In this document: piece by piece, positions 1 to 64,000 of the stretch | Numbering within the stretch: the stretch's first letter is position 1 | How the letters are laid out: the number at the start of each line of letters is the position of its first letter | Assembly: GCA_045863335.1 (NCBI GenBank) | Contig: BTVY01000014.1 | Location: 1-64,000, forward strand | Length of the DNA stretch: 64,000 bases | Direction of reading: 5' to 3' | DNA from: Candidatus Hydrogenedentota bacterium | GTDB taxonomy: Bacteria > Hydrogenedentota > Hydrogenedentia > Hydrogenedentales > SLHB01 | Made by a program: the position numbers and the translations under genes | The notes under the pieces: generated by a model | What the model was told of the DNA's origin: nothing | Seen by the model: the letters and a program-made list of their open reading frames with translations, nothing else | Databases searched by the model: none

Positions 1-127
1 GATGAATACCTTTCAAGAACAATAAGTTGCCTTAATTATGATGCAATGCACTAGAGTCCGATACAACAAGCCCTGCCGCGGACGGTTAGCCGCGCGTGCA
101 GTACCGTGAACCGATGGGAGAGATTAC

Positions 128-262
128 ATGAAACACCTCATTGTCCAATCACGTTCGCGCCAGTTTCCGTTGAAAGCAGACGAAAAGGGGCCGATCATGG
201 TCGATCCCTGCGCCGGGCTTTCGGGAAAGCAACTGAAGGCGTGTGAGAAAAAGCACAACTAA
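128..262 (+). CDS. small peptide 1 (44 aa, MKHLIVQSRSRQFPLKADEKGPIMVDPCAGLSGKQLKACEKKHN)
   Basis: Translated by hand. GGGAG RBS upstream of ATG128, TAA at 260-262. Shares SxxFPxxA and DPC-x10-CE with the next two ORFs. Confidence 0.7.
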   Translation: MKHLIVQSRSRQFPLKADEKGPIMVDPCAGLSGKQLKACEKKHN

Positions 263-311
263 ACCGCAGTCAAGAGCCGCCGCAGGCGAATACGGAGGGC
301 AACACCCCGCC

Positions 312-470
312 ATGAAGAGAAAGCAACGTCTACTTAAGAATCTTTCCAAGAAGCTCCCCCTCAGTGCTGAAGCCAAGGGCGGCGAGATCCAGGATCCCTG
401 CGCGGAACTCACGGGCGTCGAGCGTAAGAAATGCGAGTGCAAGGCCTACAAGGGCGGCGTAGTATATTGA
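312..470 (+). CDS. small peptide 2 (52 aa, MKRKQRLLKNLSKKLPLSAEAKGGEIQDPCAELTGVERKKCECKAYKGGVVY)
   Basis: GGAGGG RBS upstream of ATG312. C-terminal part of track ORF 243..470. Paralogous motifs with its neighbours. Confidence 0.7.
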   Translation: MKRKQRLLKNLSKKLPLSAEAKGGEIQDPCAELTGVERKKCECKAYKGGVVY

Positions 471-492
471 CGCGAACTCGAAGGGGAGCGTC

Positions 493-648
493 ATGAAACA
501 CGTGCATTCGCAAACCAAGAGCCAATTCTTGCCCCGTCCCGCGATTAGCGTGGGCGGATTCGTCGCCATCTTGAATTGCGATTCGGAGGTCAATGACGAC
601 GGCAAAAAGTGTGAACTCGAGATCACGAAGATTGGCGATCCTTCGTAG
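493..648 (+). CDS. small peptide 3 (51 aa, MKHVHSQTKSQFLPRPAISVGGFVAILNCDSEVNDDGKKCELEITKIGDPS)
   Basis: AAGGGGAG RBS upstream of ATG493, TAG at 646-648. SxxLPxxA and C-x10-CE motifs. Confidence 0.65.
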   Translation: MKHVHSQTKSQFLPRPAISVGGFVAILNCDSEVNDDGKKCELEITKIGDPS

Positions 649-657
649 CCTGGTCTG

Positions 658-706
658 ACGGGACGCCGTGCCGCCTAGAGCGTGGGCGGTTCGGCGTCCC
701 GTTTTC
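658..706 (+). terminator. probable intrinsic terminator closing the peptide array
   Basis: ACGGGACGCCG (658-668) pairs with CGGCGTCCCGT (692-702), with an inner CCGCC/GGCGG stem, followed by a short T run. Confidence 0.6.
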
Positions 707-920
707 AGGTTCCGCGCTTCGTTTGTGAAGCCGGCCTTCGGAATCCCGCGGCCACTTTCAATGGACGCGCCCGCAGTCATGCCAGGCTGGCCCTTTTAGA
801 GTCGCCGAAAAATACAAAGTGGCAGCGCGCATCTGTACAATAGGGGACCCTCAATGCAGACAATGGCAATCGGCGCGCCGGATTGGATGTGTGCGCGTCA
901 TCTTTTGCAGAGGTAGTTGA

Positions 921-1880
921 TTGAGTTACGTCGTTCTGATCGCCGGATTCGTTTTCCTTATCAAAGGCGCGGACTTGCTTGTCGAAGGGGCGTCATCCCT
1001 AGCGAAGCGTCTAGGCGTGTCGGACCTCGTCATTGGAATGACCATTGTCGCCCTGGGCACCTCGCTTCCGGAACTCATCGTCAGCGTGTTCGCGGCGGCC
1101 AAAGGCGTCACCGGCATCGCCATCGGCAATGTAATCGGCAGCAACATCGCCAACATCCTGCTTGTTTTGGGTGTTGCTGCTGTAATCAGTCCCGTTATCG
1201 TGGCGCGAGGCACGGTTCGCAAAGAGATACCGTTTTGCCTTCTCGCGGCCCTGCAAGTGGCACTACTTCCCAACGATCGCATCATCGAGGGTGAGACCCA
1301 CAACATTCTGAGCCGGATTGATGGTTTTGTCTTGCTCAGCTTTCTTGTGCTCTTTTTGTACTATGTCTTCGAACTGGCCCGTTCCTCGGAAGCCGAAATG
1401 CTGGACGTGCCGGAGTTCACGACGACAGTGCCCCGTTCCCTGGGGCGAATCGCGATCGGCTTGATCGGGCTGACTCTGGGTGGCCAATGGGTCGTCCGTA
1501 GCGCCACCGACATCGCGCGTGCGTTTGATGTAAGTGATGACATCATTGGCCTGACCATCGTGGCAATTGGCACGTCACTTCCCGAGCTGGCAACTTCGGC
1601 CGTGGCCGCCTATCGAAAGAATTCGGATATTGCCGTCGGCAACATCGTCGGCTCCAATATCTTCAACGTGTTTCTCGTGCTCGCCGTGACGGCCATCATC
1701 CATCCCTTGCCCTTCTCGTCCACCAACAATATCGATGTGGGCGTGATGATAGGCACCACAATGCTGTTGCTCCTCTTCATGTTTACGGGGCGAGTGAAAT
1801 ACGAGATTCAGCGCATCGAAGGCGTCATCTTCCTGTTTTCCTACGCCGCATACATTGGATTCCTCATCTACAGGTCGTAA
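921..1880 (+). CDS. calcium/sodium antiporter (CaCA, YrbG-like)
   Basis: Two GTSLPEL alpha-repeats and GNxxGSNI motifs; polytopic membrane protein. Confidence 0.93.
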   Translation: MSYVVLIAGFVFLIKGADLLVEGASSLAKRLGVSDLVIGMTIVALGTSLPELIVSVFAAAKGVTGIAIGNVIGSNIANILLVLGVAAVISPVIVARGTVRKEIPFCLLAALQVALLPNDRIIEGETHNILSRIDGFVLLSFLVLFLYYVFELARSSEAEMLDVPEFTTTVPRSLGRIAIGLIGLTLGGQWVVRSATDIARAFDVSDDIIGLTIVAIGTSLPELATSAVAAYRKNSDIAVGNIVGSNIFNVFLVLAVTAIIHPLPFSSTNNIDVGVMIGTTMLLLLFMFTGRVKYEIQRIEGVIFLFSYAAYIGFLIYRS

Positions 1881-1891
1881 CGGAGGCCATC

Positions 1892-2599
1892 ATGCGCGTG
1901 ATCGTCACCGGCGCCAGTAAAGGGATTGGACGAGGTATCGCGACGTACCTCGCAAAAGACACACGAGTCCAACTTTTCCTGATTGCGCGCTCCAAGGATC
2001 TCCTCGACGAAGTCCGCCGGAGCTTGGAGGAGCTGGATTGCGAATGCTACAGCTTCGCCTGCGACCTGCGCGATCCAGATGCGGCGGAGAGCGCCATCAA
2101 TGACGCTGTGGTTCATCTTGGAGGCGTCGATGCGCTCATCAACAATGCCGGGCTTGTCATCCGCAAGAGCGCCTTCGACATTTCGCTTGACGAATGGCGC
2201 GCCATGGTCGATACGAATATCAACGGACTTTTCTACGCCACCCGCGCCGTGCTGCCCCACATGAAGCGGCAAGGAAGCGGCCACATCATCAACGTGTCGT
2301 CTATTTCCGGCCGCGTGCCGTTACCGGGCGGGAGTGGGTATGCGGCAACCAAGTTCGCGGTCACTGGATTCTCGCAATCCCTTTTTCAGGAGGTTCGCGA
2401 TTTCGGAATCAAGGTGACGACAATCTATCCGGGCTCCGTTGACTCCGCATCCCATCGTCACGATCCCAGCGAAGACGCGGGGTGGAAGGTAAGCCCCGAA
2501 GAAGTGGGCGAAGCTTGCGCCCACGTGTTGCACACGCCATCGGGGACGGTCATCAGCGAATTGGAGATTCGGCCTGTGGGCCGTCCTCCAAAGAAGTAG
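1892..2599 (+). CDS. SDR family oxidoreductase
   Basis: TGASKGIG, NNAG and YAATK motifs. Confidence 0.93.
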   Translation: MRVIVTGASKGIGRGIATYLAKDTRVQLFLIARSKDLLDEVRRSLEELDCECYSFACDLRDPDAAESAINDAVVHLGGVDALINNAGLVIRKSAFDISLDEWRAMVDTNINGLFYATRAVLPHMKRQGSGHIINVSSISGRVPLPGGSGYAATKFAVTGFSQSLFQEVRDFGIKVTTIYPGSVDSASHRHDPSEDAGWKVSPEEVGEACAHVLHTPSGTVISELEIRPVGRPPKK

Positions 2600-2657
2600 G
2601 TCGCTCCACGTACGCACTCCTTTGCCGTTTTCGCGCAAAAGGCTGGGTCCTTGGCGA

Positions 2658-2677
2658 AGCGGGTTAGAAAACCCGCT
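2658..2677. repeat. REP-like short palindrome
   Basis: Intergenic AGCGGGTT-AGAA-AACCCGCT. Confidence 0.4.
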
Positions 2678-2781
2678 CTCCCGACGAGCACCCCGCCGTC
2701 TTCACAGGAATAAATCCAACTTCATCTGTGTACGAAGCAAGGAACCGTTCGGTCTTGAGATATCAACTTCGAAGGAGATTC

Positions 2782-3363
2782 ATGATGCGACTTGTGAAAT
2801 GTTCCCTGGCGATGCTTTCTGCAATGGCGTTTGGCTTTTCGGCCCCTTCGTTCGCGGCGGACACGTACGAGATTGACCCGGTTCACGCGGCGTACATCTT
2901 CAAGGTCAGCCACCTGGGGGTCAGCTATAGTTACGGGCGTTTCAATGAATCCTCGGGGACCTTCACGTTGGACGCGGAGACCCCCGAGAATAACAGCATC
3001 GAGATCGAAGTTAAGACCGACAGCATCGACACGGACAACGAAGCCCGCGATACGCACCTGAAGAGCGAAGATTTCTTCGACACCGCAAAGTATCCGACCA
3101 TGACGTTCCAGAGCGCGTCCTTCAAGAAGATTGACGACAATCATTTTGAAGTTACCGGCGACCTCACCATCCATGGTGTGACCAACACGGTGACCGTTCC
3201 GGCGGAACTGGTGGGTATCGGAGAAGGCAGGAACGATGAAGTCCGCGCCGGTCTCGAAGCCGTTTTCACCATCGATCGGACGGATTACGGCATGGACAAG
3301 ATGGTCGGTCCCGTGGGCGCAGAGGTCGAACTGACCATCAGCGTGGAAGGCGTCCGGCAGTAG
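2782..3363 (+). CDS. YceI family periplasmic lipid/polyisoprenoid-binding protein
   Basis: AAGGAG RBS, signal peptide, YEIDPVH..FKVSHLG, RDTHLKSEDFFD and GDLTIHGVT motifs. Confidence 0.92.
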   Translation: MMRLVKCSLAMLSAMAFGFSAPSFAADTYEIDPVHAAYIFKVSHLGVSYSYGRFNESSGTFTLDAETPENNSIEIEVKTDSIDTDNEARDTHLKSEDFFDTAKYPTMTFQSASFKKIDDNHFEVTGDLTIHGVTNTVTVPAELVGIGEGRNDEVRAGLEAVFTIDRTDYGMDKMVGPVGAEVELTISVEGVRQ

Positions 3364-3379
3364 AAGCGCCGCCGCGGGG

Positions 3380-5671
3380 CTAGATCTGCGGCACTAACGG
3401 AGGGGGCGCTTCGCCGGGCGGCAGCGACGGTTGCAACGGAACCGTTGGCGCCGACGGCGGTTCCGTGCCTTCGAGCAGTTGTTGTTCCATCTGCTCTTCG
3501 AGACGGCGTGCCTCTTCTTCCTCTGCCCGGCTCGCCGGTGGACGCGTTCCCTTCAAGAACGCCTCGCGAAATCCACCCGCCCAACCGCCGCTGGTTTGCC
3601 GGTCGACGGAGTGGAACTCGACCGCAGGGGAACCGTCTGCGTTCTTGGGCACCTCGAACTCCTTGACGGGAAGCCCTTCGTGGGCCTTGATCATAAACTC
3701 GGTCCAGACCGGGCAGGCGCGCCGGCCACCGGTGTACTCATTGCCGCGCCCCAGGGAGCGGTTGTCGCGGTAGCCGATCCAGACTACGCAGGTGTAGTAG
3801 GGCGTAAAACCGCAGAACCAAACGTCACGCGCGTCGTTGGTGGTCCCCGTCTTGCCAGCCCGCGGACGATTCAGGTCGGCAGAGCGGGCGCCGGTTCCCC
3901 AAGTGGCGACGCCTTCGAGCAGATACGTCATCAAATACGCCAGGTCGGGATCGAACGCGCGCCGTTCCATCTCCCGCAGGTCCTGCGGCGTGCAGGCGTA
4001 TACGGGAATGCCGTCGCGGTCCTTGATCTCTTCCACGAACACCGCGGGATGGTAGACACCCCCGTTGGCGAAGGTCGCGTAGGCAAGGCACTGCTCCAAG
4101 ACGGTGACCTGATGGGTGCCGAGCCCCAAGGTCAGGCCCACCGTGTCGTCTATGGGGATTTCGAACCCCGCCTTTTCAATCGTAGCGCGGACCATAGGCA
4201 TCTTGATTCGCTCGACGAGCCGGACGCTGACCGTATTGATCGATTGCTGAAGGGCGTACCGCAGCGTGACGGGGCCCTTGTACTTGCCGTCAAAGTTCTT
4301 GGGGTTCCAGGTGCGGCCTAGGGCGTCGTACCGCACGAACGGCTCATCCATAATGATGCTTGCCGCCGTGAGATTCGTTTTGCGGCCTTCGTCCAGTGCT
4401 GCCGCCCAGACGAAGGGTTTGACACTGGACCCGGGTTGACGGCGAGCCTGGGTAACGGTGTTGTATTTCTCCTGGGTCCAATCGCGGCCGCCGACCAGCG
4501 CGCGGACGAAGCCTTCCCGGCCGGGACGGTTGTCGATACACACCAAGGCGCCCGAGACGGGTTCGAACTCGTCGAGGCGTCCTTGCGATTCAAGCGATTT
4601 CCGCTTCTTTTCGTCGAAGGATTCCAGTTCCTTGAACAGGGCCTCTTCGGCGGCGCGTTGCAGTCGCATGTCCAGGGTTGTCGTGATCTCGAGTCCCTGC
4701 TCCAGCAGCATTTCCTTCGTGAACAGGTTGCTCTGAACAGCGCGCTGCCGCATTTCCTCCACGAAATAGGGTGCCAGGAACCGGTTTGGCCCGAGAACGC
4801 CTTCGCCCCGCGCCAGCCGCGCCTCGCGTTCCTCTTTGGTCATGATTTGTTCGGCGACATCTTCCGCGATGGCGGCGTCATACTCTTCCTGCGAGATGAA
4901 ACCGTTCTCCAGCATCTGGCCCAGCACGACGTTGCGCACCGCAGTGGCGCGGTCGGGATAGCGATCGGGCCGCCGATTGTTTGGCGAACGCAGGATACCC
5001 GCCAAGACGGCGCTCTGTCCGAGGGTCAGGTCGCGGCACGAAACGCCGAAGTACTGTTGTGAGGCCGCCTCCACGCCATAAGCACTCCCACCCAGGAAAC
5101 TCTTGTTGAGGAAGAGTTCGAGGATTTCGTCTTTCGTGAACTCGCGCTCGACCTGCAAGGCTACGATGGCCTCTTGAAGCTTTCGCGCCAAGGTCTGCTC
5201 GCGCGAGACCCCGGTCACGGTTTCTACGTCGCGCACCAACTGCTGGGTGATCGTGCTACCGCCGCGAATCCGGCCCGTGCGGAGGATGAACAAGGCCGCG
5301 TTCAGGATCGCGTCGGGCCGTACGCCCTTGTGCTGGTAAAACTTATCGTCTTCCGTTGCGATGAAAGCCTTCTGGAGGTGCAGGGGAATCTCGCTCAGAT
5401 TGACCAATTGCCGGTACTCAATGTTGTATTCGCCCAGCAACTCGCCCCGGTAGCCGTCTTCCGACGAGTAAATCTTGCTCCCCACTTTGGGCCGGTACGT
5501 ATCCAGCTCAACGACTTGGGTCTTAGCGTCTTCCAAGTACCAAACGAAGAGTCCCAGCGCCGCGCCCCACGCCGCCGCCGCCACCATCATGGCGAGGAAA
5601 AACACGAACCCGCAGCCCCGCGTTTGCATGCGCCGGAAAGGGGACGACTCTTTCTTCTCGGTTTCGCTCAT
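3380..5671 (-). CDS. class A penicillin-binding protein (PBP1A family)
   Basis: TM anchor; transglycosylase EDDKFYQHKG, GGSTITQQL, RKLQE; transpeptidase SSVK, SIN, KTGT. Start set at MSETEKK. Confidence 0.93.
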   Translation of the reverse strand: MSETEKKESSPFRRMQTRGCGFVFFLAMMVAAAAWGAALGLFVWYLEDAKTQVVELDTYRPKVGSKIYSSEDGYRGELLGEYNIEYRQLVNLSEIPLHLQKAFIATEDDKFYQHKGVRPDAILNAALFILRTGRIRGGSTITQQLVRDVETVTGVSREQTLARKLQEAIVALQVEREFTKDEILELFLNKSFLGGSAYGVEAASQQYFGVSCRDLTLGQSAVLAGILRSPNNRRPDRYPDRATAVRNVVLGQMLENGFISQEEYDAAIAEDVAEQIMTKEEREARLARGEGVLGPNRFLAPYFVEEMRQRAVQSNLFTKEMLLEQGLEITTTLDMRLQRAAEEALFKELESFDEKKRKSLESQGRLDEFEPVSGALVCIDNRPGREGFVRALVGGRDWTQEKYNTVTQARRQPGSSVKPFVWAAALDEGRKTNLTAASIIMDEPFVRYDALGRTWNPKNFDGKYKGPVTLRYALQQSINTVSVRLVERIKMPMVRATIEKAGFEIPIDDTVGLTLGLGTHQVTVLEQCLAYATFANGGVYHPAVFVEEIKDRDGIPVYACTPQDLREMERRAFDPDLAYLMTYLLEGVATWGTGARSADLNRPRAGKTGTTNDARDVWFCGFTPYYTCVVWIGYRDNRSLGRGNEYTGGRRACPVWTEFMIKAHEGLPVKEFEVPKNADGSPAVEFHSVDRQTSGGWAGGFREAFLKGTRPPASRAEEEEARRLEEQMEQQLLEGTEPPSAPTVPLQPSLPPGEAPPPLVPQI

Positions 5672-5915
5672 AGGTCGGATCGTACCATGCGGCAACGGCT
5701 TGAACAATGACGCTCTCTACAATCCCGGCAAAGGTGAAACAGTTCCCCCATTCGGCACTGTGTATGAAGAGCAGTTGCGCACTAGCGTCTAATTCGTCGA
5801 AATGACCTGACTGGAACGCCAAATTGGAAACCGGGCCGCGTTCCGGTAGTATGATAGGTTGATTCCGGGTTTGATACCGTAGAATTTCCGCAGATTGCGA
5901 ATTGGAGGATTTGGA

Positions 5916-7322
5916 ATGTCGAAGAAGAACGATGTATCGCGACGCGCATTTATGCGTGATGCCGCCAAGGTCGCGGCGGGTGTCACGGCCGGTTCGGCGG
6001 TGGCCACGAAGACCGCGCGCGCGGACGTATACAAGAGCATTATGCCCCAGTCCGTCATGGGGGCCAACGAGAAGATCATTACCGGTCACATCGGCGTGGG
6101 CAACATGGGGAAGCGGGACCTCCAGTTTGTGGTGATGCGCGACGACACGCAGCCCGTCGCCGTATGCGATTTATTCCCAAAGTTCACTCAACAGGCAAGC
6201 CAAATTGTCCAATCGAAGGGCCATCCGGCTCCTACCGAACACACCAATTTCGAGGAAGTCATCGAGAACAAAGATATTAACGTCGTCGTCATTGTGACGC
6301 CCGACCACTGGCATACGGTTCCCGCGATGATGGCCATCGACGCGGGCAAAGACGTGTATTGCGAAAAGCCACTGTGCACGACCATCGAAGAGGCCAAGGC
6401 CATCAAGGCCAAGGTGCACGAGAAGAAGGCCGTGTATCAGAGCGGCACCATGCAACGGAGCGGCCCCTATTTCCAGGAAGCTGTCCAGATGATCCAGGAT
6501 GGCTACATCGGCAAGATCGGCCGGGTCGAGTGTTGGAACAACGATCACTCCACCATCGAAGGCATTGGAAATCCTCCCGATGAAGAGCCGCCCTCCTGGC
6601 TTGATTGGGAACGGTACGTTGGCTGGACACCGAAGGTTCCGTTCAACAAGAACCGCTACATCTACAACTTCCGCTGGTTCAAGGACTACTCCGGCGGGAA
6701 GATTACGGACTGGGGCGCTCATCTGCTCGACGTGGCGATTTGGGCCATGGGCGACGAGAAACCCATTCGCCGCGTGACCGCGGCCAGCGGAAACCTCATC
6801 CTTCAGGACAACCGGACCACGCCCGACACGCTGGACACGTTCTGGGAGTTCGACGATTACATTCTCAGCTTCTCGAACCGCGCCTGGAATCCGGATTGGC
6901 TCGAAGGCACCGACCTTGGCAGCCCCGGCCACGGCATCTTCTTCCACGGCACGCTCGGCAGCATGCGCGTCGACCGGCTCGGTTACCAGGTCTTCCCCTT
7001 CCGCGACAACGGCGGGTGCGAACCTGTGGCGAAACGCGACGCCCTGGAAATGGACATGAACGTGGGCCACTGGCAGGACTTCATGGAATGCGTCCGGAGT
7101 CGAAAGGATCCGATCTGCAACGTGGACGTGGCCTATCGCACGGTCGTCACCTGTATCACCGGCAAGTGCGCGTACATTGCCAATGCGAAGCTGGATTACG
7201 ACGCCGAAGAAGACAAGTTTGTCGGCGATTCGGAAGCCGTGAAGCTCGCGAACGAATGGGCCTACCGTCCGTACGAAAACGGCTGGTCGCTCAAGGCCCC
7301 GTATTACGAAGGTTGGGCATAG
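5916..7322 (+). CDS. Tat-exported Gfo/Idh/MocA oxidoreductase
   Basis: SRRAFM Tat motif, GVGNMG, TPDHWH, CEKP, DWGAH. Confidence 0.92.
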   Translation: MSKKNDVSRRAFMRDAAKVAAGVTAGSAVATKTARADVYKSIMPQSVMGANEKIITGHIGVGNMGKRDLQFVVMRDDTQPVAVCDLFPKFTQQASQIVQSKGHPAPTEHTNFEEVIENKDINVVVIVTPDHWHTVPAMMAIDAGKDVYCEKPLCTTIEEAKAIKAKVHEKKAVYQSGTMQRSGPYFQEAVQMIQDGYIGKIGRVECWNNDHSTIEGIGNPPDEEPPSWLDWERYVGWTPKVPFNKNRYIYNFRWFKDYSGGKITDWGAHLLDVAIWAMGDEKPIRRVTAASGNLILQDNRTTPDTLDTFWEFDDYILSFSNRAWNPDWLEGTDLGSPGHGIFFHGTLGSMRVDRLGYQVFPFRDNGGCEPVAKRDALEMDMNVGHWQDFMECVRSRKDPICNVDVAYRTVVTCITGKCAYIANAKLDYDAEEDKFVGDSEAVKLANEWAYRPYENGWSLKAPYYEGWA

Positions 7323-7379
7323 TTGGATTGCGGATCGCCGGAAGGTACGGCCGGCGCATAGGTTCAAAGGAACAAAACC

Positions 7380-8090
7380 ATGAAACCATATCGTGGATTA
7401 GCATTGGCGGTGGCGCTTCTCATTCCGTTAGCGCTCGCGCAGGAAGCCGGCAAGGAAGCATGGGTCGAGAAGGGCCTCCTGACTCAGGAAGAAGCGGCCG
7501 ACGGCTTCGCGCCCCTTTTTAACGGCGAGAACCTCGATGGCTGGTGGTGCCGGGGCGAAAACGAGGCGGCCTATCAGATCAAGGACGGCGGCATCCTCCT
7601 GGTCACCGGTGAGGAAGGCGGCGACTGGTTGTTTACCGACGACCAGTACGGGAATTTCGTGCTCCGCTACGAGTACCGTTGCGTGAGCGGCGAAGGCAAC
7701 TCGGGCGTAGGCATTCGTTCGCCGAAAGAGGGTAACCCCGCCTTCGACGGATTTGAAATCCAGGTGCTGCGTCCCGGCTGGGAGACGCCGTACCAGCGCT
7801 CCTGCGCCTTGTACTCCGTGCAGCCCCCGACAGTGGAAGCGGACAAGCCCTTTGGCGAATGGAACTCCGTCGAAGTTATGGCCGATGGCACCCGCATCCG
7901 GACCACCTTGAACGGAACGGTCGTGTATGATGTCCACACCACCGACTTCACACCGGAAACCGTCGACGAGGACTGGCAGAAGCCCGCGAACAACCGGCCC
8001 ATGAAAGGCCATATTGCCTTGCAGGATCATTCGGACGCCGTCGAGTTTCGCATGATGCGGATCAAGCGGCTACCGGAACAAGGCGAGTAA
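7380..8090 (+). CDS. DUF1080 (3-keto-glycoside-processing family) protein, secreted
   Basis: Signal peptide, LFNGENLDGW, GNSGV, EIQV, GEWN, GHIALQDH..VEFR. Confidence 0.9.
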   Translation: MKPYRGLALAVALLIPLALAQEAGKEAWVEKGLLTQEEAADGFAPLFNGENLDGWWCRGENEAAYQIKDGGILLVTGEEGGDWLFTDDQYGNFVLRYEYRCVSGEGNSGVGIRSPKEGNPAFDGFEIQVLRPGWETPYQRSCALYSVQPPTVEADKPFGEWNSVEVMADGTRIRTTLNGTVVYDVHTTDFTPETVDEDWQKPANNRPMKGHIALQDHSDAVEFRMMRIKRLPEQGE

Positions 8091-8135
8091 GCCGGTCTCG
8101 TATTCGGCGGGAGAAACCTGAACGAGGAGCGTACG

Positions 8136-9233
8136 GTGAGCAAATCCCTGACGCGACGACATTTTCTTGCGCTGTCCACCGCGGCAGCCGTGGCAGCGCC
8201 CCGCGCGGCGGCATCGCCACAACGTTCCGGCGCGTTGCGCATCGGGATCATCGGCATGGGCCGTCGAGGTTCTGAACTGGCCAACGCGGTTGAGAACCGA
8301 AGCGAAAAGCACGGTTGCAGGCTGGCCGTTGTGTGCGATCCAGACGTCCGTCGCTGCGCCTCGTTCCCGGACGCCGTGACAGATTGGCGCGATGCCATCG
8401 AAAGCGACCTCGACGCGCTCCTTATCGCGACACCGGACTATCTTCACGCGCCCCTGGCCATTGCCGCCATGGAGGCCGGCAAACACGTGTACTGCGAGGC
8501 GCCCCTGGCCCGAACCGTTGACGAAGCGGCGGCCATCCGGCGCGTCGCGGCGGCGACGAAGCGTGTCTTCGGCGTGGGCGTATCGGAATCGCTCACCCCG
8601 GTCTGGCGCGCAGCAAAGTCGATTGTGGCGGAGGATCGCATCGGGATCGTGTACTGGTGTCAGAGCAGCGTGACGCCGCGCACCTCGCCAACGACTCCCT
8701 CCTGGCGGGACGATTGGGAAACCTCGGCAGGTCTCGCGACCGGAGCGTTCTTTGACCGGCTCACGGCCATGATGTACGCGACGCAGTTGCGCATTCCCGA
8801 TAGGGTGACGGTTGCCGGCGGAAACTACTCAGGCAAGGCCCGGCAGATCCCCGATTCCTACGTGGCCAGTTTTGAGTATCAAGAAGGGCCGCGTCTTGTC
8901 ATGACCACGGCCCCGGCACACGGTAAAGGTTCGCCCACCGTCATTCGCGGCAGCCGTGGGACGCTCCATGTAAGCGCCTCAAGTGTCACGCTCGAAACAG
9001 AATCCGGGAAAATGCAAGAGATCCAGATTCGGGAGGAATCCACGGACGCGCTGGATCATTGGCTGGCAAGTCTTCGGACTGGAATGGCCGGTGCGGTTGA
9101 CGCCGAGAGCGCATATCCCGTGACGGTCGCCACGGCGATGGCCAACGACGCCTATCGAAACGGGCGCGCGGCGACCTTCGACACAGCGAGCGCTTGTATA
9201 GTTCCTGCGGCGACGCGGGCTCGCACCGCGTAA
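8136..9233 (+). CDS. Gfo/Idh/MocA family protein, degenerate active site
   Basis: TRRHFL Tat motif, GIIGMGRRG, TPDYLH; CEAP in place of CEKP. Confidence 0.82.
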   Translation: MSKSLTRRHFLALSTAAAVAAPRAAASPQRSGALRIGIIGMGRRGSELANAVENRSEKHGCRLAVVCDPDVRRCASFPDAVTDWRDAIESDLDALLIATPDYLHAPLAIAAMEAGKHVYCEAPLARTVDEAAAIRRVAAATKRVFGVGVSESLTPVWRAAKSIVAEDRIGIVYWCQSSVTPRTSPTTPSWRDDWETSAGLATGAFFDRLTAMMYATQLRIPDRVTVAGGNYSGKARQIPDSYVASFEYQEGPRLVMTTAPAHGKGSPTVIRGSRGTLHVSASSVTLETESGKMQEIQIREESTDALDHWLASLRTGMAGAVDAESAYPVTVATAMANDAYRNGRAATFDTASACIVPAATRARTA

Positions 9234-9265
9234 TGCGTACCGGGGGGAACGCGTTCGACAGCATC

Positions 9266-9970
9266 ATGGAAACCCGGCTGCAATTCGACATCCAACCGCA
9301 ACCCGACGAAACCACGTGCGGTCCGACCTGCCTGCACGCCGTCTACAATTACTACGACGATAGGGCCTCCCTACCGGATGTCATCCATGAAACCCCGAAG
9401 TTGGAAGAAGGTGGCACGCTTGCCGCCTTCCTCGCTGGCCACGCGCTGCGTCGCGGATACAACACCACCATTTACACCTACAACCTGAAAGTATTCGATC
9501 CGACTTGGTTCATGCCGGAAGCGCCCGAGATGCCCGAGCGTCTGCGGGCACGACTCGAACACAAGCGATCTCCCAAATTGCGCAGGGCCATCAAGGCCTA
9601 TCTCGATCTCCTGGAGCACGGAGGAACGGTCCGGTTCCAGGATCTCACGGCGAAACTGATCGAAAGTTACCTGGTTAAGGGGATTCCGATCCTGACCGGG
9701 CTCAGCTCCACCTACCTGTACCGGTGCGCCCGGGAGTATGGGCCGAACGCCGATTATGACGACGTGCGCGGCGACCCGGCTGGGCACTTTGTCGTCTTGT
9801 GCGGGTACGACAAGAAATCGAAGGAGATTCTGGTGGCGGATCCGTTGTTGCCGAATCCGTTCACCGAGGACCACTATTATCAAGTTAACATCGAACGGGT
9901 CATTTGCGCTATTCTCTTGGGCGTCCTGACGTACGACGCGAATCTGTTGGTGATACAACCGAAGGCATAA
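9266..9970 (+). CDS. peptidase C39-like (papain-fold) protein
   Basis: QPDETTCGPTCL (Cys), GHFVVL (His), VADP (Asp). Start could also be 9233. Confidence 0.82.
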   Translation: METRLQFDIQPQPDETTCGPTCLHAVYNYYDDRASLPDVIHETPKLEEGGTLAAFLAGHALRRGYNTTIYTYNLKVFDPTWFMPEAPEMPERLRARLEHKRSPKLRRAIKAYLDLLEHGGTVRFQDLTAKLIESYLVKGIPILTGLSSTYLYRCAREYGPNADYDDVRGDPAGHFVVLCGYDKKSKEILVADPLLPNPFTEDHYYQVNIERVICAILLGVLTYDANLLVIQPKA

Positions 9971-9986
9971 CGCGAGCGCCACACGT

Positions 9987-11462
9987 ATGGCCGTCCTTAT
10001 TGTCGTCAACAAGCCGCAGAACTGGCCCCTCAAGATCCCGGGTGGTGAGGTCGTAGCGGCGCGAGAATACCTGACCGATCCTAAGTACTACCGGCTCCGG
10101 GGCGCCCGGGTGTTCAACCTCTGCCGCTCATACCGGTACCAGAGCACGGGATACTACGTGTCCCTGCTGGCAACGGCGCGAGGACACAAGCCGATCCCCA
10201 GCATCGAGACGATCCAGGACGTCAAATCCTCCGCCATCGTGCGTCTGGCCGCGGACGAACTCGAAGACCTGGTCGAAAAGTGCCTGAAGCCGATTCAATC
10301 CCGCGAATTCACCTTGAGCATCTATTTCGGCCGGAATCTGGCCAAACGGTACGACCGGCTAGCGGCCTACATTTTCAAACTGTTTCAGTGCCCGTTCATG
10401 CGCGCGCGCTTCGTGTATCACGATGAAGATGGCTGGGAATTGAACAGCTTGCGGATTATCTCCGCCAACGAGATCCCGGAGGACCACCACGATTTCGTGG
10501 TCCAAGTGACTCAAGAGTACTTCCGCCGGTTTCGCGTCTCCGGTCCGCGCCGGTTCACGCCCCGATATGACCTGGCCATCCTGTACAACCCGAAAGAAGA
10601 GAACCCGCCTTCCGACGAACGCGCGTTGGAAAAGTTCATCCGGGCTGCCAAGAAGCTCGACATGCGCGCGGAACTTATCGAGCCGGAAGAGTACGGAATC
10701 TTGCCGCAGTACGACGGACTGTTCATCCGCGAGACGACGGTGGTGGATCACCACACCTACCGGTTTTCACGCCGCGCCTTCGCTGAAGGCATGGTGGTCA
10801 TCGACGATCCCGAGTCCATCGTTCGCTGCGGCAACAAGGTGTATCTTGCGGAACTGCTCGACCTGCATCGCGTCCGTATTCCGAAGACCCTCATCGTCCA
10901 CAAGGGCAATCAGGAAGAGATCATGCAGAAGATCGGGCTGCCCTGTATTCTCAAACAGCCCGACAGTTCCTTTTCCCAGGGCGTATTCAAAGCGGTAACC
11001 GAGGCGCAGTTGCACGAAACCATCGAGCAACTGCTCTCCGAATCGGACCTGATCATTGCGCAGGAGTTCCTGCCAACACCTTATGACTGGCGGGTAGGCA
11101 TCCTCGACGACACCCCGCTGTACGCATGCCGCTACCACATGGCCAACCGGCATTGGCAGATTCAGCACAAGGATCGCGGCGGAAAGACCCACTACGGGAA
11201 AGTGGACACGATCCCTATCGACGAGGCGCCGCCGCACGTGGTCAGCACCGCGCTGCGCGCTACCAAACTCATCGGCGACGGATTGTATGGCGTGGACCTC
11301 AAAGAGGCGGGCCGCCGGACTTACGTCATTGAAGTGAACGACAACCCCAGCATCGAGTCCGGGTTCGAAGATCGGGTGCTGAAAGATGATTTGTACCTGC
11401 GAATCATGGACGTGTTTTTAAAACGGATTGAGCAGCAAAAGGAAGCGCGACGCCCGAAATGA
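9987..11462 (+). CDS. RimK-family ATP-grasp ligase with N-terminal RLAN domain
   Basis: NLCRSYRYQSTGYYVSLLA (RLAN-type); LKQPDSSFSQGV, QEFLP, YGVDLK, IEVNDNP. Confidence 0.9.
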   Translation: MAVLIVVNKPQNWPLKIPGGEVVAAREYLTDPKYYRLRGARVFNLCRSYRYQSTGYYVSLLATARGHKPIPSIETIQDVKSSAIVRLAADELEDLVEKCLKPIQSREFTLSIYFGRNLAKRYDRLAAYIFKLFQCPFMRARFVYHDEDGWELNSLRIISANEIPEDHHDFVVQVTQEYFRRFRVSGPRRFTPRYDLAILYNPKEENPPSDERALEKFIRAAKKLDMRAELIEPEEYGILPQYDGLFIRETTVVDHHTYRFSRRAFAEGMVVIDDPESIVRCGNKVYLAELLDLHRVRIPKTLIVHKGNQEEIMQKIGLPCILKQPDSSFSQGVFKAVTEAQLHETIEQLLSESDLIIAQEFLPTPYDWRVGILDDTPLYACRYHMANRHWQIQHKDRGGKTHYGKVDTIPIDEAPPHVVSTALRATKLIGDGLYGVDLKEAGRRTYVIEVNDNPSIESGFEDRVLKDDLYLRIMDVFLKRIEQQKEARRPK

Positions 11463-12691
11463 ATACAGCGCAGTTTCACCTATTCGAACGATACGGCGTC
11501 GAACTTGAATACATGATTGTCGATGCCGAGACCCTGGCTGTCCGACCGATTACCGATGAAGTGTTGCGCCAGATTGCCGGCCAATACGTCAACGAAGTCG
11601 AGCGCGGCGAACTGGCCTGGTCCAACGAGCTGGTACTCCACGTCATCGAACTGAAGACCAACGGGCCCACGCCTTCGCTGGACGGACTTGCCGCCCGGTT
11701 CCAGGACCATGTGAACGTCATCAATGAGATGCTGCGCCCCATGGGCGCGCGTTTGATGCCCACCGCCATGCATCCCTGGATGGATCCCCATACCGAGACG
11801 CGGCTCTGGCCCCACGAGTATAGCCCCATCTACGAGTCCTTCAATCGCATTTTCGAATGCCGCGGCCATGGCTGGTCCAACCTGCAAAGCATCCACCTGA
11901 ATCTGCCTTTCGCGGACGATGCGGAGTTCGCGAGACTGCACGCGGCGATCCGGTTACTCATGCCGATCATGCCGGCGCTGGCGGCCAGCTCCCCGATCAT
12001 GGAGCGGGGCGCGACGGGACTGCTGGACAACCGCCTCGACGCCTACCAGACCAATTGCCAGCGCATCCCGTCGGTCACGGGGTTTATCGTTCCCGAGCCG
12101 GTATTCCATCCAGCGGAATACGAGGTCGAAATACTGCAGCGCATGTACGACGACATCGCGCCCCACGATCCCGAGGGAATCTTGCAGGAAGAGTGGCTCA
12201 ACGCGCGGGGTGCCATTGCGCGGTTTGACCGGAACACCATCGAAATCCGCGTGCTCGACATTCAGGAATGCCCAAAGGCCGATCTTGCCATCGTGCGCGC
12301 CGTTGCGGCCGTGTTAAACGCCCTGACGGAGAACCGATGGATTGATGCCTTGCAACAGGAAGCCTGGGAAGTCGATCCGCTCTATGTGATTCTGCTGGAG
12401 ACGATGCGCTCCGGGGACGCGGCGGTGATCCGGAACCGCTCGTACTTGCACGCCTTCGGGCTTCGCGCGAAGGCGGCGACTGCCGGGGAATTGTGGCAGC
12501 ACCTGATCGATTCGGTGTTGCCCAGCGGCGATCCCGCTCGCGAACCGCTTCAATTCATGCTTCGGGAAGGTTGTCTCGCGCGCAGGATACTCGCCGCGTG
12601 CAACGGCGATTTCTCGGACGAACGCATCGCGTCGGTATATGGAGAACTCTGCGCCTGTCTGGCCGAGGGCCGGATGTTCACCGCCAAGTAG
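11459..12691 (+). CDS. glutamate-cysteine ligase family 2 (GCS2)-type carboxylate-amine ligase
   Basis: GVELEYMIVD, HVIELKT, MHPWM, HLNLP, IEIRVLD; ATGA overlap with the upstream gene. Confidence 0.88.
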   Translation: MNTAQFHLFERYGVELEYMIVDAETLAVRPITDEVLRQIAGQYVNEVERGELAWSNELVLHVIELKTNGPTPSLDGLAARFQDHVNVINEMLRPMGARLMPTAMHPWMDPHTETRLWPHEYSPIYESFNRIFECRGHGWSNLQSIHLNLPFADDAEFARLHAAIRLLMPIMPALAASSPIMERGATGLLDNRLDAYQTNCQRIPSVTGFIVPEPVFHPAEYEVEILQRMYDDIAPHDPEGILQEEWLNARGAIARFDRNTIEIRVLDIQECPKADLAIVRAVAAVLNALTENRWIDALQQEAWEVDPLYVILLETMRSGDAAVIRNRSYLHAFGLRAKAATAGELWQHLIDSVLPSGDPAREPLQFMLREGCLARRILAACNGDFSDERIASVYGELCACLAEGRMFTAK

Positions 12692-12715
12692 AGGTGGCCG
12701 CGGAAGGGCGACCTA

Positions 12716-13132
12716 CTACCCCGCCGAATTCTTTTCCTGCGCTTTGATCTTGTTCCAGGCGGCGATCGCGTCCTCCGGGGTCCTCGCTTTGTTCTCGCCG
12801 AAGACGTGATCGTGCCGGCGAATCATTTTCTCGTGAATGCGCTCCAGGGCCGACTTAAGCGTAAACCGGCCTTCCGCCTCTGCAGCCGCGGCGGTGGCCA
12901 GCATGACGAACAGCGTGTCTCCGAACTCTTCTTCCATGTGGCCGTTATCGTGGTGCTCCAACGCTTCTACCAGTTCTTCGGCCTCCTCCTTCGCATACTT
13001 GCCGAAATCGAGGGCTGTCTGTTCGCGGTCCCAGGGGCAGCCGTCAGGTCCGCGCAGATACCGGGCGAGAGCGATAAGTGCCTCAAACCAATCCAGCTCG
13101 GATTGGGGCGTCTTGTTCCAATGCGGGTACAT
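12716..13132 (-). CDS. single-domain MazG nucleotide pyrophosphohydrolase
   Basis: LRGPDGCPWDREQT, EEAEE, EEFGD, KMIRRHDHVFG. Start uncertain. Confidence 0.85.
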   Translation of the reverse strand: MYPHWNKTPQSELDWFEALIALARYLRGPDGCPWDREQTALDFGKYAKEEAEELVEALEHHDNGHMEEEFGDTLFVMLATAAAAEAEGRFTLKSALERIHEKMIRRHDHVFGENKARTPEDAIAAWNKIKAQEKNSAG

Positions 13133-13251
13133 TCCGTGCAATTTATGCTCCGTGTGTCTAAAGTTTTCCGCCGTTCCGCCGATAGTAAGAAGTGGCGCAG
13201 GAGCCGTCATTCAGCGGTCCGCTGGGACAGGCCGAATGACTGCTCAGCGGC

Positions 13252-13271
13252 GTTGCACACTAGAGTGCAAC
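13252..13271. promoter_or_regulatory. perfect 7-6-7 palindrome, putative operator
   Basis: GTTGCAC-ACTAGA-GTGCAAC between the divergent mazG-like and Cys-rich genes. Confidence 0.45.
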
Positions 13272-13284
13272 AAGAAAGGTCAGC

Positions 13285-13530
13285 ATGACGGTTCAATGCT
13301 GCAAATGCAAGAAGGTCCATCGCGAGGGGTGCTGGATTGCCGGGCGGCCCGAACCCGCTGCGCACGTTACCCACAGCTACTGCCCCATCTGCGAAGACGA
13401 ATGCTACATTGAACTCTTCTCCGCCCAGGCCAGTCGCTCGACTCGCAGCGGCGCGCAGGCCGCCTCGCAGCTTGTCAGTCGATTGACGTCGTCCATGCAG
13501 GAAATCCCAACGCAAATGCTGCTTGATTGA
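13285..13530 (+). CDS. small Cys-rich, putative Zn-binding hypothetical protein
   Basis: CCKC..W..HSYCPIC pattern; AAGG-type RBS. Confidence 0.6.
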   Translation: MTVQCCKCKKVHREGCWIAGRPEPAAHVTHSYCPICEDECYIELFSAQASRSTRSGAQAASQLVSRLTSSMQEIPTQMLLD

Positions 13531-13596
13531 GGATTGCAGGACAATCCCCCCTCCCTGACGCCCGGTGCGCTCGCGCCGGGCGTCGCTATTCACAAC

Positions 13597-14328
13597 CTAC
13601 TTCACGTCCTCCAGCGGCTGGACATTTCCGCGGGTGACGGTCTTGACACCGGTTGGGGCAGCCCATTTGACCGCGTTGTAGATGACGCGCAGCACGTTCT
13701 CGTCGTAGTAAATGGGGAGCGTTTCATGGCCGGGCCGGAAATAGAAAATTTTGCCTTTTCCACGGTGCCAGCAGCATCCGCTGCGGAAGACTTCACCGCC
13801 TTGAAACCAACTGAGAAAGACCTGGCGGTCGGGTTGGGGAATATCGAAGTGTTCGCCGTACATCTCGGTACGCGGCAACTCGAAGAACTCGGGCAATCCC
13901 TCCGCGATGGGATGGGCGGGATCGACGACCCAGATGCGCTCGCGCTCTCCGATGTCCCGCCACTTGAGGTCGCAACTCGTGCCCATCAGTTTCCGGAAGA
14001 TCTTGGAGTGGTGTCCAGAGTGGAGCACGACCAAGCCCATGCCGTCGAGAACACGCTGATGGACGCGCGCGACATTCTCGTCCGAGACTTTGTCATGAGC
14101 GGTATGCCCCCACCAGGTCATCACGTCGGTTGACTCGAGTACCGCGTCCGGTAGCCCCTGTTCCTTGTGGTCCAGCTCGGAGACCTGGACGGTGGCGATG
14201 CCGTCTTTGCCAGAGAGGTATCCGGCGATCTGGGTGCCCATGCCGTTGGGGTAGAGCTTCCGGACTTCCTCCACTTCCTTCTCGTGGACGCCTTCGTTCC
14301 AAACTGTGACGCGAATACCGCCGCCCAT
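13597..14328 (-). CDS. ThuA-like (trehalose utilization) domain protein
   Basis: VTVWNE, WWGH.AH, LHSGH, EMYGEHFDIP, YFRPGHET; AAGGAG RBS before ATG14328. Confidence 0.9.
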   Translation of the reverse strand: MGGGIRVTVWNEGVHEKEVEEVRKLYPNGMGTQIAGYLSGKDGIATVQVSELDHKEQGLPDAVLESTDVMTWWGHTAHDKVSDENVARVHQRVLDGMGLVVLHSGHHSKIFRKLMGTSCDLKWRDIGERERIWVVDPAHPIAEGLPEFFELPRTEMYGEHFDIPQPDRQVFLSWFQGGEVFRSGCCWHRGKGKIFYFRPGHETLPIYYDENVLRVIYNAVKWAAPTGVKTVTRGNVQPLEDVK

Positions 14329-14608
14329 ATGTGTGCTCCTTGTTATGGTGTAAATACCGGGTCTTCGGGTGCTGGCTAGTCCGGGATGAACCAATCGGGG
14401 TTGCCGTGCCGAAACCGCGACGCGCCCCAATGCCCCCGTTATGCCGGGCAATCGTAGAACAGGCCGTGTCGTCGCCGCAAGCGTCCAGAGCGGAAAAAGC
14501 CCGAAATACTTGATCGAACGCGCGAATGGCGGGTAGAGTATCCCCACTCTGGCCGTATGGGGAGGGATTGGGTCCCACATTGCGCAATCGAGCCGCGGAA
14601 GGTTCCAC

Positions 14609-16171
14609 ATGGAAAACGTAATTGGTCTCGCTGGCATTGATATTGTCATCATTGCCGTCTACATGATCGGCACGCTCGCACTGGGCTTCTTCTGTTCGCG
14701 ATACGTAGGAAGCGCGGAAGACTTTTTCGTATCCGGCAAGGCGCTGCCCTTCTGGGCGATTGGTTTTTCCATCGTCGTGAGCGATATCGGCGCTACGGAC
14801 TTCGTGGCCGTGGCCGGCGCTTCATTCCGGTATGGTGTTTCCGCGGCGAATTTCGACTGGATCGGATCCATGCCCGCCATGGCGTTCGCCGCCTTCGTCT
14901 TCGTGCCCTACTTCTGGCGCACGGGAGTGTTCACAATCCCCGAATTCCTCGGCATGCGTTACAACAGCGCGGTGCAGTTTATTCAGGCGCTCATTTGGGC
15001 CATCGTCATGTTCCTGGGCCTGGCCATCATGTTGTGGGTCACGGCCGACAAGTTGATGCACACGATTCTGGGCTGGAATGCCACGATGTCCGTGTGGCTC
15101 ATGGCCGTGGTCACGGGTTTGTACACCTTCTCCGGCGGATTGACCGCGGTTGTGTTCACGGACGTGGTTCAGCTTATCGTTATGTACGTGGGCGGCCTGA
15201 GCCTGCTGACGCTCGCCCTTTGGGAAGTCGGGGGCTGGGCGGCCTTGCAGCAACAGGTGCTTGCCAAGGGCGATGAGTACGCCCACCACTTCACGATCCT
15301 GCTGCCTCACAACACGACGGGGCCCTTCCCCTGGACAGGGATCGTATTCGGCCTGGGCATCGTGCTCGCTATTGCGTACATGAGCGGCAACCAGGTGATC
15401 GTGCAGCGGACACTGGGCGCGCGCAGCGAATGGGACGCCAAGGGCGGCATGTTGCTGGGCGGCTTCCTGAAGTCGATGATCCCGCTTATGGTCGCCCTGC
15501 CCGGGTTGTGCGCCATCATCCTCGTTCCCGATCTTCCCATGGAAGAGGCCGATCGCGCGGTACCGGAGATGATTCGCCTGCTGCTGCCGGCGGGGCTTCG
15601 CGGGCTGATGTTTGCGGCGCTTTTTGCGGCGCTCATGTCGAGTATCTCGAGTACGCTGAACTCGGCGACCACCATCTTCATTACCGACATCTACGGACAA
15701 GCGCGGCGCTGGGGCGGGAAGAAGGCGTTGACGGAACGGCAAGCGCTTAATCTCGGCCGGGGGTTCACCGCATTTCTGATCATCACCTCGGCTATCCTGG
15801 CGAAACCCATCGCCGATCGCGAGAGTATTTACATCTTCACGCAGACCATTCTCAGCATGTTCCAGGGGCCGACCCTCGCCATTCTACTTTTGGGAATCAT
15901 CTGGCCCCGCGCCAACCGCTGGGGCGGTTTGGCCGGACTCGTGTTGGGCGTGATGTTCTGTTTCGTGCTGAAGAATACTCCCGGACTCTTCACCTCCGAA
16001 AATCCGTTCCTGTTCGTGGCTTGGTGGTCCTTCGTGTTCTCGGTCGTTGTCACCATCGTCGTCAGTTTGATGACCAAGAAAGAACCCGAAGAAAAACTCC
16101 GGGGGCTGGTCTGGAGTTCGGTCGTGCAGAATACCGCCGCGCAGGACGCGCTGGAAGAGAGGAATTCGTAA
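14609..16171 (+). CDS. sodium:solute symporter (SSS)
   Basis: TIPEFL..RY, GGLTAVVFTD, QVIVQR, AALMSS. Confidence 0.92.
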   Translation: MENVIGLAGIDIVIIAVYMIGTLALGFFCSRYVGSAEDFFVSGKALPFWAIGFSIVVSDIGATDFVAVAGASFRYGVSAANFDWIGSMPAMAFAAFVFVPYFWRTGVFTIPEFLGMRYNSAVQFIQALIWAIVMFLGLAIMLWVTADKLMHTILGWNATMSVWLMAVVTGLYTFSGGLTAVVFTDVVQLIVMYVGGLSLLTLALWEVGGWAALQQQVLAKGDEYAHHFTILLPHNTTGPFPWTGIVFGLGIVLAIAYMSGNQVIVQRTLGARSEWDAKGGMLLGGFLKSMIPLMVALPGLCAIILVPDLPMEEADRAVPEMIRLLLPAGLRGLMFAALFAALMSSISSTLNSATTIFITDIYGQARRWGGKKALTERQALNLGRGFTAFLIITSAILAKPIADRESIYIFTQTILSMFQGPTLAILLLGIIWPRANRWGGLAGLVLGVMFCFVLKNTPGLFTSENPFLFVAWWSFVFSVVVTIVVSLMTKKEPEEKLRGLVWSSVVQNTAAQDALEERNS

Positions 16172-16172
16172 C

Positions 16173-16484
16173 ATGGGTGACTACTTCGGACAACTCTACG
16201 ATCGAATGGCGGTCGCGGTTGAGTCGTTTTGCGCGGCCGTATTCAAGCCGGTGTTAGGCGCATTCTTCGGTCCCATCAATGATCTCCTGAGCCGGATCGG
16301 GCAACCCTGGTTTACCATCACGGCCATTGGTTTTTTTCTGGGCACGATGCTTTGGGTTTGGTTGTACCTCGGCGATAGCTACGTGAATCTGGGGCGTCAG
16401 AGAAAGTCGATTTGGACCGATCTCCGCGTCTGGACCGTCATCTCCATGTTGCCCCACATCTTTGTGTATTTCTACTTCTATTAA
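16173..16484 (+). CDS. small membrane protein
   Basis: Starts 1 nt after the SSS stop; two hydrophobic segments. Confidence 0.7.
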   Translation: MGDYFGQLYDRMAVAVESFCAAVFKPVLGAFFGPINDLLSRIGQPWFTITAIGFFLGTMLWVWLYLGDSYVNLGRQRKSIWTDLRVWTVISMLPHIFVYFYFY

Positions 16485-16494
16485 GGATCACCTC

Positions 16495-16752
16495 ATGACG
16501 AGCACAATTGACAAGAAGGTCGAGCGGCATACCGTGAAGGAGATGATGAAGCGGGACGGTGAGACGTACATGGCGGTCGGGCTCTTCGTCATCGCCATCG
16601 CCATCCCCGTCCTGATCGCCACCCTGTGGGCCGTGCGCAGTCATGCGGCGGTCGTTAACGTGATTGCCGGGCTGATTCTTCTCGGTGTCGGCGGATCCGC
16701 TTTATTCTACGGATGGATACTCTTCAAACGGTCCAAGACCATCGCTTCGTGA
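16495..16752 (+). CDS. small two-TM membrane protein
   Basis: AAGGA RBS, two hydrophobic helices, operon position. Confidence 0.68.
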   Translation: MTSTIDKKVERHTVKEMMKRDGETYMAVGLFVIAIAIPVLIATLWAVRSHAAVVNVIAGLILLGVGGSALFYGWILFKRSKTIAS

Positions 16753-17336
16753 GTTCCCTTCATCTCCCTCCGCGCTATACCGCCGGAGACGCCGCGCGGG
16801 TATTCTGGCGGCCCCGCGTTAAGAACCTCTACGGTTTGCTCCGGCCCCGCCCCGTCAAGATGGATGAAGACGGGCGGCTACCCGCCTCCATTGAACTCGT
16901 CTGGATGCCGGTCTATGCCTTCCGCATGCGCCTCGTCCGCGGCGACAAAACCGGCACGCTTTGGGTTTCCGTAGACGCGAGTTTCGGCGGCTTTGCACTG
17001 TTCGAGCGGATGGACGCCCTGGAAGACGGAGAATTTGACGGCGAGTCGTTCGAACCCGTTCTCACCGTGCCCGAGGCCGAACGGTTTGGGCGCGACGGGG
17101 TCGTCCGCTACTTCCTGCGCAAACGCGGCGGACCCAAGCCCTCGGATATGTCGGTTGAAGAGCATTGCCTGTATCACACACCCGTCTGGGTCTACTACTT
17201 CCGCCGGGGGAAGAAGATCGACCTCGCGGTGCTTGATGGCTACACGGGGGAGCGCATGGGATCGCGCATGCGTATCGCAGTGCTGGAGGCGTTTATTCGG
17301 CGCAGGCAAGAGCAGAGGGGCAACGACTGCGACTGA
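16749..17336 (+). CDS. hypothetical protein
   Basis: GTGA overlap with the upstream stop; protein-like composition (W.PVY.F, PVWVYY). Confidence 0.6.
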   Translation: MSSLHLPPRYTAGDAARVFWRPRVKNLYGLLRPRPVKMDEDGRLPASIELVWMPVYAFRMRLVRGDKTGTLWVSVDASFGGFALFERMDALEDGEFDGESFEPVLTVPEAERFGRDGVVRYFLRKRGGPKPSDMSVEEHCLYHTPVWVYYFRRGKKIDLAVLDGYTGERMGSRMRIAVLEAFIRRRQEQRGNDCD

Positions 17337-17348
17337 CAGCAAGATCCC

Positions 17349-18740
17349 TCAGTCATCTTCGGCCAGCCCATACTTCTTCAAGCGATAGCGTAAGGAACGC
17401 GCGGTCAGCCCGAGCAGGTCCGCGGCGCGTTTTTGGGAGTAGCGGGTGCTTTGAAGCGCCTGCTTGATGAGGCTCGTTTCGATTTCCGCGACGTACTCTT
17501 CGAGGTCGAGTCCGCCCTGGGGCAACTCCTTGGCCGATTCTCCGGGCGTGGACACATGGTCGCGGACATTGGGCGGCAGATCGCTGATCTCGATTACGTC
17601 AGCCCGGCAGAGGGCCACCGCGCGTTCAAGCAGGTTGGTGAGTTCGCGCACGTTGCCGGGCCAGGGATACCCTAACAACAGGGACTCGACATCTTCCGAA
17701 ACGCGCATCTCGCCACGTTTCATCTTCTCCGCATGCACTTTTAGGAAGTGGCGGATCAGGAGGGGGATGTCGTCGGCCCGGTCGCGCAGGGGCGGCACGG
17801 TGATAGGAATCACGTTGAGCCGGTAATACAGGTCTTCCCGGAACTCGCCTTCATGGGCCATTTGCGCGAGGTCCCGGTTTGTCGCGGAGATGATGCGCAC
17901 ATCGACTTTTTTCCCCACGGTTCCGCCGACTGGGTGAATGACGCTATTGTCCAGCACGCGCAATAGCTTGACCTGGAGCGCCATGGGCATTTCACCGATT
18001 TCGTCGAGGAACAAGGTCCCACCGTCCGCAACGACGAAGAGTCCTTCCTTATCTTCGTAGGCGCCGGTAAAGGACCCTTTCTTATGGCCGAAGAGTTCGC
18101 TCTCGAGCAGGTTTTCGGGGAATCCACCGCAGTTGACCGCGACGAAGGGTTTGCTTGCGCGGCCGCTGAGTTGGTGAATGCCGCGGGCGACGAGTTCCTT
18201 GCCCGTGCCGCTCTCGCCGTGAATCGCCACCGTGCTCGGGAGGTCGGCCACGCGCCGGATCATGTCGCGCAATTCTTCGGTCGCCTTGCCCTTGCCGATG
18301 ATGTTATCAAGGTTTCCGCGCTTCGCCTGCTCTTTGCGCAGGGCGATGTTCTCGCGTTTGATCCGCGTCTGTTCGATAGCCCGCTGAATGAGGATGCGCA
18401 CTTCCTCGTTTTTGAAGGGTTTCATGATGTAGTCGGCCGCGCCGCGCTTCATGGCTTCGATGGCCGTCTCCACCGAACCGTACGCCGTCATCATGATGGA
18501 GGGGGTCGACGGGCTGTTCTCATTGAGCCACGAAAGCAGCTTCATGCCCGCGTCGCGATCGCTGCCCATGCGAAGGTCAGTCAGGACCACGTCGAAGCTC
18601 TCGTTCTCCAAAAGCTTTCGGGCGTCGTCCACATTGGAGGCTGTTGCGACGTCATACCCGTCTTTGGCGAGAACGATCTCGAGCAGCTCCCGCATGCCGG
18701 ACTCGTCGTCCACCACGAGAATGCGATTCTGGACAGCCAC
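17349..18740 (-). CDS. pilR: sigma54-dependent response regulator (PilR-like)
   Basis: Receiver domain, GESGTGKE, ELFGHKKGSFTGA, WPGNVREL, C-terminal HTH; pil context. Confidence 0.85.
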   Translation of the reverse strand: MAVQNRILVVDDESGMRELLEIVLAKDGYDVATASNVDDARKLLENESFDVVLTDLRMGSDRDAGMKLLSWLNENSPSTPSIMMTAYGSVETAIEAMKRGAADYIMKPFKNEEVRILIQRAIEQTRIKRENIALRKEQAKRGNLDNIIGKGKATEELRDMIRRVADLPSTVAIHGESGTGKELVARGIHQLSGRASKPFVAVNCGGFPENLLESELFGHKKGSFTGAYEDKEGLFVVADGGTLFLDEIGEMPMALQVKLLRVLDNSVIHPVGGTVGKKVDVRIISATNRDLAQMAHEGEFREDLYYRLNVIPITVPPLRDRADDIPLLIRHFLKVHAEKMKRGEMRVSEDVESLLLGYPWPGNVRELTNLLERAVALCRADVIEISDLPPNVRDHVSTPGESAKELPQGGLDLEEYVAEIETSLIKQALQSTRYSQKRAADLLGLTARSLRYRLKKYGLAEDD

Positions 18741-20375
18741 TTAGCCTTGTTCCTCCGTACCCGCGCGGGGCAACCGAACGCTCATCGTTGCGCCGCCCCC
18801 TTCGCGGGAAGCGGCACGGATGGTTCCGTCGTGAGCGGACACAATCCGCAGACAGATGGCCAACCCCATCCCAACCCCGGTATCCTTCGTAGTATAGAAA
18901 GGCTCGAAAATGCGCGCAACCTTGTCAGGCTCGATGCCCGGACCTTCGTCGTCAAATCGCACTTCCACCGACGAGGGGCCCAAGACGACGGCAATGAGCA
19001 AGCGGCCTTTCTCGTTCATGGCCTCGACGGCGTTCTTCGCAAGGTTCAGGAAGACTTGGCGGATCTGCGTCCGGTCGCCCGAGACAGGACACACTTCGTC
19101 CGGCATTTCGGTTTCAATGGAGAAACCAGGTGTTTCGCCGTACTTGCGATGGGTGAAGTCCGTGACTTCGTCGATGAGCCCGCGCACGTCGAACACGTCG
19201 CGCCGCATGCGGGGCTTGCGCGCAAAGTCGAGGAAATCGGAGACGATGGCGTTCAACTGATCGGACTCGCGCAGGGCGATGGCGAGCAGTTTTTGCGCCA
19301 CGTTCGGATGGTCCAGGCTGGTGGACAGTTCATCCACGGCGCCGCGAATCGCCGCGACCGGGTTTCGGATTTCGTGGGCCAGCCCTGCGGCCAGTTCACC
19401 CACGATGGAGAGCCGGTCCTGACGTTTCAATTCCTGTCGCATCTGTTCCAATTCGGTTAAGTCGCTGAAGGACGCGATAATGCCGGTCATGCGCCCGCGC
19501 CAGTCGTAGATTCGGCTCGTGCTGAGTCCGAGCAGCATGGTTCGTTTATCGTTCAGAAGCCCGGTGTATTCGTAGCGGGTAAAATCGCGTTCCGACCGGA
19601 GGGCCGTGAGCACTGGGCATTCCTCGCCCGAGGCGACACGCAGCACGTCCTGCACCGGTTGGCCGATGGCCTCGTCTTCGCTGAGATTCAAGATGCGTTC
19701 GGCGGCCTTGTTCACGACGGTGATCGTGCCCGAAAGATCCGTGATAAGAAATCCGTTGTTCATGTTGTCCAGGATTTCACGCTGGAATTGCTGGAGACGG
19801 TGCAACTGCTGATTCCAGTATCCGCTGATCGACGCCGTGAGGTAGTAGGCGAGCACCTGGAGCAGGTAGCCGTACCACAAAGTGTATCGATCCTGGTTGA
19901 ACCACTGCTCGGCTTCCGACACGCTCACCGAGGGCACGGTGCGCATGAGTACCAAGGCTCCCATGATCCCCGCGCACAACGTGGCGAAAACGAAACCCTC
20001 GATGAGCCCGAGCAGGATGCCGGCCTCCAGCACGATGAGGACAAACAGGAAGGTGTACACGCTGCCGAGGCCGCCGGTAAAGCTCACCGCCGCGGCGACA
20101 ACGCCGACATCGACGAGTACCTGGGCCCAGGTGAGCAGGCGGTTTACTTGCCGAACGTGCTTGGCAACGAAGAGGTAAGAGGCGCTACAGACCAGGCCGA
20201 AGAGATAGAAGGCGCTAAGATATGCAGCCTCGTTGGCGCCGAAGTCTCCAAAATAGAGGGTACCCGCCGCGATAACACAAATAACGGCGACTCGAACGAC
20301 ACTAATGACGACCTGCCACGGGGCAGCGGCGCTGTGGGACGGCTTAGCTGGGATCGACAAGTCGGGAGTGGTCAC
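18741..20375 (-). CDS. pilS: PAS-domain sensor histidine kinase (PilS-like)
   Basis: Multi-TM N-terminus, PAS, AHEIRNP H-box, N/G1/F/G2 boxes; adjacent to pilR. Confidence 0.82.
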   Translation of the reverse strand: MTTPDLSIPAKPSHSAAAPWQVVISVVRVAVICVIAAGTLYFGDFGANEAAYLSAFYLFGLVCSASYLFVAKHVRQVNRLLTWAQVLVDVGVVAAAVSFTGGLGSVYTFLFVLIVLEAGILLGLIEGFVFATLCAGIMGALVLMRTVPSVSVSEAEQWFNQDRYTLWYGYLLQVLAYYLTASISGYWNQQLHRLQQFQREILDNMNNGFLITDLSGTITVVNKAAERILNLSEDEAIGQPVQDVLRVASGEECPVLTALRSERDFTRYEYTGLLNDKRTMLLGLSTSRIYDWRGRMTGIIASFSDLTELEQMRQELKRQDRLSIVGELAAGLAHEIRNPVAAIRGAVDELSTSLDHPNVAQKLLAIALRESDQLNAIVSDFLDFARKPRMRRDVFDVRGLIDEVTDFTHRKYGETPGFSIETEMPDEVCPVSGDRTQIRQVFLNLAKNAVEAMNEKGRLLIAVVLGPSSVEVRFDDEGPGIEPDKVARIFEPFYTTKDTGVGMGLAICLRIVSAHDGTIRAASREGGGATMSVRLPRAGTEEQG

Positions 20376-21445
20376 AGCCCCTTTTCCATCAGGCGCCGCA
20401 GGCCTTCCGGATCGGCGCTGCGTTTGAATGCCATGTCGCTCGTAATGACGTTGCGGCGCATGAGCCGGTACAGGGACTGATTCATGGTCATCATCCCTTC
20501 CCCGGCGCCGATTTCGATCATGGACGGGATTTGTTGGAGCTTTTGTTCGCGAATCAGCGACCGAATGGCCGTGTTGGGCAGCATGACTTCCAGGGCGAGG
20601 GCGCGGCCCATCCCGTCGGCTCGAGGGATGAGCTGCTGCACGGCGATTCCCTCCAGCACGAAGGACAACTGGGTACGAATCTGATCCTGCTGGTTCGATG
20701 GGAACACGTCGACAATACGGTTGATGGACTGCAAGGCGTCGTTGGTATGCAGCGTGGCGAACGCGAGGTGCCCCGTCTCCGCCACAGTAAGCGCGGCCGC
20801 GATCGTTTCCGGGTCGCGCATTTCACCAATGAGAATGACGTCGGGGTCCTGGCGCAGAACGCGCTTGAGCGCAGCGCCGAAGGACTTGGTATCCGCGTTG
20901 ACCTCGCGCTGGTTAATGGTCGCCACATTATGATTGTGCAGATACTCGATGGGGTCTTCGATGGTGATGATATGGACCGGGCGTTCCCGGTTGATCTTGT
21001 CAATAATCGAAGCAAGCGTGGTGGACTTGCCGCTACCGGTCGGGCCGCAGATGAGTACCAGGCCGAGGGGCCGATAGGCGAAATCGGCCACAACGCGAGG
21101 AAGGCCCAGCTCCTCGAAGGAGCGAATTTCAAATGGAATGGAACGAAAGGCGGCCACCACGGAACCCCGATCGCGATACACGTTCAAACGGAAACGGCTC
21201 AACCCCTCGATTCCGAACGAGAGGTCGCATTCGCGATCGGTTTCGAACATGGCGATCTGCTCTTCGCTCATGACACTGTAGATAATCTCCTGCGTCTCGT
21301 CCGGCTTGAGCACGGGATACTCGTGCATGGCCTCGAGGTTGCCGTTCAGGCGAATGATCGGCGGGGAGCCGACGACGATATGAAGATCGCTGGCGCCTTT
21401 CTCAATCGTCTTGGTGAGCAGTTCTTTGATGCTGATTGTAATCAT
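20372..21445 (-). CDS. pilT: type IV pilus retraction ATPase PilT
   Basis: ASDLH, GPTGSGKST, TIEDPIE, LRQDPD, TLHTN, AIRSLIRE. Confidence 0.93.
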   Translation of the reverse strand: MITISIKELLTKTIEKGASDLHIVVGSPPIIRLNGNLEAMHEYPVLKPDETQEIIYSVMSEEQIAMFETDRECDLSFGIEGLSRFRLNVYRDRGSVVAAFRSIPFEIRSFEELGLPRVVADFAYRPLGLVLICGPTGSGKSTTLASIIDKINRERPVHIITIEDPIEYLHNHNVATINQREVNADTKSFGAALKRVLRQDPDVILIGEMRDPETIAAALTVAETGHLAFATLHTNDALQSINRIVDVFPSNQQDQIRTQLSFVLEGIAVQQLIPRADGMGRALALEVMLPNTAIRSLIREQKLQQIPSMIEIGAGEGMMTMNQSLYRLMRRNVITSDMAFKRSADPEGLRRLMEKGL

Positions 21446-21472
21446 GAGTCCCCCGTTGGGTGAACGACCGCG

Positions 21473-23197
21473 CTAGTCCATCGCGGACACGCGCAAGACT
21501 TCCTCAATCGTGGTAACGCCTTCGGCCGCCTTCTCGAGGGCGTTCTGGCGCAGGGACCGCATGCCGCACTCCATGGCCACCCGCTTGATATCGCTGGCGG
21601 GTTGCCGCGTCATGATAAGGTCCTGAATCTCGGGATAGTTAGGCATCGCTTCAATCACAGCCAAGCGGCCGCGATAGCCCGTGTCTTTGCACTTGCCACA
21701 ACCGCGGCCGCGAACGAAGTTGGGGGGCGGCGCGCCTTCCGGGTGGCGGTACTGAATCCGTTCCAGCACATCCGGCGGCACGCGAATCGGTTCCTTGCAG
21801 TCCGGGCATACGCGGCGCAGCAGGCGCTGGGCGGCCGCCAAACCCACGGAAGACTGGACAAGGAACGGCTCCATACCCATGTCGATAAGGCGAGTGTACA
21901 CGCTCGACGCGTCATTGGTGTGAAGGGTGCTCAACACCAGGTGGCCGGTCAACGCGGCTTTGATGGCGATGTCCGCGGTCTCTTCGTCTCGAATCTCACC
22001 GACCATGATGATGTCGGGGTCCTGGCGGAGGATACTGCGCAATCCCGCGGCGAAGGTGAGTCCGATTTCGGATCGAGCCTGCACCTGATTGACGCCAAAA
22101 AGTTCGTATTCGACGGGATCTTCCACCGTGATAATGTTGGTGTCCGGGCCGTTCAGTTTGTGCAGCGCGCTGTAGAGCGTTGTCGTCTTTCCGCTACCGG
22201 TGGGACCGGTCAGCAGGATCATTCCGAAAGGAAGCGCGAGCGCTTCGCGGAACGCGTCCATGGGTTGCGCGGCAAACCCCAATCCGTCGAGGTCCAGTGT
22301 CAGGCTGCTCTTGTCCAGCACGCGCATCACGATCTTCTCGCCGTGGTAACAGGGGAGAATGGACACGCGGAAATCGATGTCGTGGCCTTTAAACCGCGTG
22401 CGGAACCGGCCGTCCTGGGGAAGCCGGTGCTCGGCAATGTCCAGGCCGGACATGATCTTGAATCGCGATATTAGTGCCGACTGCACGCTCTTCGGCGGGT
22501 TCTTGGTTTCTTCCAGCATCCCATCCACGCGATAGCGTACGCGAAGGACTTTCTCAAAGGGTTCGATGTGAATATCGCTCGCGCGGTTCTCCAGGGCCTT
22601 CAGCAAAATGAGGTTCGCGAGCCGAATCACCGGGGCGTCTTGCGCCTCGGCCTGCATGTGGGCGATGTCTTCGATGTGCTCTTCTTCATCGACGACTTCG
22701 ATGCCATCCTGCTTGTTCTCGCCGCCGACGAGTTCATCAAAAAGGCTGGCGCTGCTTTGCCCGCCGTAGTGCTTGCTGATGGCTTCGTTCAGCTCCGACT
22801 GCACCGCCACGACCGGCTCGATCTCGTAGCTGGTGAGCATGCGAAGATCGTCGAGGGCCATGATGTTCAGCGGATCGGCCATCGCCAGGGTGAGCACGTC
22901 TCCGGTGACGGAAACGGGAAGCATCTGGTACTGGCGCGCCAGGGATTCCGGGACTTCGTTCAGCACCTCTTGGGGGATGTTGTAGTTGGCCACGCGAATA
23001 TGGGGTATGCCGAGCTGTTCGCTCAAGGTAACGACGAGATCTTCCTCACCCAGATACCCCTTGGCAACGAGGACCGACGCCAGGCTTTGCCCAGACGACC
23101 GTTGGACGGCGATGCATTCCTGAAGCTGCTCCTGGGTGACCAGCTGCTGCTCCAGCAACACGTCTCCCAGCCGGCGTTTGGCAATTTTAGGCGGCAC
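21473..23197 (-). CDS. pilB: type IV pilus assembly ATPase PilB/GspE
   Basis: RLGDVL N-terminus, ASDIHIEP, GPTGSGKTT, LRQDPD, CPDC/CGKC Zn motif. Confidence 0.92.
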   Translation of the reverse strand: MPPKIAKRRLGDVLLEQQLVTQEQLQECIAVQRSSGQSLASVLVAKGYLGEEDLVVTLSEQLGIPHIRVANYNIPQEVLNEVPESLARQYQMLPVSVTGDVLTLAMADPLNIMALDDLRMLTSYEIEPVVAVQSELNEAISKHYGGQSSASLFDELVGGENKQDGIEVVDEEEHIEDIAHMQAEAQDAPVIRLANLILLKALENRASDIHIEPFEKVLRVRYRVDGMLEETKNPPKSVQSALISRFKIMSGLDIAEHRLPQDGRFRTRFKGHDIDFRVSILPCYHGEKIVMRVLDKSSLTLDLDGLGFAAQPMDAFREALALPFGMILLTGPTGSGKTTTLYSALHKLNGPDTNIITVEDPVEYELFGVNQVQARSEIGLTFAAGLRSILRQDPDIIMVGEIRDEETADIAIKAALTGHLVLSTLHTNDASSVYTRLIDMGMEPFLVQSSVGLAAAQRLLRRVCPDCKEPIRVPPDVLERIQYRHPEGAPPPNFVRGRGCGKCKDTGYRGRLAVIEAMPNYPEIQDLIMTRQPASDIKRVAMECGMRSLRQNALEKAAEGVTTIEEVLRVSAMD

Positions 23198-23214
23198 AGG
23201 ACACTCCTACCCAG

Positions 23215-25542
23215 CTACGCGGCATCCTCGGCACCGAGGCTGTCCAAAACCTCGTTCGCCATCTCGCGCGTGATTTCCTGCTCGACCAGTTTGGCATAAG
23301 CGATGACTTTTCGCAACGCTCCCCGCATCCTGCGAACGTCGCTTGCGATCCGTGTCGCCACCAGGGACAAGACCTCCTCCGAAACAGCGACCCGGTGCGA
23401 TTCGGCATATCGCTTCAAGATGGCCAGACGCACGTCCATCTCGGGGGGGCGCAATTTCGTGACAATCCCCGAAGAGAATCGGGAGGTAAGCCCTTTCTGG
23501 AACTCAGTCAGCTTGTCCGGCGGCCGATCGCCGGCGATAACAACGATCCGGCCCTCGTGGACAAGCGCGTTGAAAACATGGAACAGCTCTTCTTGCGCTT
23601 CCTGCCTGCCTGCCAGGAATTGAATGTCGTCGATAAGCAACACGTCCCACCGGCAAAAACGATCGCGAAATTCCGAGAGTTCGTCGTGTTTCAGGGCCTT
23701 GGCAAAGGCGCCGGCGAAATGGCTGGTCGACACGTACGCCACGCGCAGGTCCGGATTCTTCGCGAGCACGGCATTCCCGACCGCGTTCAGAAGGTGTGTC
23801 TTGCCGAGACCCTCTTCGCCGCATACATAGAGGGGGTTGAAATCCCGCGCCAGGTTTTCGCCCAGGGCCTTTGCGGCCTTCAACGTGAATGTGTTTGCAG
23901 GGCCAACCAGGAACTCCTTAAAGGTGTACCCGCTCAACAGCCGGTCGCTGTCGATGGCCTCGCGGACGCGCTCGTCCGCCTCCATCCCCAACCCCGGGCT
24001 GTCCAGAGCGCCGGCGTCTGACAGTTGCCCTGCGGACAACTCATCGCCGCCTACCCCGGGAAAGACCTCGAGGTTGGCTATCTTGACGTTGGTGGGAGGG
24101 GAGTCCTCGGAGCGCAACCGTTCTTCTTGGATCGCGCGCAACGTAGCCTCGACGGTTTGTGTCGCCTGCATCATCGCCTCAGCGATTTCGGAAAGCCGGG
24201 ACTCCTGTTCCGCTACGGCGCGCCGGACGCTTTCGCCGATCAGTGCACTGAAATCCGGCAATGGTTGCGGTTGCGCAGGCTCAGCGCGAGCCTGCAGCGC
24301 CTCGCGAATTCCTTGGCCAAAATTGTGAAGCGGCGTCTCGATGCTGGCTTGGAGTAACCGGGTCAGTTCTTCTGGGTCGATTGCGGGCCCCTTGTCCTGC
24401 TTATCATTTTGCTGAGCCCTGAGAACCGACTCTACTCCAGATAGGACAGAGTCGCGCAATTCCTGGCCAATCTGTCCTGCAAACTGTTTGAGGTCGGGGA
24501 ATGCCGGCGCGGCTGCGGAACGTTCCGCCAGTTTCTGCTGCTCCGCGAAGAGTGGCGCAAGCGATTCTCGAAGGGCATCGCGAAGGCCCGCATGCAGTTC
24601 GGCCACAACCGCCTTGGAATCGATCCCCTCCGCTTGCGACCGAGATTCCGCTGCCAGCAACGGCTGGAGCGCTTCCTGCAGGACCGCGCGGACACTGTCC
24701 GAAACCTGCGCGCCGAGCGCTTCCGCCGAGACCGCCGGCGCGGGTCGAGGCGTAGCGGATTGCGATTTTGCCGCGTCACTCTGGCGGGGCGCTGGTACGT
24801 CGGGGCGCGGACGTGACGCGGCCGCGGGCTTGGGGGGCACCGCTGCCTCTTTAACCAACGCGTCCACCGCCGCATCCACCGCGGTTTGCGTCGAATCCTC
24901 GAAGGGCTTGGACTTCGCCGCAGGCTTCTTCTCCGATAGACCGAAGCTCCCAGCCGTTACTTCCTGAACGTCCTGTTGCTGCACGATGTGAAACACGCGT
25001 TTGGCGACGCTGTCAAAATGGTTCCAATCGCACAATATCGGTTTGATTTTGATGTCTGGGCACGTCTTGCGCACTTGTTCGAGGGCGTCCAGATCCAGCG
25101 GGTCCACCATCGCCAGCGTCAGGATGCGGCCCAGTTTGTCGATAGGCAGAAAGTTATATTTGAGGCACAGTTCCTTAGGAACGAGCTGGAACAGCTCCTC
25201 GCTGACGTCGTAGTCGACGAGGCTGATGTGCGGGATTTTACATTGCTTAACCAGGATCGACACGAGCGTGGCTTGCGTGATGAAATTCATCTCGACCAGG
25301 ACTTGCCCGAGGAATCTGCCGCTTTCCTGCTGCTTGGCGAGGGCTTCCTGCAACTGGCCGGCTGAGATCGCCCCTTCCCGCACCAGCATTTCCCCAAGTC
25401 GGCCGGTGGACGCAGGGCTATCGTTGGCACTGGAACCGGAACTCTGCGCGGGAACATTCGGGGACTTCGCCGCCCCACCGGACTGGGCAGGATTACCGCC
25501 CGCGGCGTCGCCGTCCGTTGTATCTTTGCGCCAACCTAGCAT
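23215..25542 (-). CDS. MshEN/T2SSE_N - helical linker - DnaA/Hda-type AAA+ fusion protein
   Basis: RLGEMLVREGAISAGQLQEALAKQ..FLGQVLV and LAMVDPLD; C-terminal YTFKEFLVG, NPLY.CGEEGLGKTHLL, LLIDDIQF, QEELFHVFN, SRF, DVRRMRGAL; ends before a domain IV. Confidence 0.85.
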   Translation of the reverse strand: MLGWRKDTTDGDAAGGNPAQSGGAAKSPNVPAQSSGSSANDSPASTGRLGEMLVREGAISAGQLQEALAKQQESGRFLGQVLVEMNFITQATLVSILVKQCKIPHISLVDYDVSEELFQLVPKELCLKYNFLPIDKLGRILTLAMVDPLDLDALEQVRKTCPDIKIKPILCDWNHFDSVAKRVFHIVQQQDVQEVTAGSFGLSEKKPAAKSKPFEDSTQTAVDAAVDALVKEAAVPPKPAAASRPRPDVPAPRQSDAAKSQSATPRPAPAVSAEALGAQVSDSVRAVLQEALQPLLAAESRSQAEGIDSKAVVAELHAGLRDALRESLAPLFAEQQKLAERSAAAPAFPDLKQFAGQIGQELRDSVLSGVESVLRAQQNDKQDKGPAIDPEELTRLLQASIETPLHNFGQGIREALQARAEPAQPQPLPDFSALIGESVRRAVAEQESRLSEIAEAMMQATQTVEATLRAIQEERLRSEDSPPTNVKIANLEVFPGVGGDELSAGQLSDAGALDSPGLGMEADERVREAIDSDRLLSGYTFKEFLVGPANTFTLKAAKALGENLARDFNPLYVCGEEGLGKTHLLNAVGNAVLAKNPDLRVAYVSTSHFAGAFAKALKHDELSEFRDRFCRWDVLLIDDIQFLAGRQEAQEELFHVFNALVHEGRIVVIAGDRPPDKLTEFQKGLTSRFSSGIVTKLRPPEMDVRLAILKRYAESHRVAVSEEVLSLVATRIASDVRRMRGALRKVIAYAKLVEQEITREMANEVLDSLGAEDAA

Positions 25543-25617
25543 TCACGAAATATCCTCGATTCGAACAATTTCAGCGGTAGAATCTGCTCCCTGCGCAGAA
25601 ATCCACACACGTCGGGG

Positions 25618-25646
25618 ATTGTACCATCTGAATGCCACAACGTCAA
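25618..25646 (-). promoter_or_regulatory. sigma70 promoter of the mshEN-dnaA/pil operon
   Basis: Minus strand TTGACG (25646-25641), 17 bp spacer, extended TGG-TACAAT (25623-25618). Confidence 0.65.
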
Positions 25647-25838
25647 GTGTTTACAGTGCGTAAGCTATTTATTGACAGGTATTTGACGATTTGACGAAAT
25701 GAATCTAGCCCTTCCGGACGCAGCCAAAACCACGTAGCTCCAGTTGCGGTGCTGGAGATTCCACATACAAAATGTAGTACTCGCTCGGCAGGGCGAAACG
25801 CCGACGATTGAGCGGTCCAGATCAGCTGTTCCCCGCAC

Positions 25839-26951
25839 TCAGTTTGTGGAGGAAGATGCCTCGTTCGGAGCGTTCTCCGAGAATCGGCGGCGCAACTCCG
25901 GGCTCGCCTGAATCTGCCGATCCAGATCCAGGAATACCTGAAGGGCATCAGGATCGCCGGTGACGGTGCTTGTGAACTCACGTATGGCCTCGGAACCCTT
26001 GCGGGCGACCAGCATGGCCCGGATGTCCTCCTGGGCTTGGTCGAGTGTAACTTCTTCGCCAGCAATGACCTCAACGAGTTGTAGGATGTGAAATCCATAC
26101 TCGCTTTCGATCGGCTTACTGACTTCGCCGGGCTGAAGCTGGTTAGCGGCCTCCACAATGAACGGCGGAAATTCGCTAACGGGCCTCATGCCCCAATCAC
26201 CGCCATTATCTTTATAACGGCCGTCGGATACTGACTTGGCGACGCCTTCGAAACTCTGGCCGGATTGGATCCGCTTGTACGCGTCATCCGCACGGCCTCG
26301 GCTCGCTTCAATCTTGACATCTTTCCGGTTTTTGTCTCCCTGGATGAAGATCTGTTTGAGGTGCATCATGTCGGGCCTGCGAGTCATTTCGCGATTCTCG
26401 TCGTACCACGCTTTGACCTCCGCGTCGGAGACCGATACGCCCTTTTCTTTCATGATGGATTCGCGCACCTTCTCGATAAGCAAGGCCTTGCGAAGTTCGG
26501 CCAAGGCTTCCTCACGCGTGGCGCCCGCGCGCTTGAGGATCTCCGATTCGGTCAAATCGGCAGCGGAATCCTCCGCGCTGACTTTGCGCAGGGCCTCCAG
26601 TTCTTCCTGCCACTTCGCTTCCAGTTCGCTCTGGGCAATCGAGAGATTTCGCTTTTGGGCTTCCTGATACAGGATTTCTCGTTCGATAAGCATGCGCAAC
26701 CCGTTCAGCGCAATACCCAGGCGAACCTCGTCGGTCACCTCCTGCCCGGGGTTCAATTGAGCCCAGCGCAGGACTTCCCCCATGTACAAATCCTTGAACT
26801 CCTGAGCGCTCAGAGGAACATCATTCACGATGGCGACTGGCCCGTCGGGAACGGACTTGAGTACGATGTCCATGAGGTCAAGATTGGGGGCCTGGGCCGG
26901 CGCGGCGAAAGCGCAGCATACCGCGACAAGCAACGCAGTGACTACTCTCAT
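25839..26951 (-). CDS. PpiC-type peptidyl-prolyl isomerase (SurA/PrsA-like)
   Basis: Signal peptide, SurA-like N-domain, FEGVAKSVSD..NGGDWG, GEVSKPIESEYGFHIL. Confidence 0.85.
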   Translation of the reverse strand: MRVVTALLVAVCCAFAAPAQAPNLDLMDIVLKSVPDGPVAIVNDVPLSAQEFKDLYMGEVLRWAQLNPGQEVTDEVRLGIALNGLRMLIEREILYQEAQKRNLSIAQSELEAKWQEELEALRKVSAEDSAADLTESEILKRAGATREEALAELRKALLIEKVRESIMKEKGVSVSDAEVKAWYDENREMTRRPDMMHLKQIFIQGDKNRKDVKIEASRGRADDAYKRIQSGQSFEGVAKSVSDGRYKDNGGDWGMRPVSEFPPFIVEAANQLQPGEVSKPIESEYGFHILQLVEVIAGEEVTLDQAQEDIRAMLVARKGSEAIREFTSTVTGDPDALQVFLDLDRQIQASPELRRRFSENAPNEASSSTN

Positions 26952-27235
26952 TCCATTTCTCCTGGATACTTTTCGTTAGATTCTGCTGCCTTGGCAGCGG
27001 CCCGCTCGGCAGCTTCCGCGGCGAGACGTGCCTCTTCCTGGGTGCTCAGTTCCGTCCGTGCGGTCCGCTGGATGAACCCGAACGACGGGAACGTGACCGC
27101 ATAGGTTACCACGAACGCGAGCCCTACCCGAAACGCGACTTCAAAGCCCTCCACCTTTGAATAGAACAACCCAATGGCCAGCACGATCGTGGCCACGAAT
27201 GCGGCGGCGGCCAAGGCAACCTTATCGACGTCCAT
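26948..27235 (-). CDS. small two-TM hypothetical protein
   Basis: Two hydrophobic helices; stop overlaps the ppiC start. Start uncertain (27235 or 27280). Confidence 0.6.
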   Translation of the reverse strand: MDVDKVALAAAAFVATIVLAIGLFYSKVEGFEVAFRVGLAFVVTYAVTFPSFGFIQRTARTELSTQEEARLAAEAAERAAAKAAESNEKYPGEME

Positions 27236-27340
27236 CAATAGAATGGCGCGAACCTTGCGTTCTCGGGGTAGGCGTGACATGGAGAAATGCTAACACAAGG
27301 GCCGGAAGGAAGGGAATATCGCGCGCCCACCCGGAGCGAA

Positions 27341-28222
27341 TCAAAGAGATTCCGGTTTCGAGCGCAGGGACTCCCAGCCCTCGCGTAACGTATAGCGATG
27401 CACCTGGAATCCCGCGTCGGTGACTCGCACGCGTGAGAATTCGCCCCGAATGCCCTCGCGCTCGTTTCGGCGGAAGAAGGCGCCGGTGCAAAGATGGGTG
27501 AGATTGGGATAGACGGGGTCCTGAACGAGGCTAAACCGGTGCACGTGCCCCGCGACGTACAAGATCGGAATGCCCGATTCACCCAGGACGCGGCGCAGCG
27601 CGCCAGCATTCCGGAGCAAGCGGTTGGTCGTGAGGCGGTATCCGGGGGTTTCGTTCAACACGGGGTAGTGGCCCGCGACGATCGTCGGTGATGCAAGGTC
27701 CTTCAACAGTTCCCCCGTCTTGCGAAGCTCTTCCGCCGATATCCGTCCCTTCGAGGAAAGAACATTCGGACCGACCGTCGGCACGAGCATGAGCGGCGTG
27801 CCGCCCGGGAATCGCTCCAGAGCGGGGTAGCCCTGTTCCGGCACATACGGCGCGAAATGGCGTTCAAACCGTTGGAGCCGATGCGACTCATAGGTGTAGA
27901 CATCGTGGTTGCCAGGTAGAAGATGAATGGAAAAACCGCGTGTCGCAAGCGAATCAACGAAGGCCCGGGCCAGGACGAACTCCTCGTCGAGGGCAGTCGA
28001 AGAGAAGTCGCCCGTGAGCAACGCCTGTCGTTCGCCGGTTTCCTCCAGGCCTTGAATCAGCGCTTCCGCTTGAGACATGGGAAACTCGTGGCGCCGCCGG
28101 AAGAACACGTTGGCGTTGCCCAGAACTCGCTTGTTCAACAGGCGAAAGGGATTGTAGACGAACTTCCAGAAATGCAGATCCGCCACGTGAAGAAACGTGT
28201 CGCGGACCGTCGGGTTCTCCAT
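27341..28222 (-). CDS. calcineurin-like metallophosphoesterase
   Basis: DLH, TGD, GNHD, HYP, GHVH motifs. Confidence 0.87.
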   Translation of the reverse strand: MENPTVRDTFLHVADLHFWKFVYNPFRLLNKRVLGNANVFFRRRHEFPMSQAEALIQGLEETGERQALLTGDFSSTALDEEFVLARAFVDSLATRGFSIHLLPGNHDVYTYESHRLQRFERHFAPYVPEQGYPALERFPGGTPLMLVPTVGPNVLSSKGRISAEELRKTGELLKDLASPTIVAGHYPVLNETPGYRLTTNRLLRNAGALRRVLGESGIPILYVAGHVHRFSLVQDPVYPNLTHLCTGAFFRRNEREGIRGEFSRVRVTDAGFQVHRYTLREGWESLRSKPESL

Positions 28223-28245
28223 AGATGTATTGGAGCCGATCTCCG

Positions 28246-30558
28246 TCACAACACATCCATCATCGATTGCGCCGACAGTTCGCCTTCGTGCAATACGTCC
28301 CCGGCAGCGCGGCCTGATACGGCAGTGTACGGCGCGAGGGCGGTGTCCCACCCGTTTCCGCCGTTGAATACGTGGAGCGCGCGGTGTCCGTAGAGTGCGG
28401 CGCCCGTTGCCGCGTCGCCGATCGCGCGGATGCACGGCATGTAGGGACCAGCGACCCAGGCTGCATCCGAGTCCACGTCGAAACCATGTGCATCAATCGC
28501 GGTGGACCGGACGCCCTCATCCAGTGCGCCGGCAAAAAGGCACCAGACTCCGGCATCGCCGAGGCCGACGAGGTCCACGGGGATTCCATCCGGAATCACG
28601 CGCCGCGCGTGAATGAGGGCGGCCATGACGTCTTGAATGCGGTACGCCGTATCCGTCGGCAGGAAGGTGTCGGGATATGCCGTGGAGCGGCGTTTAGTGG
28701 CGTTCTCACCAATCCGGAACGGGTCCACCGTGACCACGACTTTGCCCGCGTCCATGAGTTGACGCAGGTAGTCTCCTGGCCCGCCGGAAGGCGCGTCCGC
28801 CAATGCGGCTTTGCCGTCGCCGTGAACAAGTACAACCGCGCCCGTGGGCTGATTGTCTGCGGGACGGAAGACCAGCGCCGGAATCGCGCTCGCCGCGTCG
28901 TGGGACAGGAGCACCCCTTCCACGCTGTACCCGTCGGCATTGTGCGTGCTGATGGTAGACGAGGTCACGGAGTCTTCACACGGAAGCTCGGCCGCGACGA
29001 TGTCCGCAAGCGCCGGTTTGGCGAATGAACGGAAGGCGAGATAGTCGCCGGAATTTGCCGGGAGTTGGGCCGCCCACTTCGCGCGCGTCGCGTCTACGAT
29101 CTCGGTCATCAACTGCTCGTACCCGGGGTATTCGGCGGGCGGTGTGCCGTCGGGAAAATTGCGGAGGTTCTCTTCGGGTTCCAGCGTGTACGCCGGTTCC
29201 GTGAAGTTTGCGTACTTCGCTTCCTCACCCAGGATCCATTTCCCGAAGAAGCGATACACCGCTTCGCGGCTGTCCTGGTTGTAGTTGTGGCTCGCATCGA
29301 TGTGGACATTCGCTACACGATCCGCGGCGTCGTAGAGGTCGTAGATGCCGCGGATTGCGGGATACTCGAAGTTTGGCGTTTCGCGCGTCCAGTCGCCGGT
29401 CGCGGAAACCATCATCATCGGACGCGGCGCGGCGAGCGCGCCCACTTCCATGTTGCTCGCGTTAAAGCGAATGATAGGCGCATTCTCGCACACGCATCCA
29501 CCCTGCATGGAATGGGAGATCATGTTGACCGGCGCGGAGACCTTGACGCGCTGGTCCACGGCGTTGAGCGCGAAGGTCTGCGTGCCGCCGCCGGAAGCGC
29601 CGGTGCAGTTCAGCTTGTTGGGATCGACGTAGGGAAGCGTTTCCATGAAATCGAGGGCGCGAATGCTGGACCACAACTGAACCGAAAACGGATGAAGCCC
29701 CCACAAGGCCAATTCTCCGCGGTCCGTGTCAGGCATGCCGAAATCGTGCTTCAATTGGCAACTGTCGTTGTAGCCGACCATATCATAGCTGAACACGACC
29801 ATTCCCATGCGCGCCATGGTGATGCAGCGGGCCGGCACCGAACCGCGTTCGCCGTCCTCCAGGCGGCCCTTTTCCCAATGGCCATGAGGGCAAATCACGG
29901 CGGGGAAGGGGCCGTCGCCCACGGGCCGGTAGAGGTTGCCGGTGACCAGTAAACCGGGGTGGGCTTCAAAGTACGCCTTCTCGACGATATAGTCGGGATG
30001 CTCGATCGCGTCGTAGACCTTGGCATTGAGCGGCGTGCGTTCCGGCAGCGGATAGAGCCCGCACGCGACCAGGAACCGGCGCCGCAACCCTTCCGCGTAG
30101 GACTCCCACGCGTCGAGGTCTTCAAAGGGGGTCATGAAAAACAGCGTGTTTGTGCCGCGATCGATCTCGCCACGCATATCGCCTGAGGGCTGGGGTTGGT
30201 CGAACACGCGCATGGCCTGCATGGCTTTCGCGGGATCGAAGTTCGGATCGCGTGACCCGGCAACCGCCGCCACTTTGTCGGGCTTTGTGAATGTTACTTT
30301 CACTGTGCCGGCCGTGAGCGGAACCGCGCCGATGGTGCGCCAGGTGAACTTGCCGTCGCTCTTCTCGTCGTTTGGAATCTCCACCTCGCCCGCCGCGGAC
30401 GAAGCCCAGCCCGCCCCGTCCTGCGCCCAGAACCAGATCGTGTACTCGCCATCGGCCGGAATCGTGATGCCCTTCTGCTGGGCATCAATTGCATCGGCCC
30501 AAACGAAACCGTCTCCCTGGATCGTGACTCCCAACATCGCAAGCAGCACGATGGCCAT
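28246..30558 (-). CDS. secreted alpha/beta hydrolase, acetylxylan esterase-like, with a second degenerate hydrolase domain
   Basis: CPHGHW, YDMVGY, nucleophile elbow TGASGGGTQT, GGCVCEN, HNYN. Confidence 0.8.
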   Translation of the reverse strand: MAIVLLAMLGVTIQGDGFVWADAIDAQQKGITIPADGEYTIWFWAQDGAGWASSAAGEVEIPNDEKSDGKFTWRTIGAVPLTAGTVKVTFTKPDKVAAVAGSRDPNFDPAKAMQAMRVFDQPQPSGDMRGEIDRGTNTLFFMTPFEDLDAWESYAEGLRRRFLVACGLYPLPERTPLNAKVYDAIEHPDYIVEKAYFEAHPGLLVTGNLYRPVGDGPFPAVICPHGHWEKGRLEDGERGSVPARCITMARMGMVVFSYDMVGYNDSCQLKHDFGMPDTDRGELALWGLHPFSVQLWSSIRALDFMETLPYVDPNKLNCTGASGGGTQTFALNAVDQRVKVSAPVNMISHSMQGGCVCENAPIIRFNASNMEVGALAAPRPMMMVSATGDWTRETPNFEYPAIRGIYDLYDAADRVANVHIDASHNYNQDSREAVYRFFGKWILGEEAKYANFTEPAYTLEPEENLRNFPDGTPPAEYPGYEQLMTEIVDATRAKWAAQLPANSGDYLAFRSFAKPALADIVAAELPCEDSVTSSTISTHNADGYSVEGVLLSHDAASAIPALVFRPADNQPTGAVVLVHGDGKAALADAPSGGPGDYLRQLMDAGKVVVTVDPFRIGENATKRRSTAYPDTFLPTDTAYRIQDVMAALIHARRVIPDGIPVDLVGLGDAGVWCLFAGALDEGVRSTAIDAHGFDVDSDAAWVAGPYMPCIRAIGDAATGAALYGHRALHVFNGGNGWDTALAPYTAVSGRAAGDVLHEGELSAQSMMDVL

Positions 30559-30712
30559 CGTCGCATCTCCTGTCTGGTAAATGGAGCGGGAAGCGGTATT
30601 CCCGCGTCGCGGCAATTGGTTCAGCCTAGCGTATTGCTGGCCGGGACCGCAACGCATGAATGAATTGCGTCACAAGACCGCGGGAAAGGCCGGAAGCATG
30701 CCCAACCAGGTT

Positions 30713-31729
30713 TCAGATCAGATAGTTTTCCATAAGGTACTTGAAGGTCGGCGCGTTTTCCTGGGTTACGACCGGGTTGTCGATATGCATGAAATCGGGG
30801 ACGTCTTCCTTCTTCTGGCCCATGGCGCAGGCGAAGTAGCCGACCATGAGTGCCGTCCAGTGGATGCGGCCGGCGGCGTTCATGGCCGAGCAGATGAGAT
30901 CGCCATTAAGGACGCCGTTGATACCCTGTTCCTGCGCGTCGATGCTCCCGAAAACGATGGGGCGGGTGACGCCCGCGCGTTTGACGGCCTGCACGGCGGC
31001 CATGGCCATGTCATCGTTGTGGCAGAACGCGCCGTCAATGTCCTTGTACTTCACGAGCAAGTCATCCCAGATGCGGCTGACCTTGTTGATGTCCCAGTCG
31101 CCGGGTTGTTCATCAACGACTTCGACTTCGGGATACTTGGCGACCACATTGTGAAAGCCCTTGGCACGGAGTTGCGCGCCGGTGTGAGACAGCGCGCCCT
31201 GGGTGTGCACGATCTTCCCTTTTCCGCCCATCTGTTGGATGATGATTTCCGTGGCGCGCTCCGCCTGGCCTTCGTGGTCCGGCGTCATGAAGGTCCAGAG
31301 TCCGATATCCTCGCCTTCGGGCACGATGCGCGTGTCGTAGTCGATGACCGGAACGCCTTTTTCGATAAGCCGTTTGACCGGCTCTTCGAGCGTCTTGATG
31401 GCATAGGCCTGAATGGCGACGAAGTCCCAGTCCTTGGTGGCCATGTCCTCGATGTCCTGGCGCTGCTTATCGATCGTGAACTGGGAGTCGTAGACCGTGA
31501 TGTCGACGCCAAGCCAATTCCCCCAGCGCTTCACAGTCTCGATGCCGTGGGCGCACCACGTGGATTGAAGTCCCGTGTTGGAGAAGGCGGCCTTGTAACG
31601 TTTGCCTTCTTCACCCGACGCGATGGTGGGTGCTGCGGCGGGATTGCACCCAAGTATCGTTGCGAGGCTCCCCATCCCCATCGACGCCGCCGACCACTGC
31701 AAGAAACCACGCCTCGATTCTGAACTCAT
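30713..31729 (-). CDS. Tat-exported sugar ABC substrate-binding (lipo)protein, RbsB-like
   Basis: SRRGFL and ILGC lipobox; RAKGF, GDWD, HNDDMA motifs. Confidence 0.87.
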   Translation of the reverse strand: MSSESRRGFLQWSAASMGMGSLATILGCNPAAAPTIASGEEGKRYKAAFSNTGLQSTWCAHGIETVKRWGNWLGVDITVYDSQFTIDKQRQDIEDMATKDWDFVAIQAYAIKTLEEPVKRLIEKGVPVIDYDTRIVPEGEDIGLWTFMTPDHEGQAERATEIIIQQMGGKGKIVHTQGALSHTGAQLRAKGFHNVVAKYPEVEVVDEQPGDWDINKVSRIWDDLLVKYKDIDGAFCHNDDMAMAAVQAVKRAGVTRPIVFGSIDAQEQGINGVLNGDLICSAMNAAGRIHWTALMVGYFACAMGQKKEDVPDFMHIDNPVVTQENAPTFKYLMENYLI

Positions 31730-31847
31730 GGAACGCCCCTTTCCCCGTTTGGCCACTGGCTTGAAATGCGATAGGCAGTGTAGCACCCCGAGGAAAGACA
31801 ACGCCACAGGGGAAGTGAGGAGTGATCGCCCGGCGCGGCATAAGTCC

Positions 31848-31900
31848 AAATTCAAAATCCTAAGCTCGAAATCCGAAACAAATTCGAATGACCAAAATGC
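31848..31900. repeat. degenerate heptamer tandem repeat
   Basis: AAATTCA AAATCCT AAGCTCG AAATCCG AAAC AAATTCG AATGACC AAAATGC. Confidence 0.55.
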
Positions 31901-31965
31901 AGAAGAGGCTCTCCGTGGCTTGGGCGTCCTCGGCCAAGAACGCCTCTGGGCGTATCCCTCCGGAA

Positions 31966-32001
31966 CAAGAGAAAGGCGCCTTGGCGATCGGCCAAGGCGC
32001 C
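31966..32001 (-). terminator. intrinsic terminator after the ppiD-like gene
   Basis: GGCGCCTTGG/CCAAGGCGCC stem followed by TTTCTCTT on the minus strand. Confidence 0.6.
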
Positions 32002-32023
32002 CTGGGTTTGGGCAATATGATTG

Positions 32024-34069
32024 CTATTCAGCCGGTGCGTCGGGTGTTTCCACGGGTGCCGCATCTGCCGGTCTTTCCTGCGGGGTCGTGTCCGCTGGTG
32101 CTGCCGATTCCGGGGTCGTTACCTCGACGTCCGTCGTGATGTTGGCTGCGCCGTCCTGCCCAGGCATGGTTACTTTCACGGTGGGCTCATCGATCGTGAT
32201 GGTCCCGCCATCTTCCGTGGGGGCGTCGCCTGCCGGTTCCGGCTCATTGAGGCCGAGCGCCTCCATGAACGCCGCTTGATTCACAGGATAAGGCGTCGTT
32301 TCCCGCAGGGCACGAAGCCGGTCGTCGAGCCGACCTTGGCGCGCCATGTCATACGCCATTCGTCGCATGGACTGCTCCGCCTCCGGCCATTCCTCCTCCC
32401 ACATTTCCTCGGTCGGCGGGGTGCGCCCCGCGACTTCCAGGAAGTAGGTGTCGCCGACCATGTCCGTGAGGGGGCCGGCCAGAGCGCCGACTTCCTTTTC
32501 ACCAACGGCTGCATAGAGGTCGCGCGGCATCCAGGGCGGCGCAGAACCGAAGCTGAAATCTTTTAGCGAGTAATCTTCCGCGGTCTCGATCGTGGCGTTC
32601 ATGTCGGGGAACATGGCCGGAATGTCGTCAAGCGAGTTCGCCTGCTCTTCAATCTGGTCTACAGCTTCCTGTACGCGAGCGGCATATTCCGGCGAACGGC
32701 GCATCTCGGCGATGGTGCGTTCACGGACCTTATCGCGCACCGCCTCGAGCGGTTGCGGCTGCGGGGCTTCGTAACCGATGATCTTGGCAACATAGAGGTT
32801 CTCGCGACCCGACACCACATTCGACACTGCGCCTTCATCCACCGCGGAAAGCGTGGCGCGGAAGAAACGCGCGTCGTCAGACAGAACGTTCTCGATAGTC
32901 AGAGAGTCCGTCGAGAACATGTCGGTTTCCTTGACTTCCAGCCCGTATTCCGACGCGACGGCAGCGAGGTCCTTGGATTCCTGTGCCTTCGTCGCGATTT
33001 CTTCCGCTTTGGCACGGCGCGCTTCCATTTCTTCCGGGTCGAGTGCAGCGCGCAACACGATCTCACGGGCCTTGACGTCGCGCTGGCCGCTCAGTTCGCT
33101 CGTTCGCTCCTCATCGACTTTGTAAATGTAGTAGCCGGCAGGTCCCTTGACCGGTTCGCTTACGTCGCCCGGCTGAAGCGCGAACAGGACTTTCTGATAC
33201 TCGGGCAACGACAGACTTTCGGCAATCCAGCCGATGTCGCCGCCGTCTTCCTTTGTATCACCTTCGGAGAACTCCTTGGCCAACTCGGCAAAATCCTCTC
33301 CGGCGCGGGCGCGTTCGACGAGTTCATCCGCGAGGGGTGGCGTCGGCGCGGCAATCGGGATCGCTACGAACGCCGCTTTCCGTTTCGCGGGGAGGCTGAA
33401 CGCATCCGAGTTTTCATCATACGTGGCCTGGATCTCTGCGTCGGTCGGCTCGATGGGAGGCTCGATCTTGACGTACCGCAAGTCGAGCGTCGTGTTTTCC
33501 TTCTCGAACTGTTCGCGCAGTTCCGATTCGAGGACTCGCCCGGAGGCCATGAGCCGTTCAAGGTAGAGCTCCCGCCCGACCTGACTCCTGAGACTCTCGT
33601 AGATGGCATTCCAGTTTACGTCGCCGCGCTCGACCACGTCGTTCCAGGCCCGGGGATCGAAATTACCGTTTTGATCCTGGAACTCGGGCAGTTCCTTCAT
33701 GCGCTCGGTGAGGTATTCCTGATCGATGTCATACCCCTGGGCCGCGGCTTGTTTCGTAACGATGTCGCGGCTAACCAGCGATTCGAGTACGCGCAATGCC
33801 GTGCCGTCCGCCATCATCTGTTCCACGGAAGGCTGGCGGCCGAACTGGGCCATGCGATCCCGTTCCACGTAGAGCGCCTGGCGGAAATCATCCGCTGTGA
33901 TGGTCATTTCCCCGGATACGATTGGTTCGGGGCCGTAGTTGGCCGCGTCATCTCCGGAGCCTGCGCCGAAAGACCCGCCCCACAGCACGAAAGGACCGAC
34001 AATGAGAACGAGAATGATCCACAACAACAAACGCCGGTGCTTGCGCATCAGGTCCTGAACGATGAACAT
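32024..34069 (-). CDS. PpiD-like membrane-anchored chaperone/PPIase
   Basis: N-terminal TM, SurA_N-like region, FAELAKEFSE..GGDIGW parvulin domain, acidic tail. Confidence 0.85.
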   Translation of the reverse strand: MFIVQDLMRKHRRLLLWIILVLIVGPFVLWGGSFGAGSGDDAANYGPEPIVSGEMTITADDFRQALYVERDRMAQFGRQPSVEQMMADGTALRVLESLVSRDIVTKQAAAQGYDIDQEYLTERMKELPEFQDQNGNFDPRAWNDVVERGDVNWNAIYESLRSQVGRELYLERLMASGRVLESELREQFEKENTTLDLRYVKIEPPIEPTDAEIQATYDENSDAFSLPAKRKAAFVAIPIAAPTPPLADELVERARAGEDFAELAKEFSEGDTKEDGGDIGWIAESLSLPEYQKVLFALQPGDVSEPVKGPAGYYIYKVDEERTSELSGQRDVKAREIVLRAALDPEEMEARRAKAEEIATKAQESKDLAAVASEYGLEVKETDMFSTDSLTIENVLSDDARFFRATLSAVDEGAVSNVVSGRENLYVAKIIGYEAPQPQPLEAVRDKVRERTIAEMRRSPEYAARVQEAVDQIEEQANSLDDIPAMFPDMNATIETAEDYSLKDFSFGSAPPWMPRDLYAAVGEKEVGALAGPLTDMVGDTYFLEVAGRTPPTEEMWEEEWPEAEQSMRRMAYDMARQGRLDDRLRALRETTPYPVNQAAFMEALGLNEPEPAGDAPTEDGGTITIDEPTVKVTMPGQDGAANITTDVEVTTPESAAPADTTPQERPADAAPVETPDAPAE

Positions 34070-34212
34070 GGATAGGAGACTCCTTCGAAAGACGACGCCA
34101 ACGTATGAAAAGTGCGAGGAACAAAAGATTCATGCCTTCGCCCGTAACCGGAGGAGCTTAGCAAATGGCGGGCGGAACGCGCAACCAAGCTGCGAAAATC
34201 GGGCTTCGGCCT

Positions 34213-34242
34213 TTGACACATCGCGCCGCCGGGTGCTAGACT
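34213..34242 (+). promoter_or_regulatory. sigma70 promoter of the second PilT/PilU gene
   Basis: TTGACA, 18 bp spacer, TGC-TAGACT. Confidence 0.55.
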
Positions 34243-34297
34243 CCCGCGATTTTTTTCCACGATAAACCGGCCAATCGAGTAGAGGACTGCCTCTCCC

Positions 34298-35794
34298 ATG
34301 TCACTTGTAATCGGCACCAATTCCCGGAGCACCATCCTTGACGTGTTCCGCACCGGCGTTCATGAAGTCATCCGCAAAATGGGACTGCCTGTCGAACTGA
34401 ACTTCAAGTCCGACCACACGGAAATGGTCGCGCGTTCCAAGGATTTTGGCAAACGTGTGGACTATTATCGAATCGACTTCCCCTTGAAGGAAGGCGTCGA
34501 ACCCGAATCCATACGAAGCCAACTCGAAACCGCGCGTATTCCGAACCAGGTAAAGGTCAACGAGGGCCGGTGTTCGCTGATTCTACCTCCTTTTGAGTGG
34601 ACGCAGATTCAGCAACTCGCCCCGGTGGACAAGATCGTCCAGGAGAACGCGGCGCACACGCTCCGATCGCGCTCCTGGCAAGTCAGCATTCAGTCGTTCC
34701 GCCGCTTCGATTTCAACATCAACATCCTTATCGAAGAGATGATGCAGAACAAGGGCTCGGACATTCACCTGCGCGCGGGCGCGCCACCATATATGCGCAT
34801 CGATGGCGATCTGAAGCCCCTCGACCTTCCGCCGCTCAGCGCCGACGACATGCGCGAAGTGGTGTTCCAACTGGGCGGCCAACAGCAGGTGGATCAGTTG
34901 GAGACCGAAAAAGAAAGCAGCTTCCAATACCACCTCGCCGGTATCGCGTATTTGCGGTGCAGTGGCTACATCAAGATGGGCGCCATGGGACTCGCGATCC
35001 GGTTCATTCCTGAGGAGCCAATCCCGTTTGAGGACTTAAACCTTCCCAGCCACGTGCGTGATATCGCCGACGCCCATCGCGGGCTGTTCCTCGTATGCGG
35101 CGTTACCGGTAGCGGCAAGTCGACCACTCTCGCCGCCATGGTCGATCACATCAACGCGACGCGGCACGCGCACATCATCACGACAGAAGATCCCATCGAG
35201 TTCGTGTATTCGGACAAGAAGAGCATTGTGTCGCAGCGGCAGGTGGGGCGCGACACGTACTCGTTTGCGAATGCCCTGCGCGGCGCCTTGCGCGAAGACC
35301 CCGACGTCGTGCTGGTGGGCGAAATGCGCGACCGCGAAACGATCCGCGCGGCCATCAGTGCAGCATCGACGGGTCACCTGGTGTTGAGCACGCTGCATAC
35401 CATGACCGCGGTGGACACGGTGAACCGCATCATCAGCTACTTCCCCAACGACGAGCGCGACGTGATTCGCCAGGAGTTGGCGTACACGCTGAAAGGCGTT
35501 TGCTGCCAGCGTCTGTTGAAGAAGGTCGGTGGCGGACGCATCCCGTGCATCGAGCTGCTGCTCTGCAACCTGCCCATGGTGCGCGACGCCATCCTCGAAG
35601 GCGACATACAACGCCTGTACAACGTCATTGAAGTCGATTCCGAAATGAAGAGTTTCGACCAGTACGCGGTGGAGTTGTACAAGAAGGGGCTGGTCACGCG
35701 TGAGGAAGCCGTGTCGGCGTGTAGCGATGAGGAGGCGTTCCAGCGCGTCATCACGGGTATTAAAGGAACCGAAGGCCGCAAGCTGCTGAAGTAG
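34298..35794 (+). CDS. PilT/PilU family ATPase with ~140 aa N-terminal extension
   Basis: GSDIHL, GVTGSGKST, EDPIEF, LREDPD, GHLVLSTLHT. Confidence 0.88.
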   Translation: MSLVIGTNSRSTILDVFRTGVHEVIRKMGLPVELNFKSDHTEMVARSKDFGKRVDYYRIDFPLKEGVEPESIRSQLETARIPNQVKVNEGRCSLILPPFEWTQIQQLAPVDKIVQENAAHTLRSRSWQVSIQSFRRFDFNINILIEEMMQNKGSDIHLRAGAPPYMRIDGDLKPLDLPPLSADDMREVVFQLGGQQQVDQLETEKESSFQYHLAGIAYLRCSGYIKMGAMGLAIRFIPEEPIPFEDLNLPSHVRDIADAHRGLFLVCGVTGSGKSTTLAAMVDHINATRHAHIITTEDPIEFVYSDKKSIVSQRQVGRDTYSFANALRGALREDPDVVLVGEMRDRETIRAAISAASTGHLVLSTLHTMTAVDTVNRIISYFPNDERDVIRQELAYTLKGVCCQRLLKKVGGGRIPCIELLLCNLPMVRDAILEGDIQRLYNVIEVDSEMKSFDQYAVELYKKGLVTREEAVSACSDEEAFQRVITGIKGTEGRKLLK

Positions 35795-35820
35795 GCCCCG
35801 CATGTTCGCGGATGGAACGG

Positions 35821-38445
35821 TCAAGCCCGGCAGCGGACCATCTGGCAGATCAGGTTTGCCACAAGACCGGTCCAGCCGGTTTGATGATTCGCGCCGAGCC
35901 CGCCGCCCGTGTCGCCGTTGAAGTACTCGTAGAACCAGAATTTGTCCATCCAGTCGGGGCCGGAAAAGAGCGGCGCGTGCTGCCCCCAGAACGGCCTGCC
36001 CTCGTCTCCGTGTTGAAAGATTCGTATCATCCGCCGCGACAACTCGTTGGCGACTTCCTCCAAGGTCACTTCGTTCCCCGATCCGCTGGGGCATTCCACG
36101 GTGAACCGCGGTCCCCAAAAGGCATGGTATCGCTTGAGCGCGTCGATGATCAGATAGTTCACGGGAAACCATATCGGACCCCGCCAATTCGAGTTGCCGC
36201 CGAATAGGGAGCTGGCCGACTCGGCCGGTTCGTACTTCACTTCCGCGCGATACCCGTTCGATTCGAAGACGTACGGATGCTCCAGGTGATGCCGCGAGAG
36301 CGAGCGGATGCCGTAGTCTGACAAGAATTCGTTTTCGTCCAGCATGACGCGCAAGATGCGGCGCAACCGGTCTTGATTGAGGAGCGAAAGACAGCAACGC
36401 CCGGACTCGTGAGGTTCGAAGATGCAGGAAATGCTGCTGGTCAGATCGGGGCGGTGCTCGTAGAACCAATTCATGCGGCGGGCGAAATCGGGAGTCGTTT
36501 TCAGTTTTCCGTGGTCGATGATTTCGACGGCAAGTAGCGGTATCAACCCGACGATGGACCGTAGGCGAATTGGTTCGCGCCGGCCGTCCTCGAATCGGAT
36601 TTGGTCGTAAAAGAAGTTGTCCTCCGGATGCCAGAGGGATTGCCCGGTGCCGTCGATGTTGTAGATGGCATTGGCGATGTAGAGGAAGTGCTCGAAAAAC
36701 TTCGAGGCCGTATCCTCGTAGGCCTTGCTGGTGCCGGTAAGTTCCCAGGCCATGGTGAGCATGCGCAGCGAGTACATGGCCATCCAGCTTGTGGCGTCGC
36801 TCTGTTCAAGCACGCCGCCGGTGGGCAGCGGCTTGCTTCGGTCGAACACGCCGATGTTATCCATCCCGAGAAAGCCGCCGTTGAAGATGTTGTCGCCTTT
36901 GTCGTCCTTGCGATTCACCCACCACGTGAAATTCATGAGGAGTTTCTGAAAAACCGCTTCCAGGAATCGTGTATCGCCTTTGCCGGCGGCTTCGCGTTCC
37001 ATGCGGTAAACCTGAAACGCGGCCCAGGCATGAACCGGTGGATTGGCGTCGGAGAAATTCCATTCGTACGCGGGCAGTTCGCCGTTGGGATGCATGTACC
37101 ATTCCCGCGTGAACAGTTCGATTTGGCGTTTCGCAAACGCGGGATCGATGAGGGCATGCGTCACCGCGTGAAAGGCCGAGTCCCATACGGCGAACCAGGG
37201 GTACTCCCACTTGTCTGGCATGGACAGCACGTCGTCAGTGTAAACGTGCTTCCAATCGTCGTTGCGGACCGTGTTGCGGTTGGGTGGAGGCATCGTGGGA
37301 TCGCCTTTGAGCCAGGTCTCCACCACGTAGTGGTAAAACTGCTTGTTCCAAATCATCCCCGCGAATGCTTGACGCGCGATACGACGTTCATCGTCCGCCA
37401 CCGACTCCGGTATTGCCGCATCGTAGAAGTCGTCGGCCTCGCGAATCGCCTTGGCGATGCAACGTTGCAGAGATTGCTTTGTGGCCGTGTTGGCATCGCT
37501 TCGCGCAAGTTGCAGCAGGAGAGTTCGCGATGCGCCAGGCTCAAGGTCCACCGTGTGACGCGCAGCGCACTTGGTCCCCCCGTCACGCGCAATCCCATGC
37601 TCCTCGCCGCGGACGATGTACCGGTGGATTCCATCTTTGACGTGCTCCGTTGGATTCTCTGCCTGATACAGCCGTTGCCGGTTCGTCTCGTTTTCCGTAA
37701 ACACAATCTCTTCGCAGTCCGGCGCCCAGAACCGGTATGGGCCAAGCGTGTCGTGAATCACCGTAACCGTGTGAGCATCTTCCAACGACAAGGAGGGACG
37801 GAACGCGCGCTCGGTCCACGCCCAGGTGTTACGAAACCATAGCGTCGGAAGGATCGTGAGTTGTGCCGATGCCGAACTGCGATTGGTTATGGTGATGCGG
37901 ATCGCAATGTCTTCCGGCGCCGCTTTGGCGTATTCGATCTGGATATCGTAGAAGCGGCCGTCGTTGAACACGCCTGTGTCCACTAGCTCGAATTCCGGCT
38001 GCGTCTTCGTGCGGCGGCGGCTCTCCCCGGCAAGGAGTTCATAGGGAAACCCGTCGATGGGATAACGGTACAGATACTTCAAGTAACTGTGCGAAGGCGT
38101 TGCGTCAAGATACCAGTAACATTCCTTCACATCCTCGCCCTGGTTGCCGCCGTGGTTGGAAACTCCATAGAGCCGTTCTTTGAGGATGTCGTCTTGCCCG
38201 TTCCACAAGGCGATGGCAAAGCAGAGCCGCTGATGGTTGTCGCTGATCCCGGCAATGCCGTCCTCGCCCCATCGATACGTGTAGGAGCGGGCCATGTCAT
38301 GCGTGACGTATCGCCACGCGTCGCCGTCGGCGGAGTAATCCTCGCGCACGGTGCCCCATTGGCGTTCGGCCAGGTAGGGTCCCCACTTTCGCCAGTGCTT
38401 CTTGCGCGTTGCCGCTTCACGCAGTCGCCGTTCTTCCGCGGTCAT
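35821..38445 (-). CDS. GH63-like (MGH1-type) glucosidase
   Basis: WGPYLAERQWGTVREDYS, MPDKWEYPWFA.WD, NWRGPIW, EYFNGD.G.GLGA.HQTGWT. Confidence 0.88.
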   Translation of the reverse strand: MTAEERRLREAATRKKHWRKWGPYLAERQWGTVREDYSADGDAWRYVTHDMARSYTYRWGEDGIAGISDNHQRLCFAIALWNGQDDILKERLYGVSNHGGNQGEDVKECYWYLDATPSHSYLKYLYRYPIDGFPYELLAGESRRRTKTQPEFELVDTGVFNDGRFYDIQIEYAKAAPEDIAIRITITNRSSASAQLTILPTLWFRNTWAWTERAFRPSLSLEDAHTVTVIHDTLGPYRFWAPDCEEIVFTENETNRQRLYQAENPTEHVKDGIHRYIVRGEEHGIARDGGTKCAARHTVDLEPGASRTLLLQLARSDANTATKQSLQRCIAKAIREADDFYDAAIPESVADDERRIARQAFAGMIWNKQFYHYVVETWLKGDPTMPPPNRNTVRNDDWKHVYTDDVLSMPDKWEYPWFAVWDSAFHAVTHALIDPAFAKRQIELFTREWYMHPNGELPAYEWNFSDANPPVHAWAAFQVYRMEREAAGKGDTRFLEAVFQKLLMNFTWWVNRKDDKGDNIFNGGFLGMDNIGVFDRSKPLPTGGVLEQSDATSWMAMYSLRMLTMAWELTGTSKAYEDTASKFFEHFLYIANAIYNIDGTGQSLWHPEDNFFYDQIRFEDGRREPIRLRSIVGLIPLLAVEIIDHGKLKTTPDFARRMNWFYEHRPDLTSSISCIFEPHESGRCCLSLLNQDRLRRILRVMLDENEFLSDYGIRSLSRHHLEHPYVFESNGYRAEVKYEPAESASSLFGGNSNWRGPIWFPVNYLIIDALKRYHAFWGPRFTVECPSGSGNEVTLEEVANELSRRMIRIFQHGDEGRPFWGQHAPLFSGPDWMDKFWFYEYFNGDTGGGLGANHQTGWTGLVANLICQMVRCRA

Positions 38446-38534
38446 CGTCGGTACTCCATGAGAATGTCAAACGCCGGGACGGAATCGCCGTTACAAGATG
38501 GATTCGATACCGCCGCGATCTCGTGTCGCGCGGT

Positions 38535-40175
38535 TCAGCCTCGGAAGTAGATGAGAACGCCGGTCACAACAATCAACAAGACAACCGTAAGACCCAGGTT
38601 CAGCCGTTTGCCTCTTGCCTCGAGTTCGATTCCCTCGATAGCGGCCTCTTTCTCAACCGTCTGGAACGTGAGGCCGCGCAGTTGTTCGTTGGGCACGGGC
38701 CGGGTCAACAGACTGACGACGACCAGGATCCCGGTGCATACCGCAAAGAGCACGAGGGCGAAATGAAGGAAATTGATGGTGGCGATGTAAAAGAGCAGGC
38801 CGTCGCCCAGGCTGCCCTTATTCAGCTCGAGCACGAGTCGCCCCATGCCCAACACGAACCCGGATACCATGGCAGCCATGGCGCCCGCGCCGTTGACGCG
38901 CTTGAAAAAGATGCCGAAGAGGAACACCGCCGCGATGGGCGGCGCGATATAGGCCTGTACGCTTTGGAGATACTGGTAGAGTTGTCCGGAGATATAACTC
39001 ATGAATGGAATCCAGGCAAGACCCAAGACAACCATCACGATGGTCGAGATTTGCCCGACCCACACCAGCCGTCGCTCAGACGCTTCCGGATGCAGCTTCT
39101 TGTAGATGTCCAGTGTGACCAGGGTCGAACATGAATTGAATACCGAAGACAACGAACTCATCAGGGCGGCGAGCAATCCGCCGACGACCAGGCCCCGAAT
39201 CCCCACCGGAAGCAGTGCGCCGACAAGCACCGGCAACGCGTGATCCGGCGCGTCGAGGGCGAGTTGACCTGACTTGGCCAAGGCATACGCGATGACGCCG
39301 GGGATGACGAAAATGAAAAGCGGCAGCACTTTCAGGTAGCCCGCGAAAATCGCGCCGCGACGGGCTTGTTCCACGTTCGGCGCGGACAGGACGCGCTGGA
39401 CGATGAACTGGTCGGTGCACCAATACCAGACGCCGAGAATGGGCGCGCCGAACACGATGCCGGTCCAGGGGAAAGCGGGATCGGACATGGGCTTCCACAA
39501 GCTGAAGAACTCCGGCCCGGCCGCTTGGTGCAGTGCGTTCCAGCCGCCAATCTTGTCCAGTCCGATGATGGTGACCGCGATGCCGCCGGCGACGAGCACG
39601 AACATTTGGAACATGTCCGTATACAACACCGCGCGGAGACCGCCAAAGACGGTGTAAATGCCGGTCGCGATCACCACGATTAAAGCGCCAGTCCAGAAAT
39701 TGATGCCCATGAGGGACTCGAAGACAATTCCGCCCGCATAGATGGAAACCGAGATCTTGGTGAGCACGTAGCCGACGATGGAAATCAGCGCGAGGTACCA
39801 GCGCGTCGCTGGCGAATAACGGCGTTCGAGAAATTCCGGCATGGTGTAGACGCCGCTCTTGATGTAGAAGGGGACGAAGACCCATCCAAGCACGAGCAGG
39901 AGGAACGACGCGAGGATCTCGAACTGGCCCACCGCGACGCCGCTCGCCGCGCCCGTGCCCGCTAGGCCGACGAGGTGTTCGGACCCGATGTTGGACGCGA
40001 AGAGCGAAGCGCCGATGACGAACCATCCCACGTGACGTCCCGCAAGAAAGTAATCGGCCGAAGTATCACGGGTGTGATCCTTCCAGGTCGACCAGATTGC
40101 CACACCGAAGACGGCGACAAAATACGCCCCGATGACCACCCAATCCACCGCTACCAGCGATCCGCCCGATTCCAT
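38535..40175 (-). CDS. sodium:solute (sugar) symporter, SGLT-like
   Basis: SLFASNIGSEH, TMPEFL.RRY, WYWCTDQFIVQR. Confidence 0.92.
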   Translation of the reverse strand: MESGGSLVAVDWVVIGAYFVAVFGVAIWSTWKDHTRDTSADYFLAGRHVGWFVIGASLFASNIGSEHLVGLAGTGAASGVAVGQFEILASFLLLVLGWVFVPFYIKSGVYTMPEFLERRYSPATRWYLALISIVGYVLTKISVSIYAGGIVFESLMGINFWTGALIVVIATGIYTVFGGLRAVLYTDMFQMFVLVAGGIAVTIIGLDKIGGWNALHQAAGPEFFSLWKPMSDPAFPWTGIVFGAPILGVWYWCTDQFIVQRVLSAPNVEQARRGAIFAGYLKVLPLFIFVIPGVIAYALAKSGQLALDAPDHALPVLVGALLPVGIRGLVVGGLLAALMSSLSSVFNSCSTLVTLDIYKKLHPEASERRLVWVGQISTIVMVVLGLAWIPFMSYISGQLYQYLQSVQAYIAPPIAAVFLFGIFFKRVNGAGAMAAMVSGFVLGMGRLVLELNKGSLGDGLLFYIATINFLHFALVLFAVCTGILVVVSLLTRPVPNEQLRGLTFQTVEKEAAIEGIELEARGKRLNLGLTVVLLIVVTGVLIYFRG

Positions 40176-40363
40176 ATTGGCTCCTCTCCGCCGTTTGCGC
40201 GCATTACATCCCGCGAGCCACCATCGTAGGCGGCGGCGCGGTACGCTTCAAGGCAACAATACATGGCGCGGATAAGTGTGCTAGACTCGCGGTCTACCCA
40301 GCAGGGGCAACGGAAATCGGCAAAGCCGCGGCAGGCGGTCCTAACGGATAGGAAGTCGACATC

Positions 40364-41329
40364 ATGAACAAGCGGTCGTTTAGTTGGTCACTCCTCGCTC
40401 TGGTCTGTGCCACGATTCTTTTCAACGGATGCGGCGACCCGGACAAAAACAAGCTGATCTTCAAGCCGGAAGTCAACGTCGCGCGAAACGTCAACGTCTC
40501 CGACGCCATGACGATGAGCATGAACCTCATGGGCATGGAGATGACGATAGGCAATACGAAGGACACGACCTACATCATGACGCCGAAGGCCGTTGACGAA
40601 GCCGGCAACGTGACGCTGGATGTGACCTACGATCGCATCGACACCGAAGTGACCGGACTTGATAGTCTGTTGGGCGGCGCGAACATGCCGAACGTACCCG
40701 GCCTGGAAGATCCCATGGGCGTCACGGCCATGGAGAAGGCCTTGGAGGTTATGAAGGGAGAAACCTTCACCCTCCGCGTGAGCCGGTTCGGCGAAGTGCT
40801 TGGCGTGGAGGGCGCCGATTCCATCGCGGCGAAAGTGGCCGATGCCTACGATTCGCCGGCCCATATCCCCGGCGCCGACATGAAGGCCTCCCTGCGGCAA
40901 GGGCTGGGTGATTCTGGCACCGTGGAACTCATGAAGCAGATCTTCATGAAAGCGCCCGACCAGGCGTTGAATCCCGGCGATTCATGGCAGGAGACGATTA
41001 CGCGCGATGACTTGGCGATTCCGACAAACATTACTTCAACCATTACCGTGGGCGGGCGTGATGCTGGCATCCTCACGCTGAACAGCGTGGATCAGTACAA
41101 CTTCGACTTCACCAAAGGCCCTCTCGGGAAGGCAATGACGTCGGGCAGCGCGAGCGCGACGCTCTCCGGCGAGGGCAGCGGCACGGCCGAGTACGAGGAA
41201 GCGACGGGCTGGCCTCGGAAGTTTGTGTCCACGGCCAAGGCTTCGGGAAGCATGTCGCCCGCGGCGGGCATCAGTTTCCCCATGGAGATCTCTGCGAAAA
41301 GCGAGGTCGCTTCGTATGCGAGCCCGTGA
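40364..41329 (+). CDS. lipoprotein (DUF6263-like)
   Basis: Lipobox FNGC, beta-rich, PGDSW and terminal G..EYEEATGW pattern. Confidence 0.65.
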   Translation: MNKRSFSWSLLALVCATILFNGCGDPDKNKLIFKPEVNVARNVNVSDAMTMSMNLMGMEMTIGNTKDTTYIMTPKAVDEAGNVTLDVTYDRIDTEVTGLDSLLGGANMPNVPGLEDPMGVTAMEKALEVMKGETFTLRVSRFGEVLGVEGADSIAAKVADAYDSPAHIPGADMKASLRQGLGDSGTVELMKQIFMKAPDQALNPGDSWQETITRDDLAIPTNITSTITVGGRDAGILTLNSVDQYNFDFTKGPLGKAMTSGSASATLSGEGSGTAEYEEATGWPRKFVSTAKASGSMSPAAGISFPMEISAKSEVASYASP

Positions 41330-41931
41330 GCGACGATCAGATTAAATCTACCGAGACGTTGGAATCCCTGCTGGCCGAGGTGCGAGCATGCCGGATATGT
41401 GACGGCGTCCTGCCCTTAGGGCCGCGGCCTGTCCTGCGCGCATCGGTTTCGGCGCGCATTCTCATTGTGGGGCAGGCCCCCGGCACGCGCGTGCACGAAA
41501 CCGGCACTCCATGGAACGATCCCAGTGGCGACCGGCTGCGATCCTGGATGAATGTGGACCGCGAAACCTTCTACGACGAAGGGCGCATCGCAATCATCCC
41601 CATGGGGTACTGCTATCCGGGCCGCAACCCCCGCGGCGGGGATTTGCCGCCTCGTCCGGAATGCGCTCGGCATTGGCTGGACCGGCTGCTGGCGCAGTTG
41701 CCGGAGATTCGATTGACCATCCTCGCGGGGCAGTACGCGCAGCGCCATTACCTCGCAGACCGCATGAAAAAGACGCTGACCGAGACCGTCCGCGCGTGGC
41801 GGGAGTATTTCCCCGAGTACCTGCCGACGCCGCATCCTTCGCCACGCAACACCTATTGGTTGCAGCAGAACCCCTGGTTTGAGAATGAGGCCGTGCCCGC
41901 GCTGCGCGAGCGCGTAAAGCGGTTCTTGTGA
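41326..41931 (+). CDS. uracil-DNA glycosylase family protein
   Basis: CRIC, GQAPG, WNDPSGDRLR, CYPG, PHPSPRN. Confidence 0.9.
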   Translation: MSDDQIKSTETLESLLAEVRACRICDGVLPLGPRPVLRASVSARILIVGQAPGTRVHETGTPWNDPSGDRLRSWMNVDRETFYDEGRIAIIPMGYCYPGRNPRGGDLPPRPECARHWLDRLLAQLPEIRLTILAGQYAQRHYLADRMKKTLTETVRAWREYFPEYLPTPHPSPRNTYWLQQNPWFENEAVPALRERVKRFL

Positions 41932-41949
41932 CCCCGGTCGGAAAGATCC

Positions 41950-42855
41950 TCAGAGCAACCCAGTCTCCTGCATTTCTTTGGCCAGGGTTCGCCGTTCCGC
42001 GGGTGTCAGTTCGCGCTGGGGCGGACGGACGAATCCGGGATCGAACCCGCGCAGGCGAACGCCTTCTTTATAGCGGGAGACCATCGCGCCGTAGCGGAAG
42101 GTCCCACAGGCCTGCGAAAGTTTGACCTGACTTTCCCAGGCTTTTTTCAGGTTGCCCTTTTTCACGTTGTTGAAGATGGAAAGGAAGAGTTCCGGCAGGA
42201 CATTCGCCGTACTGGCTACGATCCCGCTGCCGCCGGCCACCAGGGCCTGCATGGAGTACTCGTCGACGCCGTTGATGGCCACGAAACCCTTCGGCACATG
42301 GGTCAGCACGTCATTGAAATGCTGAATGCTGCCGCCGCTGTCCTTCATGCCGACGATGTTGTCGACATTGGTGGCGAGGTCTACGATGAGACTGCGCGAC
42401 AGGGCGTTCTTGGCGCAGCCGGGGATGTTGTAAAGCAGAATGGGAAGATCCCTGGCCGAATTGGCCACTGCGGTAAAGTGGCGTTTGAGCGACTCCTCGT
42501 CGTAGCCGAAGAAACTCGGCGCCACAACGCCGGCCGCATGAGCGCCCGCTTCCTGAGCGTGCCGGGTGAGTTCAATGGTCGATGCTGTGTCGAGACAACC
42601 GGTATGGGCGATTACTTTGACTTTCTTCCCGACCGCCTGGACGACCGTTTCCAGAATCTGCTTTCGTTCCGGGAGGGTCATCAAGGGGCCTTCGCCGGTC
42701 GTGCCGCACACGAACAGGCCGTGGACGCCCTGTTTGGCGAGGTATTCGGCGAGCGCGGCGGCCTTGTCGTAGTCGACGGATTTGCCGCCCTGGGTGAACG
42801 GCGTGAGCATGGCGGGAACGATCCCCTGAAATTTGAACTGCATGATGGCCTCCAA
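41950..42855 (-). CDS. dihydrodipicolinate synthase/N-acetylneuraminate lyase family aldolase
   Basis: GTTGEG, LYNIP, GMKDS. Confidence 0.9.
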   Translation of the reverse strand: MEAIMQFKFQGIVPAMLTPFTQGGKSVDYDKAAALAEYLAKQGVHGLFVCGTTGEGPLMTLPERKQILETVVQAVGKKVKVIAHTGCLDTASTIELTRHAQEAGAHAAGVVAPSFFGYDEESLKRHFTAVANSARDLPILLYNIPGCAKNALSRSLIVDLATNVDNIVGMKDSGGSIQHFNDVLTHVPKGFVAINGVDEYSMQALVAGGSGIVASTANVLPELFLSIFNNVKKGNLKKAWESQVKLSQACGTFRYGAMVSRYKEGVRLRGFDPGFVRPPQRELTPAERRTLAKEMQETGLL

Positions 42856-43042
42856 TAGAGCAGGTTGCGCGTCGTGAGCGCAGGTGAATCCCCGTGACGA
42901 AAAAGCGATGTCAGTATACGCTCGGCTCCGGTGGGAATTAAACCTGCTGGTGGCATGAAGCCGGAAGCGGATTGATTCAAGGCGGCTATGCTATCGTAGT
43001 GCGCGTTCAAACCTGGTGTCTCCTCATTCTGGGAGTTTCGAT

Positions 43043-44590
43043 ATGAAAGGCCAACCCAAAGCGTCCTTTGAAGGCAAGACGAAAGCGTCCGACGGCTCAC
43101 GCCATCGCGTATCCGAAGAGGCCATGGCGACCGTTGTCATCTTTGGCGCGACCGGCGATTTGGCGGGGCGCAAGCTCGTGCCGGCGATATACAATCTGTG
43201 GAACTCGGGTTTTCTGCCGAAGCGCATCGCCGTGGTGGGCGTGGCGCGCCGGCCCAAGTCAGACAACGAATTCCGTCAGGAGATGTGCGAGGCGCTGAAG
43301 AAATATTCGCGCACCAACGACAATCTCGGCGATCATTGCGATCCCTTCGTCTCCAACCTCTACTACCAGCAACTGGAATTCAACGATGACGAGGGCTACG
43401 CAAACCTCAAGAAGCGGCTGGAAGAAATCGAAAACAAGATTGGCTCGCCCGGCCATCGTTTGTACTACCTCGCCGTGGGGCCGGAGTTCTTTGCGCCCAT
43501 CGTGGAAGACCTGGGCCGCGCCGGGTTGGTCAGCGCCATGGGCGAAGACCGATGGACGCGCATGGTCGTGGAGAAGCCCTTTGGACACGACTTGCAATCG
43601 GCACGGGAATTGGATGCGCGGCTGGGCGCGGTGCTCGCGGAAGATCAAATCCTCCGCATCGATCACTACCTTGGCAAAGAGACCGTGCAAAACATCTTCG
43701 CGTTCCGCTTCGGCAACGCCATCTTTGAACCTCTCTTCAACCAGAAGTATGTCGATCACGTTCAAATCACCATGGCGGAAACCGTGGGCATGGAAGGGCG
43801 CCGTGGCGCCTTTTACGACAAGACGGGCGCCCTGCGGGACGTACTACAGAATCACCTCCTCCAACTATTGTGTCTTGTCGCCATGGAGCCTCCGGCCCTG
43901 CCCGGCGCCAAACATACGCGCGACGAGAAAATGAAGGTTTTGAGTTCTGTTGCGGTGCCGGTCGATGAGCCTCTAGCCCAGTGGTGCGTGCGGGGCCAGT
44001 ATGCAGGCGGGCAGGATATCCTGGGGTACGTTTCCGAGGAAGGCGTAGCTCCGGACTCCCACACGGAAACCTACGTGGCGCTGCGCCTCAAGATCGACAA
44101 CTGGCGTTGGGCCGGAGTGCCGTTTATGCTGCGCACCGGCAAGCGGCTGAAGTCGCGGGTCACCGAAATTACGGTGCAGTTCAAGCAGCCGCCGACACAC
44201 TTCTTCCGCGAGATGGGGTTGCCCATCCCCGAAACCAATATGCTGGCCTTTCGCATCCAGCCGGACGAGGCGATTTCGCTTCGTTTCAACGCCAAACCAC
44301 CCGGCACGGAGATGAATATTCAATCCGTAAACATGAATTTTAATTACGGGCACACCTTTCAGGAGGAACTGCCCGAGGCCTACGAGCGCCTCTTGCTTGA
44401 CGCGTTGCGCGGTGATTCGACCCTCTTCATGCGCACCGACGAAATCGACTATTCGTGGCAGATTGCGACGCAGATCGCAGACGCCTGGGAAGGCGCGCCG
44501 CCACCGGAATTGTATCGCCCCGGCACCTGGGGACCCAACGAGGCGGCGCGATTGTTTGAAGGATGCGAAGGGAGGTGGCGCGAACCATGA
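43043..44590 (+). CDS. zwf: glucose-6-phosphate 1-dehydrogenase
   Basis: GATGDLA, EKPFG, RIDHYLGKE, RWAGVPF. Confidence 0.95.
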   Translation: MKGQPKASFEGKTKASDGSRHRVSEEAMATVVIFGATGDLAGRKLVPAIYNLWNSGFLPKRIAVVGVARRPKSDNEFRQEMCEALKKYSRTNDNLGDHCDPFVSNLYYQQLEFNDDEGYANLKKRLEEIENKIGSPGHRLYYLAVGPEFFAPIVEDLGRAGLVSAMGEDRWTRMVVEKPFGHDLQSARELDARLGAVLAEDQILRIDHYLGKETVQNIFAFRFGNAIFEPLFNQKYVDHVQITMAETVGMEGRRGAFYDKTGALRDVLQNHLLQLLCLVAMEPPALPGAKHTRDEKMKVLSSVAVPVDEPLAQWCVRGQYAGGQDILGYVSEEGVAPDSHTETYVALRLKIDNWRWAGVPFMLRTGKRLKSRVTEITVQFKQPPTHFFREMGLPIPETNMLAFRIQPDEAISLRFNAKPPGTEMNIQSVNMNFNYGHTFQEELPEAYERLLLDALRGDSTLFMRTDEIDYSWQIATQIADAWEGAPPPELYRPGTWGPNEAARLFEGCEGRWREP

Positions 44591-45372
44591 TGACTTTTGT
44601 CAGTGAAATGATGTTAATCGCTCAGGCTGCCGTAGCCGCAACCGGCGCATGCGCCCATCGCGGCGACGTGAAGAACGCGCCGGAGAACACCATTCCCGCG
44701 TTTGCGTCCGCCGTGCGACTTGGGGCGCAGCAGATCGAATTCGACGTGCAGCTTTCCAAAGACGGCGAATTGGTGATCATGCACGACGGTACCCTGGATC
44801 GAACGACCGACGGAACGGGTGCCGTGAGCGATCTGACCTTTACGGAGTTGCGCGCCTTGGATGCTGGGAGTTGGTTCGACCCGAAGTTCGCTGGCACGCG
44901 AATCCCCACCTTGCGCGAGACGCTGGAAGTCATCCCCGAGACCGTCTTGTGCAATGTCCATCTTAAGAACTCGCCCGGCGTCGCTGCGGCGTCCGCCCAA
45001 TTGATTCAGGAGATGGGCCGTCTGGACCAGGGCTTCCTGGCCTGCACCGTCGAACAGGCGGAAGAGGCCCGGGCCGTGGTGCCGGAGATACGGATCTGCA
45101 ACATGTCGCGCCAGGGCAGCGACCGGCAGGCCTACGTGGACCTCACGCTCGAACGAAACTGCGACTACATTCAATTGCACAAGAACAACGGCACGGACGG
45201 CCTGCGCGAAGCCGTTGAGCAGCTCCACGCCGGCGGCGTGAAGGTCAATTACTTTGGCGCACAGGACGCACCAACGATTCGCGCGTTGGCCGAGGGCGGC
45301 GTCGATTACATCTTGACGGACGATTTGTCCTTGTGCCTTAAAGTCCTGGACGAGGTGGCCAAAACGAAGTAA
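44587..45372 (+). CDS. glycerophosphodiester phosphodiesterase family protein
   Basis: AHRG..PENT, EFDV, HD.TLDRTT, GVDYILTD. Confidence 0.9.
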   Translation: MMTFVSEMMLIAQAAVAATGACAHRGDVKNAPENTIPAFASAVRLGAQQIEFDVQLSKDGELVIMHDGTLDRTTDGTGAVSDLTFTELRALDAGSWFDPKFAGTRIPTLRETLEVIPETVLCNVHLKNSPGVAAASAQLIQEMGRLDQGFLACTVEQAEEARAVVPEIRICNMSRQGSDRQAYVDLTLERNCDYIQLHKNNGTDGLREAVEQLHAGGVKVNYFGAQDAPTIRALAEGGVDYILTDDLSLCLKVLDEVAKTK

Positions 45373-45392
45373 CATACGATGCATCGGGTGTC

Positions 45393-46097
45393 GTGACAGA
45401 ATACAAGGGGAGCGTTCGTTTCGTGGACATGAAACTGGAGATCAGTCCGGAACCGGAACGCGCTCTCGCCAAGGCGCTCATCGAGTACCTCGGCGGCATC
45501 GAGGAACCCCACATCGCCGTCTCCGGCGGGTCGACGCCGCGCGATCTATACCGCCTGCTCGCGGCAAAATATGTGAAGAAGATCCCCTGGTCGCGCCTCA
45601 CGGTTTTCCAGGTCGACGAGCGTTGCGTGCCGCCAGGCGACAAACAGTCAAACTGGCGCATGCTCGACAAGGAGCTCCTGTCGAAGGTGGACGGCGTGAC
45701 GGCTTACCGCATCGAAGCCGAACGCGATGGCGCGGCAGAGGACTATGAACGCGCCCTCATCGAGCACGCGCCCATCGGTCTCCATGCGGTTCCGCAACTG
45801 GACCTGATTCTCCTGGGGATGGGCGGCGATGGCCACACCGCATCGCTCTTCCCCGGCACGAAAGCCCTCAAAGAATCCAAGCGCCTCGTCGTACGCAACG
45901 CCGTTCCCGTGTTGGGTGCCGATCGCATCACGATGACCTACCCCCTGATCAACGCCGCGCGGGAGCGATGGTTCCTCGTGCGGGGCGAGGACAAAGCGAA
46001 AGCATTCGAAAAGGTTCGTCAGGGAAAGCTTCCCGCTGCTCAAGTCGTCAACGCGCGCTGGTTCCTCGATCCAACGGCCGCGGGGGAGACAAAATAG
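45393..46097 (+). CDS. pgl: 6-phosphogluconolactonase
   Basis: SGGSTP, DERCVP, SN, LGMGGDGHTASLFP. Start may be 45429. Confidence 0.92.
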   Translation: MTEYKGSVRFVDMKLEISPEPERALAKALIEYLGGIEEPHIAVSGGSTPRDLYRLLAAKYVKKIPWSRLTVFQVDERCVPPGDKQSNWRMLDKELLSKVDGVTAYRIEAERDGAAEDYERALIEHAPIGLHAVPQLDLILLGMGGDGHTASLFPGTKALKESKRLVVRNAVPVLGADRITMTYPLINAARERWFLVRGEDKAKAFEKVRQGKLPAAQVVNARWFLDPTAAGETK

Positions 46098-46129
46098 AAA
46101 CCCCTCCGTTCGACTTTCGAACGGAGGGG
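46091..46129 (-). terminator. terminator hairpin between convergent pgl and CBS genes
   Basis: 13 bp perfect stem CCCCTCCGTTCGA/TCGAACGGAGGGG, T-rich tail on the minus strand. Confidence 0.7.
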
Positions 46130-46151
46130 CCATCACGATTCACTTCGTAAA

Positions 46152-46685
46152 TTATCCGTGCCGGTTGCTCAGCAATGCGGCGAGGTTTTCCGGGCGTTGC
46201 GAGGCGACGAGACGCTGCAGTTCATTGATCGACATGGGAGACTGCATCGTCTTGAGTTCGTCTTCGTACCGCTCTTTCTCCAGCGCCAGCTCGCGTTGCA
46301 TGCACTGAATGCCGCGCAGCATGTCCTGGCGGCTGATGCGGCCGACTGGTTTTCCGTCTTCCAAAACCGGGAGCACGGCGAAATTCGTGCTGAGGAATTC
46401 GCGCGCGACGGAGAATAGGTCCATGTCCGCTGTGAGCACGCCTTTCAGCTCCGACATGTAGTCGGCCACCGTTCCGCCTCCGAGGTGCCCGTAGGCTTCA
46501 TGGGACATAACCCGGAGACAATCCTTTTCCGTCAGGATCCCGATGAGGTTGCCGTCCGCGTCCAGCACGGGGGCGCCGGATGCGCGCTTGCTTGCGAGGA
46601 TGTCGATGGCCTCGTACACGTCCATATCAGGGCGGAGCGTGACGAACCAGACCGACATGCAATCGCGTGCGGTAGGTACTTTCAT
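46152..46685 (-). CDS. CBS domain pair protein
   Basis: SGAPVLD..GILTEKD and LPVLEDG..GRISRQD. Confidence 0.88.
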   Translation of the reverse strand: MKVPTARDCMSVWFVTLRPDMDVYEAIDILASKRASGAPVLDADGNLIGILTEKDCLRVMSHEAYGHLGGGTVADYMSELKGVLTADMDLFSVAREFLSTNFAVLPVLEDGKPVGRISRQDMLRGIQCMQRELALEKERYEDELKTMQSPMSINELQRLVASQRPENLAALLSNRHG

Positions 46686-47050
46686 GGTACGACCTCCCTC
46701 TTCCCGAATTCACAGCTCAAGCGGGTCAACCTCCGCGTACTGCCGATTCATCAGTATAGCAAGTAAAAGGGGGCGGCATTCGCATTGGGACCTCCAGGAA
46801 GACGCTTAACCAGCATCAGATCAAGGCTTTGAATCTGAATTTCTGAGGCATGAAAAGTGGTGGGGGAAACCAGCCATTTTCGCGCATGGCCGCGCACGTT
46901 GTAACGTGCTTATTTTCACGATTTTGCGAAGGCATTGAAGCGCGGCAACCAAGCCGATCCGGGTGAATATTGTGAATGAGTCGAAATGGAGCCGTGCTGA
47001 CCCCATGGCGGGTGGCGGTGCTCAGGTTAGTCGTGGCAACCCATGCGGTT

Positions 47051-47251
47051 CTACTTTGGATCGTCTAGCTGGCTCACCCCCTTGCGAAGCATTTGCTCCA
47101 CAATTTGACTTACCTCCTCGCCGCGGGACTTCGCTAGACGTTCCAGCTTCACCTGGAGTTGCAGATCCAAATAAATCGGAAGACGGATCGTCGCATCTTT
47201 TCGATAAAACTTGCCCCGCTCGGCATCGCTAAAATCGTACTCATCCTTCAT
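47051..47251 (-). CDS. BrnA/CopG-like antitoxin-type ribbon-helix-helix protein (orphan)
   Basis: MKDEYDFS..ERGKFY..IYLD pattern typical of BrnT-associated antitoxins. Confidence 0.6.
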   Translation of the reverse strand: MKDEYDFSDAERGKFYRKDATIRLPIYLDLQLQVKLERLAKSRGEEVSQIVEQMLRKGVSQLDDPK

Positions 47252-47388
47252 GCTCAATCACCGTTGCATACTGCGCCGCTTGCTACTCCATACAATACCA
47301 GTTACAACTTGTCTTTGTCTGCGACCTCCCACTAGACTACGCTTCCGATTCAATGTGGGGAAATCCAGCGATAAGGAACCGAACTGCC

Positions 47389-48654
47389 GTGAGTACGATA
47401 GAACGTTGCGAAGCCTTTCTTCAGGAAGTCCAGAACCATCTCCGTGACGAATTATTGCCCTTCTGGCTGACCCATGGGGTCGACAAGGAGTACGGCGGAT
47501 TCCTCACCTACCTGGACAAAGACGGCAAGCCCACGGGCGAGACGGTCAAGACGCATCTGTGTCAGACGCGCTGTATCTACACCTATTCCTCCGTCCATCG
47601 CGCGGGCATCGGCGAAGGCGAGTTCCTCAAGATTGCGCGGCAGGGCGTCGACTTCATTCTCGATCACTGCTGGGATGACGATCACGGCGGCTGGTACTGG
47701 ACGGCCGAGCAGGATGGCACGCCCATCAATCGGAGCAAACTCACCTACGGCCATTCCTTCGCCATTTACGCGCTCAGCGAATACGGCATGGCCTCCGGCG
47801 ATCATCGCGGCATCGAGTGGGCGGTAAAGACCTACGAGGTGCTGCAATGCCTCGCGGCGGACAACTGCCACGGCGGCTACTACGAGTTCCTGGAAGAAGA
47901 TTGGTCCAAGAAGCGGCCCGGCAAATATGGCGGCGACCGCAAATCCTTCGACGTGCACATGCACCTCATGGAAGCCTTCACGAACCTCTACGAAGCCACC
48001 GGCGCGCGCGTCTACAAAGAACGCACGAAAGAGATCGTCGATCTCATCTTCAAATACATCATGCACCCCGACCACAACCTCGGCATCGCGCAGTTCTCGC
48101 TGGACTGGAAACCGCTCCGGCAGATCCTCTTCGCCGACGTCTGGGGTTCGGATCGCGACGCTGAGGAGGATGAAGGCCGCCCGCTGGACAACACGAGCTA
48201 CGGCCACAACATCGAGTTCGCCTGGCTGCTCATCCACACGATCAAGGTGCTCGGCCTCGATATCGAGGACTACAAGCCCGGGCTGATGAAGATCTTCGAT
48301 CACGCCGTGAAATACGGCATCGACTGGAAACACGGCGGCATCTACTGCGAAGGCCCCTTCGACGGACCCGCCCGCGAGAAGAACAAGGAGTTCTGGCAAC
48401 AGGCCGAGGCCCTCGTCGGCCTGCTCGACGCGTACATCCTCTTCGGCGACGAAAAATACATCGACGCCTACGAGAACATCCACCGCTTCGTCATGGACCA
48501 CGTCATAAACCACAAAGTCGGCGAGTGGTACCCCCTCTTCGACGAAAACTGCAATCGCCTCTGGGACTATATGGGCCACGCCTGGAAGATCAATTACCAC
48601 ACGGTAAGGTCGATGATTCAGAGCGAGGCACGGCTACTGAGGATTACGGGGTAG
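47389..48654 (+). CDS. AGE family epimerase (cellobiose/N-acylglucosamine 2-epimerase-like)
   Basis: D.EYGGF, HMHLMEA, SYGHNIEFAWL, WQQAE, WK.NYH. Confidence 0.9.
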   Translation: MSTIERCEAFLQEVQNHLRDELLPFWLTHGVDKEYGGFLTYLDKDGKPTGETVKTHLCQTRCIYTYSSVHRAGIGEGEFLKIARQGVDFILDHCWDDDHGGWYWTAEQDGTPINRSKLTYGHSFAIYALSEYGMASGDHRGIEWAVKTYEVLQCLAADNCHGGYYEFLEEDWSKKRPGKYGGDRKSFDVHMHLMEAFTNLYEATGARVYKERTKEIVDLIFKYIMHPDHNLGIAQFSLDWKPLRQILFADVWGSDRDAEEDEGRPLDNTSYGHNIEFAWLLIHTIKVLGLDIEDYKPGLMKIFDHAVKYGIDWKHGGIYCEGPFDGPAREKNKEFWQQAEALVGLLDAYILFGDEKYIDAYENIHRFVMDHVINHKVGEWYPLFDENCNRLWDYMGHAWKINYHTVRSMIQSEARLLRITG

Positions 48655-48725
48655 ACGGCGGAACAAGATCGCTGTATCATAATTATGTCGTCCTTGGCGT
48701 GTACGCGAATAGGAGCATCGCTACG

Positions 48726-49127
48726 GTGAATGTCGCAACACCCTCGATATCAAGCGTCATGTCGGACCGCGACGCCCGGATACTGCGCCGCTGTCGAATA
48801 ACATACTCATTTTTCTTGCTCGCCAGCTTGGGCGTGTTCGTGTTGGCTGTCGTTTTAATGATCCCCTCGCTTAATTTGGATGGATCTCCTCGAGTTGTCT
48901 TCCCGCTGATTGGTCTCCAATACATCTTTACTCTATTGGCGGCCGTCGAGTTGATGCGCGTGACGGGCGTCTTGGGCTACTCCATATTGACAGGAATTGG
49001 TGTCCTCCTGCTTACCTTGTTTCCGACGGCGATTCCACTGCTCATCACCGCCTTGATCCTGAACCGTCAGGTTACCCAGGCGCTGGAGAATCATCGAACG
49101 GCGAACGCGCTGCTCCCAACTCCGTAG
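48726..49127 (+). CDS. hypothetical membrane protein
   Basis: AGGAG RBS, three to four hydrophobic segments. Confidence 0.55.
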   Translation: MNVATPSISSVMSDRDARILRRCRITYSFFLLASLGVFVLAVVLMIPSLNLDGSPRVVFPLIGLQYIFTLLAAVELMRVTGVLGYSILTGIGVLLLTLFPTAIPLLITALILNRQVTQALENHRTANALLPTP

Positions 49128-49260
49128 CGTCGCCGTCCAACTGCCCAATCGCCGTGCCGCGCTCATCGAGCGTCAGGCCTACTCGTAGCTGGCTCTACTG
49201 TCCGGCCTTGTGTCCGTGTCCGTCCGTGCCGGTCCGTGTTCCCTCACCATCAGAAATCCC

Positions 49261-49307
49261 TTGACAAAATCGCCATGCCACGATAAAATACTGAATAGAT
49301 ATTCAGT
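49261..49307 (+). promoter_or_regulatory. sigma70 promoter with an 8-2-8 operator over the predicted TSS
   Basis: TTGACA (49261), 17 bp spacer, TAAAAT (49284); ACTGAATA-GA-TATTCAGT at 49290-49307. Confidence 0.7.
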
Positions 49308-49336
49308 TTATAATCCTGTCTGGAAAGGAGCAGGGT

Positions 49337-49531
49337 ATGGCTACTTCGTATCTCTTCGATCTGGAACCCTTTACACCGCCCCCACCCCGGCGGCGTCGGG
49401 CACCCCTCAGCCCGGGAATCCGGCAAGCCCTGGCGCGGTTGCGGCGGACCATGGACGCGATTCCCGCTGAGGAGTGGGAGCTGCGCCGGCGACGCTGGGA
49501 AGATCTGAATCAAAATCTCCGGTCGTCCTGA
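49337..49531 (+). CDS. small Arg/Pro-rich hypothetical protein (64 aa)
   Basis: AAAGGAG RBS and a near-consensus promoter immediately upstream. Confidence 0.65.
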   Translation: MATSYLFDLEPFTPPPPRRRRAPLSPGIRQALARLRRTMDAIPAEEWELRRRRWEDLNQNLRSS

Positions 49532-49813
49532 GTGACCCACTGGATGGGTGCGCATCGTGTAGATGGGTGACAGTTCGTCGGCTAGAAAAGTTCCAATCTA
49601 CTTGTCGCAGGCGGGATGGATTCCTGGGGCCGGGACGGGGCGCAGATGCGTCCGATGCCGGTTCACGTGCACGCTCCGGGCTTGCGAACAGCATGGTGGA
49701 CCATCGTCGTCAACCCTCTGTGCAGCAATCTCATAGGGCAAGCCATTTGCGGGAGCGGGTCAATCCCTTTACGTAGGCACGGCCATGCGCTGCGGGGCCA
49801 ACAAACCGGGCAA

Positions 49814-49829
49814 TGGCACAACGCTTGCA
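49814..49829 (+). promoter_or_regulatory. sigma54 -24/-12 promoter
   Basis: TGGCAC-AACGC-TTGCA, about 50 nt upstream of ATG49881. Confidence 0.7.
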
Positions 49830-49880
49830 CACTTCCCGGCAATCGGGAATTCACCAAACCAAGACCAAGGAGGCTGTGCA

Positions 49881-50186
49881 ATGAAAAGCCTACTGACGAC
49901 GCTCATGTTTGCGTTGGCCCTGACTATGGGTCCGATGCTGACGGGTTGCGAAGTTGAGCAAACCCGCGAAGGCGAAATGCCGGAGGTCGACATCGACGCC
50001 GAAGCGGGGCAGTTGCCGCAGTACGACGTAGACCCGGCGGACGTCGAAATCGGTACGGAAGAAATGACGATTGAAGTGCCCGATGTCGACATAGGCACCG
50101 AGGAACGCGAGATCACTGTGCCGGATATTGACGTGCAAATGCCGGACGAAGAACCTGAAGGTCTCGAGGAAGATCTGCAGGAATAA
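49881..50186 (+). CDS. small acidic lipoprotein with PDVD-type repeats
   Basis: AAGGAGG RBS, lipobox LTGC, MPEVDI/LPQYDV/VPDVDI/VPDIDV repeats. Confidence 0.8.
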   Translation: MKSLLTTLMFALALTMGPMLTGCEVEQTREGEMPEVDIDAEAGQLPQYDVDPADVEIGTEEMTIEVPDVDIGTEEREITVPDIDVQMPDEEPEGLEEDLQE

Positions 50187-50291
50187 GATCACATCCCCGG
50201 AATCGGGTTGACAGCGGTTAACGTCCGTTGATCGCGGGTTGATTGACTCCGGGGTTTCCCATATATGCGAGAAGGCAGGCACATTCTCGCG

Positions 50292-50340
50292 GTCCCGTTC
50301 CGCAGGCATTCAGAGCGTGCGGAACGGGACGGTTCTTTGT
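50292..50340 (+). terminator. 13 bp hairpin, possible terminator
   Basis: GTCCCGTTCCGCA / TGCGGAACGGGAC followed by GGTTCTTT. Confidence 0.4.
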
Positions 50341-50472
50341 CTGGAGGATCAGAATATCCTCCTTCCACAAGGCGTCCGATTCAGCACTTCGGCGGACCTG
50401 TGGCAATACGCCTTTGCTATCGCGTATTCTGCGTAGACAGGGGCAACCGCAGTTTGACGGAGGATAGAGTCC

Positions 50473-51780
50473 ATGCAACGCAGGAATTTGACCCGGCGTA
50501 CCTTCCTGATGGGCGCGGCCGCCATGGCCGCGGGATGCGCTACGGGCGGCAAACGTTCGATCTCGCCGAATGAGAAACTGAACATCGCCGCAATCGGCGT
50601 CGGCGGCCAGGGCGGCGCGGATTTGCGCTCCGTGGCGCATGAGAACATCGTCGCCATCTGCGACCTGGACCCGAACTATGCCGCGCGCGTGTTCAATGCC
50701 TTCGCCGATGTCCCCAAGTACACCGACTTCCGCGAGATGTTCGACAAGCAGAAGGACATCGAGGCGGTGGTCATCGCCACGCCGGATCACACCCACTACT
50801 TCGCCGCGAAGGCGGCCATTGAACGGGGCATCCACGTCTACGTCGAAAAGCCCATGTGCCATTACATTCCCGAGGCGCGCAAGTTGACGCAGCTCGCCAA
50901 AGACGCGGGCGTCGCCACGCAGATGGGCAACCAGGGCCACTCCTTCTACGGCGTCTGGCAACTGAAATCAATGATTGAGGAAGGTTGGCTGGGCCTGGTC
51001 CGCGAGGTCCATTGTTGGACCAACCGGCCCTCGTGGCCCCAGGGCATTGATCGGCCCACGGACATTCCGCCGGTGCCCGAAGGGCTGGACTGGGATCTCT
51101 GGCTCGGCTCGGCCCCGGCGCGTCCCTACCATCCCGAGTATTGCCCCCACAAATGGCGCGGCTGGTGGGATTTCGGATGCGCGGCCCTGGGCGACATGGG
51201 CTGCCATATTCTCGACGCGCCCTACACGGCGCTGAACCTCGGCATGCCCACGCGCGTAAGCGCGGAATCCTCCGGCGTGAATAGCGAGACCGGGCCGAAG
51301 TGGTCCATCATCACCTTCGAGTTTCCCGCGCGCGGTGAGATGCCGCCCGTGAAGCTGACCTGGCACGACGGCGGCAAGATGCCGGCCATGCCTGAAGGCA
51401 TCGACCCCAGCACCAAGCTCGGCGACAGCGACGGCGGCTCCTTGCTCATTGGCGACAGGGCCGTGTTGACCATCGGCACCTACGGCGGCAACCCGCGGCT
51501 ATTGCCGGAGGAAAAGCAGAAAGAGTACGAAGCGGCGCATCCGGATCGGCCCGAAGGCGTCAGCCACCACCGCACCTGGATCGACGCTTGCAAGGGCGGC
51601 ACCCCCTCGCTTTCCAACTTCGATTACGCGGGGCCCTTCACGGAACTCGTCCTGCTCGGCAACGTCGCCCTTCGCGCCGGGGTACCCATCGATTGGGACG
51701 CGGTAAAGATGCAGGTGAGCAACGCGCCGGAAGCCAACCAGTTCGTGACGCGGCCGTATCGGGAGCCGTGGGTGTTTTAG
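50473..51780 (+). CDS. Tat-exported Gfo/Idh/MocA oxidoreductase
   Basis: TRRTFL, GVGGQG, TPDHTH, VEKP, DMGCH. Confidence 0.92.
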   Translation: MQRRNLTRRTFLMGAAAMAAGCATGGKRSISPNEKLNIAAIGVGGQGGADLRSVAHENIVAICDLDPNYAARVFNAFADVPKYTDFREMFDKQKDIEAVVIATPDHTHYFAAKAAIERGIHVYVEKPMCHYIPEARKLTQLAKDAGVATQMGNQGHSFYGVWQLKSMIEEGWLGLVREVHCWTNRPSWPQGIDRPTDIPPVPEGLDWDLWLGSAPARPYHPEYCPHKWRGWWDFGCAALGDMGCHILDAPYTALNLGMPTRVSAESSGVNSETGPKWSIITFEFPARGEMPPVKLTWHDGGKMPAMPEGIDPSTKLGDSDGGSLLIGDRAVLTIGTYGGNPRLLPEEKQKEYEAAHPDRPEGVSHHRTWIDACKGGTPSLSNFDYAGPFTELVLLGNVALRAGVPIDWDAVKMQVSNAPEANQFVTRPYREPWVF

Positions 51781-51787
51781 AAGGTGG

Positions 51788-51883
51788 ATGGACGGTATGG
51801 ACTCTATGGACAAAATGGACGGATTGGGGCTGGCGGGACGAGTTCGATAGGTTCATTCTGTCCATAGAGTCCATACTGTCCAT
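51788..51883. repeat. 33 bp inverted repeat built from 9-mer ATGGACNNN units
   Basis: ATGGACGGT ATGGACTCT ATGGACAAA ATGGAC versus the reverse complement of 51851-51883 (3 differences). Confidence 0.75.
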
Positions 51884-52038
51884 ATTCTTCAAGTCCCCGC
51901 CGCGACCCGGTCTCCCCCTACCCTCCAAGTTTCTTATTGCTAATCCGACACAATTCAGGTAAACTCTTGTCCTTTTGAGGACTGCATCGGTTCTTGGTGA
52001 AAAAGCGCAGTTTCGCGCAGAGAGGCCCCTGGTATTTC

Positions 52039-53916
52039 ATGACCACGTCGGACAAGATTCGTAATCTGGCGATTGTCGCCCATATCGATCATGGCAAAAC
52101 GACCCTGATCGACTCGATTTTCCGCGCCACGCACACGTTCCGCGAGAACGCCCGCGTGGACGAGCGGGTCATGGACAACAACGAGTTAGAGCGCGAGCGC
52201 GGCATCACCATCCGGGCCAAGCACTGCACGGTCGAATGGCAGGACTACCGCATCAACATCATCGACACGCCGGGCCACGCCGATTTCTCGGGCGAGGTCG
52301 AGCGGGTGCTATCCATGGTCGATTCGGTGCTGCTCCTCGTGGACGCGAATGAAGGCCCCATGCCGCAAACGCGCTACGTCCTGATGCGGGCCCTGAAACT
52401 GGGGCTCAAGCCCATTGTCATCGTCAACAAGGCCGACCGGCCCAACGCCAATCCCGCGGGCGCGCTGGACAAGACCTTCGACCTCTTCCTCGAACTCGGC
52501 GCCAACGACGAGCAGGCCGATTTCCCGGTGCTGTACGGCTCCGGCCTCCACGGCTGGTTCGTCCATGATCTGGAAACCGACGAGCGGAACGGCATGGACC
52601 CCTTGTTCGAGACGATCATCGAGCGCGTGCCGCCGCCCCTCGTTAACCCCGATGCGCCGTTCCTCATGCAGGTCAGCACCATCGCCTGGCGCGATCATAT
52701 CGGCCGCGTCGGCTGCGGGCGCGTCCTGCAAGGCACGCTCAAGAAGGGTAAACATTTCATCCGCACGACGACCCAGTGGAAAGACTACTGCCAGTCGGAG
52801 GGTTGGGAAGTGGTCGACGCGGTGGAAGAGAAGAGCACGCACCTTTGGGTGACGCGCGGGCTTGATGCAATTGAGGTGACCAGTGTGACCGCCGGCGACA
52901 TCGTCTGGGTCGCGGGTCCCAAGGAAATTCACATCGGCGACACCTTCTCCGCCGAAGAAATCGAGGACCCGGCCTTGCCGCCGCTGGAAATCGAAGAGCC
53001 GACGGTGTCCATGCTGTTCCTCGTGAACAACGGCCCCCTGTCCGGCAAGGAAGGCCGCGCGGTCACCCTGCGTCAGATCAAGGATCGCCTGAACCGCGAA
53101 CTGCGCGTGAACGTGGCGCTCCGCGTCGAAGATCTGGGCCGCGCCGACGGCGTCAAAGTCAGCGGCCGCGGCGAGCTGCATCTCGCGATCCTCATCGAAG
53201 AGATGCGCCGCGAAGGCATGGAGCTGTGCGTATCCGCGCCGGAGATCATCACCCATCGCGATTCCCATGGCGCGTTGCTGGAGCCCATGGAAGAGTTGGT
53301 CATCGACGTGCCGAACGAGTATCAGGGCGTGGTGATTGAGAAGGTCGCCAAGCGCAAGGGCGAACTCACCAGCATGCACAATGCGGGCACCGGCATGATC
53401 CGGCTCGAATTCAAGATTCCCACCCGCGGTCTCATCGGATACCGCAACGATTTCCTTACTGACACCCGCGGCCTCGGTATCATGGCCTCGCGCTTCGTCG
53501 GCTACGGACCCTGGTGCGGCGAGGTTGTGGCACGGCAGCGCGGCTCCATGGTCAGCATGGACACGGGCGACGCCACCAGCTACAGCCTGGACAACTTGCA
53601 ACAGCGCGGGACCATGTTCGTCAAGCCGATGGACCCCGTCTACACGGGCATGATCATCGGCGAGAATTCCCGCCCCGGCGATTTGCCCTGCAACCCGACG
53701 AAGACTAAGGCCCTCACCAACCACCGCGCCGCCGGAAAAGATCACACGACAGCGCTGGATGTGCCGCGCACGCTCACGCTGGATACAGCTATGGAGTGGA
53801 TCGCCCCGGACGAGTTGGTGGAAGTGACACCCCAGTCCATTCGCGTACGCAAAGCCGTGCTCGACGCCGAGGAACGCAAGCGCATCGAGAAGCGGACTTC
53901 CGCGCTGGCGGGCTGA
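52039..53916 (+). CDS. typA: translational GTPase TypA/BipA
   Basis: [47 protein letters not shown]. Confidence 0.95.
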
Positions 53917-53961
53917 GGGGCAAACGCCGGTTGCGGCGCAGGCTGATGGGTGCATGCTAAT

Positions 53962-53985
53962 TGTGGTGCAGGCTTCCAGCCTGCG
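53962..53985. repeat. REP-like palindrome
   Basis: TGTGGT-GCAGGCT-TCC-AGCCTGC, intergenic. Confidence 0.4.
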
Positions 53986-54162
53986 GATTTGTGATGAGGC
54001 ATGCCCTCTGATCTATACTGGTGGCTGCATGTTGGCTCCCATCGGTTGCCTGTGAGGAACCCCCATTCCCCGCCGGAGACTTCGCGCCCGCCTCTGCGAC
54101 CCCCGCTTGCGGCGCGTCCGATGGTACAAAGCTGCAATCGGAATCGGAGGTTTCCATCATAT

Positions 54163-55371
54163 ATGCCCTTTGACGCGTTCGACCTGGACCCTCGCTGTCT
54201 GCGGGTACTCCACGAAGCGGACATTCAGACGCCCACGCCTATTCAGGCCCAGGCCATCCCCGTGGCCCTGACTGGCCGGGACGTGATCGGTGTCGCGCAG
54301 ACGGGCACGGGCAAGACGCTCGCCTTTACCCTTCCCAGCCTGACCCGCCTGGCCCAGGAGAAACTGCGCCGCAACATGATGCTGGTGCTCGTCCCCACGC
54401 GGGAATTGGCGGTCCAAGTGGAAAAGGTGGTCGAGGAAATCGGTAAGCCCCTGCAGATCCGAAGCGTTGCCGTCTACGGAGGCGTCAGCCTCGAACGACA
54501 GGCAGGTGAACTCAAACGCGGCCGCGCCGTCGTCGTGGCTACGCCGGGGCGCCTGCTGGATCACATGGGCCGGGGCAATCTGAGCTTCGAGGAGTTGTCC
54601 ATTTTGGTCCTTGACGAAGCGGACCGCATGCTGGATATGGGCTTCCTGCCCGACATCCGAAAGATCCTGCGGAAGCTCCCGCGCGAACGGCAGACCTTGA
54701 TGTTCTCCGCCACGTTTCCGGACGAAATCAATCGCCTCACCGGCGAAATGATGCATAACCCGGAACGCGTGAGCGTGGGCGCCATATCCCGTCCCGTGGA
54801 CGCGGTCCGGCAGCTCTTGTATACCGTCATGCCGGAACACAAGTCGGAATTGCTGCTCGACATCCTTCGCTCGAAGGACATCAAGTCAGCGGTCGTCTTT
54901 CTCCGCACGAAACAGCGCACCGAGCGCGTTGCGCAGACCTTGCGCAAGCAGGGATTCAAAGCTGCGGCCATCCACGGCGACCGCTCGCAGAAACAGCGCG
55001 AACAGGCCCTCGATGGATTCCGCAAAGGCAAGTACCGGGTGTTGGTGGCCACCGACGTGGCCGCGCGCGGGCTCGACGTGGAAGGCATCAGCCACGTCAT
55101 CAATTTCGACATTCCCCCGACCGCCGACGACTACATCCACCGCATCGGCCGTACCGCCCGCGCCGAAGCCGAAGGCGACGCCATCACCTTCGTCTCCCCC
55201 AGCGAACACCTCCCCCTCGAAGCCATCGAACGCGCCCTCGCCCGCCGCCTCCCCCGCGCCGAATGGGAAAAGGCCGTGCCCGTGCTCTCCCTCTACTCGC
55301 CCCCCGGCGAGAGCAAGAAAACCTCCAGCAGCCGGCGCCGCACCGGCGGCAGGCTGCTGCGGAGGCGATAG
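54163..55371 (+). CDS. DEAD-box RNA helicase (RhlE-like)
   Basis: Q motif, AQTGTGKT, PTRELA, DEAD, SAT, HRIGRTAR; GGAGG RBS. Confidence 0.94.
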   Translation: MPFDAFDLDPRCLRVLHEADIQTPTPIQAQAIPVALTGRDVIGVAQTGTGKTLAFTLPSLTRLAQEKLRRNMMLVLVPTRELAVQVEKVVEEIGKPLQIRSVAVYGGVSLERQAGELKRGRAVVVATPGRLLDHMGRGNLSFEELSILVLDEADRMLDMGFLPDIRKILRKLPRERQTLMFSATFPDEINRLTGEMMHNPERVSVGAISRPVDAVRQLLYTVMPEHKSELLLDILRSKDIKSAVVFLRTKQRTERVAQTLRKQGFKAAAIHGDRSQKQREQALDGFRKGKYRVLVATDVAARGLDVEGISHVINFDIPPTADDYIHRIGRTARAEAEGDAITFVSPSEHLPLEAIERALARRLPRAEWEKAVPVLSLYSPPGESKKTSSSRRRTGGRLLRRR

Positions 55372-55595
55372 GGGACAACAAGTACTCGCTCTGTCGATGA
55401 CCGCGCGAGGTCGTCCCCGAGGAACTTGGTTTCTCGCATTCGGCCCTGGCGCTTGCACAGTTCGCGGGAGTGCCGCGCTCGTCGAGCAAGGCACTACGGC
55501 CGCTCTGCGCGATCGAATTCAGCCAGGCTTGATCGAACCATTACGGAACGCGGATAGGTCGAATTCGATGGATAGAACGCTCGAGCTTCTGCTCG

Positions 55596-55835
55596 TCAAG
55601 CCGTGCCCTGCATGGCGTTCACGAATTCTCGGCCTGACATGGGTGGCGGAAGCGGTCGCCCCTCTTGTTCGTACAACCGGATGTTCTCTTCGACTATTTC
55701 GCACAGCATATCGAATACATTCCGGGCGTCGGGACCATGGCAGCCTCCGTAGAACAACTCAGGACAACTTCCTATAAAGCAGCAATCATCGTCGGACCAC
55801 TCGACGATCTTGACGTACCGGTTTCCCACACTCAT
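55596..55835 (-). CDS. short HicB-like antitoxin (no hicA seen)
   Basis: Y..IVEWSDDD.CFIG.CPEL..G.HG...EGRPLP pattern. Confidence 0.7.
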   Translation of the reverse strand: MSVGNRYVKIVEWSDDDCCFIGSCPELFYGGCHGPDARNVFDMLCEIVEENIRLYEQEGRPLPPPMSGREFVNAMQGTA

Positions 55836-55861
55836 TCTCGTGCCTCCAGATACAATCCCCG

Positions 55862-56179
55862 TTACGCCGGCTCATCCACCTCATCCAAATTGGCTTCTGC
55901 GTGCAGTCTCAAACCCAAAGCGCCGACGACTTTGAGAATCGTGTCGAAACTCGGCGTTCGTTCACCGGACAGCGCTTTATATAGGCTTTCGCGGGAAACA
56001 CCAGCGTCGCGAGCCACTTGGGACATTCCTTTCGCTCGTGCGATATCGCCAAGCGCCTTCGCGATGAATGCAGCATCTCCGTTGGCCTCTTCGAAGCTCG
56101 CTTCAAGATATGCTGCCATTTCTTCAGGAGTACGAAGATGCTCGGCCACGTCGTATCGTGTCGTGATTGTCTTTGCCAT
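55862..56179 (-). CDS. addiction module antidote protein (HigA-like HTH)
   Basis: YDVAEHL..EEMAAYL, ALGDIARAKGMSQVARDAGVSRESLYKALS. Confidence 0.9.
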   Translation of the reverse strand: MAKTITTRYDVAEHLRTPEEMAAYLEASFEEANGDAAFIAKALGDIARAKGMSQVARDAGVSRESLYKALSGERTPSFDTILKVVGALGLRLHAEANLDEVDEPA

Positions 56180-56188
56180 CAAATATTC

Positions 56189-56482
56189 CTATTCCAGGTT
56201 TCGCGCCAACTGCAACGCGGTCTTGATATCTCGACTCTGCGTACTCTTGTCGCCCCCGGCCAACAATATGATCAACTCTCGTTTGCGCCTTACGAAATAC
56301 ACCCGGTAACCGGGCCCATAATCAATCCGCAACTCAGAGACACCTTCACCGATTGGCCGCACATCCCCAGGATTCCCCGCCGCCAAGCGTTCAACCCTGA
56401 CAAGTATTCGAGCTCGCGCACGGACGTCTCGCAATCCGTCTAGCCAATTGGCGTAAACATGAGTTTTGCGGATTTCGGTCAC
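56189..56482 (-). CDS. addiction module killer protein (RelE/ParE, HigB-like toxin)
   Basis: WLDGLRD.RARARI, GNPGD, GVSELRIDYGPGYRVYF, LLAGGDKSTQ. Confidence 0.9.
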   Translation of the reverse strand: MTEIRKTHVYANWLDGLRDVRARARILVRVERLAAGNPGDVRPIGEGVSELRIDYGPGYRVYFVRRKRELIILLAGGDKSTQSRDIKTALQLARNLE

Positions 56483-56488
56483 TTTTCA

Positions 56489-56517
56489 ATTGTAGCCCAT
56501 AGGCTACAAGCTGTCAA
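56489..56517 (-). promoter_or_regulatory. sigma70 promoter and operator of the TA operon
   Basis: Minus strand TTGACA-17-TACAAT; palindrome TTGTAGCC-CATA-GGCTACAA at 56490-56509. Confidence 0.75.
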
Positions 56518-56640
56518 GGCTGACATGAGGCGCGAGTCGGAGAACTCAGATGCTCCGTCACAATGTGCGAATTTGGTCCTACAGGTCCGTATAATGTCGT
56601 TCCTGCATATGCAACACCCGATCCGGGAGGAGAAACATAC

Positions 56641-58920
56641 GTGCCGATAACTCGTTCATATCTCATGCTCATCCTGTCGTTCGTAATGGTTGGAATCGCC
56701 CACGCCGCTACGCCCATTCCCGATACGCCCTTCATTCAGGAGTATCACGAGCCGTATTCGATCCAACCGGGGCAGGCGGGCGATGACGTGCGTGCGGTGG
56801 CGGTCGATCCGTCGGGCGTGGTCTGGGCGGCGACGGGTGGGGGACTCTGGTCGTTGCGGGATGGCGGATGGTCGCGACAGGAAGGCATTACCGAGGGGAG
56901 CACATTCGACGTTTTTGTCGAGCCTTCCGACGGCGGGACCGTGGTCTGGGTAGCCGCATGGGACGGCCTCTACTCGGTGTCCGACGGCGAAACGATTAAG
57001 CATGCCGACGTGGAAGGGCCGGTGTCCGTGGTGGGTCAAGGTCCGGATGGCGTTGTGGCGCTCGGGCCGAACGGCTCGTGGATGAAGAAGAGTGGCGAAT
57101 GGATCGAACTCGAGGGCAACTGGTCGCGCAATCTACACGATGTGACCAGGGGACCCGACGGCCATCTCTGGGTCGCCACGCATATGGGCTTGTATAAGCA
57201 GAGCGACGAGGGCCTTCGCCGGTTCTTCCAGCCGAACGAGTTGTACTCCGCCGCGGTGAACGGTATCGCCTTCGCGCCGGATGGCCGGCTCTGGGTGGGC
57301 AGCTGGGGCGGCATCAGCGTGCTGGAAAACGATGTCTGTGTGGATCAGATCATCGGCGAGGACGGATTACCCTGGTGGAACGTGACGTGCATGGCCTTCG
57401 CGCCAGACGGCACACTCTGGGCCGGCACGACGCAAGGCGTTTCGCGTTACCATGATTCCCGGGAGTGGATCGCGCGCAATAACGGAAGTAAGTGGTCGCA
57501 CCGTCACAGCCGCCGTTGGTTGCTCAGTGACGAGGTGCGCTCCATCGCTTTCGACAGCGAAGGCACCGCGTGGATCGGCACCAGCAAAGGCGTCAGCGCG
57601 ATCAAGCGCCGCATCATGACGCTGGCCGAAAAGGCGGAGTTCTACCAGCAGCGCCTGGAAGAACGCCACGTGCGCCCTCCGGGATTCGTGGAGAAATGCC
57701 GCTATCCCAATCCCGAAGACCGCCGCGTATGGGAACCCGTCGATGACGACAACGACGGCGAGTACACGAGCTTGTACATGATCATGGAGTCCATGCGCTA
57801 CGCAGTGACCAAGGATCCGCAGGCCAAGGCCAACGCCGATCGCGCGTATGAAGCGTTGGAGTATCTGCGTATCGTGACGGACTCCGACGGGTTCTTCGCG
57901 CGTACAGTGGTCCCGTCGACCTGGGAAACCATGGCCGATATGAACGAGGAGTTCACGGAAGAGCAGGTCGCCGAACGGCAAGTGCGTGATCCGCGTTGGA
58001 AACCGGTCGAGAAGCGGTGGCGGTTGTCATCCGACGGCAAATGGTACTGGAAGGGCGATACCAGTTCCGACGAAATCGTCGGCCACTTTGCGGGCTACCT
58101 CTTCTACTACGATCTGGTGGCTGACGACGCGCGGAAAATGCGGGTGGCGAACCACGTGAAGACCATTATGGATCACGTCATTCGCCATGATTACACGCTC
58201 ACCGATCCCATCGACGGCAAACCCACACGCTGGGGCGTCTGGACGCCGCAGATCTTGCATACCGACCAAGACTGGTGGGTCGAAGGCCAAATCAACGCGG
58301 TCGAGATGCTGTCGTTCTTAAAACTGACGCAATACCTGACCGGCGAAGCGAAGTACCAGCGGCTTTATGAAAAGTGGCTGGACACCTACAACTTCAAAGA
58401 AATCGCGCGCCGTCCCAAAGCGCCGAACCGCTCCGAATGGAGCCATATCGACGACACGATCATGGCGGAAATCATGCCCGTACTTTTGAAGTACGAGAAT
58501 GATCCCGGGCTGCGCGAACTCTACATGGAAGGCTTCACGTGGTCGTACCGCATGGTCGAGCACGATCAAAACCCCTGGTTCAACTTCACCTTCGGCATGC
58601 TTGGCGGCGAGAACTTTCACGCGGCAGAGAGCGTGGAGTTTCTCCGCGACCAGCCCCTCGACCTGATCCAATGGCAAATCGATAACTCGTTCCGCGAAGA
58701 CATCGACCTCGTGCGCAACCCCATGCAGGAACCCCTCCAGACCAGCCGCATGCTTCCCCCCAGCGAGCGCGGCGTCATGCGCTGGGACAAGAACCCCTGG
58801 GCCGTGATCTCCGGCGACTTCTCCCATCCCGAAGGCATCCTGGAAAGTAGCGGCGTGTTCTGGCTGCTTCCCTACTGGATGGGCCGTTACTGCGGGTTTA
58901 TCGAGGCGCCGTCAGGCTAG
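56641..58920 (+). CDS. secreted protein: beta-propeller repeats plus C-terminal helical, possibly glycosidase-like, domain
   Basis: GGAGG RBS, signal peptide, repeated (A/T)..PDG.LW.GT..G blades; DNDGEYT, WKGDTSSDE, W.LPYWMGRY. Confidence 0.75.
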   Translation: MPITRSYLMLILSFVMVGIAHAATPIPDTPFIQEYHEPYSIQPGQAGDDVRAVAVDPSGVVWAATGGGLWSLRDGGWSRQEGITEGSTFDVFVEPSDGGTVVWVAAWDGLYSVSDGETIKHADVEGPVSVVGQGPDGVVALGPNGSWMKKSGEWIELEGNWSRNLHDVTRGPDGHLWVATHMGLYKQSDEGLRRFFQPNELYSAAVNGIAFAPDGRLWVGSWGGISVLENDVCVDQIIGEDGLPWWNVTCMAFAPDGTLWAGTTQGVSRYHDSREWIARNNGSKWSHRHSRRWLLSDEVRSIAFDSEGTAWIGTSKGVSAIKRRIMTLAEKAEFYQQRLEERHVRPPGFVEKCRYPNPEDRRVWEPVDDDNDGEYTSLYMIMESMRYAVTKDPQAKANADRAYEALEYLRIVTDSDGFFARTVVPSTWETMADMNEEFTEEQVAERQVRDPRWKPVEKRWRLSSDGKWYWKGDTSSDEIVGHFAGYLFYYDLVADDARKMRVANHVKTIMDHVIRHDYTLTDPIDGKPTRWGVWTPQILHTDQDWWVEGQINAVEMLSFLKLTQYLTGEAKYQRLYEKWLDTYNFKEIARRPKAPNRSEWSHIDDTIMAEIMPVLLKYENDPGLRELYMEGFTWSYRMVEHDQNPWFNFTFGMLGGENFHAAESVEFLRDQPLDLIQWQIDNSFREDIDLVRNPMQEPLQTSRMLPPSERGVMRWDKNPWAVISGDFSHPEGILESSGVFWLLPYWMGRYCGFIEAPSG

Positions 58921-58936
58921 TTGAGGCAGCCAGATA

Positions 58937-58973
58937 CAGGCCATGCCGCATTTCTGAAATGCGGTATGGCCTG
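58937..58973. terminator. long hairpin after the propeller gene
   Basis: CAGGCCATGCCGCATTTC/GAAATGCGGTATGGCCTG. Confidence 0.5.
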
Positions 58974-59092
58974 CCTCATTTGCGCATCATGGATTCCACT
59001 CCCATTCCAACGCGTCTCGCGCGCTCCGCGATAAATAATTGAGGTATGTAGGCTTGGGAAAAAACCTTCCTTTGCGACCGGCTTTGTCTCAT

Positions 59093-59108
59093 TGGTATAC
59101 GTTTTGCT
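59093..59108 (+). promoter_or_regulatory. possible sigma54 promoter
   Basis: TGGTAT-ACGTT-TTGCT (GG-N10-GC spacing), about 60 nt upstream of hsp20. Confidence 0.5.
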
Positions 59109-59170
59109 CCCCCAACGGTGACGCGATATGTCACGTGAACTTCGAATTCGGCCGTAGGAGGTGAATCGTC

Positions 59171-59938
59171 ATGAGTGAGCACGAAAGCAAACCGGCGGAT
59201 GCGGCCCGCTCGGCGCGCTCGAAATGGCTCTTCGCTGTCGTGGGCGCGCTCGTTGTAGCTGTCGCGATTCAAAGCATCTATCTGTGGCAAATGCATGATC
59301 GCCTGGAGAAAGCGGTCGCGGCCCACACCGACGCAGACGATAACGAGGGTTGGATAGAAATCCCCCGTCCGGACTCGCTGGACCGGAATCGTCCCGGCCC
59401 TTCGCAGTCCAGGGCAACGCCACCGGGTACCCTGTCTTTTGGTAGGCCAGACCCGTTCCTACAACCCTTTGACCCGAAAACATGGGACCCATTCCGAGAA
59501 ATGGATCGCATGCGATCCGAAATGGACCGGATCTTTAACGAGGCCTTCGGGCGATTCCACACTAGTCCCCGATTTGGTAGTCTCGCCGGTCAGAATACGT
59601 ACAGCCCCAGCTTCGATCTTTCCGACGAACCGGACCGCTACGTGGTGAAGGTTGATGTGCCGGGCGCCAGCGAACACGACATCACGGTGACCTTGGAGGG
59701 TCAAGACCTCACGATCAGCGGAACGCGCACCGACACACGATCTCAACAAGAAGACGGCAAACTGCTGCGACAGGAACGCGTCACGGGTCAGTTTCATCGT
59801 ACGCTGACGCTGCCAGAGCCGGTGGACGACACCCAAATGAAGACCACCTATGAAGACGGCGTATTCACGGTAACGTTGCCCAAACTGAAAGCGCCTCATG
59901 GATCCATCGATCCCAGCAAGAGCGTTCGTATGAAGTAG
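59171..59938 (+). CDS. Hsp20/alpha-crystallin protein with N-terminal TM segment
   Basis: AGGAGG RBS; TM helix; WDPFREMDRM, DVPG, GQFHRTLTLPEPVD, YEDGVFTVTLPK. Confidence 0.88.
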   Translation: MSEHESKPADAARSARSKWLFAVVGALVVAVAIQSIYLWQMHDRLEKAVAAHTDADDNEGWIEIPRPDSLDRNRPGPSQSRATPPGTLSFGRPDPFLQPFDPKTWDPFREMDRMRSEMDRIFNEAFGRFHTSPRFGSLAGQNTYSPSFDLSDEPDRYVVKVDVPGASEHDITVTLEGQDLTISGTRTDTRSQQEDGKLLRQERVTGQFHRTLTLPEPVDDTQMKTTYEDGVFTVTLPKLKAPHGSIDPSKSVRMK

Positions 59939-60296
59939 TCCAAATATTCGCGCAAGAGAGCGTAAAGCCGCAAAAGGTGTCCCGCGCAGTTCGCGCAGGG
60001 CGCTTTTTGCGTTTTTGGCCGCGCCGTGCCGATATGGAGGTAGAATGCAACGGCACGAGACGGTCCGAATCCAGGTGGCAAACGCGTTCTCAGAATAGTG
60101 CACCATCAGCCACAAGAACGCGTCCGTACCGTTCACCGCAAACCGACGAGAAGGGAGGTTTTCGTTCGGAGTGGAACAGCCCGGTTCTGAAGGCGCTCAA
60201 TGAATTCCCTACCGTAACCTTTCGAGGCAATCGATGAGCGCGGCACTGACGTACTTGTCGTCGCTCATGGCGGGATAACTCTCTGAAGGCCATGCG

Positions 60297-62084
60297 CTAC
60301 GTTAGCGGGACCAAGGTCCGGAAAAGGTTCCGAATGTCCGCGTTCTCTTCTGTCTGACAAAGCCGCTCCAGCCCGGCGCAAACGCCGTCGTGCGAGGTGG
60401 CGAGCAGGCGCTCTCCAATATCTCGATAAAGACTGCCTGTAATCAACTCACTCGCGAAGGTGAGAACACAGTCATCGATTCGTTCGCGCAGTGACGCGCG
60501 GCCGCGAGCGGTTGGACAGGCATACGCCTTGCCGGCCATGTGGGTTGCATTGCGCAATGCGTTCTTCGTGGACCCGACTTTGCGCAACGCTTCCAGCGCC
60601 ATGAGTCCCACCAACAGCGGACTGCGCCGGAGTCCCTCCGGCGGTACGATATTCATTTCGCTGTGGTCTGCGATGCACAATGCGGACAGGTACTCCATGG
60701 AACCCGGCTTCCCATATAGCAGCGTTCCTGCTTCGTGGCATTCCTCAAAAGCCCGGGCTCCGGGTTGTGCACTAAAGCAGCCGGCCATCAGGCTGATGTG
60801 ATTGTCGATGCAGAACTGTGCGACTTCACAACCCGTATTGGAGTCGATGGAGTCAAAACGATCATACGGCAGGCCGAATATGAATGAACCCTGGATGGAG
60901 ATGCCGAAACGCTGTATCTTTCGAATCTGGCGGGCGTAGTATTCGGGAACCGATAGACCGCTTTCTTCGATCTCGAATCGGCAGTGTTTGTTTATGTGCT
61001 CCAAGTTCTCCATGTTCAGGCTTTCAAAACCGATTTCGAACAGGAGCGCGCCGGCCAGCCGCAGCCGCTCCAGCAGTTTTTCGTTCGACGCAACTTCGAT
61101 GGAGATCTGCGCCATGAACGGCGCGCGTAACTTCCGCTCGATGATCTTGTCCAACATCTCATCCAGCGCCTCGCCGCCCAGAAGCAGGTTATCCGTCGTA
61201 AACAGGAATACGGGATAAGCGACCGAGTCCGCTTTTCGATCATATGACGCGAGTTCGGCTAGAAAGTCGTCCGGTGTACGTGTGCAGAGCCGTCGTTGAT
61301 TGATCGGCATGGAGGAGATGGAGCAGAAGCTGCAGTTGTAGGGACAGCCGAGCAGCGGTGCGACTGGATTGACTCGAATCTTATTGGCGAGATAACGCCC
61401 CAGGAACGGGACTTTGCCGCGTGTCTGCATGCAGATAGGCGGCAATGGTTCCACGTTGCGCCGCTCTTTCCACACGCCATCCTCGATTGTGGTTTGTCCC
61501 GTGTACTCCCGTTTCAACACGCCCTGTTCCAAGTCACGCAGAATAGCGCCCATTACGTTCGAGTCGGCCGGACCGCGTGCCGTTACGACCAGTTCCGGAT
61601 GGGGGCAATGCTTTCGGATGAAGACGTCTGCGTCCCCTGTCGCGGTTGAAACGTGAATCCCCCCCAGCACGACGGGAATGCGGGCATAATTCAGAACGAT
61701 GGTTGCGGCTACGGCGACGGGAAAGTTGGAGCTGATCGACGTAACGAATACCGCGTCCGGTGTCGATCCTTGACGCTTGATGATGGCGTCTATGCCCCGT
61801 CGACTGTCATCGGCTTGTATTACTTTCGCTTCGGCGGCCAGTTTTGCGATCTGGTTCCCGACGTAGATTGCCGCCCCGTTCTCCAGACCGAAGGTATCCA
61901 CCATGGTTTGCCGGCGCTTACTTAAGTCAAAGCGCAGAAAATCAAGGTAGTTTCCTTCATCAAGGCCGGCAGCGTCACGACCCGTAAGATAGGATATGAG
62001 ATCTAGTGGCGATTCGCACCTGGACCCTTCGCCGCTCATGAAATCAAACGTCGCCGGGTTGTAGACGATAAAGTACCTGTGCAT
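60297..62084 (-). CDS. B12-binding-type radical SAM protein
   Basis: VVLGGIHVS, GCPYNCSFC (CxxxCxxC), DN, IGFES, GSFIFGLPYD. Confidence 0.85.
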   Translation of the reverse strand: MHRYFIVYNPATFDFMSGEGSRCESPLDLISYLTGRDAAGLDEGNYLDFLRFDLSKRRQTMVDTFGLENGAAIYVGNQIAKLAAEAKVIQADDSRRGIDAIIKRQGSTPDAVFVTSISSNFPVAVAATIVLNYARIPVVLGGIHVSTATGDADVFIRKHCPHPELVVTARGPADSNVMGAILRDLEQGVLKREYTGQTTIEDGVWKERRNVEPLPPICMQTRGKVPFLGRYLANKIRVNPVAPLLGCPYNCSFCSISSMPINQRRLCTRTPDDFLAELASYDRKADSVAYPVFLFTTDNLLLGGEALDEMLDKIIERKLRAPFMAQISIEVASNEKLLERLRLAGALLFEIGFESLNMENLEHINKHCRFEIEESGLSVPEYYARQIRKIQRFGISIQGSFIFGLPYDRFDSIDSNTGCEVAQFCIDNHISLMAGCFSAQPGARAFEECHEAGTLLYGKPGSMEYLSALCIADHSEMNIVPPEGLRRSPLLVGLMALEALRKVGSTKNALRNATHMAGKAYACPTARGRASLRERIDDCVLTFASELITGSLYRDIGERLLATSHDGVCAGLERLCQTEENADIRNLFRTLVPLT

Positions 62085-62561
62085 TGGCAGTTGCTCCCAG
62101 TGTCAGCTACCGCGGAAATTCCACGTGGAATGCTTCGATTACATCCGCCATCCGCTTCTTCATGCACGAGGCACAAAACGCTCGAACCGTGGCCCAGTCG
62201 CATCAGCGCAACCAGACTCTCGGACGACGAGTCTGTAAAGGTAAGAGAAGGAAAACCGGACGTAAGTTACATGACGGGTGCTGTTGGGGGTCTTCGCACT
62301 GGCCAGGGACCAAAGAACGCGGCCCGGTATCGATGTAAACTATTCAAATCAAAAGCGTTACGGGTTGGCGCGCACGGGCGGATGAAAAGCCACGAAATGC
62401 AGCTGAACTCCCGGTCGTCGTGACAAAAAACCGTCGTCTTGCTGTATAGTGGATACGGGGTCACTGCGAGTATCTGGACTGGATTTGTAGTCGGGGGAGC
62501 TTGGCTCTCAGTTTCTGATACTCGAGTTGGTTGCGGCTGGTCGAAAGGGGGATGGGCCGTC

Positions 62562-63275
62562 GTGCCGGGCACTTTCAAGACAACTTCCTGGACCGTGGTC
62601 TTGACCGCAAAGCAGGAAGATGATCTTGCTTCGCGAGATGCGCTCCAATCCTTGTGCGAATCATACTGGCCGCCTCTGTACTCCTATGTCCGGCACAGGG
62701 GTTATTCCATTGAAAGTGCTAAAGACTTGACGCAGGAATTCTTCGCGACGCTACTTGCCAAGAATTACCTGCATGATGTCGAACCGGCCAAGGGGCGTTT
62801 CCGATCGTTCTTGCTGGTTGCGCTGAACCACTTCCTTGCCAATGAGCATGACCGGAACCAGACATTGAAACGCGGGGGAGGGCAGATCCGATTGTCGCTG
62901 GATGTGTTGGAAGCCGAGCGACGCTACATCCTGGGACCACCCCACATGCTGAGTGCCGAGGCCATCTTCGATGCCGAATGGGCGCGCACGATAATCCAAC
63001 TGGCCCTCACGCGACTGGAGGCGGAGTACGGGGACCAGGGGAAATCGCGATTGTTTGATACGCTCCGAAGTTGTTTGTCCGGCGCCAGATCCGACCGTTC
63101 GTACCAGGAATTGGCGGATACCTTGGGTATTACCATGGGTGCAGTAAAGGTAGCGGTACATCGATTACGCAAGCGGTACGGCATCCTGTTGCGCGACGAA
63201 GTGGCCAAGACGTTGGAACGTCCTGAAAACATTGAAGAGGAGTTGAGATACCTCGCCGCGGCCGCAGGACTTTGA
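62562..63275 (+). CDS. ECF RNA polymerase sigma factor
   Basis: FKTTSWTVV N-terminus, YWPPLYSYV, DLTQEFF, GRFRSFL, region 4 YQELA..LG...GAVKVAVHRLRKRY. Confidence 0.88.
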   Translation: MPGTFKTTSWTVVLTAKQEDDLASRDALQSLCESYWPPLYSYVRHRGYSIESAKDLTQEFFATLLAKNYLHDVEPAKGRFRSFLLVALNHFLANEHDRNQTLKRGGGQIRLSLDVLEAERRYILGPPHMLSAEAIFDAEWARTIIQLALTRLEAEYGDQGKSRLFDTLRSCLSGARSDRSYQELADTLGITMGAVKVAVHRLRKRYGILLRDEVAKTLERPENIEEELRYLAAAAGL

Positions 63276-63356
63276 ACTGGGCTGCCGGTTTCCTGAATGC
63301 GCGCGGTGGATTTCAGACCCGAGGTGGATACCCGGCGAAGAGATGGATTCCTTTGT

Positions 63357-64000
63357 ATGCACCCCATCGAATACTGCACCGAATGCCAGGCGACAATACC
63401 ACCCTACGCCCCGGGAGGTCTTTGCCTCAGATGCATGATTCAGCATGGCCTCGATGAAACCGTGTCCGCGCCACGCGATACGACTCGCAACGCCCCCACG
63501 GAAGATTGTACGAATCACTCAGTACTTACGCCGGGCACGTACCTTGGCGCGTTCTGCATTGCCGGCCATCTTGGGGCCGGTGGTCAGGGCAGCGTGTATC
63601 GCGCATATGACTCCAAGCTGGGACGGTACGTTGCGCTGAAGATCCTCCGTGCCGACCTTTTGAGCGAACCAGAGTGTCTTGCCCGATTTGAACGTGAGGC
63701 CCGGACCCTCGCATCGTTGAACCACCCCAAAATCGCCGCCCTCTATGAACTGCGCGAGGAGGGCCAACACCGATTCCTCGTCCTTGAACTGGTCGAAGGG
63801 CAAACCCTCTCGGAGCGCCTGGCCGATGGCCGGTTCCAGATGGCCGAAGTGCTTGACATCGGCATTCAAATCGCCGAAGCACTTGAGGCGGCGCACAAGC
63901 GCGGGGTCATTCATCGGGATCTGAAGCCATCCAACATCATGTTGACGCCCGAAGGAGACGTGAAAGTTCTGGATTTCGGAATTGCGAAGGCAATGGATGC
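63357..64000 (+). CDS. Hanks-type Ser/Thr protein kinase with N-terminal CxxC..CxxC (runs off the window; not in the ORF track)
   Basis: Translated by hand: MHPIEYCTECQ..GLCLRC, GAGGQGSVY, VALK, RFEREAR, HRDLKPSN, KVLDFGIAK. Confidence 0.9.
   Translation, partial: MHPIEYCTECQATIPPYAPGGLCLRCMIQHGLDETVSAPRDTTRNAPTEDCTNHSVLTPGTYLGAFCIAGHLGAGGQGSVYRAYDSKLGRYVALKILRADLLSEPECLARFEREARTLASLNHPKIAALYELREEGQHRFLVLELVEGQTLSERLADGRFQMAEVLDIGIQIAEALEAAHKRGVIHRDLKPSNIMLTPEGDVKVLDFGIAKAMD

Follow-up and report, generated by a model that had tools for sequence, protein, structure and literature searches.

Three consecutive small genes near one end of the window, by which we mean the whole 64,000-nucleotide stretch of DNA analyzed here (positions 1-64000 of contig C14 in genome G000), are real genes under purifying selection. 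By the evidence of sequence searches, they represent an undescribed and lineage-restricted family of micro-proteins of the Hydrogenedentota, with at least 19 database clusters and five paralogues in the genome of the window. As their best reading we tentatively propose that the products are stand-alone peptides, each with a disulfide loop and an N-terminal module of a non-classical kind, and that they are probably exported.

The first gene, p1 (type A), lies at positions 128-262 of the plus strand and encodes 44 residues (MKHLIVQSRSRQFPLKADEKGPIMVDPCAGLSGKQLKACEKKHN) with an M-K-H module, a P-x-x-A motif and a D-P-C-x10-C-E loop. It is followed on the same strand by p2 (type B; 312-470, counted from ATG-312), which encodes 52 residues with a third Cys and a strictly C-terminal tail, A-Y-K-G-G-V-V-Y, and by p3 (493-648), a distant paralogue of 51 residues that has the N-terminal module of the family and an acidic C-x10-C loop. 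A longer form of p2 starting at GTG-243 is possible; the alignment of relatives puts the orthologue starts at ATG-312. An earlier, sequence-only reading of this DNA had described three plus-strand frames of 44, 52 and 51 residues, each with its own SD sequence and closed together by a terminator, and the frames were confirmed in the ORF list and in the raw sequence. Purine-rich, SD-like runs are indeed found before each start (GGGAGAG at 116-122 for p1, GGAGGG at 294-299 for p2, GGGGAG at 483-488 for p3), the run of p2 being far from its ATG, at 12 nt. The terminator is likewise there: an intrinsic-terminator-like hairpin with a U-run, at 646-712 of the plus strand, closes the small-gene unit. 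It folds to -49.7 kcal/mol (z = -8.1; 0 of 200 shuffles are as stable), and its arms are also present in the related genomes G105 and G107. A pattern scanner for terminators reported none at the locus because the hairpin loop exceeds the rule of the scanner. The next gene (921-1880, plus strand), included here as context only, encodes a protein of the CaCA (Na+/Ca2+ exchanger) family (Pfam PF01699, E 2e-69). With a strong terminator before that gene, the small-gene unit probably forms a transcription unit of its own.

In sister genomes the orthologues preserve reading frame, start and stop, and their dN/dS is about 0.05-0.32 over the family types at dS 0.3-1.3, which is the codon-level conservation in relatives that the sequence-only reading had asked to be checked. 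By type, the values are 0.13-0.32 for type C, 0.19-0.23 for type A (the range found for the p1 orthologues in G105 and G107), 0.05-0.18 for type B (0.15-0.18 for p2 orthologous pairs) and 0.25 for p3 (the pair of G000 and G107). In the C-terminal 25 residues of p2 at most one position differs among G000, G105 and G107. The reading frames are intact in G105, in G107 (two clusters) and in G106; p3 has two further copies in G107 and one in G106, while the copy in G105 is frameshifted. The frames are very short, as would be expected of chance ORFs in an intergenic or regulatory region holding no genes, but conservation of frames, starts and stops across species, dN/dS well below 1 and dozens of homologues from independent assemblies already contradict that explanation, to which we give almost no credence. 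Two sequencing runs contain contigs that cover parts of the locus. In run X18, labelled metatranscriptomic (that it represents RNA is a guess), two contigs are identical to positions 82-232 and 302-525 of the window; in run X2, an RNA-Seq library, contigs lie over 184-512 and 515-1045 and there is also a 185-kb contig. Both runs provide contigs only, DNA carry-over is possible in both, and the stretches they leave uncovered carry no meaning.

The ancestral unit is a four-gene array in the order C-A-B-p3. The locus in the window is the larger part of this array of ribosomally made paralogues of 44-52 residues, split here by a repeat. Gene C is located on contig C89, and in the genome of the window the repeat sits between gene C and p1. 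Its edge, presumably that of an insertion sequence, occupies positions 1-55 of the window without an assigned strand; the last 55 nt of C89, like these positions, recur at the ends of other contigs. The contig break at position 1 of the window results from insertion of this multi-copy repeat after gene C. In a DNA contig from run X3, the end of gene C is fused directly to base 51 of the window.

We rebuilt the upstream side of the array from C89 and three relatives. It contains genes for two Zn-dehydrogenases (Zn-ADHs), an FAD oxidase, an SDR and a 229-residue protein of no known kind; the radical SAM/SPASM, peptidase or exporter genes that the sequence-only reading had suggested looking for there are absent from it. 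That reading's remark that no maturase is adjacent downstream holds, the other flank consisting of CaCA, SDR, YceI, PBP1A and GFO genes. Both flanks are housekeeping genes, and solitary copies in other genera have unrelated housekeeping neighbors. An Rfam search of positions 1-1100 of the window and 6250-6714 of C89 returned nothing but one sub-threshold snoRNA match (E 0.82), and the conserved leaders that precede the CaCA gene and gene C are no more stable when folded than shuffles (z = -0.03 and -0.19, respectively).

We define the Hydrogenedentota M-K-H / Cys-loop micro-protein family by an N-terminal M-K-H module, P-x-x-A and then D/N-P-C-x-G-L-x-G-x5-C within a protein of 36-58 residues. 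Both p1 and p2 have all of these features and match the family profile at E 1.3e-20 and 7.3e-25, respectively. Among the 124,883 six-frame ORFs of the genome, p1 as a query finds p2 at E 2.1e-5, which makes the two clear paralogues, and two more paralogues on contigs C37 and C89. In the same ORFs p3 matches only itself by phmmer; the comparison of its profile with the family profile gives a probability of 94.8% (E 5.3e-8, over 46 columns). The paralogy proposed in the sequence-only reading is therefore close for p1 and p2 and distant for p3, which has neither D-P nor G-L-x-G and fits the definition by profile-profile comparison only. The regular expression suggested there gave seven six-frame matches, of which three are the ORFs themselves and four are due to chance, and it missed both extra paralogues.

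A search of 5.8 billion sequences gave 26 candidates, 21 of them at E <= 0.01, and 28 matches at E <= 0.001 were obtained among 1.84 billion representatives. Nineteen of these 28 are single-copy proteins of 36-58 residues, and all except P0047 (18 of 19) have a basic start, mostly M-K-H. Matches occur in 18 of the 135 genomes of the phylum, and the solid ones all belong to four genera of one Hydrogenedentota family; distribution varies within genera, two of which have the peptides in 3 of 5 and in 4 of 8 genomes, respectively. A metagenome scan gave two loci, one of which (L047) was rejected as an off-frame match within a high-GC ligase gene. Searches of p1-p3 against Pfam and NCBIfam gave zero matches at E <= 10, and the family had no match in the PDB. 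In the portion of the literature that was accessible, searches turned up only generic RiPP and small-protein papers and not this family, and those by motif gave no papers. The sequence-only reading had named a lack of homologous small ORFs and a match to a known non-peptide family as results that would speak against it; homologues were found, and the databases held no such match.

Members of the family begin with a basic N-terminal module (M-K-H-hydrophobic-K ... [ST]-[KR] ... P-x-x-A), which is followed by a linker that varies in length and by the Cys loop, D-P-C-x-G-L-x-G-x5-C, 12 residues bounded by two Cys, which is the most constrained part across orthologues. An alignment of 36 sequences shows no variation at the P-C, the second Cys or the Ala in P-x-x-A, and conservation of 90% or more at the loop residues D, L and G. 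Apart from M-K-H and P-x-x-A, everything ahead of the loop, N-terminal part as well as linker, differs in sequence and length. The sequence-only reading had recognized a basic, non-hydrophobic N-terminal module that ends in P-x-x-A and is followed by a fixed C-x10-C loop, and this arrangement is real; its residue counts for p1, p2 and p3 (Gly at +4 after the Ala, first Cys at +11, +11 and +12, ten residues between the Cys, then KACE, KKCE and KKCE) all proved correct when repeated. What did not survive is its description of a conserved leader with a variable core: D-P-C, G-L-x-G and the second Cys are invariant or nearly so, and it is the N-terminal part and linker that vary. The tail of type B is also invariant, ending in G-G-V-V-Y in 16 of the 36 aligned members with the stop codon always directly after the Tyr; types A and C and p3 are without it.

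Types A, B and C carry a net charge of +1 to +8, and, averaged over 10 residues, Kyte-Doolittle hydropathy peaks at -0.1 to 1.7 in 20 of the 21 type A/B/C members scanned, with one member at 2.2. In p3, whose net charge is about -1, residues 18-27 form a short hydrophobic run (Kyte-Doolittle 2.4-2.65), and the residue that precedes its Cys is N or H, with no lipobox residue. By hydropathy scan and lipobox check, no Sec, Tat or lipoprotein signal peptide, which would show some 7-15 hydrophobic residues behind a basic N-terminus, was recognized in type A/B/C members or in p3. The residue before the invariant Ala is K, S, R, P or L, which differs from a double-glycine leader with its Gly-Gly, Gly-Ala or Gly-Ser end. 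These results bear out the earlier view that the leader is not of the Sec, Tat or double-Gly kind, and extend it to lipoprotein signals. An AlphaFold2 model of type B has one helix (residues 36-47) at a mean pLDDT of 63.5; because this confidence is low, the model leaves the fold and the proximity of the two Cys unsupported.

The same loop also occurs in proteins of a very different architecture. Nine of the 28 matches contain 2-9 tandem copies of the motif, and four full-length examples (P0028, P0032, P0033 and P0038) have signal-like hydrophobic N-termini, with 10-residue Kyte-Doolittle means of 2.2-3.2. P0028 additionally carries SRCR, kringle, LDLa and trypsin domains, and two clusters include named members from a cuttlefish and a ctenophore. 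The micro-proteins and the repeat proteins (P0027, P0028, P0032, P0033, P0038 and fragments) agree in residue pattern and in having 10 residues between the Cys, and several of the repeat copies equal types A to C in their richness in lysine. The secreted proteins hold their 2-9 copies within 84-1285 residues, behind signal-like N-termini and, in one case, together with animal extracellular domains, whereas the Hydrogenedentota micro-proteins have a single copy after a lineage-specific basic module. At about 17-22 residues per copy, the match of the loop to the secreted repeat proteins could be due to shared descent or to convergence. No Pfam model covers the D-P-C-x-G-L-x-G-x5-C repeat, and the motif, which bacteria, a cephalopod and a ctenophore carry in secreted proteins, may therefore be an unrecognized extracellular mini-module.

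In the exported-peptide reading, the two Cys would be joined by a disulfide, stapling a small loop or helix module that lies outside the cytoplasm; an extracytoplasmic disulfide is suggested because other bacteria and animals have the motif, tandemly repeated, in proteins that start with a classical signal peptide. The N-terminal module would serve as a tag for export or processing of a non-classical kind, possibly cleaved after the invariant Ala, and the peptides, once mature, would have a conserved target in their own cell, in signaling, at the envelope or in a cation-related process, while a role as arms-race bacteriocins or heavily modified RiPPs is disfavored. Export is opposed by the finding that types A, B and C are without a hydrophobic stretch or an export signal of known type. 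No exporter or leader peptidase gene was found to accompany the genes, either on the two flanks or in a C39 domain search of the genome, and small, strongly basic proteins without a signal are commonly cytoplasmic. The peptides may instead stay in the cytoplasm as unprocessed micro-proteins, a possibility that we rate only slightly lower than export. Their basic N-terminus and loop would then bind a macromolecule (ribosome, nucleic acid or enzyme), or the Asp/Glu-flanked Cys pair would bind metal or sense redox, perhaps as an oligomer of paralogues. The absent signal peptide and the positive charge of types A, B and C are consistent with this, as are export or processing genes that are neither nearby nor co-inherited, purifying selection over the whole loop, which fits a fixed intracellular partner, and the location of solitary copies among unrelated housekeeping genes. 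However, the occurrence of the Cys-loop motif elsewhere behind signal peptides points to a disulfide and not to a cytoplasmic thiol pair, a metal site in a monomer would need more than the two invariant Cys, and the Pfam, NCBIfam and PDB searches revealed no similarity to any known cytoplasmic small-protein family. Very unlikely, in our view, is that the peptides are small accessory or regulatory proteins of the neighboring CaCA transporter. Type B is encoded directly or one gene upstream of a CaCA orthologue in six genomes of two genera (G000, G105-G109), and the acidic, Cys-bounded loop of p3 could bind Ca2+. MntS and MgtS of enterobacteria are small proteins that modulate cation transporters, and the peptides resemble them in being small or hydrophilic, in a length of roughly 40-50 residues and in having a gene near a cation transporter, but there is no sequence similarity and the CaCA adjacency is not universal. 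A strong terminator separates the two units, no family ORF lies upstream of the CaCA orthologues (50-52% identity) in G111, G118 and G102, G103 and G104 keep type B where the CaCA orthologue is absent, and copies in other genera are located elsewhere; the adjacency may simply be inherited gene order common to both genera. A complex prediction for CaCA (22-row alignment) and type B (36 rows) scored 0.00, which gives no answer either way on binding.

The sequence-only reading had offered RiPP precursors alongside exported disulfide-looped peptides, and while the latter remain the best, if tentative, fit, the former are weak without a maturase. It is rather unlikely that the genes encode RiPP precursors whose maturase is encoded elsewhere, for instance a radical SAM enzyme that modifies the Cys loop, or an enzyme that, as in mycofactocin, targets the Val-Tyr end of type B. 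A leader-like module followed by a Cys core, tandem paralogous genes each with its own start, and the invariant end of type B argue for it, and a language-model look-alike search placed the TIGR04149 rSAM-RiPP cluster at the top with 0.89, which is below the 0.9 level and only a lead (the other best matches in the language-model atlas, at 0.77-0.86 and all below that level, were lantibiotic). The row of short paralogous ORFs, the non-Sec N-terminal module of about 17-19 residues and the Cys-containing C-terminal part are like those of tandem RiPP/bacteriocin precursor arrays (TIGR04149 GG-motif rSAM targets, class II microcins); microcin V has a C-terminal C-x10-C disulfide. Unlike such arrays, the locus is without a Gly-Gly or Gly-Ala cleavage motif, an adjacent maturase or immunity gene and a C39-ABC exporter, and its core is conserved, not hypervariable, with the N-terminal part the more variable. 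MftA, the mycofactocin precursor, ends in G-V-Y, and MftC, a radical SAM enzyme, modifies this Val-Tyr. Type B is similarly short with an invariant Gly-Val-Val-Tyr end, but no mft-like genes are adjacent and types A and C and p3 do not have the tail. A maturase, RRE protein, peptidase or transporter is absent from both flanks, including the reconstructed upstream side, and precursor HMMs match 0 of 36 members, the one match obtained (E 0.032) being unrelated. Five SPASM-domain ORFs in the genome, four without a confident name, could supply a distant maturase; one is an anaerobic sulfatase maturase and the other four score below all cut-offs. To the MftC model TIGR03962 the five score 28.5-76.6 bits (cut-off 265), and to the SCIFF maturase model TIGR03974 the sulfatase maturase ORF scores highest, at 64.8 bits (cut-off 425), with no NCBIfam match for the family members. 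A 470-residue SPASM ORF on contig C13, whose neighbors are membrane proteins, has orthologues in both genera with the B-CaCA arrangement. It was rejected as a candidate: orthologues are present in 6 of 6, 3 of 3 and 1 of 1 genomes of three genera, one of which has no peptides, and two genera that do bear the peptides have none (0 of 5 genomes in one, 0 of 8 in the other). A B12-binding radical SAM protein, encoded with a DUF1963 gene upstream of the C37 paralogue and still near the C37-type paralogue in G107, scores as BchE (535.8 bits, cut-off 481); its orthologues (at least 79% identity) are confined to the genus of the window (4 of 5 relatives, one broken), with none in the three other peptide-bearing genera. 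The C39 domain (PF03412) was found only in ORFs of 2188, 1618 and 2243 residues on other contigs, none near the peptide genes. Neither an adjacent or co-inherited maturase nor a match to a curated precursor family or leader motif was thus found, and since the loop is conserved and a maturase is neither adjacent nor co-inherited, the RiPP reading is without its defining support. We consider quite unlikely a combined proposal in which M-K-H...P-x-x-A would be a new kind of leader to an unrecognized export or processing route and the G-V-V-Y of type B would be modified by a distal enzyme, jointly making a new ribosomal peptide signal or cofactor class with a loop shared with animal secreted proteins by descent or convergence.

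Small proteins that fall below annotation cut-offs are systematically missed, and this family is a clean example, in a candidate phylum without a cultured model. If the N-terminal module proves to be a leader, the family would point to an unknown route of peptide export or processing; if the peptides remain cytoplasmic, they would constitute a new class of abundant basic micro-proteins.

Three small forward-strand open reading frames lie at the start of the window, at 128-262 (p1, 44 aa), 312-470 (p2, 52 aa counted from the ATG) and 493-648 (p3, 51 aa), and both the ORF list and the raw sequence agree with their description in the sequence-only reading. The window, with a G+C content of 60%, spans the opening 64 kb of contig C14, within an assembly of 6.75 Mb in 105 contigs. 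The residue spacing was also correctly described: Gly at +4 after the Ala of P-x-x-A, the first Cys at +11, +11 and +12, ten residues from Cys to Cys, and K-x-C-E. Each ORF has its own purine-rich, Shine-Dalgarno-like run before its start, which in p2 is far (12 nt) from the ATG. A pattern scanner found no terminator downstream of the ORFs; the closing terminator of the array is supported by folding, where a hairpin and U-run at 646-712 reaches -49.7 kcal/mol (z = -8.1) and none of 200 shuffles is equally stable.

The array consists of tandem paralogues. Searched against 124,883 ORFs of 25-150 aa taken from all six frames of the same genome, p1 retrieves p2 (E = 2.1e-5), a 44-aa ORF on contig C37 (E = 4.5e-9) and a 45-aa ORF at the extreme end of contig C89 (E = 1.1e-4). 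With p3 as the query only p3 itself was matched in this set. A profile of three p3 orthologues nevertheless matches the family profile with 94.8% probability (E = 5.3e-8, 46 columns), therefore the claim of three paralogues is right and p3 is the distant one.

In two related genomes, G105 and G107, the gene order is a 229-aa protein on the opposite strand, C, A (p1), B (p2), p3, the terminator and a CaCA-family Na+/Ca2+ exchanger; a third, G106, has B, p3 and the exchanger, and G107 carries an additional C-B-p3 cluster at another site. In the window's own genome, C89 ends with gene C and C14 begins with p1, therefore C89 is the upstream context of the window. The terminal 55 nt of C89 (6660-6714 of locus L009) and the initial 55 nt of C14 (window 1-55) recur at several other contig ends, and the same edge, inverted, begins C89. 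Sequencing runs were compared with the window as contigs, and in a DNA contig from run X3 the end of gene C is followed immediately by window base 51, the junction reading CTAG. Thus the gene C stop codon is the site of a multi-copy repeat, presumably an insertion sequence, which splits the C-A-B-p3 array in this assembly; a related population lacks it, as the X3 junction shows. The assembly does not contain the element's body.

The reading frames of the small ORFs are maintained in sister genomes. Nei-Gojobori dN/dS is 0.125-0.316 for gene C (six pairs), 0.190-0.233 for gene A (three pairs), 0.148-0.180 for gene B (three orthologous pairs), 0.049 between the two gene B copies of the G107 clusters, and 0.249 for p3 between the window's genome and G107; two further gene B pairs are saturated. 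A 1-nt deletion near the 5' end of the G105 copy of p3 inflates the values of the pairs that include it. The deletion lies just 5' of the P-x-x-A codons (contig C548, locus L012, about 1651-1827) and throws the ATG out of frame with the remainder, so this copy represents a pseudogene or else an error in the MAG. Judged by this codon-level conservation (0.049-0.316 in the uninflated pairs), the small ORFs are protein-coding genes under purifying selection, and it is very improbable that they are not genes.

The family they form is undescribed and restricted to one lineage. Pfam and NCBIfam models match neither p1-p3 (E <= 10) nor the 36 aligned family members, and no PDB chain matches the family profile (E <= 10). 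The motif strings are absent from the searched literature, in which no paper on the family was found. A search of 5.8 billion sequences returned 21 proteins at E <= 0.01 from 26 candidates, some annotated only as "hypothetical protein" from Candidatus Hydrogenedentes MAGs; a search of 1.84 billion gave 28 representatives at E <= 0.001. The p3 subfamily comprises just three clusters. Within the phylum Hydrogenedentota, 18 of 135 genomes were matched, with solid matches confined to a single family, where four genera have them (5/5, 3/5, 3/3 and 4/8 genomes), and two partial matches beyond it (E about 0.008-0.009).

Across the 36 sequences, the N-terminus reads M-K-H-hydrophobic-K, then [ST]-[KR], then P-x-x-A with an invariant Ala, followed by a linker whose length varies, reaching about ten residues. 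Constraint is centred on the Cys-bounded loop, D-P-C-x-G-L-x-G-x5-C, in which the Pro and both Cys are invariant and the Asp, Leu and Gly are conserved in at least 90%. Type B, with 16 of the 36 members, ends exactly in A/S-Y-K-G-G-V-V-Y, and its orthologues show at most one difference in the last 25 residues versus about ten in the first 27. The pattern is thus the opposite of the conserved leader and variable core that had been proposed.

No maturation or export genes are associated with the family. Downstream of p3 are the CaCA exchanger, an SDR, a YceI protein, a class A PBP and a GFO/IDH/MocA oxidoreductase. C89 carries two Zn-dependent dehydrogenases, an FAD oxidase, an SDR and the 229-aa protein, and none of the radical SAM/SPASM, peptidase or exporter genes that were to be sought on the upstream side; neither flank has a maturase, peptidase or exporter. 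The 229-aa protein (L009, 5617-6303, reverse strand) is divergent from gene C, matches nothing in Pfam, is hydrophobic at its N-terminus, and occupies the same position in G105 and G107.

We rejected three candidate partners encoded elsewhere. The B12-binding radical SAM protein near the C37 paralogue is BchE-like (535.8 bits against an equivalog cut-off of 481) and confined to the window's genus; in this region (locus L008, 3173-5792 and 7689-9512) it is followed by a DUF1963 protein, replaced by unrelated DNA in G107, and farther on by an OLD-family AAA/TOPRIM nuclease gene. A SPASM enzyme on contig C13 occurs in two peptide-bearing genera, is absent from the other two and is present in one peptide-less genus. 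Peptidase C39 domains occur only in giant ORFs of 2188, 1618 and 2243 aa (C4:71795-72133, C88:4827-5195 and C61:16712-17050), unlike ordinary 700-aa bacteriocin exporters. RiPP precursors with a distally encoded maturase therefore seem unlikely, and the RiPP emphasis of the sequence-only reading is unsupported by gene context.

The sole neighbour maintained across genera is the CaCA exchanger (921-1880, forward strand): in six genomes from two genera, type B immediately precedes its orthologue. Three further CaCA orthologues (50-52% identity) are not preceded by any family ORF, two congeners have type B without this orthologue, and family copies in the remaining genera have unrelated surroundings; a role as accessory proteins of the exchanger appears quite improbable. 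The roughly 100 nt before its TTG start (820-920) are near-identical in G105 and G107 and contain a TACAAT box. This stretch shares the frame of the exchanger gene and stops at a TGA at 918-920 (TGG in G107, open in G106); it has no Rfam match and folds no better than shuffles (z = -0.03).

Types A, B and C in Hydrogenedentota lack a hydrophobic stretch (maximum Kyte-Doolittle hydropathy mostly 0-1.7) and carry a net charge of +1 to +8; p3 is close to neutral and combines a brief hydrophobic segment (residues 18-27) with an acidic loop. That they are unprocessed basic micro-proteins of the cytoplasm is a possibility to which we give some weight. An AlphaFold2 model had low confidence. Systems with which the peptides can be compared are microcin V, mycofactocin, MntS and MgtS.

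Among the 28 representative matches, nine are larger proteins, or fragments, in which the loop motif occurs 2-9 times in tandem, and four that are full-length begin with a hydrophobic, signal-like segment (10-residue Kyte-Doolittle mean 2.2-3.2). No Pfam model covers the repeat. Tandem copies occur in P0027, P0028, P0032, P0033 and P0038, and the proteins concerned include bacterial ones with signal peptides, a protease-like protein of a cuttlefish and a ctenophore protein. One such protein carries SRCR, kringle, LDLa, C-type lectin and trypsin domains and has cuttlefish proteins in its cluster, another cluster includes a ctenophore protein, and one bacterial protein has an LPETSG-like motif near its end followed by a hydrophobic tail. 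The motif's presence in these signal-bearing proteins suggests that the Cys pair is built for disulfide formation outside the cytoplasm, although each copy is short and the likeness may be convergence. The best remaining fit, which we favour tentatively while leaving some room for something else entirely, is the exported disulfide-looped peptide of the sequence-only reading, with cleavage and disulfide as predictions: the family would comprise stand-alone peptides whose N-terminal module may serve as a non-classical export or processing tag and whose loop would be stapled by a disulfide outside the cytoplasm.

Follow-up and report, generated by a model that had tools for sequence, protein, structure and literature searches.

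Nif11-type and nitrile-hydratase-type leaders of cyanobacteria are long (about 70 residues or more), end in GG and are served by known maturases (LanM etc.). One leader type is found on many cores, with dozens of copies per genome and processing in trans. The mycofactocin precursor MftA carries a C-terminal Gly-Val-Tyr that is processed by the radical SAM enzyme MftC. Sec signal peptides, which are cleaved by signal peptidase I, combine a basic N-terminus with a hydrophobic h-region. Double-glycine leaders direct class II bacteriocins and RiPPs to C39 peptidase-containing ABC transporters (PCATs), which cleave and export them. In the part of PMC10352776 that deals with GG-motif (TIGR01847)/PCAT systems, short leaders without a hydrophobic core are described on many precursors with unrelated cores, and the precursor genes sometimes lie distant from the transporter or form tandem arrays. 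It also describes precursor peptides of Bacteroidales that carry GG-motif residues and are encoded in clusters without a PCAT (PMC10352776).

A tandem array of three small genes is present near the start of the window, the whole stretch of 64,000 nucleotides that was analysed, in a Candidatus Hydrogenedentota bacterium. The preliminary description had listed three adjacent plus-strand ORFs of 44, 52 and 51 aa, each with an MK start and its own SD sequence, and these are present as described. The ORF of peptide A (128-262, plus strand, 44 aa plus stop) encodes the tag MKHLIVQSRSRQFPLKA, a linker and the core DPCAGLSGKQLKACEKKHN. The ORF of peptide B (312-470, plus strand, 52 aa plus stop) starts with ATG at 312, and an alternative GTG start at 243 is given in the ORF listing. 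Peptide B has an extended, basic N-terminus without His3, followed by P-L-S-A and the core DPCAELTGVERKKCECKAYKGGVVY. The ORF of peptide C (493-648, plus strand, 51 aa plus stop) encodes the tag MKHVHSQTKSQFLPRPA and a divergent core predicted to form a beta-hairpin with both Cys. The SD-like boxes GGGAG, GGAGGG and GGGGAG lie 5-12 nt before the starts of peptides A, B and C, respectively. The reported leader ends, SRQFPLKA, SKKLPLSA and SQFLPRPA in peptides A, B and C, respectively, can be read directly from the translations. The reported spacing was likewise confirmed, with Gly at +4 after the Ala, the first Cys at +11, +11 and +12, 10 residues to the second Cys, and the motifs KACE, KKCE and KKCE.

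The array is followed by a GC-rich hairpin with a U run (647-711, plus strand), a probable intrinsic terminator. This hairpin has a folding energy of -49.7 kcal/mol (z -5.8), was not equalled in stability by any of 200 shuffles and carries UUUU at 703-706. The terminator that had been proposed to close the array is thus borne out by a stable hairpin, though a simple terminator scan gave 0 sites for it. Comparison of the hairpin with Rfam returned a single sub-threshold snoRNA match that looks like chance. A Na+/Ca2+ exchanger family gene (921..1880, plus strand; PF01699, E 2e-69) is the syntenic neighbour downstream of the array. The exchanger was considered as a partner of the peptides, being linked to them in genera g1 and g8. 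It was not adopted because in three further genera no such peptide gene precedes the orthologous exchanger, and because the two units are divided by a terminator.

The three ORFs are real genes and belong to a lineage-restricted family. Run on all six reading frames of the 6.75 Mb genome, the search pattern given in the preliminary description matched 11 times; three of these matches are the adjacent window ORFs, and the remaining 8 resemble off-frame GC-rich text. The pattern is therefore unspecific on its own, and the comparative evidence decides. With a profile of the three peptides, homologous small ORFs, for which a search had been proposed, were detected in relatives: 61 genomes yielded tandem arrays in all five congeners (5/5) and one copy in a second genus. 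Two more copies are present within the genome of the window, on contigs C89 and C37. Each gene is preceded by an SD sequence. Orthologous pairs with unsaturated dS gave dN/dS values of 0.06-0.32. The values were 0.19-0.23 for peptide A (orthologues in G003 and G005), 0.13-0.16 for peptide B against G003 and G005, and 0.25 for peptide C against G005; the C type showed higher values (0.5-0.64) against G004.

The distribution of the family was determined in larger collections. A search of 5.8 billion proteins gave 31 matches at E<=0.01, all named sources of which are Candidatus Hydrogenedentes MAGs, and 23 matches at E<=0.001 were obtained among 1.84 billion representatives. When 185,579 species genomes were scanned with a degenerate DNA pattern, 12 loci were obtained, of which five come from records titled Hydrogenedentota or Hydrogenedentes, four lie in one MAG that is labelled Nitrospiraceae and appears to correspond to G005, and three are chance-like and located inside larger ORFs. 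The family was found in 16 of 135 genomes of the phylum, all belonging to family f1 (5/5 genomes of g1, 3/5 of g11, 3/3 of g8, 3/8 of g4 and 1/1 of g9). At E<=10 the peptides matched no Pfam or NCBIfam family, and at the same threshold the family profile had 0 matches among PDB sequences. A match to a known non-peptide family, which had been named as grounds for rejection, was accordingly not found in Pfam, NCBIfam, PDB sequences or Rfam. Among titles and abstract openings in the literature, no report was found on RiPPs or leader peptides in Hydrogenedentes or Hydrogenedentota. The view that these are chance ORFs, or an RNA or regulatory element, could appeal to their very short length and to the little that automatic terminator and promoter scans yielded. 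It has next to no probability, as dN/dS is well below 1, amino-acid motifs are kept while codons differ, orthologues occur in five genera and Rfam gave no match.

Five subtypes (D, A, B, C and E) are distinguished within the family. M1, A19, C30 and C41 are invariant in an alignment of 22 sequences (A2), and P16 and K39 are nearly so. In the leader alignment of 16 sequences (A6) His3 never varies, and in A3 it is almost invariant; it is missing or shifted by two residues in peptide B of the window and in several B orthologues. Types A, B, D and E have the common motif D-P-C-x-G-L-[ST]-G-x-E-x-x-K-C, whereas the core of type C is strand-like. The leader S-x-x-[FL]-P-x-x-A that had been described is present in all three window peptides, but its Ser is not conserved across the family. 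Similarly, exactly 10 residues separate the Cys in the three window peptides, whereas C-x9-C is found in some relatives of peptide C. Orthologues have GP, GV or GS in place of the GG at +4/+5 after the Ala, or lack it. The core had been described as variable, a claim that does not hold: in type B the amino-acid identity among orthologues is higher in the core than in the leader (0.86 vs 0.42), and the inter-Cys motif is common to types A, B, D and E. In D-A-B-C orthologues the tag and the core are equally constrained (omega 0.22 and 0.20, respectively). The AYKGGVVY tail of peptide B is retained in three genera (g1, g11 and g8).

The window ORFs are A, B and C, the last three genes of a four-gene operon, D-A-B-C. 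In G003 and G005, D-A-B-C is located 3' of genes encoding a DprE1-like FAD oxidase and a DprE2-like SDR, and is followed, as in the window, by genes for the Na/Ca exchanger, an SDR, YceI and PBP1A. Position 1 of the window is the first base of contig C14, and its first 52-55 nt are repeated at five contig ends (C92, C68, both ends of C70, and C30). The FAD oxidase and SDR genes precede gene D in the window's genome too, where D lies at the extreme tip of contig C89. Contig X2, assembled from a DNA run of another sample, spans window positions 51-646 and continues upstream into G000:C89:6631-6660, a unique sequence at the end of gene D. This continuity indicates that D is directly joined to window position 51 in a near-identical strain. 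The right end of an IS-like multicopy repeat (1..54, no strand assigned) thus interrupts the ancestral D-A junction and ends in CTAG (51-54). The IS-like element between D and A has imperfect terminal repeats and CTAG on both flanks (C89 6661-6664 and window 51-54). The D-A intergenic spacer (55..127, plus strand) holds the SD of peptide A and is poorly conserved among congeners in an alignment with G003 and G005. The region before D has a conserved extended -10-like box, TGCTACAAT, and a conserved 5' UTR, both of which recur in a paralogous array; the DNA of this region gave no match in Rfam. As this box is conserved before D and the D-A spacer is not, the insertion would part A-B-C from the promoter, and it probably cuts these genes off from the operon promoter in this strain. 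Contigs X6, X9 and X19 from RNA libraries cover parts of the array, possibly through DNA carry-over; they were not counted as evidence of expression because contigs cannot show transcription.

The N-terminal tag occurs on many other small ORFs. It has the pattern M-[KR]-H-hydrophobic-x3-[ST]-[KR]-x2-5-P-x-x-A. An HMM of the tag only, built from the N-terminal 13-19 residues of the alignments, was run against the first 24 residues of 218,025 start-to-stop ORFs (30-130 aa) of the window's genome. Known members scored 25.6-30.8 bits and five new ORFs 15.2-22.7 bits; the maximum among reversed N-termini, used as control, was 14.8 bits, and additional recognisable ORFs score just under this value. 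A census with the tag regex gave 58 matches in 246,162 ORF starts vs 20 after shuffling. Convincing examples among them number about 28 and have ATG or GTG, an SD sequence and MKH-x-K-x-x-[ST]-K; this figure is a judgement and not a statistical count. The cores behind the tag are mutually unrelated and include Gly-zipper hydrophobic segments, a Trp-rich amphipathic peptide, five Lys/Pro-rich peptides grouped in one cluster, other Cys pairs (among them another C-x10-C) and a calcium-loop-like tail, D-x-N-x-N-G-x-I-D, on one core.

In 16 aligned tagged ORFs with unrelated cores, M1, H3, P13 and A16 are invariant. The upstream DNA of the tagged ORFs is not conserved and their codons differ, which places the constraint on the tag at the protein level. 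At least six tagged ORFs were compared with Hydrogenedentes MAGs, and each forms its own small conserved family there; two tagged ORFs show 86-92% identity in two congeners. The tagged gene pep50 is present as a single copy in 28 of 135 phylum genomes and in 27 of 53 genomes of f1, and none was found outside f1. A search of 26 tagged peptides against NCBIfam at E<=10 returned no family. A promoter or ECF-type motif common to the tagged genes was considered and rejected, the upstream regions containing only generic extended -10-like boxes. The tag is an undescribed, lineage-specific N-terminal sequence carried by a repertoire of small proteins. The leader/core layout seen in the three peptides by the preliminary description has thus been extended, with protein-level conservation, to about 28 small ORFs with unrelated cores. 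These sequence patterns suggest that the tag may act as a peptide-sorting or processing signal.

The tag was compared with the described systems. The first 17-19 residues of the three peptides contain no hydrophobic run of more than 3 residues, and the absence of a hydrophobic h-region means that the tag is not a Sec or Tat signal. It is like Sec signal peptides in its basic N-terminus and in its end, which has Pro at -4, a mostly small or aliphatic residue at -3 and Ala at -1; the h-region sets the two apart. GG leaders form an acidic amphipathic helix, whereas the tag is basic, contains proline and ends in P-x-x-A with no conserved GG, GA or GS site. No NCBIfam match was obtained at E<=10 and no PCAT is encoded in this genome, where PF03412 (C39) was found only in three giant, toxin-like ORFs with TPR, C39 and RHS repeats. 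As both defining features of GG-leader/PCAT systems fail, the peptides are not members of that family, although it is the closest known analogue in logic, through the short leader without a hydrophobic core on many unrelated cores and through the tandem arrays. The earlier statement that the leader is not of the Sec, Tat, pilin or GG type agrees with these results (no hydrophobic stretch, no NCBIfam or Pfam model at E<=10, and no PCAT). The Nif11-type and nitrile-hydratase-type families are alike in their one leader on many cores, whereas the tag has only 15-19 residues, and no enzyme for it was found in the contexts examined. Peptides of type B resemble MftA in their invariant end, G-G-V-V-Y, with Cys nearby. 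Unlike in mycofactocin systems, no MftC was found at the cut-off (best TIGR03962 match in the genome 76.5 bits vs 265), peptide B has no NCBIfam match and the other four subtypes lack the tail.

The neighbourhoods of the tagged genes were searched for processing enzymes. The DNA upstream of the array, in which radical SAM/SPASM, peptidase or exporter genes might have been expected, was recovered and contains the fourth paralogue, the IS-like insertion and the DprE1/DprE2-like genes, with no maturase. No maturase lies beside the D-A-B-C array in G003, G004 and G005, and no common maturase, peptidase or exporter was detected in about 18 neighbourhoods of tagged genes (from this genome and five genera). 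These contexts speak against the local RiPP pathway that had been supposed. The tagged genes are spread over many unrelated operons. No MNIO enzyme of the MbnB/TglH/ChrH family was found, PF05114 having 0 matches in the 99.4% complete genome. Five radical SAM/SPASM proteins are encoded in the genome. In two congeners the E-type copy is preceded, at a distance of about 1.3 kb, by a gene for a BchE-family B12 radical SAM protein, and a DUF1963 gene also lies before this copy. Both were considered as partners of type E and rejected, since the linkage is limited to one genus and the radical SAM protein scores as a BchE equivalog (536 vs 481 bits). The TIGR04149 family of rSAM-modified RiPPs was likewise rejected for peptide B, as its Protein Atlas score of 0.89 is below the reliable range and NCBIfam gave 0 families at E<=10.

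Three tagged genes, pep50, pep52 and pep69, lie behind a gene encoding a SigW-like ECF sigma factor (E 2e-20). A 527-aa protein encoded between the ECF sigma gene and the tagged genes has an anti-sigma-like N-terminal helix, one membrane span and a TPR-like C-terminal domain; Pfam gave only a weak TPR match, and the PDB sequence search gave nothing clear. From its architecture and position, this protein is a putative anti-sigma factor. All 11 loci examined, which come from five or more genera, contain both the 527-aa gene and pep50; pep69 is present in 9 of them. In a separate, post hoc observation, a TlpA-like redoxin gene (genus g8) or a thioredoxin gene (genus g11) adjoins the B-like gene in 2 of about 10 contexts.

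AF2 models of two peptides were obtained with low confidence (pLDDT 63-65). The model of peptide B (pLDDT 63) has a sole helix at residues 36-47, which begins just past the G-L-T-G turn. The model of peptide C has a pLDDT of 64.6 overall and about 75 over residues 21-50, with strands at 23-34 and 37-46. These strands form a beta-hairpin that bears both Cys, which are not directly opposite each other, and the tag is disordered (pLDDT <50).

A leader-dependent reading is favoured by the short common tag, the invariant P-x-x-A, the variable-length linker and the many unrelated cores. The tag would be recognised in trans, cleavage would occur after the Ala, and the core would be exported with its Cys pair as a disulfide. 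This reading, which would make the tag a new leader type, falls just short of being probable. The D-A-B-C peptides comprise three sections, namely a basic, proline-containing, non-hydrophobic tag of 15-19 residues, a short variable linker and a core of 25-35 residues with two Cys about 10 residues apart. The tag would serve as a lineage-specific sorting or processing signal on about 28 small genes, and its recognition may fall to machinery encoded at other loci of the genome. The tag would be removed after the invariant Ala, at a site that resembles a signal-peptide cleavage region without the hydrophobic core. The released core may act outside the cytoplasm, where, in types A, B, D and E, the disulfide could fasten a loop to a capped basic helix; in type C it could bridge a beta-hairpin. 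Candidate roles of the core are bacteriocin-like, signalling or envelope-associated. Export is consistent with the Gly-zipper hydrophobic cores, the calcium-loop-like tail, the further Cys pairs, the predicted disorder of the tag, the ECF sigma/anti-sigma-like operon and the redoxin or thioredoxin neighbours in two genera. Against it count the lack of an h-region in the tag and of an adjacent exporter, peptidase or maturase in the contexts examined; the lost or shifted His3 of type B and the Arg at -3 in peptide C also count against cleavage and export. A wider form of this proposal is possible though doubtful: the tag would be an undescribed class of export or processing signal of one Hydrogenedentota family, with dedicated machinery and about 28 exported peptides per genome, pep50, pep52 and pep69 would feed an ECF sigma/anti-sigma sensing loop, and D-A-B-C would be a Cys-stapled branch.

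The absence of a hydrophobic signal and of any exporter found would also suit small proteins that stay unprocessed inside the cell or at the inner membrane, with the tag as a functional module and the Cys pair binding metal or serving in thiol redox. The tag might then be a docking peptide for a common partner (a protease, chaperone or anti-sigma factor), a positive-inside anchor for the hydrophobic members or, through its N-terminal X-X-His, which we take to be an ATCUN-type motif, a metal site. All 16 aligned tagged ORFs carry His3, but type B moves or loses it and is nevertheless the best conserved subtype. Purifying selection on the tag equals that on the core, yet the tag is predicted to be disordered, and the variable-length linker after the invariant P-x-x-A resembles a junction and not part of a fold. 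Several tagged cores resemble membrane helices, which would leave the basic N-terminus in the cytoplasm, whereas others have features of an extracytoplasmic type (the calcium-loop-like tail and multiple Cys). The thioredoxin-fold neighbours in two genera and the scatter of tagged genes over many unrelated operons also fit an intracellular module. This is the strongest rival to the leader-dependent reading, and one that we consider credible but on the unlikely side. It is quite improbable that the tag is a RiPP leader, read by a recognition domain in a maturase, or in several, whose genes lie elsewhere, with Cys (and Thr/Ser or the Val-Val-Tyr of type B) modified before leader removal. A common leader with diverse cores was indeed found, on about 28 ORFs, and five radical SAM/SPASM proteins are available; a linked modifying enzyme was not found in about 18 contexts, apart from the BchE-family gene near type E in one genus. 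That gene lies about 1.3 kb upstream in two congeners, but its product scores as a BchE equivalog (536 vs 481 bits). The Atlas neighbour 'TIGR04149 family rSAM-modified RiPP' (score 0.89) is below the reliable range. Bacteroidales clusters with GG-motif precursors and no PCAT, as described in that part of PMC10352776, also speak for this reading. Here, however, no maturase lies beside D-A-B-C (G003, G004 and G005) or the other tagged genes examined, neither an MNIO enzyme nor an MftC at the cut-off (76.5 vs 265 bits) is present, the residues between the Cys show the conservation of a fold motif, and many tagged cores have no Cys, Ser or Thr patterns. The label RiPP is not earned. From the original proposal of RiPP precursors or exported disulfide peptides, the leader/core layout stands, whereas the variable core and the local RiPP pathway do not.

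Should the tag prove to serve in sorting or processing, as in the leader-dependent reading, it would represent a new leader class and imply a peptidase or exporter. If it is an intracellular module, a single 16-residue N-terminal motif on dozens of unrelated small proteins is still unusual. We know of no cultured model for the phylum Hydrogenedentota. The tag rule provides a simple sequence route to a repertoire of small peptides that is missed by Pfam and NCBIfam, where no member tested had a match. The operon of ECF sigma factor, putative anti-sigma factor and three peptides gives a handle on peptide signalling in these bacteria of wastewater and bioreactors. Under the export-signal reading, the repertoire would include disulfide-stapled, bacteriocin-like hydrophobic, Trp-rich and Lys/Pro-rich peptides.

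Gene D of the ancestral D-A-B-C peptide operon is preceded in the source genome (G000) and in two genomes of the same genus (G003 and G005) by a conserved 5' UTR of approximately 75 nt (locus L038, 6400-6526, and its counterparts), which contains a small GC hairpin and in which a TTTTCTAACTGCAAGGGAG stretch precedes the start codon. This 5' UTR is retained even by the paralogous array on contig C360 of G005. No Rfam family matches the conserved 5' UTR of gene D. In G000, genes D and A are separated by an inserted IS-like multicopy element, which is known from its two ends beside the break (window positions 1-54 and G000:C89:6661-6714, within L038), its interior being absent from the assembly. 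One end was found again in G000 at the ends of contigs C92, C68, C70 (both ends) and C30, and the opposite end at C13, C83, C47 and C89. The insertion is flanked by CTAG on either side.

A B-like peptide is encoded in two genus g8 genomes, G012 (C247; L063/L099) and G123 (C797; L064/L100). This divergent peptide still has D-P-C, the C-x10-C spacing and the tail AYKGGVVY. Its gene in G012 has a TlpA-like lipoprotein redoxin on one side and the orthologous Na/Ca exchanger on the other; in G123, it begins near the contig end, and the exchanger flank alone was seen. In G003 (G003:C548; L029 8095-8276), the C-type gene is broken in two: a frameshift falls close to where the tag, the short basic N-terminus ending in P-x-x-A, finishes. 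This frameshift may be an assembly error because the contig is of low coverage, according to its record name.

In G000 (C37:3173-6150; L037) and G005 (C486; L035), a BchE-family B12-binding radical SAM gene and a DUF1963 gene closely precede the E-type peptide gene. The radical SAM protein scores 536 bits against TIGR02026 (cut-off 481); bacteriochlorophyll synthesis would be unexpected in this lineage.

One protein cluster from the profile matches (P0037, P0046, P0042, P0031) includes a hypothetical protein of the ctenophore Mnemiopsis leidyi. Its signal peptide is of a eukaryote-like kind, and at its C-terminus C-x-G-L-S-G-K-x-L-K-K-C-K-K is repeated in tandem. These repeats are strongly similar (E 2.9e-7) to the core motif seen in types A, D and E; the likeness may reflect convergence, transfer or compositional bias.

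Five clustered tagged ORFs of 31-39 aa (G000:C1:111311-115024), with Lys/Pro-rich cores containing K-P-V-K repeats, are kept in G003 and G005 (L147, L148). A conserved operon on contig C22 of G000 (64542-67754; L127 4542-7754) encodes, in order, an ECF sigma factor, a 527-aa protein and tagged peptides of 50, 52 and 69 aa. The 527-aa protein is single-pass and TPR-containing, and its architecture and position suggest that it is anti-sigma-like. Its gene and that of the 50-aa peptide occur in all 11 loci examined, and that of the 69-aa peptide in nine; the complete sigma/527-aa/three-peptide unit was seen in Hydrogenedentota only.

Three giant ORFs of 1582 to 2214 aa in G000 (C4:70382-76942, C88:3642-8387 and C61:15023-21664; L136-L138) join TPR, a C39 peptidase domain and RHS repeats and look like polymorphic toxin systems; one of them is followed by an RHS/Ntox16 protein.

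Follow-up and report, generated by a model that had tools for sequence, protein, structure and literature searches.

DnaA domain III is taken to mark proteins that initiate replication or that regulate this step directly. Hda is a DnaA-related AAA+ protein without a DNA-binding domain, which carries an N-terminal β-clamp-binding motif (QL[SP]LPL-like) and acts on DnaA via an AAA+ arginine finger that could work in trans. The c-di-GMP receptors MshE, PilB and PilF (Vibrio cholerae MshE, 5HTL; Myxococcus xanthus PilB, 3JC8; Thermus thermophilus PilF, 6F8L) consist of an MshEN domain, with two 24-residue motifs separated by a 5-residue spacer, followed by a T2SSE ATPase. The MshEN partners named in the main text of PMC5013675 are REC, HD-GYP, CheA, CheX, cyclase and Ser/Thr kinase domains, with no DnaA or AAA+ partner among them. 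In the FimX-PilZ-PilB system of Xanthomonas, as outlined in PMC12943098, the receptor for c-di-GMP is a protein of its own that targets PilB, the extension ATPase.

The window analysed here, a 64,000-nucleotide stretch of a Candidatus Hydrogenedentota contig (BTVY01000014.1), contains a gene that joins modules of both kinds. Gene X (23215..25542, minus strand), recognized from its open reading frame and profile matches, encodes a 775-residue MshEN-linker-DnaA domain III fusion and heads a conserved block. The frame is intact and has four parts, all on the minus strand: a Gly/Ala/Ser-rich low-complexity tail (residues 1–47; 25402..25542), predicted to be disordered (pLDDT 33–37); the MshEN domain, composed of the MshEN_N four-helix c-di-GMP motif region (residues 48–100; 25243..25401) and the MshEN_C subdomain with a PilB/GspE N-domain fold (residues 101–185; 24988..25242); a variable helical linker (residues 186–530; 23953..24987); and a complete DnaA domain III with AAA+ core, initiator-specific motif region and lid (residues 531–775; 23218..23952). 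The first residues (ML..RK) are conserved among relatives, which supports the start codon. In the linker, disordered stretches surround five long predicted helices (273–301, 309–341, 351–381, 390–420 and 431–478), and no Pfam match was found at E ≤ 0.01; its length is 108–484 residues among relatives, and it is nearly absent from short forms. The AlphaFold2 model has a pLDDT of ~95 for both MshEN and DnaA domain III. The fusion frame described in the first-pass annotation is thus borne out, with both domains matched by Pfam (MshEN and Bac_DnaA, without Bac_DnaA_C), and every motif quoted there was located: RLGEMLVREGAISAGQLQEALAKQ at 48–71, FLGQVLVEMNFI at 77–88 and LAMVDPLD at 143–150 in the N-terminal half, and GEEGLGKT at 575–582, LLIDD at 635–639, GDRPP at 671–675, SRF at 687–689 and DVRR at 735–738 in the AAA+ module.

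The C-terminal module has the motifs of DnaA domain III, including the initiator-specific motif region. Pfam Bac_DnaA (PF00308) matches residues 538–695 (E = 1.8e-53), and the DnaA model TIGR00362 aligns residues 447–770 with its positions 52–339 of 437 at 285.3 bits, below the cut-off of 343.9; as this match ends at position 339, X has no match to the domain IV portion of the model. The AAA+ residues are Walker A (G575–T582), Walker B (D638/D639), sensor I (D672), arginine finger (R688) and sensor II (R737). The GK of Walker A, the DD of Walker B, the box VII SR with the arginine finger and the R of sensor II occur in 121/121 relatives; at sensor I, 106 of the 121 have D and 13 have N. Domain III of the structurally characterized DnaA proteins (B. 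subtilis 8BV3/8BTG, T. maritima 2Z4R, A. aeolicus 2HCB/3R8F) is fully matched without gaps: the module is 41% identical to DnaA of its own genome over 246 residues and 40% identical to that of B. subtilis, with which the quoted AAA+ motifs also align, and the model superimposes on 8bv3_A with TMt 0.93 (rmsd 1.8 Å). Unlike DnaA, X falls below the equivalog cut-off, belongs to a separate clade, lies in pilus operons, and lacks domain I, domain IV and predicted DnaA-box binding. The absence of these two domains, noted at first pass, agrees with Pfam, which gave neither Bac_DnaA_C (PF08299) nor DnaA_N (PF11638) in X at E ≤ 0.01, and the C-terminus of X aligns to position 362 of the genome's 461-residue DnaA, where domain IV would begin. 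That canonical DnaA is encoded, as anticipated, on another contig (C19) and accounts for the only Bac_DnaA_C match of the genome; hence X is not the initiator. Database sources often name relatives of X 'chromosomal replication initiator protein DnaA'.

The N-terminal module was assigned to the MshEN family by two profiles above their curated cut-offs, Pfam MshEN PF05157 (residues 102–183, E = 4.1e-15, 56 bits against 23.1) and the NCBIfam c-di-GMP motif domain NF053729 (residues 48–100, 63.8 bits against 38), and by its modelled fold (Foldseek 5htl_B, TMt 0.71). Residues 46–190 resemble MshE, PilB and PilF (E 4e-17 to 4e-25) and share their fold, the two 24-residue motifs and the 5-residue spacer, but a DnaA-type AAA+ module follows in place of the T2SSE ATPase, and no PF00437 domain was found in X by Pfam. 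MshEN_C is the most conserved part of the protein and contains four conserved cysteines (C101, C126, C161 and C171) that PilB lacks. The description of the c-di-GMP site as near-canonical holds for motif I (residues 48–71, RLG...Q), which fits every conserved position of the published motif, but not for motif II (residues 77–100, FLG...Q), where position 1 is F instead of the R of MshE, PilB and PilF (F in 119/121 relatives) and the turn glycine at position 10 is N in this copy (G in 88/121 relatives). Both substitutions lie outside the relaxed motif given in the main text of PMC5013675, although motif II retains G79, L93, L97 and Q100. The MshEN domain of X probably still binds c-di-GMP.

The two motif glycines, to which the main text of PMC5013675 assigns a guanine-binding role, were compared between X and its cognate PilB in 21 operons. 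X has G50 in 18/21 and G79 in 19/21; PilB has G11 in 10 (P in 8) and G40 in none (A in 10, P in 9), and R38 likewise in none. By this alignment, the c-di-GMP motif of the neighbouring PilB is degenerate, its putative second guanine-binding glycine being lost (0/21). PilB nonetheless exceeds the NF053729 cut-off (52.7 bits against 38), so sensing may, but need not, have been 'outsourced' to X. In WOR-3 and other short forms of X the c-di-GMP motifs are degenerate, and c-di-GMP therefore cannot be the universal input of the family. The genome has 13 GGDEF matches, and paralogous X-type N-domains are also joined to cNMP-binding or GGDEF domains.

X lies directly ahead of pilB (21473..23197, minus strand; 574 residues), which encodes the type IVa pilus extension ATPase (TIGR02538 662.9 bits, cut-off 675.65; PF00437 T2SSE 459.6 bits). 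The 17-nt gap noted at first pass, from the X stop codon to the pilB GTG, was confirmed and contains GGAG. Further downstream on the same strand are pilT (20372..21445; 357 residues), for the retraction ATPase (TIGR01420 467.5 bits, cut-off 319.1), a pilS-like gene (18741..20375) for a 544-residue sensor histidine kinase with PAS, HisKA and HATPase_c domains and a weak 6TM_PilS match below cut-off, and a pilR-like gene (17349..18740) for a 463-residue sigma-54 activator with REC, Sigma54_activat and HTH_8 domains. The 'consensus sigma70 promoter' earlier placed upstream of X corresponds to a promoter-like site, TTGACG-17 nt-TACAAT with an upstream TG (25618..25646, minus strand), ~76 nt before the ATG; it is near-consensus (10/12 positions), and the 10.5-kb region has 2 sites of this kind where shuffled sequence yields 2.8, with no excess over chance. 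Its position makes a promoter ahead of X plausible, and is suggestive at most.

RNA-library contigs from two studies cover the locus (0.89 of the sampled words in library X1, 0.22 in library X2), and one contig in each study bridges the X/pilB junction; contigs demonstrate neither transcription nor a shared transcript, and DNA may be present in the libraries, so that they offer only a weak hint of co-transcription. Runs X4 and X5 gave nothing usable at the locus. A complex prediction for residues 46–190 of X with the canonical PilM of the genome (412 residues, contig C50), with alignments as input, returned a score of 0.00 (mark 0.32), which speaks neither for nor against an interaction.

The X-type N-domain is present in 123 of 135 Hydrogenedentota genomes, and in 84 of the 86 high-quality ones. 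The expected synteny with pilB proved invariant: the order X-pilB-pilT-pilS was found in 20/20 sampled loci, drawn from a range of families that included the two deepest, with pilR next on the same strand in 18 of them, although the loci were selected because they have X and related genomes do not count as independent cases. pilB also directly follows X in a further 8/8 long-form loci. The same operon, with PilB 65–77% identical, occurs in loci labelled Nitrospirales/Nitrospiraceae (5), Bathyarchaeia (1), FCB group (1) and uncultured bacterium (1); these labels were treated as unreliable, and the loci were not counted as extra phyla. Two genomes, both 96% complete (G021 and G037), keep pilB-pilT-pilS-pilR but not X, which indicates that X is accessory, and three others (G007, G016 and G045) have neither X nor an orthologous PilB. 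In WOR-3, a 411-residue short form lies directly upstream of pilM-pilN in a cluster ordered pilC-pilin-pilD-TPR-MshEN-TPR-[X]-pilM/pilN; the link with pilus genes thus recurs independently, in another cluster type.

In a phylogenetic tree, the MshEN-linked DnaA-III modules, 17 long and 13 short, without exception fall in one clade of 46 rows (SH-aLRT 96), and a separate group holds 14 of the 15 rows labelled canonical DnaA, including DnaA of the same genome. The remaining row, a Sumerlaeota sequence (L048) called canonical because of its partial coverage, was placed in the X-type clade beside a TPR-DnaA-III protein, and its label was judged wrong. By this topology, the AAA+ module of X belongs to an old paralogous clade apart from canonical DnaA.

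We consider the chances somewhat better than even that X is a c-di-GMP-responsive, ATP-dependent oligomerising accessory protein or regulator of the type IV pilus motor; what it regulates is most likely this motor rather than DNA replication. The first-pass annotation had offered a DnaA fold repurposed as a pilus scaffold or regulator as one of two options, and this option is preferred here because of the invariant Hydrogenedentota synteny (20/20) and the independent recurrence of the pilus-gene link in WOR-3. In the mechanism we infer, X would be assembled from two borrowed modules and made from one operon with PilB, PilT, PilS and PilR. Its N-terminal MshEN domain, homologous to the PilB head, would probably bind c-di-GMP, supplying an input that the cognate PilB may largely have lost, and the highly conserved MshEN_C half would probably dock on the pilus motor or platform. 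The DnaA-type AAA+ module would bind ATP, form head-to-tail assemblies via the arginine finger as DnaA does, and hydrolyse ATP, creating an ATP-timed oligomeric switch or scaffold. By supplying the c-di-GMP input, X might tune either the balance of extension and retraction or the recruitment of the motor. FimX-PilZ-PilB is a functional analogy only, the X-PilB interaction being hypothetical and the domains unrelated (degenerate GGDEF-EAL plus a PilZ adaptor, and no AAA+). Synteny with pilus genes is linkage, not mechanism, and we know of no precedent for an effect of an initiator-type, spiral-forming AAA+ module on a pilus motor.

The other option, an Hda-like replication modulator, would have the AAA+ module join or cap DnaA-ATP oligomers at the origin via the arginine finger, tying initiation to c-di-GMP level or surface attachment, with the pilus operon giving only co-regulation. 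The gap-free 41% identity to the genome's own DnaA and the intact arginine finger and sensor II speak for such a role, as does the fact that no protein of the genome reaches the cut-off of the Hda model in a TIGR03420 profile search, a dedicated Hda thus not being found. X itself, however, scores 105.4–108.8 bits against that cut-off of 194.8, matches Hda (5X06, 3BOS) far more weakly than DnaA (PDB sequence E ~1e-8 against 3e-59), is three times longer and pilus-linked, and yielded no clamp-binding-like motif in a loose search with a simple, crude pattern. Moreover, the identity of the module to its own DnaA is no higher than to that of B. subtilis, its branch belongs to an old clade apart from canonical DnaA, domains I and IV, which could bring X to the origin, are absent, the pilus link recurs in two different cluster types, and X is missing from the two 96%-complete genomes. 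We therefore regard control of replication by X as improbable. That the fusion arose by mis-assembly, by a frameshift joining two genes or from a pseudogenised dnaA copy is suggested by the odd architecture alone and by the frequent DnaA labels of relatives, and its probability is close to nil. Neither here nor in relatives, more than 100 of which have both domains, is the frame interrupted; contigs from independent runs lie on X without insertions or deletions; both domains are modelled with high quality; and the invariance of the catalytic motifs places the fusion, as judged from the alignment, far beyond chance. A search for shorter relatives returned 21 matches, largely truncated N-terminal pieces (two marked 'partial' by the source, many on contigs of only 1–4 kb), with no sign of a split gene. 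The artefact was accordingly rejected.

Many bacteria import DNA by means of type IV pili, and X might take part in this process if its DnaA domain III keeps ATP-dependent ssDNA binding and MshEN tethers it to the pilus base, where incoming DNA would be received or protected. The genome encodes ComEC, and the initiator-specific motif region of X aligns with DnaA without gaps. In B. subtilis DnaA, Arg202, Glu228 and Lys222 capture origin DNA bases, according to the account in PMC10721633; the equivalents of the first two, R626 and E652, are invariant in 82/82 sequences, and position 646 (R646), equivalent to Lys222, is R, K or H in 118/121. R626 and E652 may instead be structurally constrained, and the positions of Ile190 and Ile193, which separate bases, are occupied in X by A614 and L617, in columns without a majority residue in the family consensus, although these isoleucines are described in the same source as not universally conserved. 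As the conserved block contains no competence gene in the sampled loci and the proposal is purely inferential, a role in DNA uptake is given a low probability. The retained origin-DNA-capturing residues do count against a pure protein scaffold, which has no obvious need for them. It is conceivable, though unlikely, that DnaA-III acts as an ATP-dependent spiral clamp on nucleic acid or protein at the pilus base, either to pass incoming ssDNA from an uptake pilus into the cell or to tie pilus activity and c-di-GMP physically to the state of the replication origin.

In the literature searched, which for PMC5013675 comprised the main text, no description of an MshEN-DnaA domain III protein was found, in agreement with the earlier remark that no protein of this architecture has been characterized. 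A DnaA domain III that is catalytically intact by sequence is conserved in pilus operons across an uncultured phylum, and at least one further phylum has it in short form. The finding also warns that hundreds of entries named as the replication initiator are not initiators, and exposes wider, unstudied DnaA-III architectures, including tandem modules, TPR-linked and coiled-coil-linked forms, and giants near 2,000 residues. X is a defined candidate for a c-di-GMP route to a PilB whose own receptor site appears to have decayed. If the clamp proposal were true, X would connect the pilus motor directly with chromosome biology, either mechanically or by signalling, with the initiator fold at work outside replication. 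Conservation of DnaA domain III in pilus operons suggests that the ATP-driven assembly module of the initiator has been reused for a different machine.

The open reading frame at 23215..25542 (-) encodes a 775-aa protein (X), in which Pfam identified MshEN at aa 102-183 (E 4.1e-15) and Bac_DnaA at aa 538-695 (E 1.8e-53), and NCBIfam placed an MshE-type c-di-GMP motif domain in residues 48-100 (63.8 bits against a cut-off of 38). The fusion of MshEN to a DnaA-type AAA+ module ahead of pilB, as described in the first-pass annotation, is therefore borne out, and the motifs quoted there were all found in X where they had been placed. X had also been said to lack DnaA domain I and to stop where domain IV would begin. 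In agreement with this, the Pfam scan of X gave neither a DnaA_N nor a Bac_DnaA_C match, and its alignment with the DnaA of the same genome (41% identity over 246 residues, zero gaps) stops at DnaA residue 362 of 461, the domain III/IV boundary. Of the 437 positions in the NCBIfam DnaA equivalog model, only 52-339 are matched, and the score of 285.3 bits falls short of the cut-off (343.9).

By sequence, X comes closest to solved DnaA structures (B. subtilis, T. maritima, A. aeolicus; E 3e-59 to 7e-35), whereas solved Hda is matched only at ~1e-8, far behind. The AlphaFold2 model of X, with an alignment of 82 sequences as input, has a pLDDT of ~95 at aa 48-185 and 525-770, with five long helices of middling confidence between residues 273 and 478, and predicted disorder at residues 1-46, 189-268 (except for a short helix, 219-233) and 477-520. 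Foldseek matched the model to B. subtilis DnaA domain III (TMt 0.93, rmsd 1.8 Å) and to MshE with c-di-GMP (TMt 0.71).

Four genes lie downstream of X in the same orientation: pilB, starting 17 nt downstream as first annotated, with GGAG preceding its GTG start; pilT; a PilS-type PAS histidine kinase; and a PilR-type REC-sigma54-HTH regulator. No terminator-like site was found on the coding strand of the X-pilB interval. A consensus sigma70 promoter had been proposed; a promoter-like site (TTGACG-17-TACAAT, extended -10 TG) does lie ~76 nt upstream of the X ATG, but sites of this kind are no commoner in the region than in shuffles. Since the PpiC/SurA-like gene upstream of X is kept in just one close relative among the 20 loci compared, X is the head of the conserved block. 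Also in the window, an 803-aa ORF (28246-30657 (-)) gave weak, sub-threshold esterase-like matches only (AXE1, 19.7 bits). Elsewhere, the genome holds two PilM-containing clusters, a canonical one on contig C50 (L123; pilM, two small genes, one of them PilO, and an AMIN-domain secretin) and one on C11 (L122:11426-18341) with a PilM-like protein of 746 aa and a secretin that carries TPRs, and several more T2SSE ATPases besides.

Orthologues were searched with X residues 1-190 at E<=1e-35, a cut that separates X orthologues from PilB N-domains as judged on the 20 synteny loci. The X-type N-domain was found in 123 of 135 Hydrogenedentota genomes, and in 84 of the 86 that are >=90% complete and <=5% contaminated. 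Synteny, which had been suggested as a check, was compared in 20 loci of 20 kb spread over families, both deepest included; they were selected for having X, and related genomes are not independent. X lies directly ahead of pilB, pilT and pilS, all co-directional with it, in 20/20. A co-directional pilR follows in 18; in one locus pilR has the opposite orientation, and in one none was seen. Among long-form loci from a separate search, pilB is directly downstream in 8/8. Five of the 12 genomes without an X match were inspected. Two (G021 and G037, each 96% complete) retain pilB-pilT-pilS-pilR, with nothing X-like in the 5-8 kb upstream; in the other three (G007, G016, G045) the orthologous PilB is likewise missing, the best PilB match being 42-45% identical. 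By this pattern, X behaves like an accessory travelling with this particular PilB.

A word-indexed search gave 241 relatives of similar length, the best 120 of which all contain PF05157 and PF00308; among these 120 listed matches, the named ones are mostly Hydrogenedentes. In X and the 120 relatives, G578, G580, K581, H583, D638, D639, S687, R688, D735 and R737 are kept in 121/121, and the sensor I residue is D in 106 sequences but N in 13. Together with contigs of independent sequencing runs that match the X gene without indels, this rules out an artefact absent in relatives, on which the first-pass annotation had said the fusion would fall. Its remark that no protein of this architecture has been characterised also holds for the literature searched, where no description of it was found; the supplements of PMC5013675 (Supplementary Table 4, Fig. 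3b), outside that search, may list the fusion.

An exhaustive HMMER search returned 31,927 matches at E<=1e-3, an expected outcome with a DnaA domain. Pfam analysis of 34 proteins chosen by hand from the top 150 revealed short MshEN-DnaA-III forms (398-494 aa), proteins of up to 1,990 aa with MshEN and a pair of DnaA-III modules, tandem DnaA-III without MshEN, one TPR-DnaA-III and one DnaA-III with a zinc ribbon. The four architectures other than the short form, all unstudied, come from metagenomes and are seen in P0210, P0221, P0224, P0226, P0231 and others; P0147, P0150, P0215 and P0248; P0260; and P0253. One short-form cluster includes a member named candidate division WOR-3. A WOR-3 contig reads pilC, pilin, prepilin peptidase, TPR, small MshEN protein, TPR, a 411-aa MshEN-DnaA-III protein, and a pilM/pilN fusion, so that a different lineage has a second type of pilus cluster with its own gene order. 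The TPR-flanked, stand-alone MshEN protein (167 aa, L041:2964-3467 (+)) is encoded two genes upstream of the short form. The Hydrogenedentota-type X-pilB operon also occurs on contigs labelled Nitrospirales/Nitrospiraceae, Bathyarchaeia and FCB group (L047, L078, L081, L091, L120, L059, L111); their PilB is 65-77% identical to that of the window, and these labels or bins are probably wrong.

As described in excerpts of PMC5013675, the c-di-GMP site consists of two 24-residue motifs joined by five residues, guanine being bound through backbone amides, those of the glycine at position three and of the residue after it, while the first arginine of the motif stacks on the base. The near-canonical motif first annotated in X stands for motif I (48-71), in which every conserved position is matched, but not for motif II (77-100), where position 1 is F rather than R (F in 119/121 relatives including X) and the window protein has N at the turn glycine (G in 88/121), both outside the relaxed pattern as excerpted from PMC5013675. 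The aromatic residue could substitute for the stacking arginine. Across 21 operons (the window and the 20 synteny loci), the two guanine-binding glycines of X are kept in 18 and 19. In the cognate PilB, encoded directly downstream, the first is kept in 10, with proline in 8, and the second in none (alanine 10, proline 9), as is the second-motif arginine (0/21). Because it still passes the NCBIfam motif model (52.7 bits), the PilB site is termed degenerate, not dead. We read this comparison as placing the better-preserved c-di-GMP receptor in X rather than in the cognate PilB. The genome has 13 GGDEF and 17 MshEN matches.

The most conserved portion of X is its MshEN_C half (aa 101-185, window 24988-25242 (-)), which suggests a conserved partner surface. 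The homologous region of GspE binds the PilM-like domain of GspL. Within this half, two cysteines (C101, C126) are invariant and two more (C161, C171) are retained in >=90% of 82 sequences, and H105, W173 and H175 are likewise conserved; together these residues may form a metal or redox site. The four cysteines are absent from PilB and the WOR-3 form. Many Hydrogenedentota genomes encode a second X-type N-domain protein; in the three inspected (L164:7794-9185 (-), L165:8402-9625 (+), L166:8603-10174 (+)), MshEN is joined to a cNMP-binding domain in two and to a GGDEF cyclase in one. They share with X a signature around KxCKIPH, PIDKLG and KPILC, as well as the four cysteines. The cNMP-fused paralogues have SLP, versus RLG, in motif I, and the GGDEF-fused one adjoins a GAF-sigma54 activator.

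A 99-row tree of DnaA-III modules (quick search in IQ-TREE, LG+G4, SH-aLRT support only) was built from X, a random sample of 16 out of 181 long forms, 12 short forms and the WOR-3 copy, both modules of 6 two-module MshEN proteins and of 10 tandem proteins (out of 22), 21 single-module proteins with no MshEN detected, 14 AAA+ stretches from other phyla labelled canonical by partial coverage, and the DnaA of the source genome, with a paralogue on contig C69 as outgroup. A 46-row clade (support 96) takes in every one of the 17 long and 13 short MshEN-linked modules. Of the 15 rows labelled canonical DnaA, 14, including that of the source genome, fall in a separate group (support 93). The label of the fifteenth, grouped beside a TPR-DnaA-III protein, is wrong. 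The split is supported by these sequences; rooting on the long branch is unsafe. In line with the tree, the AAA+ module of X is about as far from the DnaA of its own genome (41% identity) as from that of B. subtilis (40%). It is an ancient paralogue of DnaA rather than a copy made recently in this genome.

The first-pass annotation had weighed an Hda-like replication modulator against a pilus scaffold or regulator. The genome (99.4% complete) has three Bac_DnaA matches: X, a 461-aa DnaA (C19:101-1486) and a frame on C69. X is ruled out as replication initiator, the separate DnaA holding the only Bac_DnaA_C match. Of the separate canonical dnaA-dnaN locus that was to be confirmed, dnaA is there, but the pair was not seen in this assembly, dnaN lying at C5:95304-95654; dnaA sits at the extreme start of C19, and its neighbouring ORF is not dnaN and has weak DUF matches only. 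The C69 protein (L003:1462-3447 (+), a 927-aa open frame running past the locus end) combines a weak N-terminal Bac_DnaA match (E 4.8e-14; Walker A GDEGCGKTH, Walker B region LLVDQ) with a coiled-coil-like stretch of >600 aa; the adjoining gene, on the opposite strand, encodes a PP2C phosphatase.

No protein of the genome attains the Hda cut-off. Coupling of X to replication appears improbable, and we consider a role in DNA uptake just as doubtful; ComEC is encoded on C10. According to excerpts of PMC10721633, B. subtilis DnaA captures a base with Arg202 and Glu228 and binds phosphate with Lys222 (B. subtilis numbering is X numbering minus 424). The equivalents of the first two, R626 and E652, are invariant (82/82), and that of Lys222, R646, is R, K or H in 118/121. 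A614 and L617, at Ile190 and Ile193, fall in columns without a majority residue, and Asn187 corresponds to G611, where the family consensus is R. Taken together, these residues are compatible with single-strand DNA binding by X but do not establish it.

X is thus a real, conserved and unstudied architecture, tied to the pilus and not an initiator. For its mechanism, we cautiously favour an accessory of the PilB/PilT motor that would respond to c-di-GMP and oligomerise in an ATP-timed manner; its N-domain would sense and dock, and its DnaA-type module would assemble and hydrolyse.
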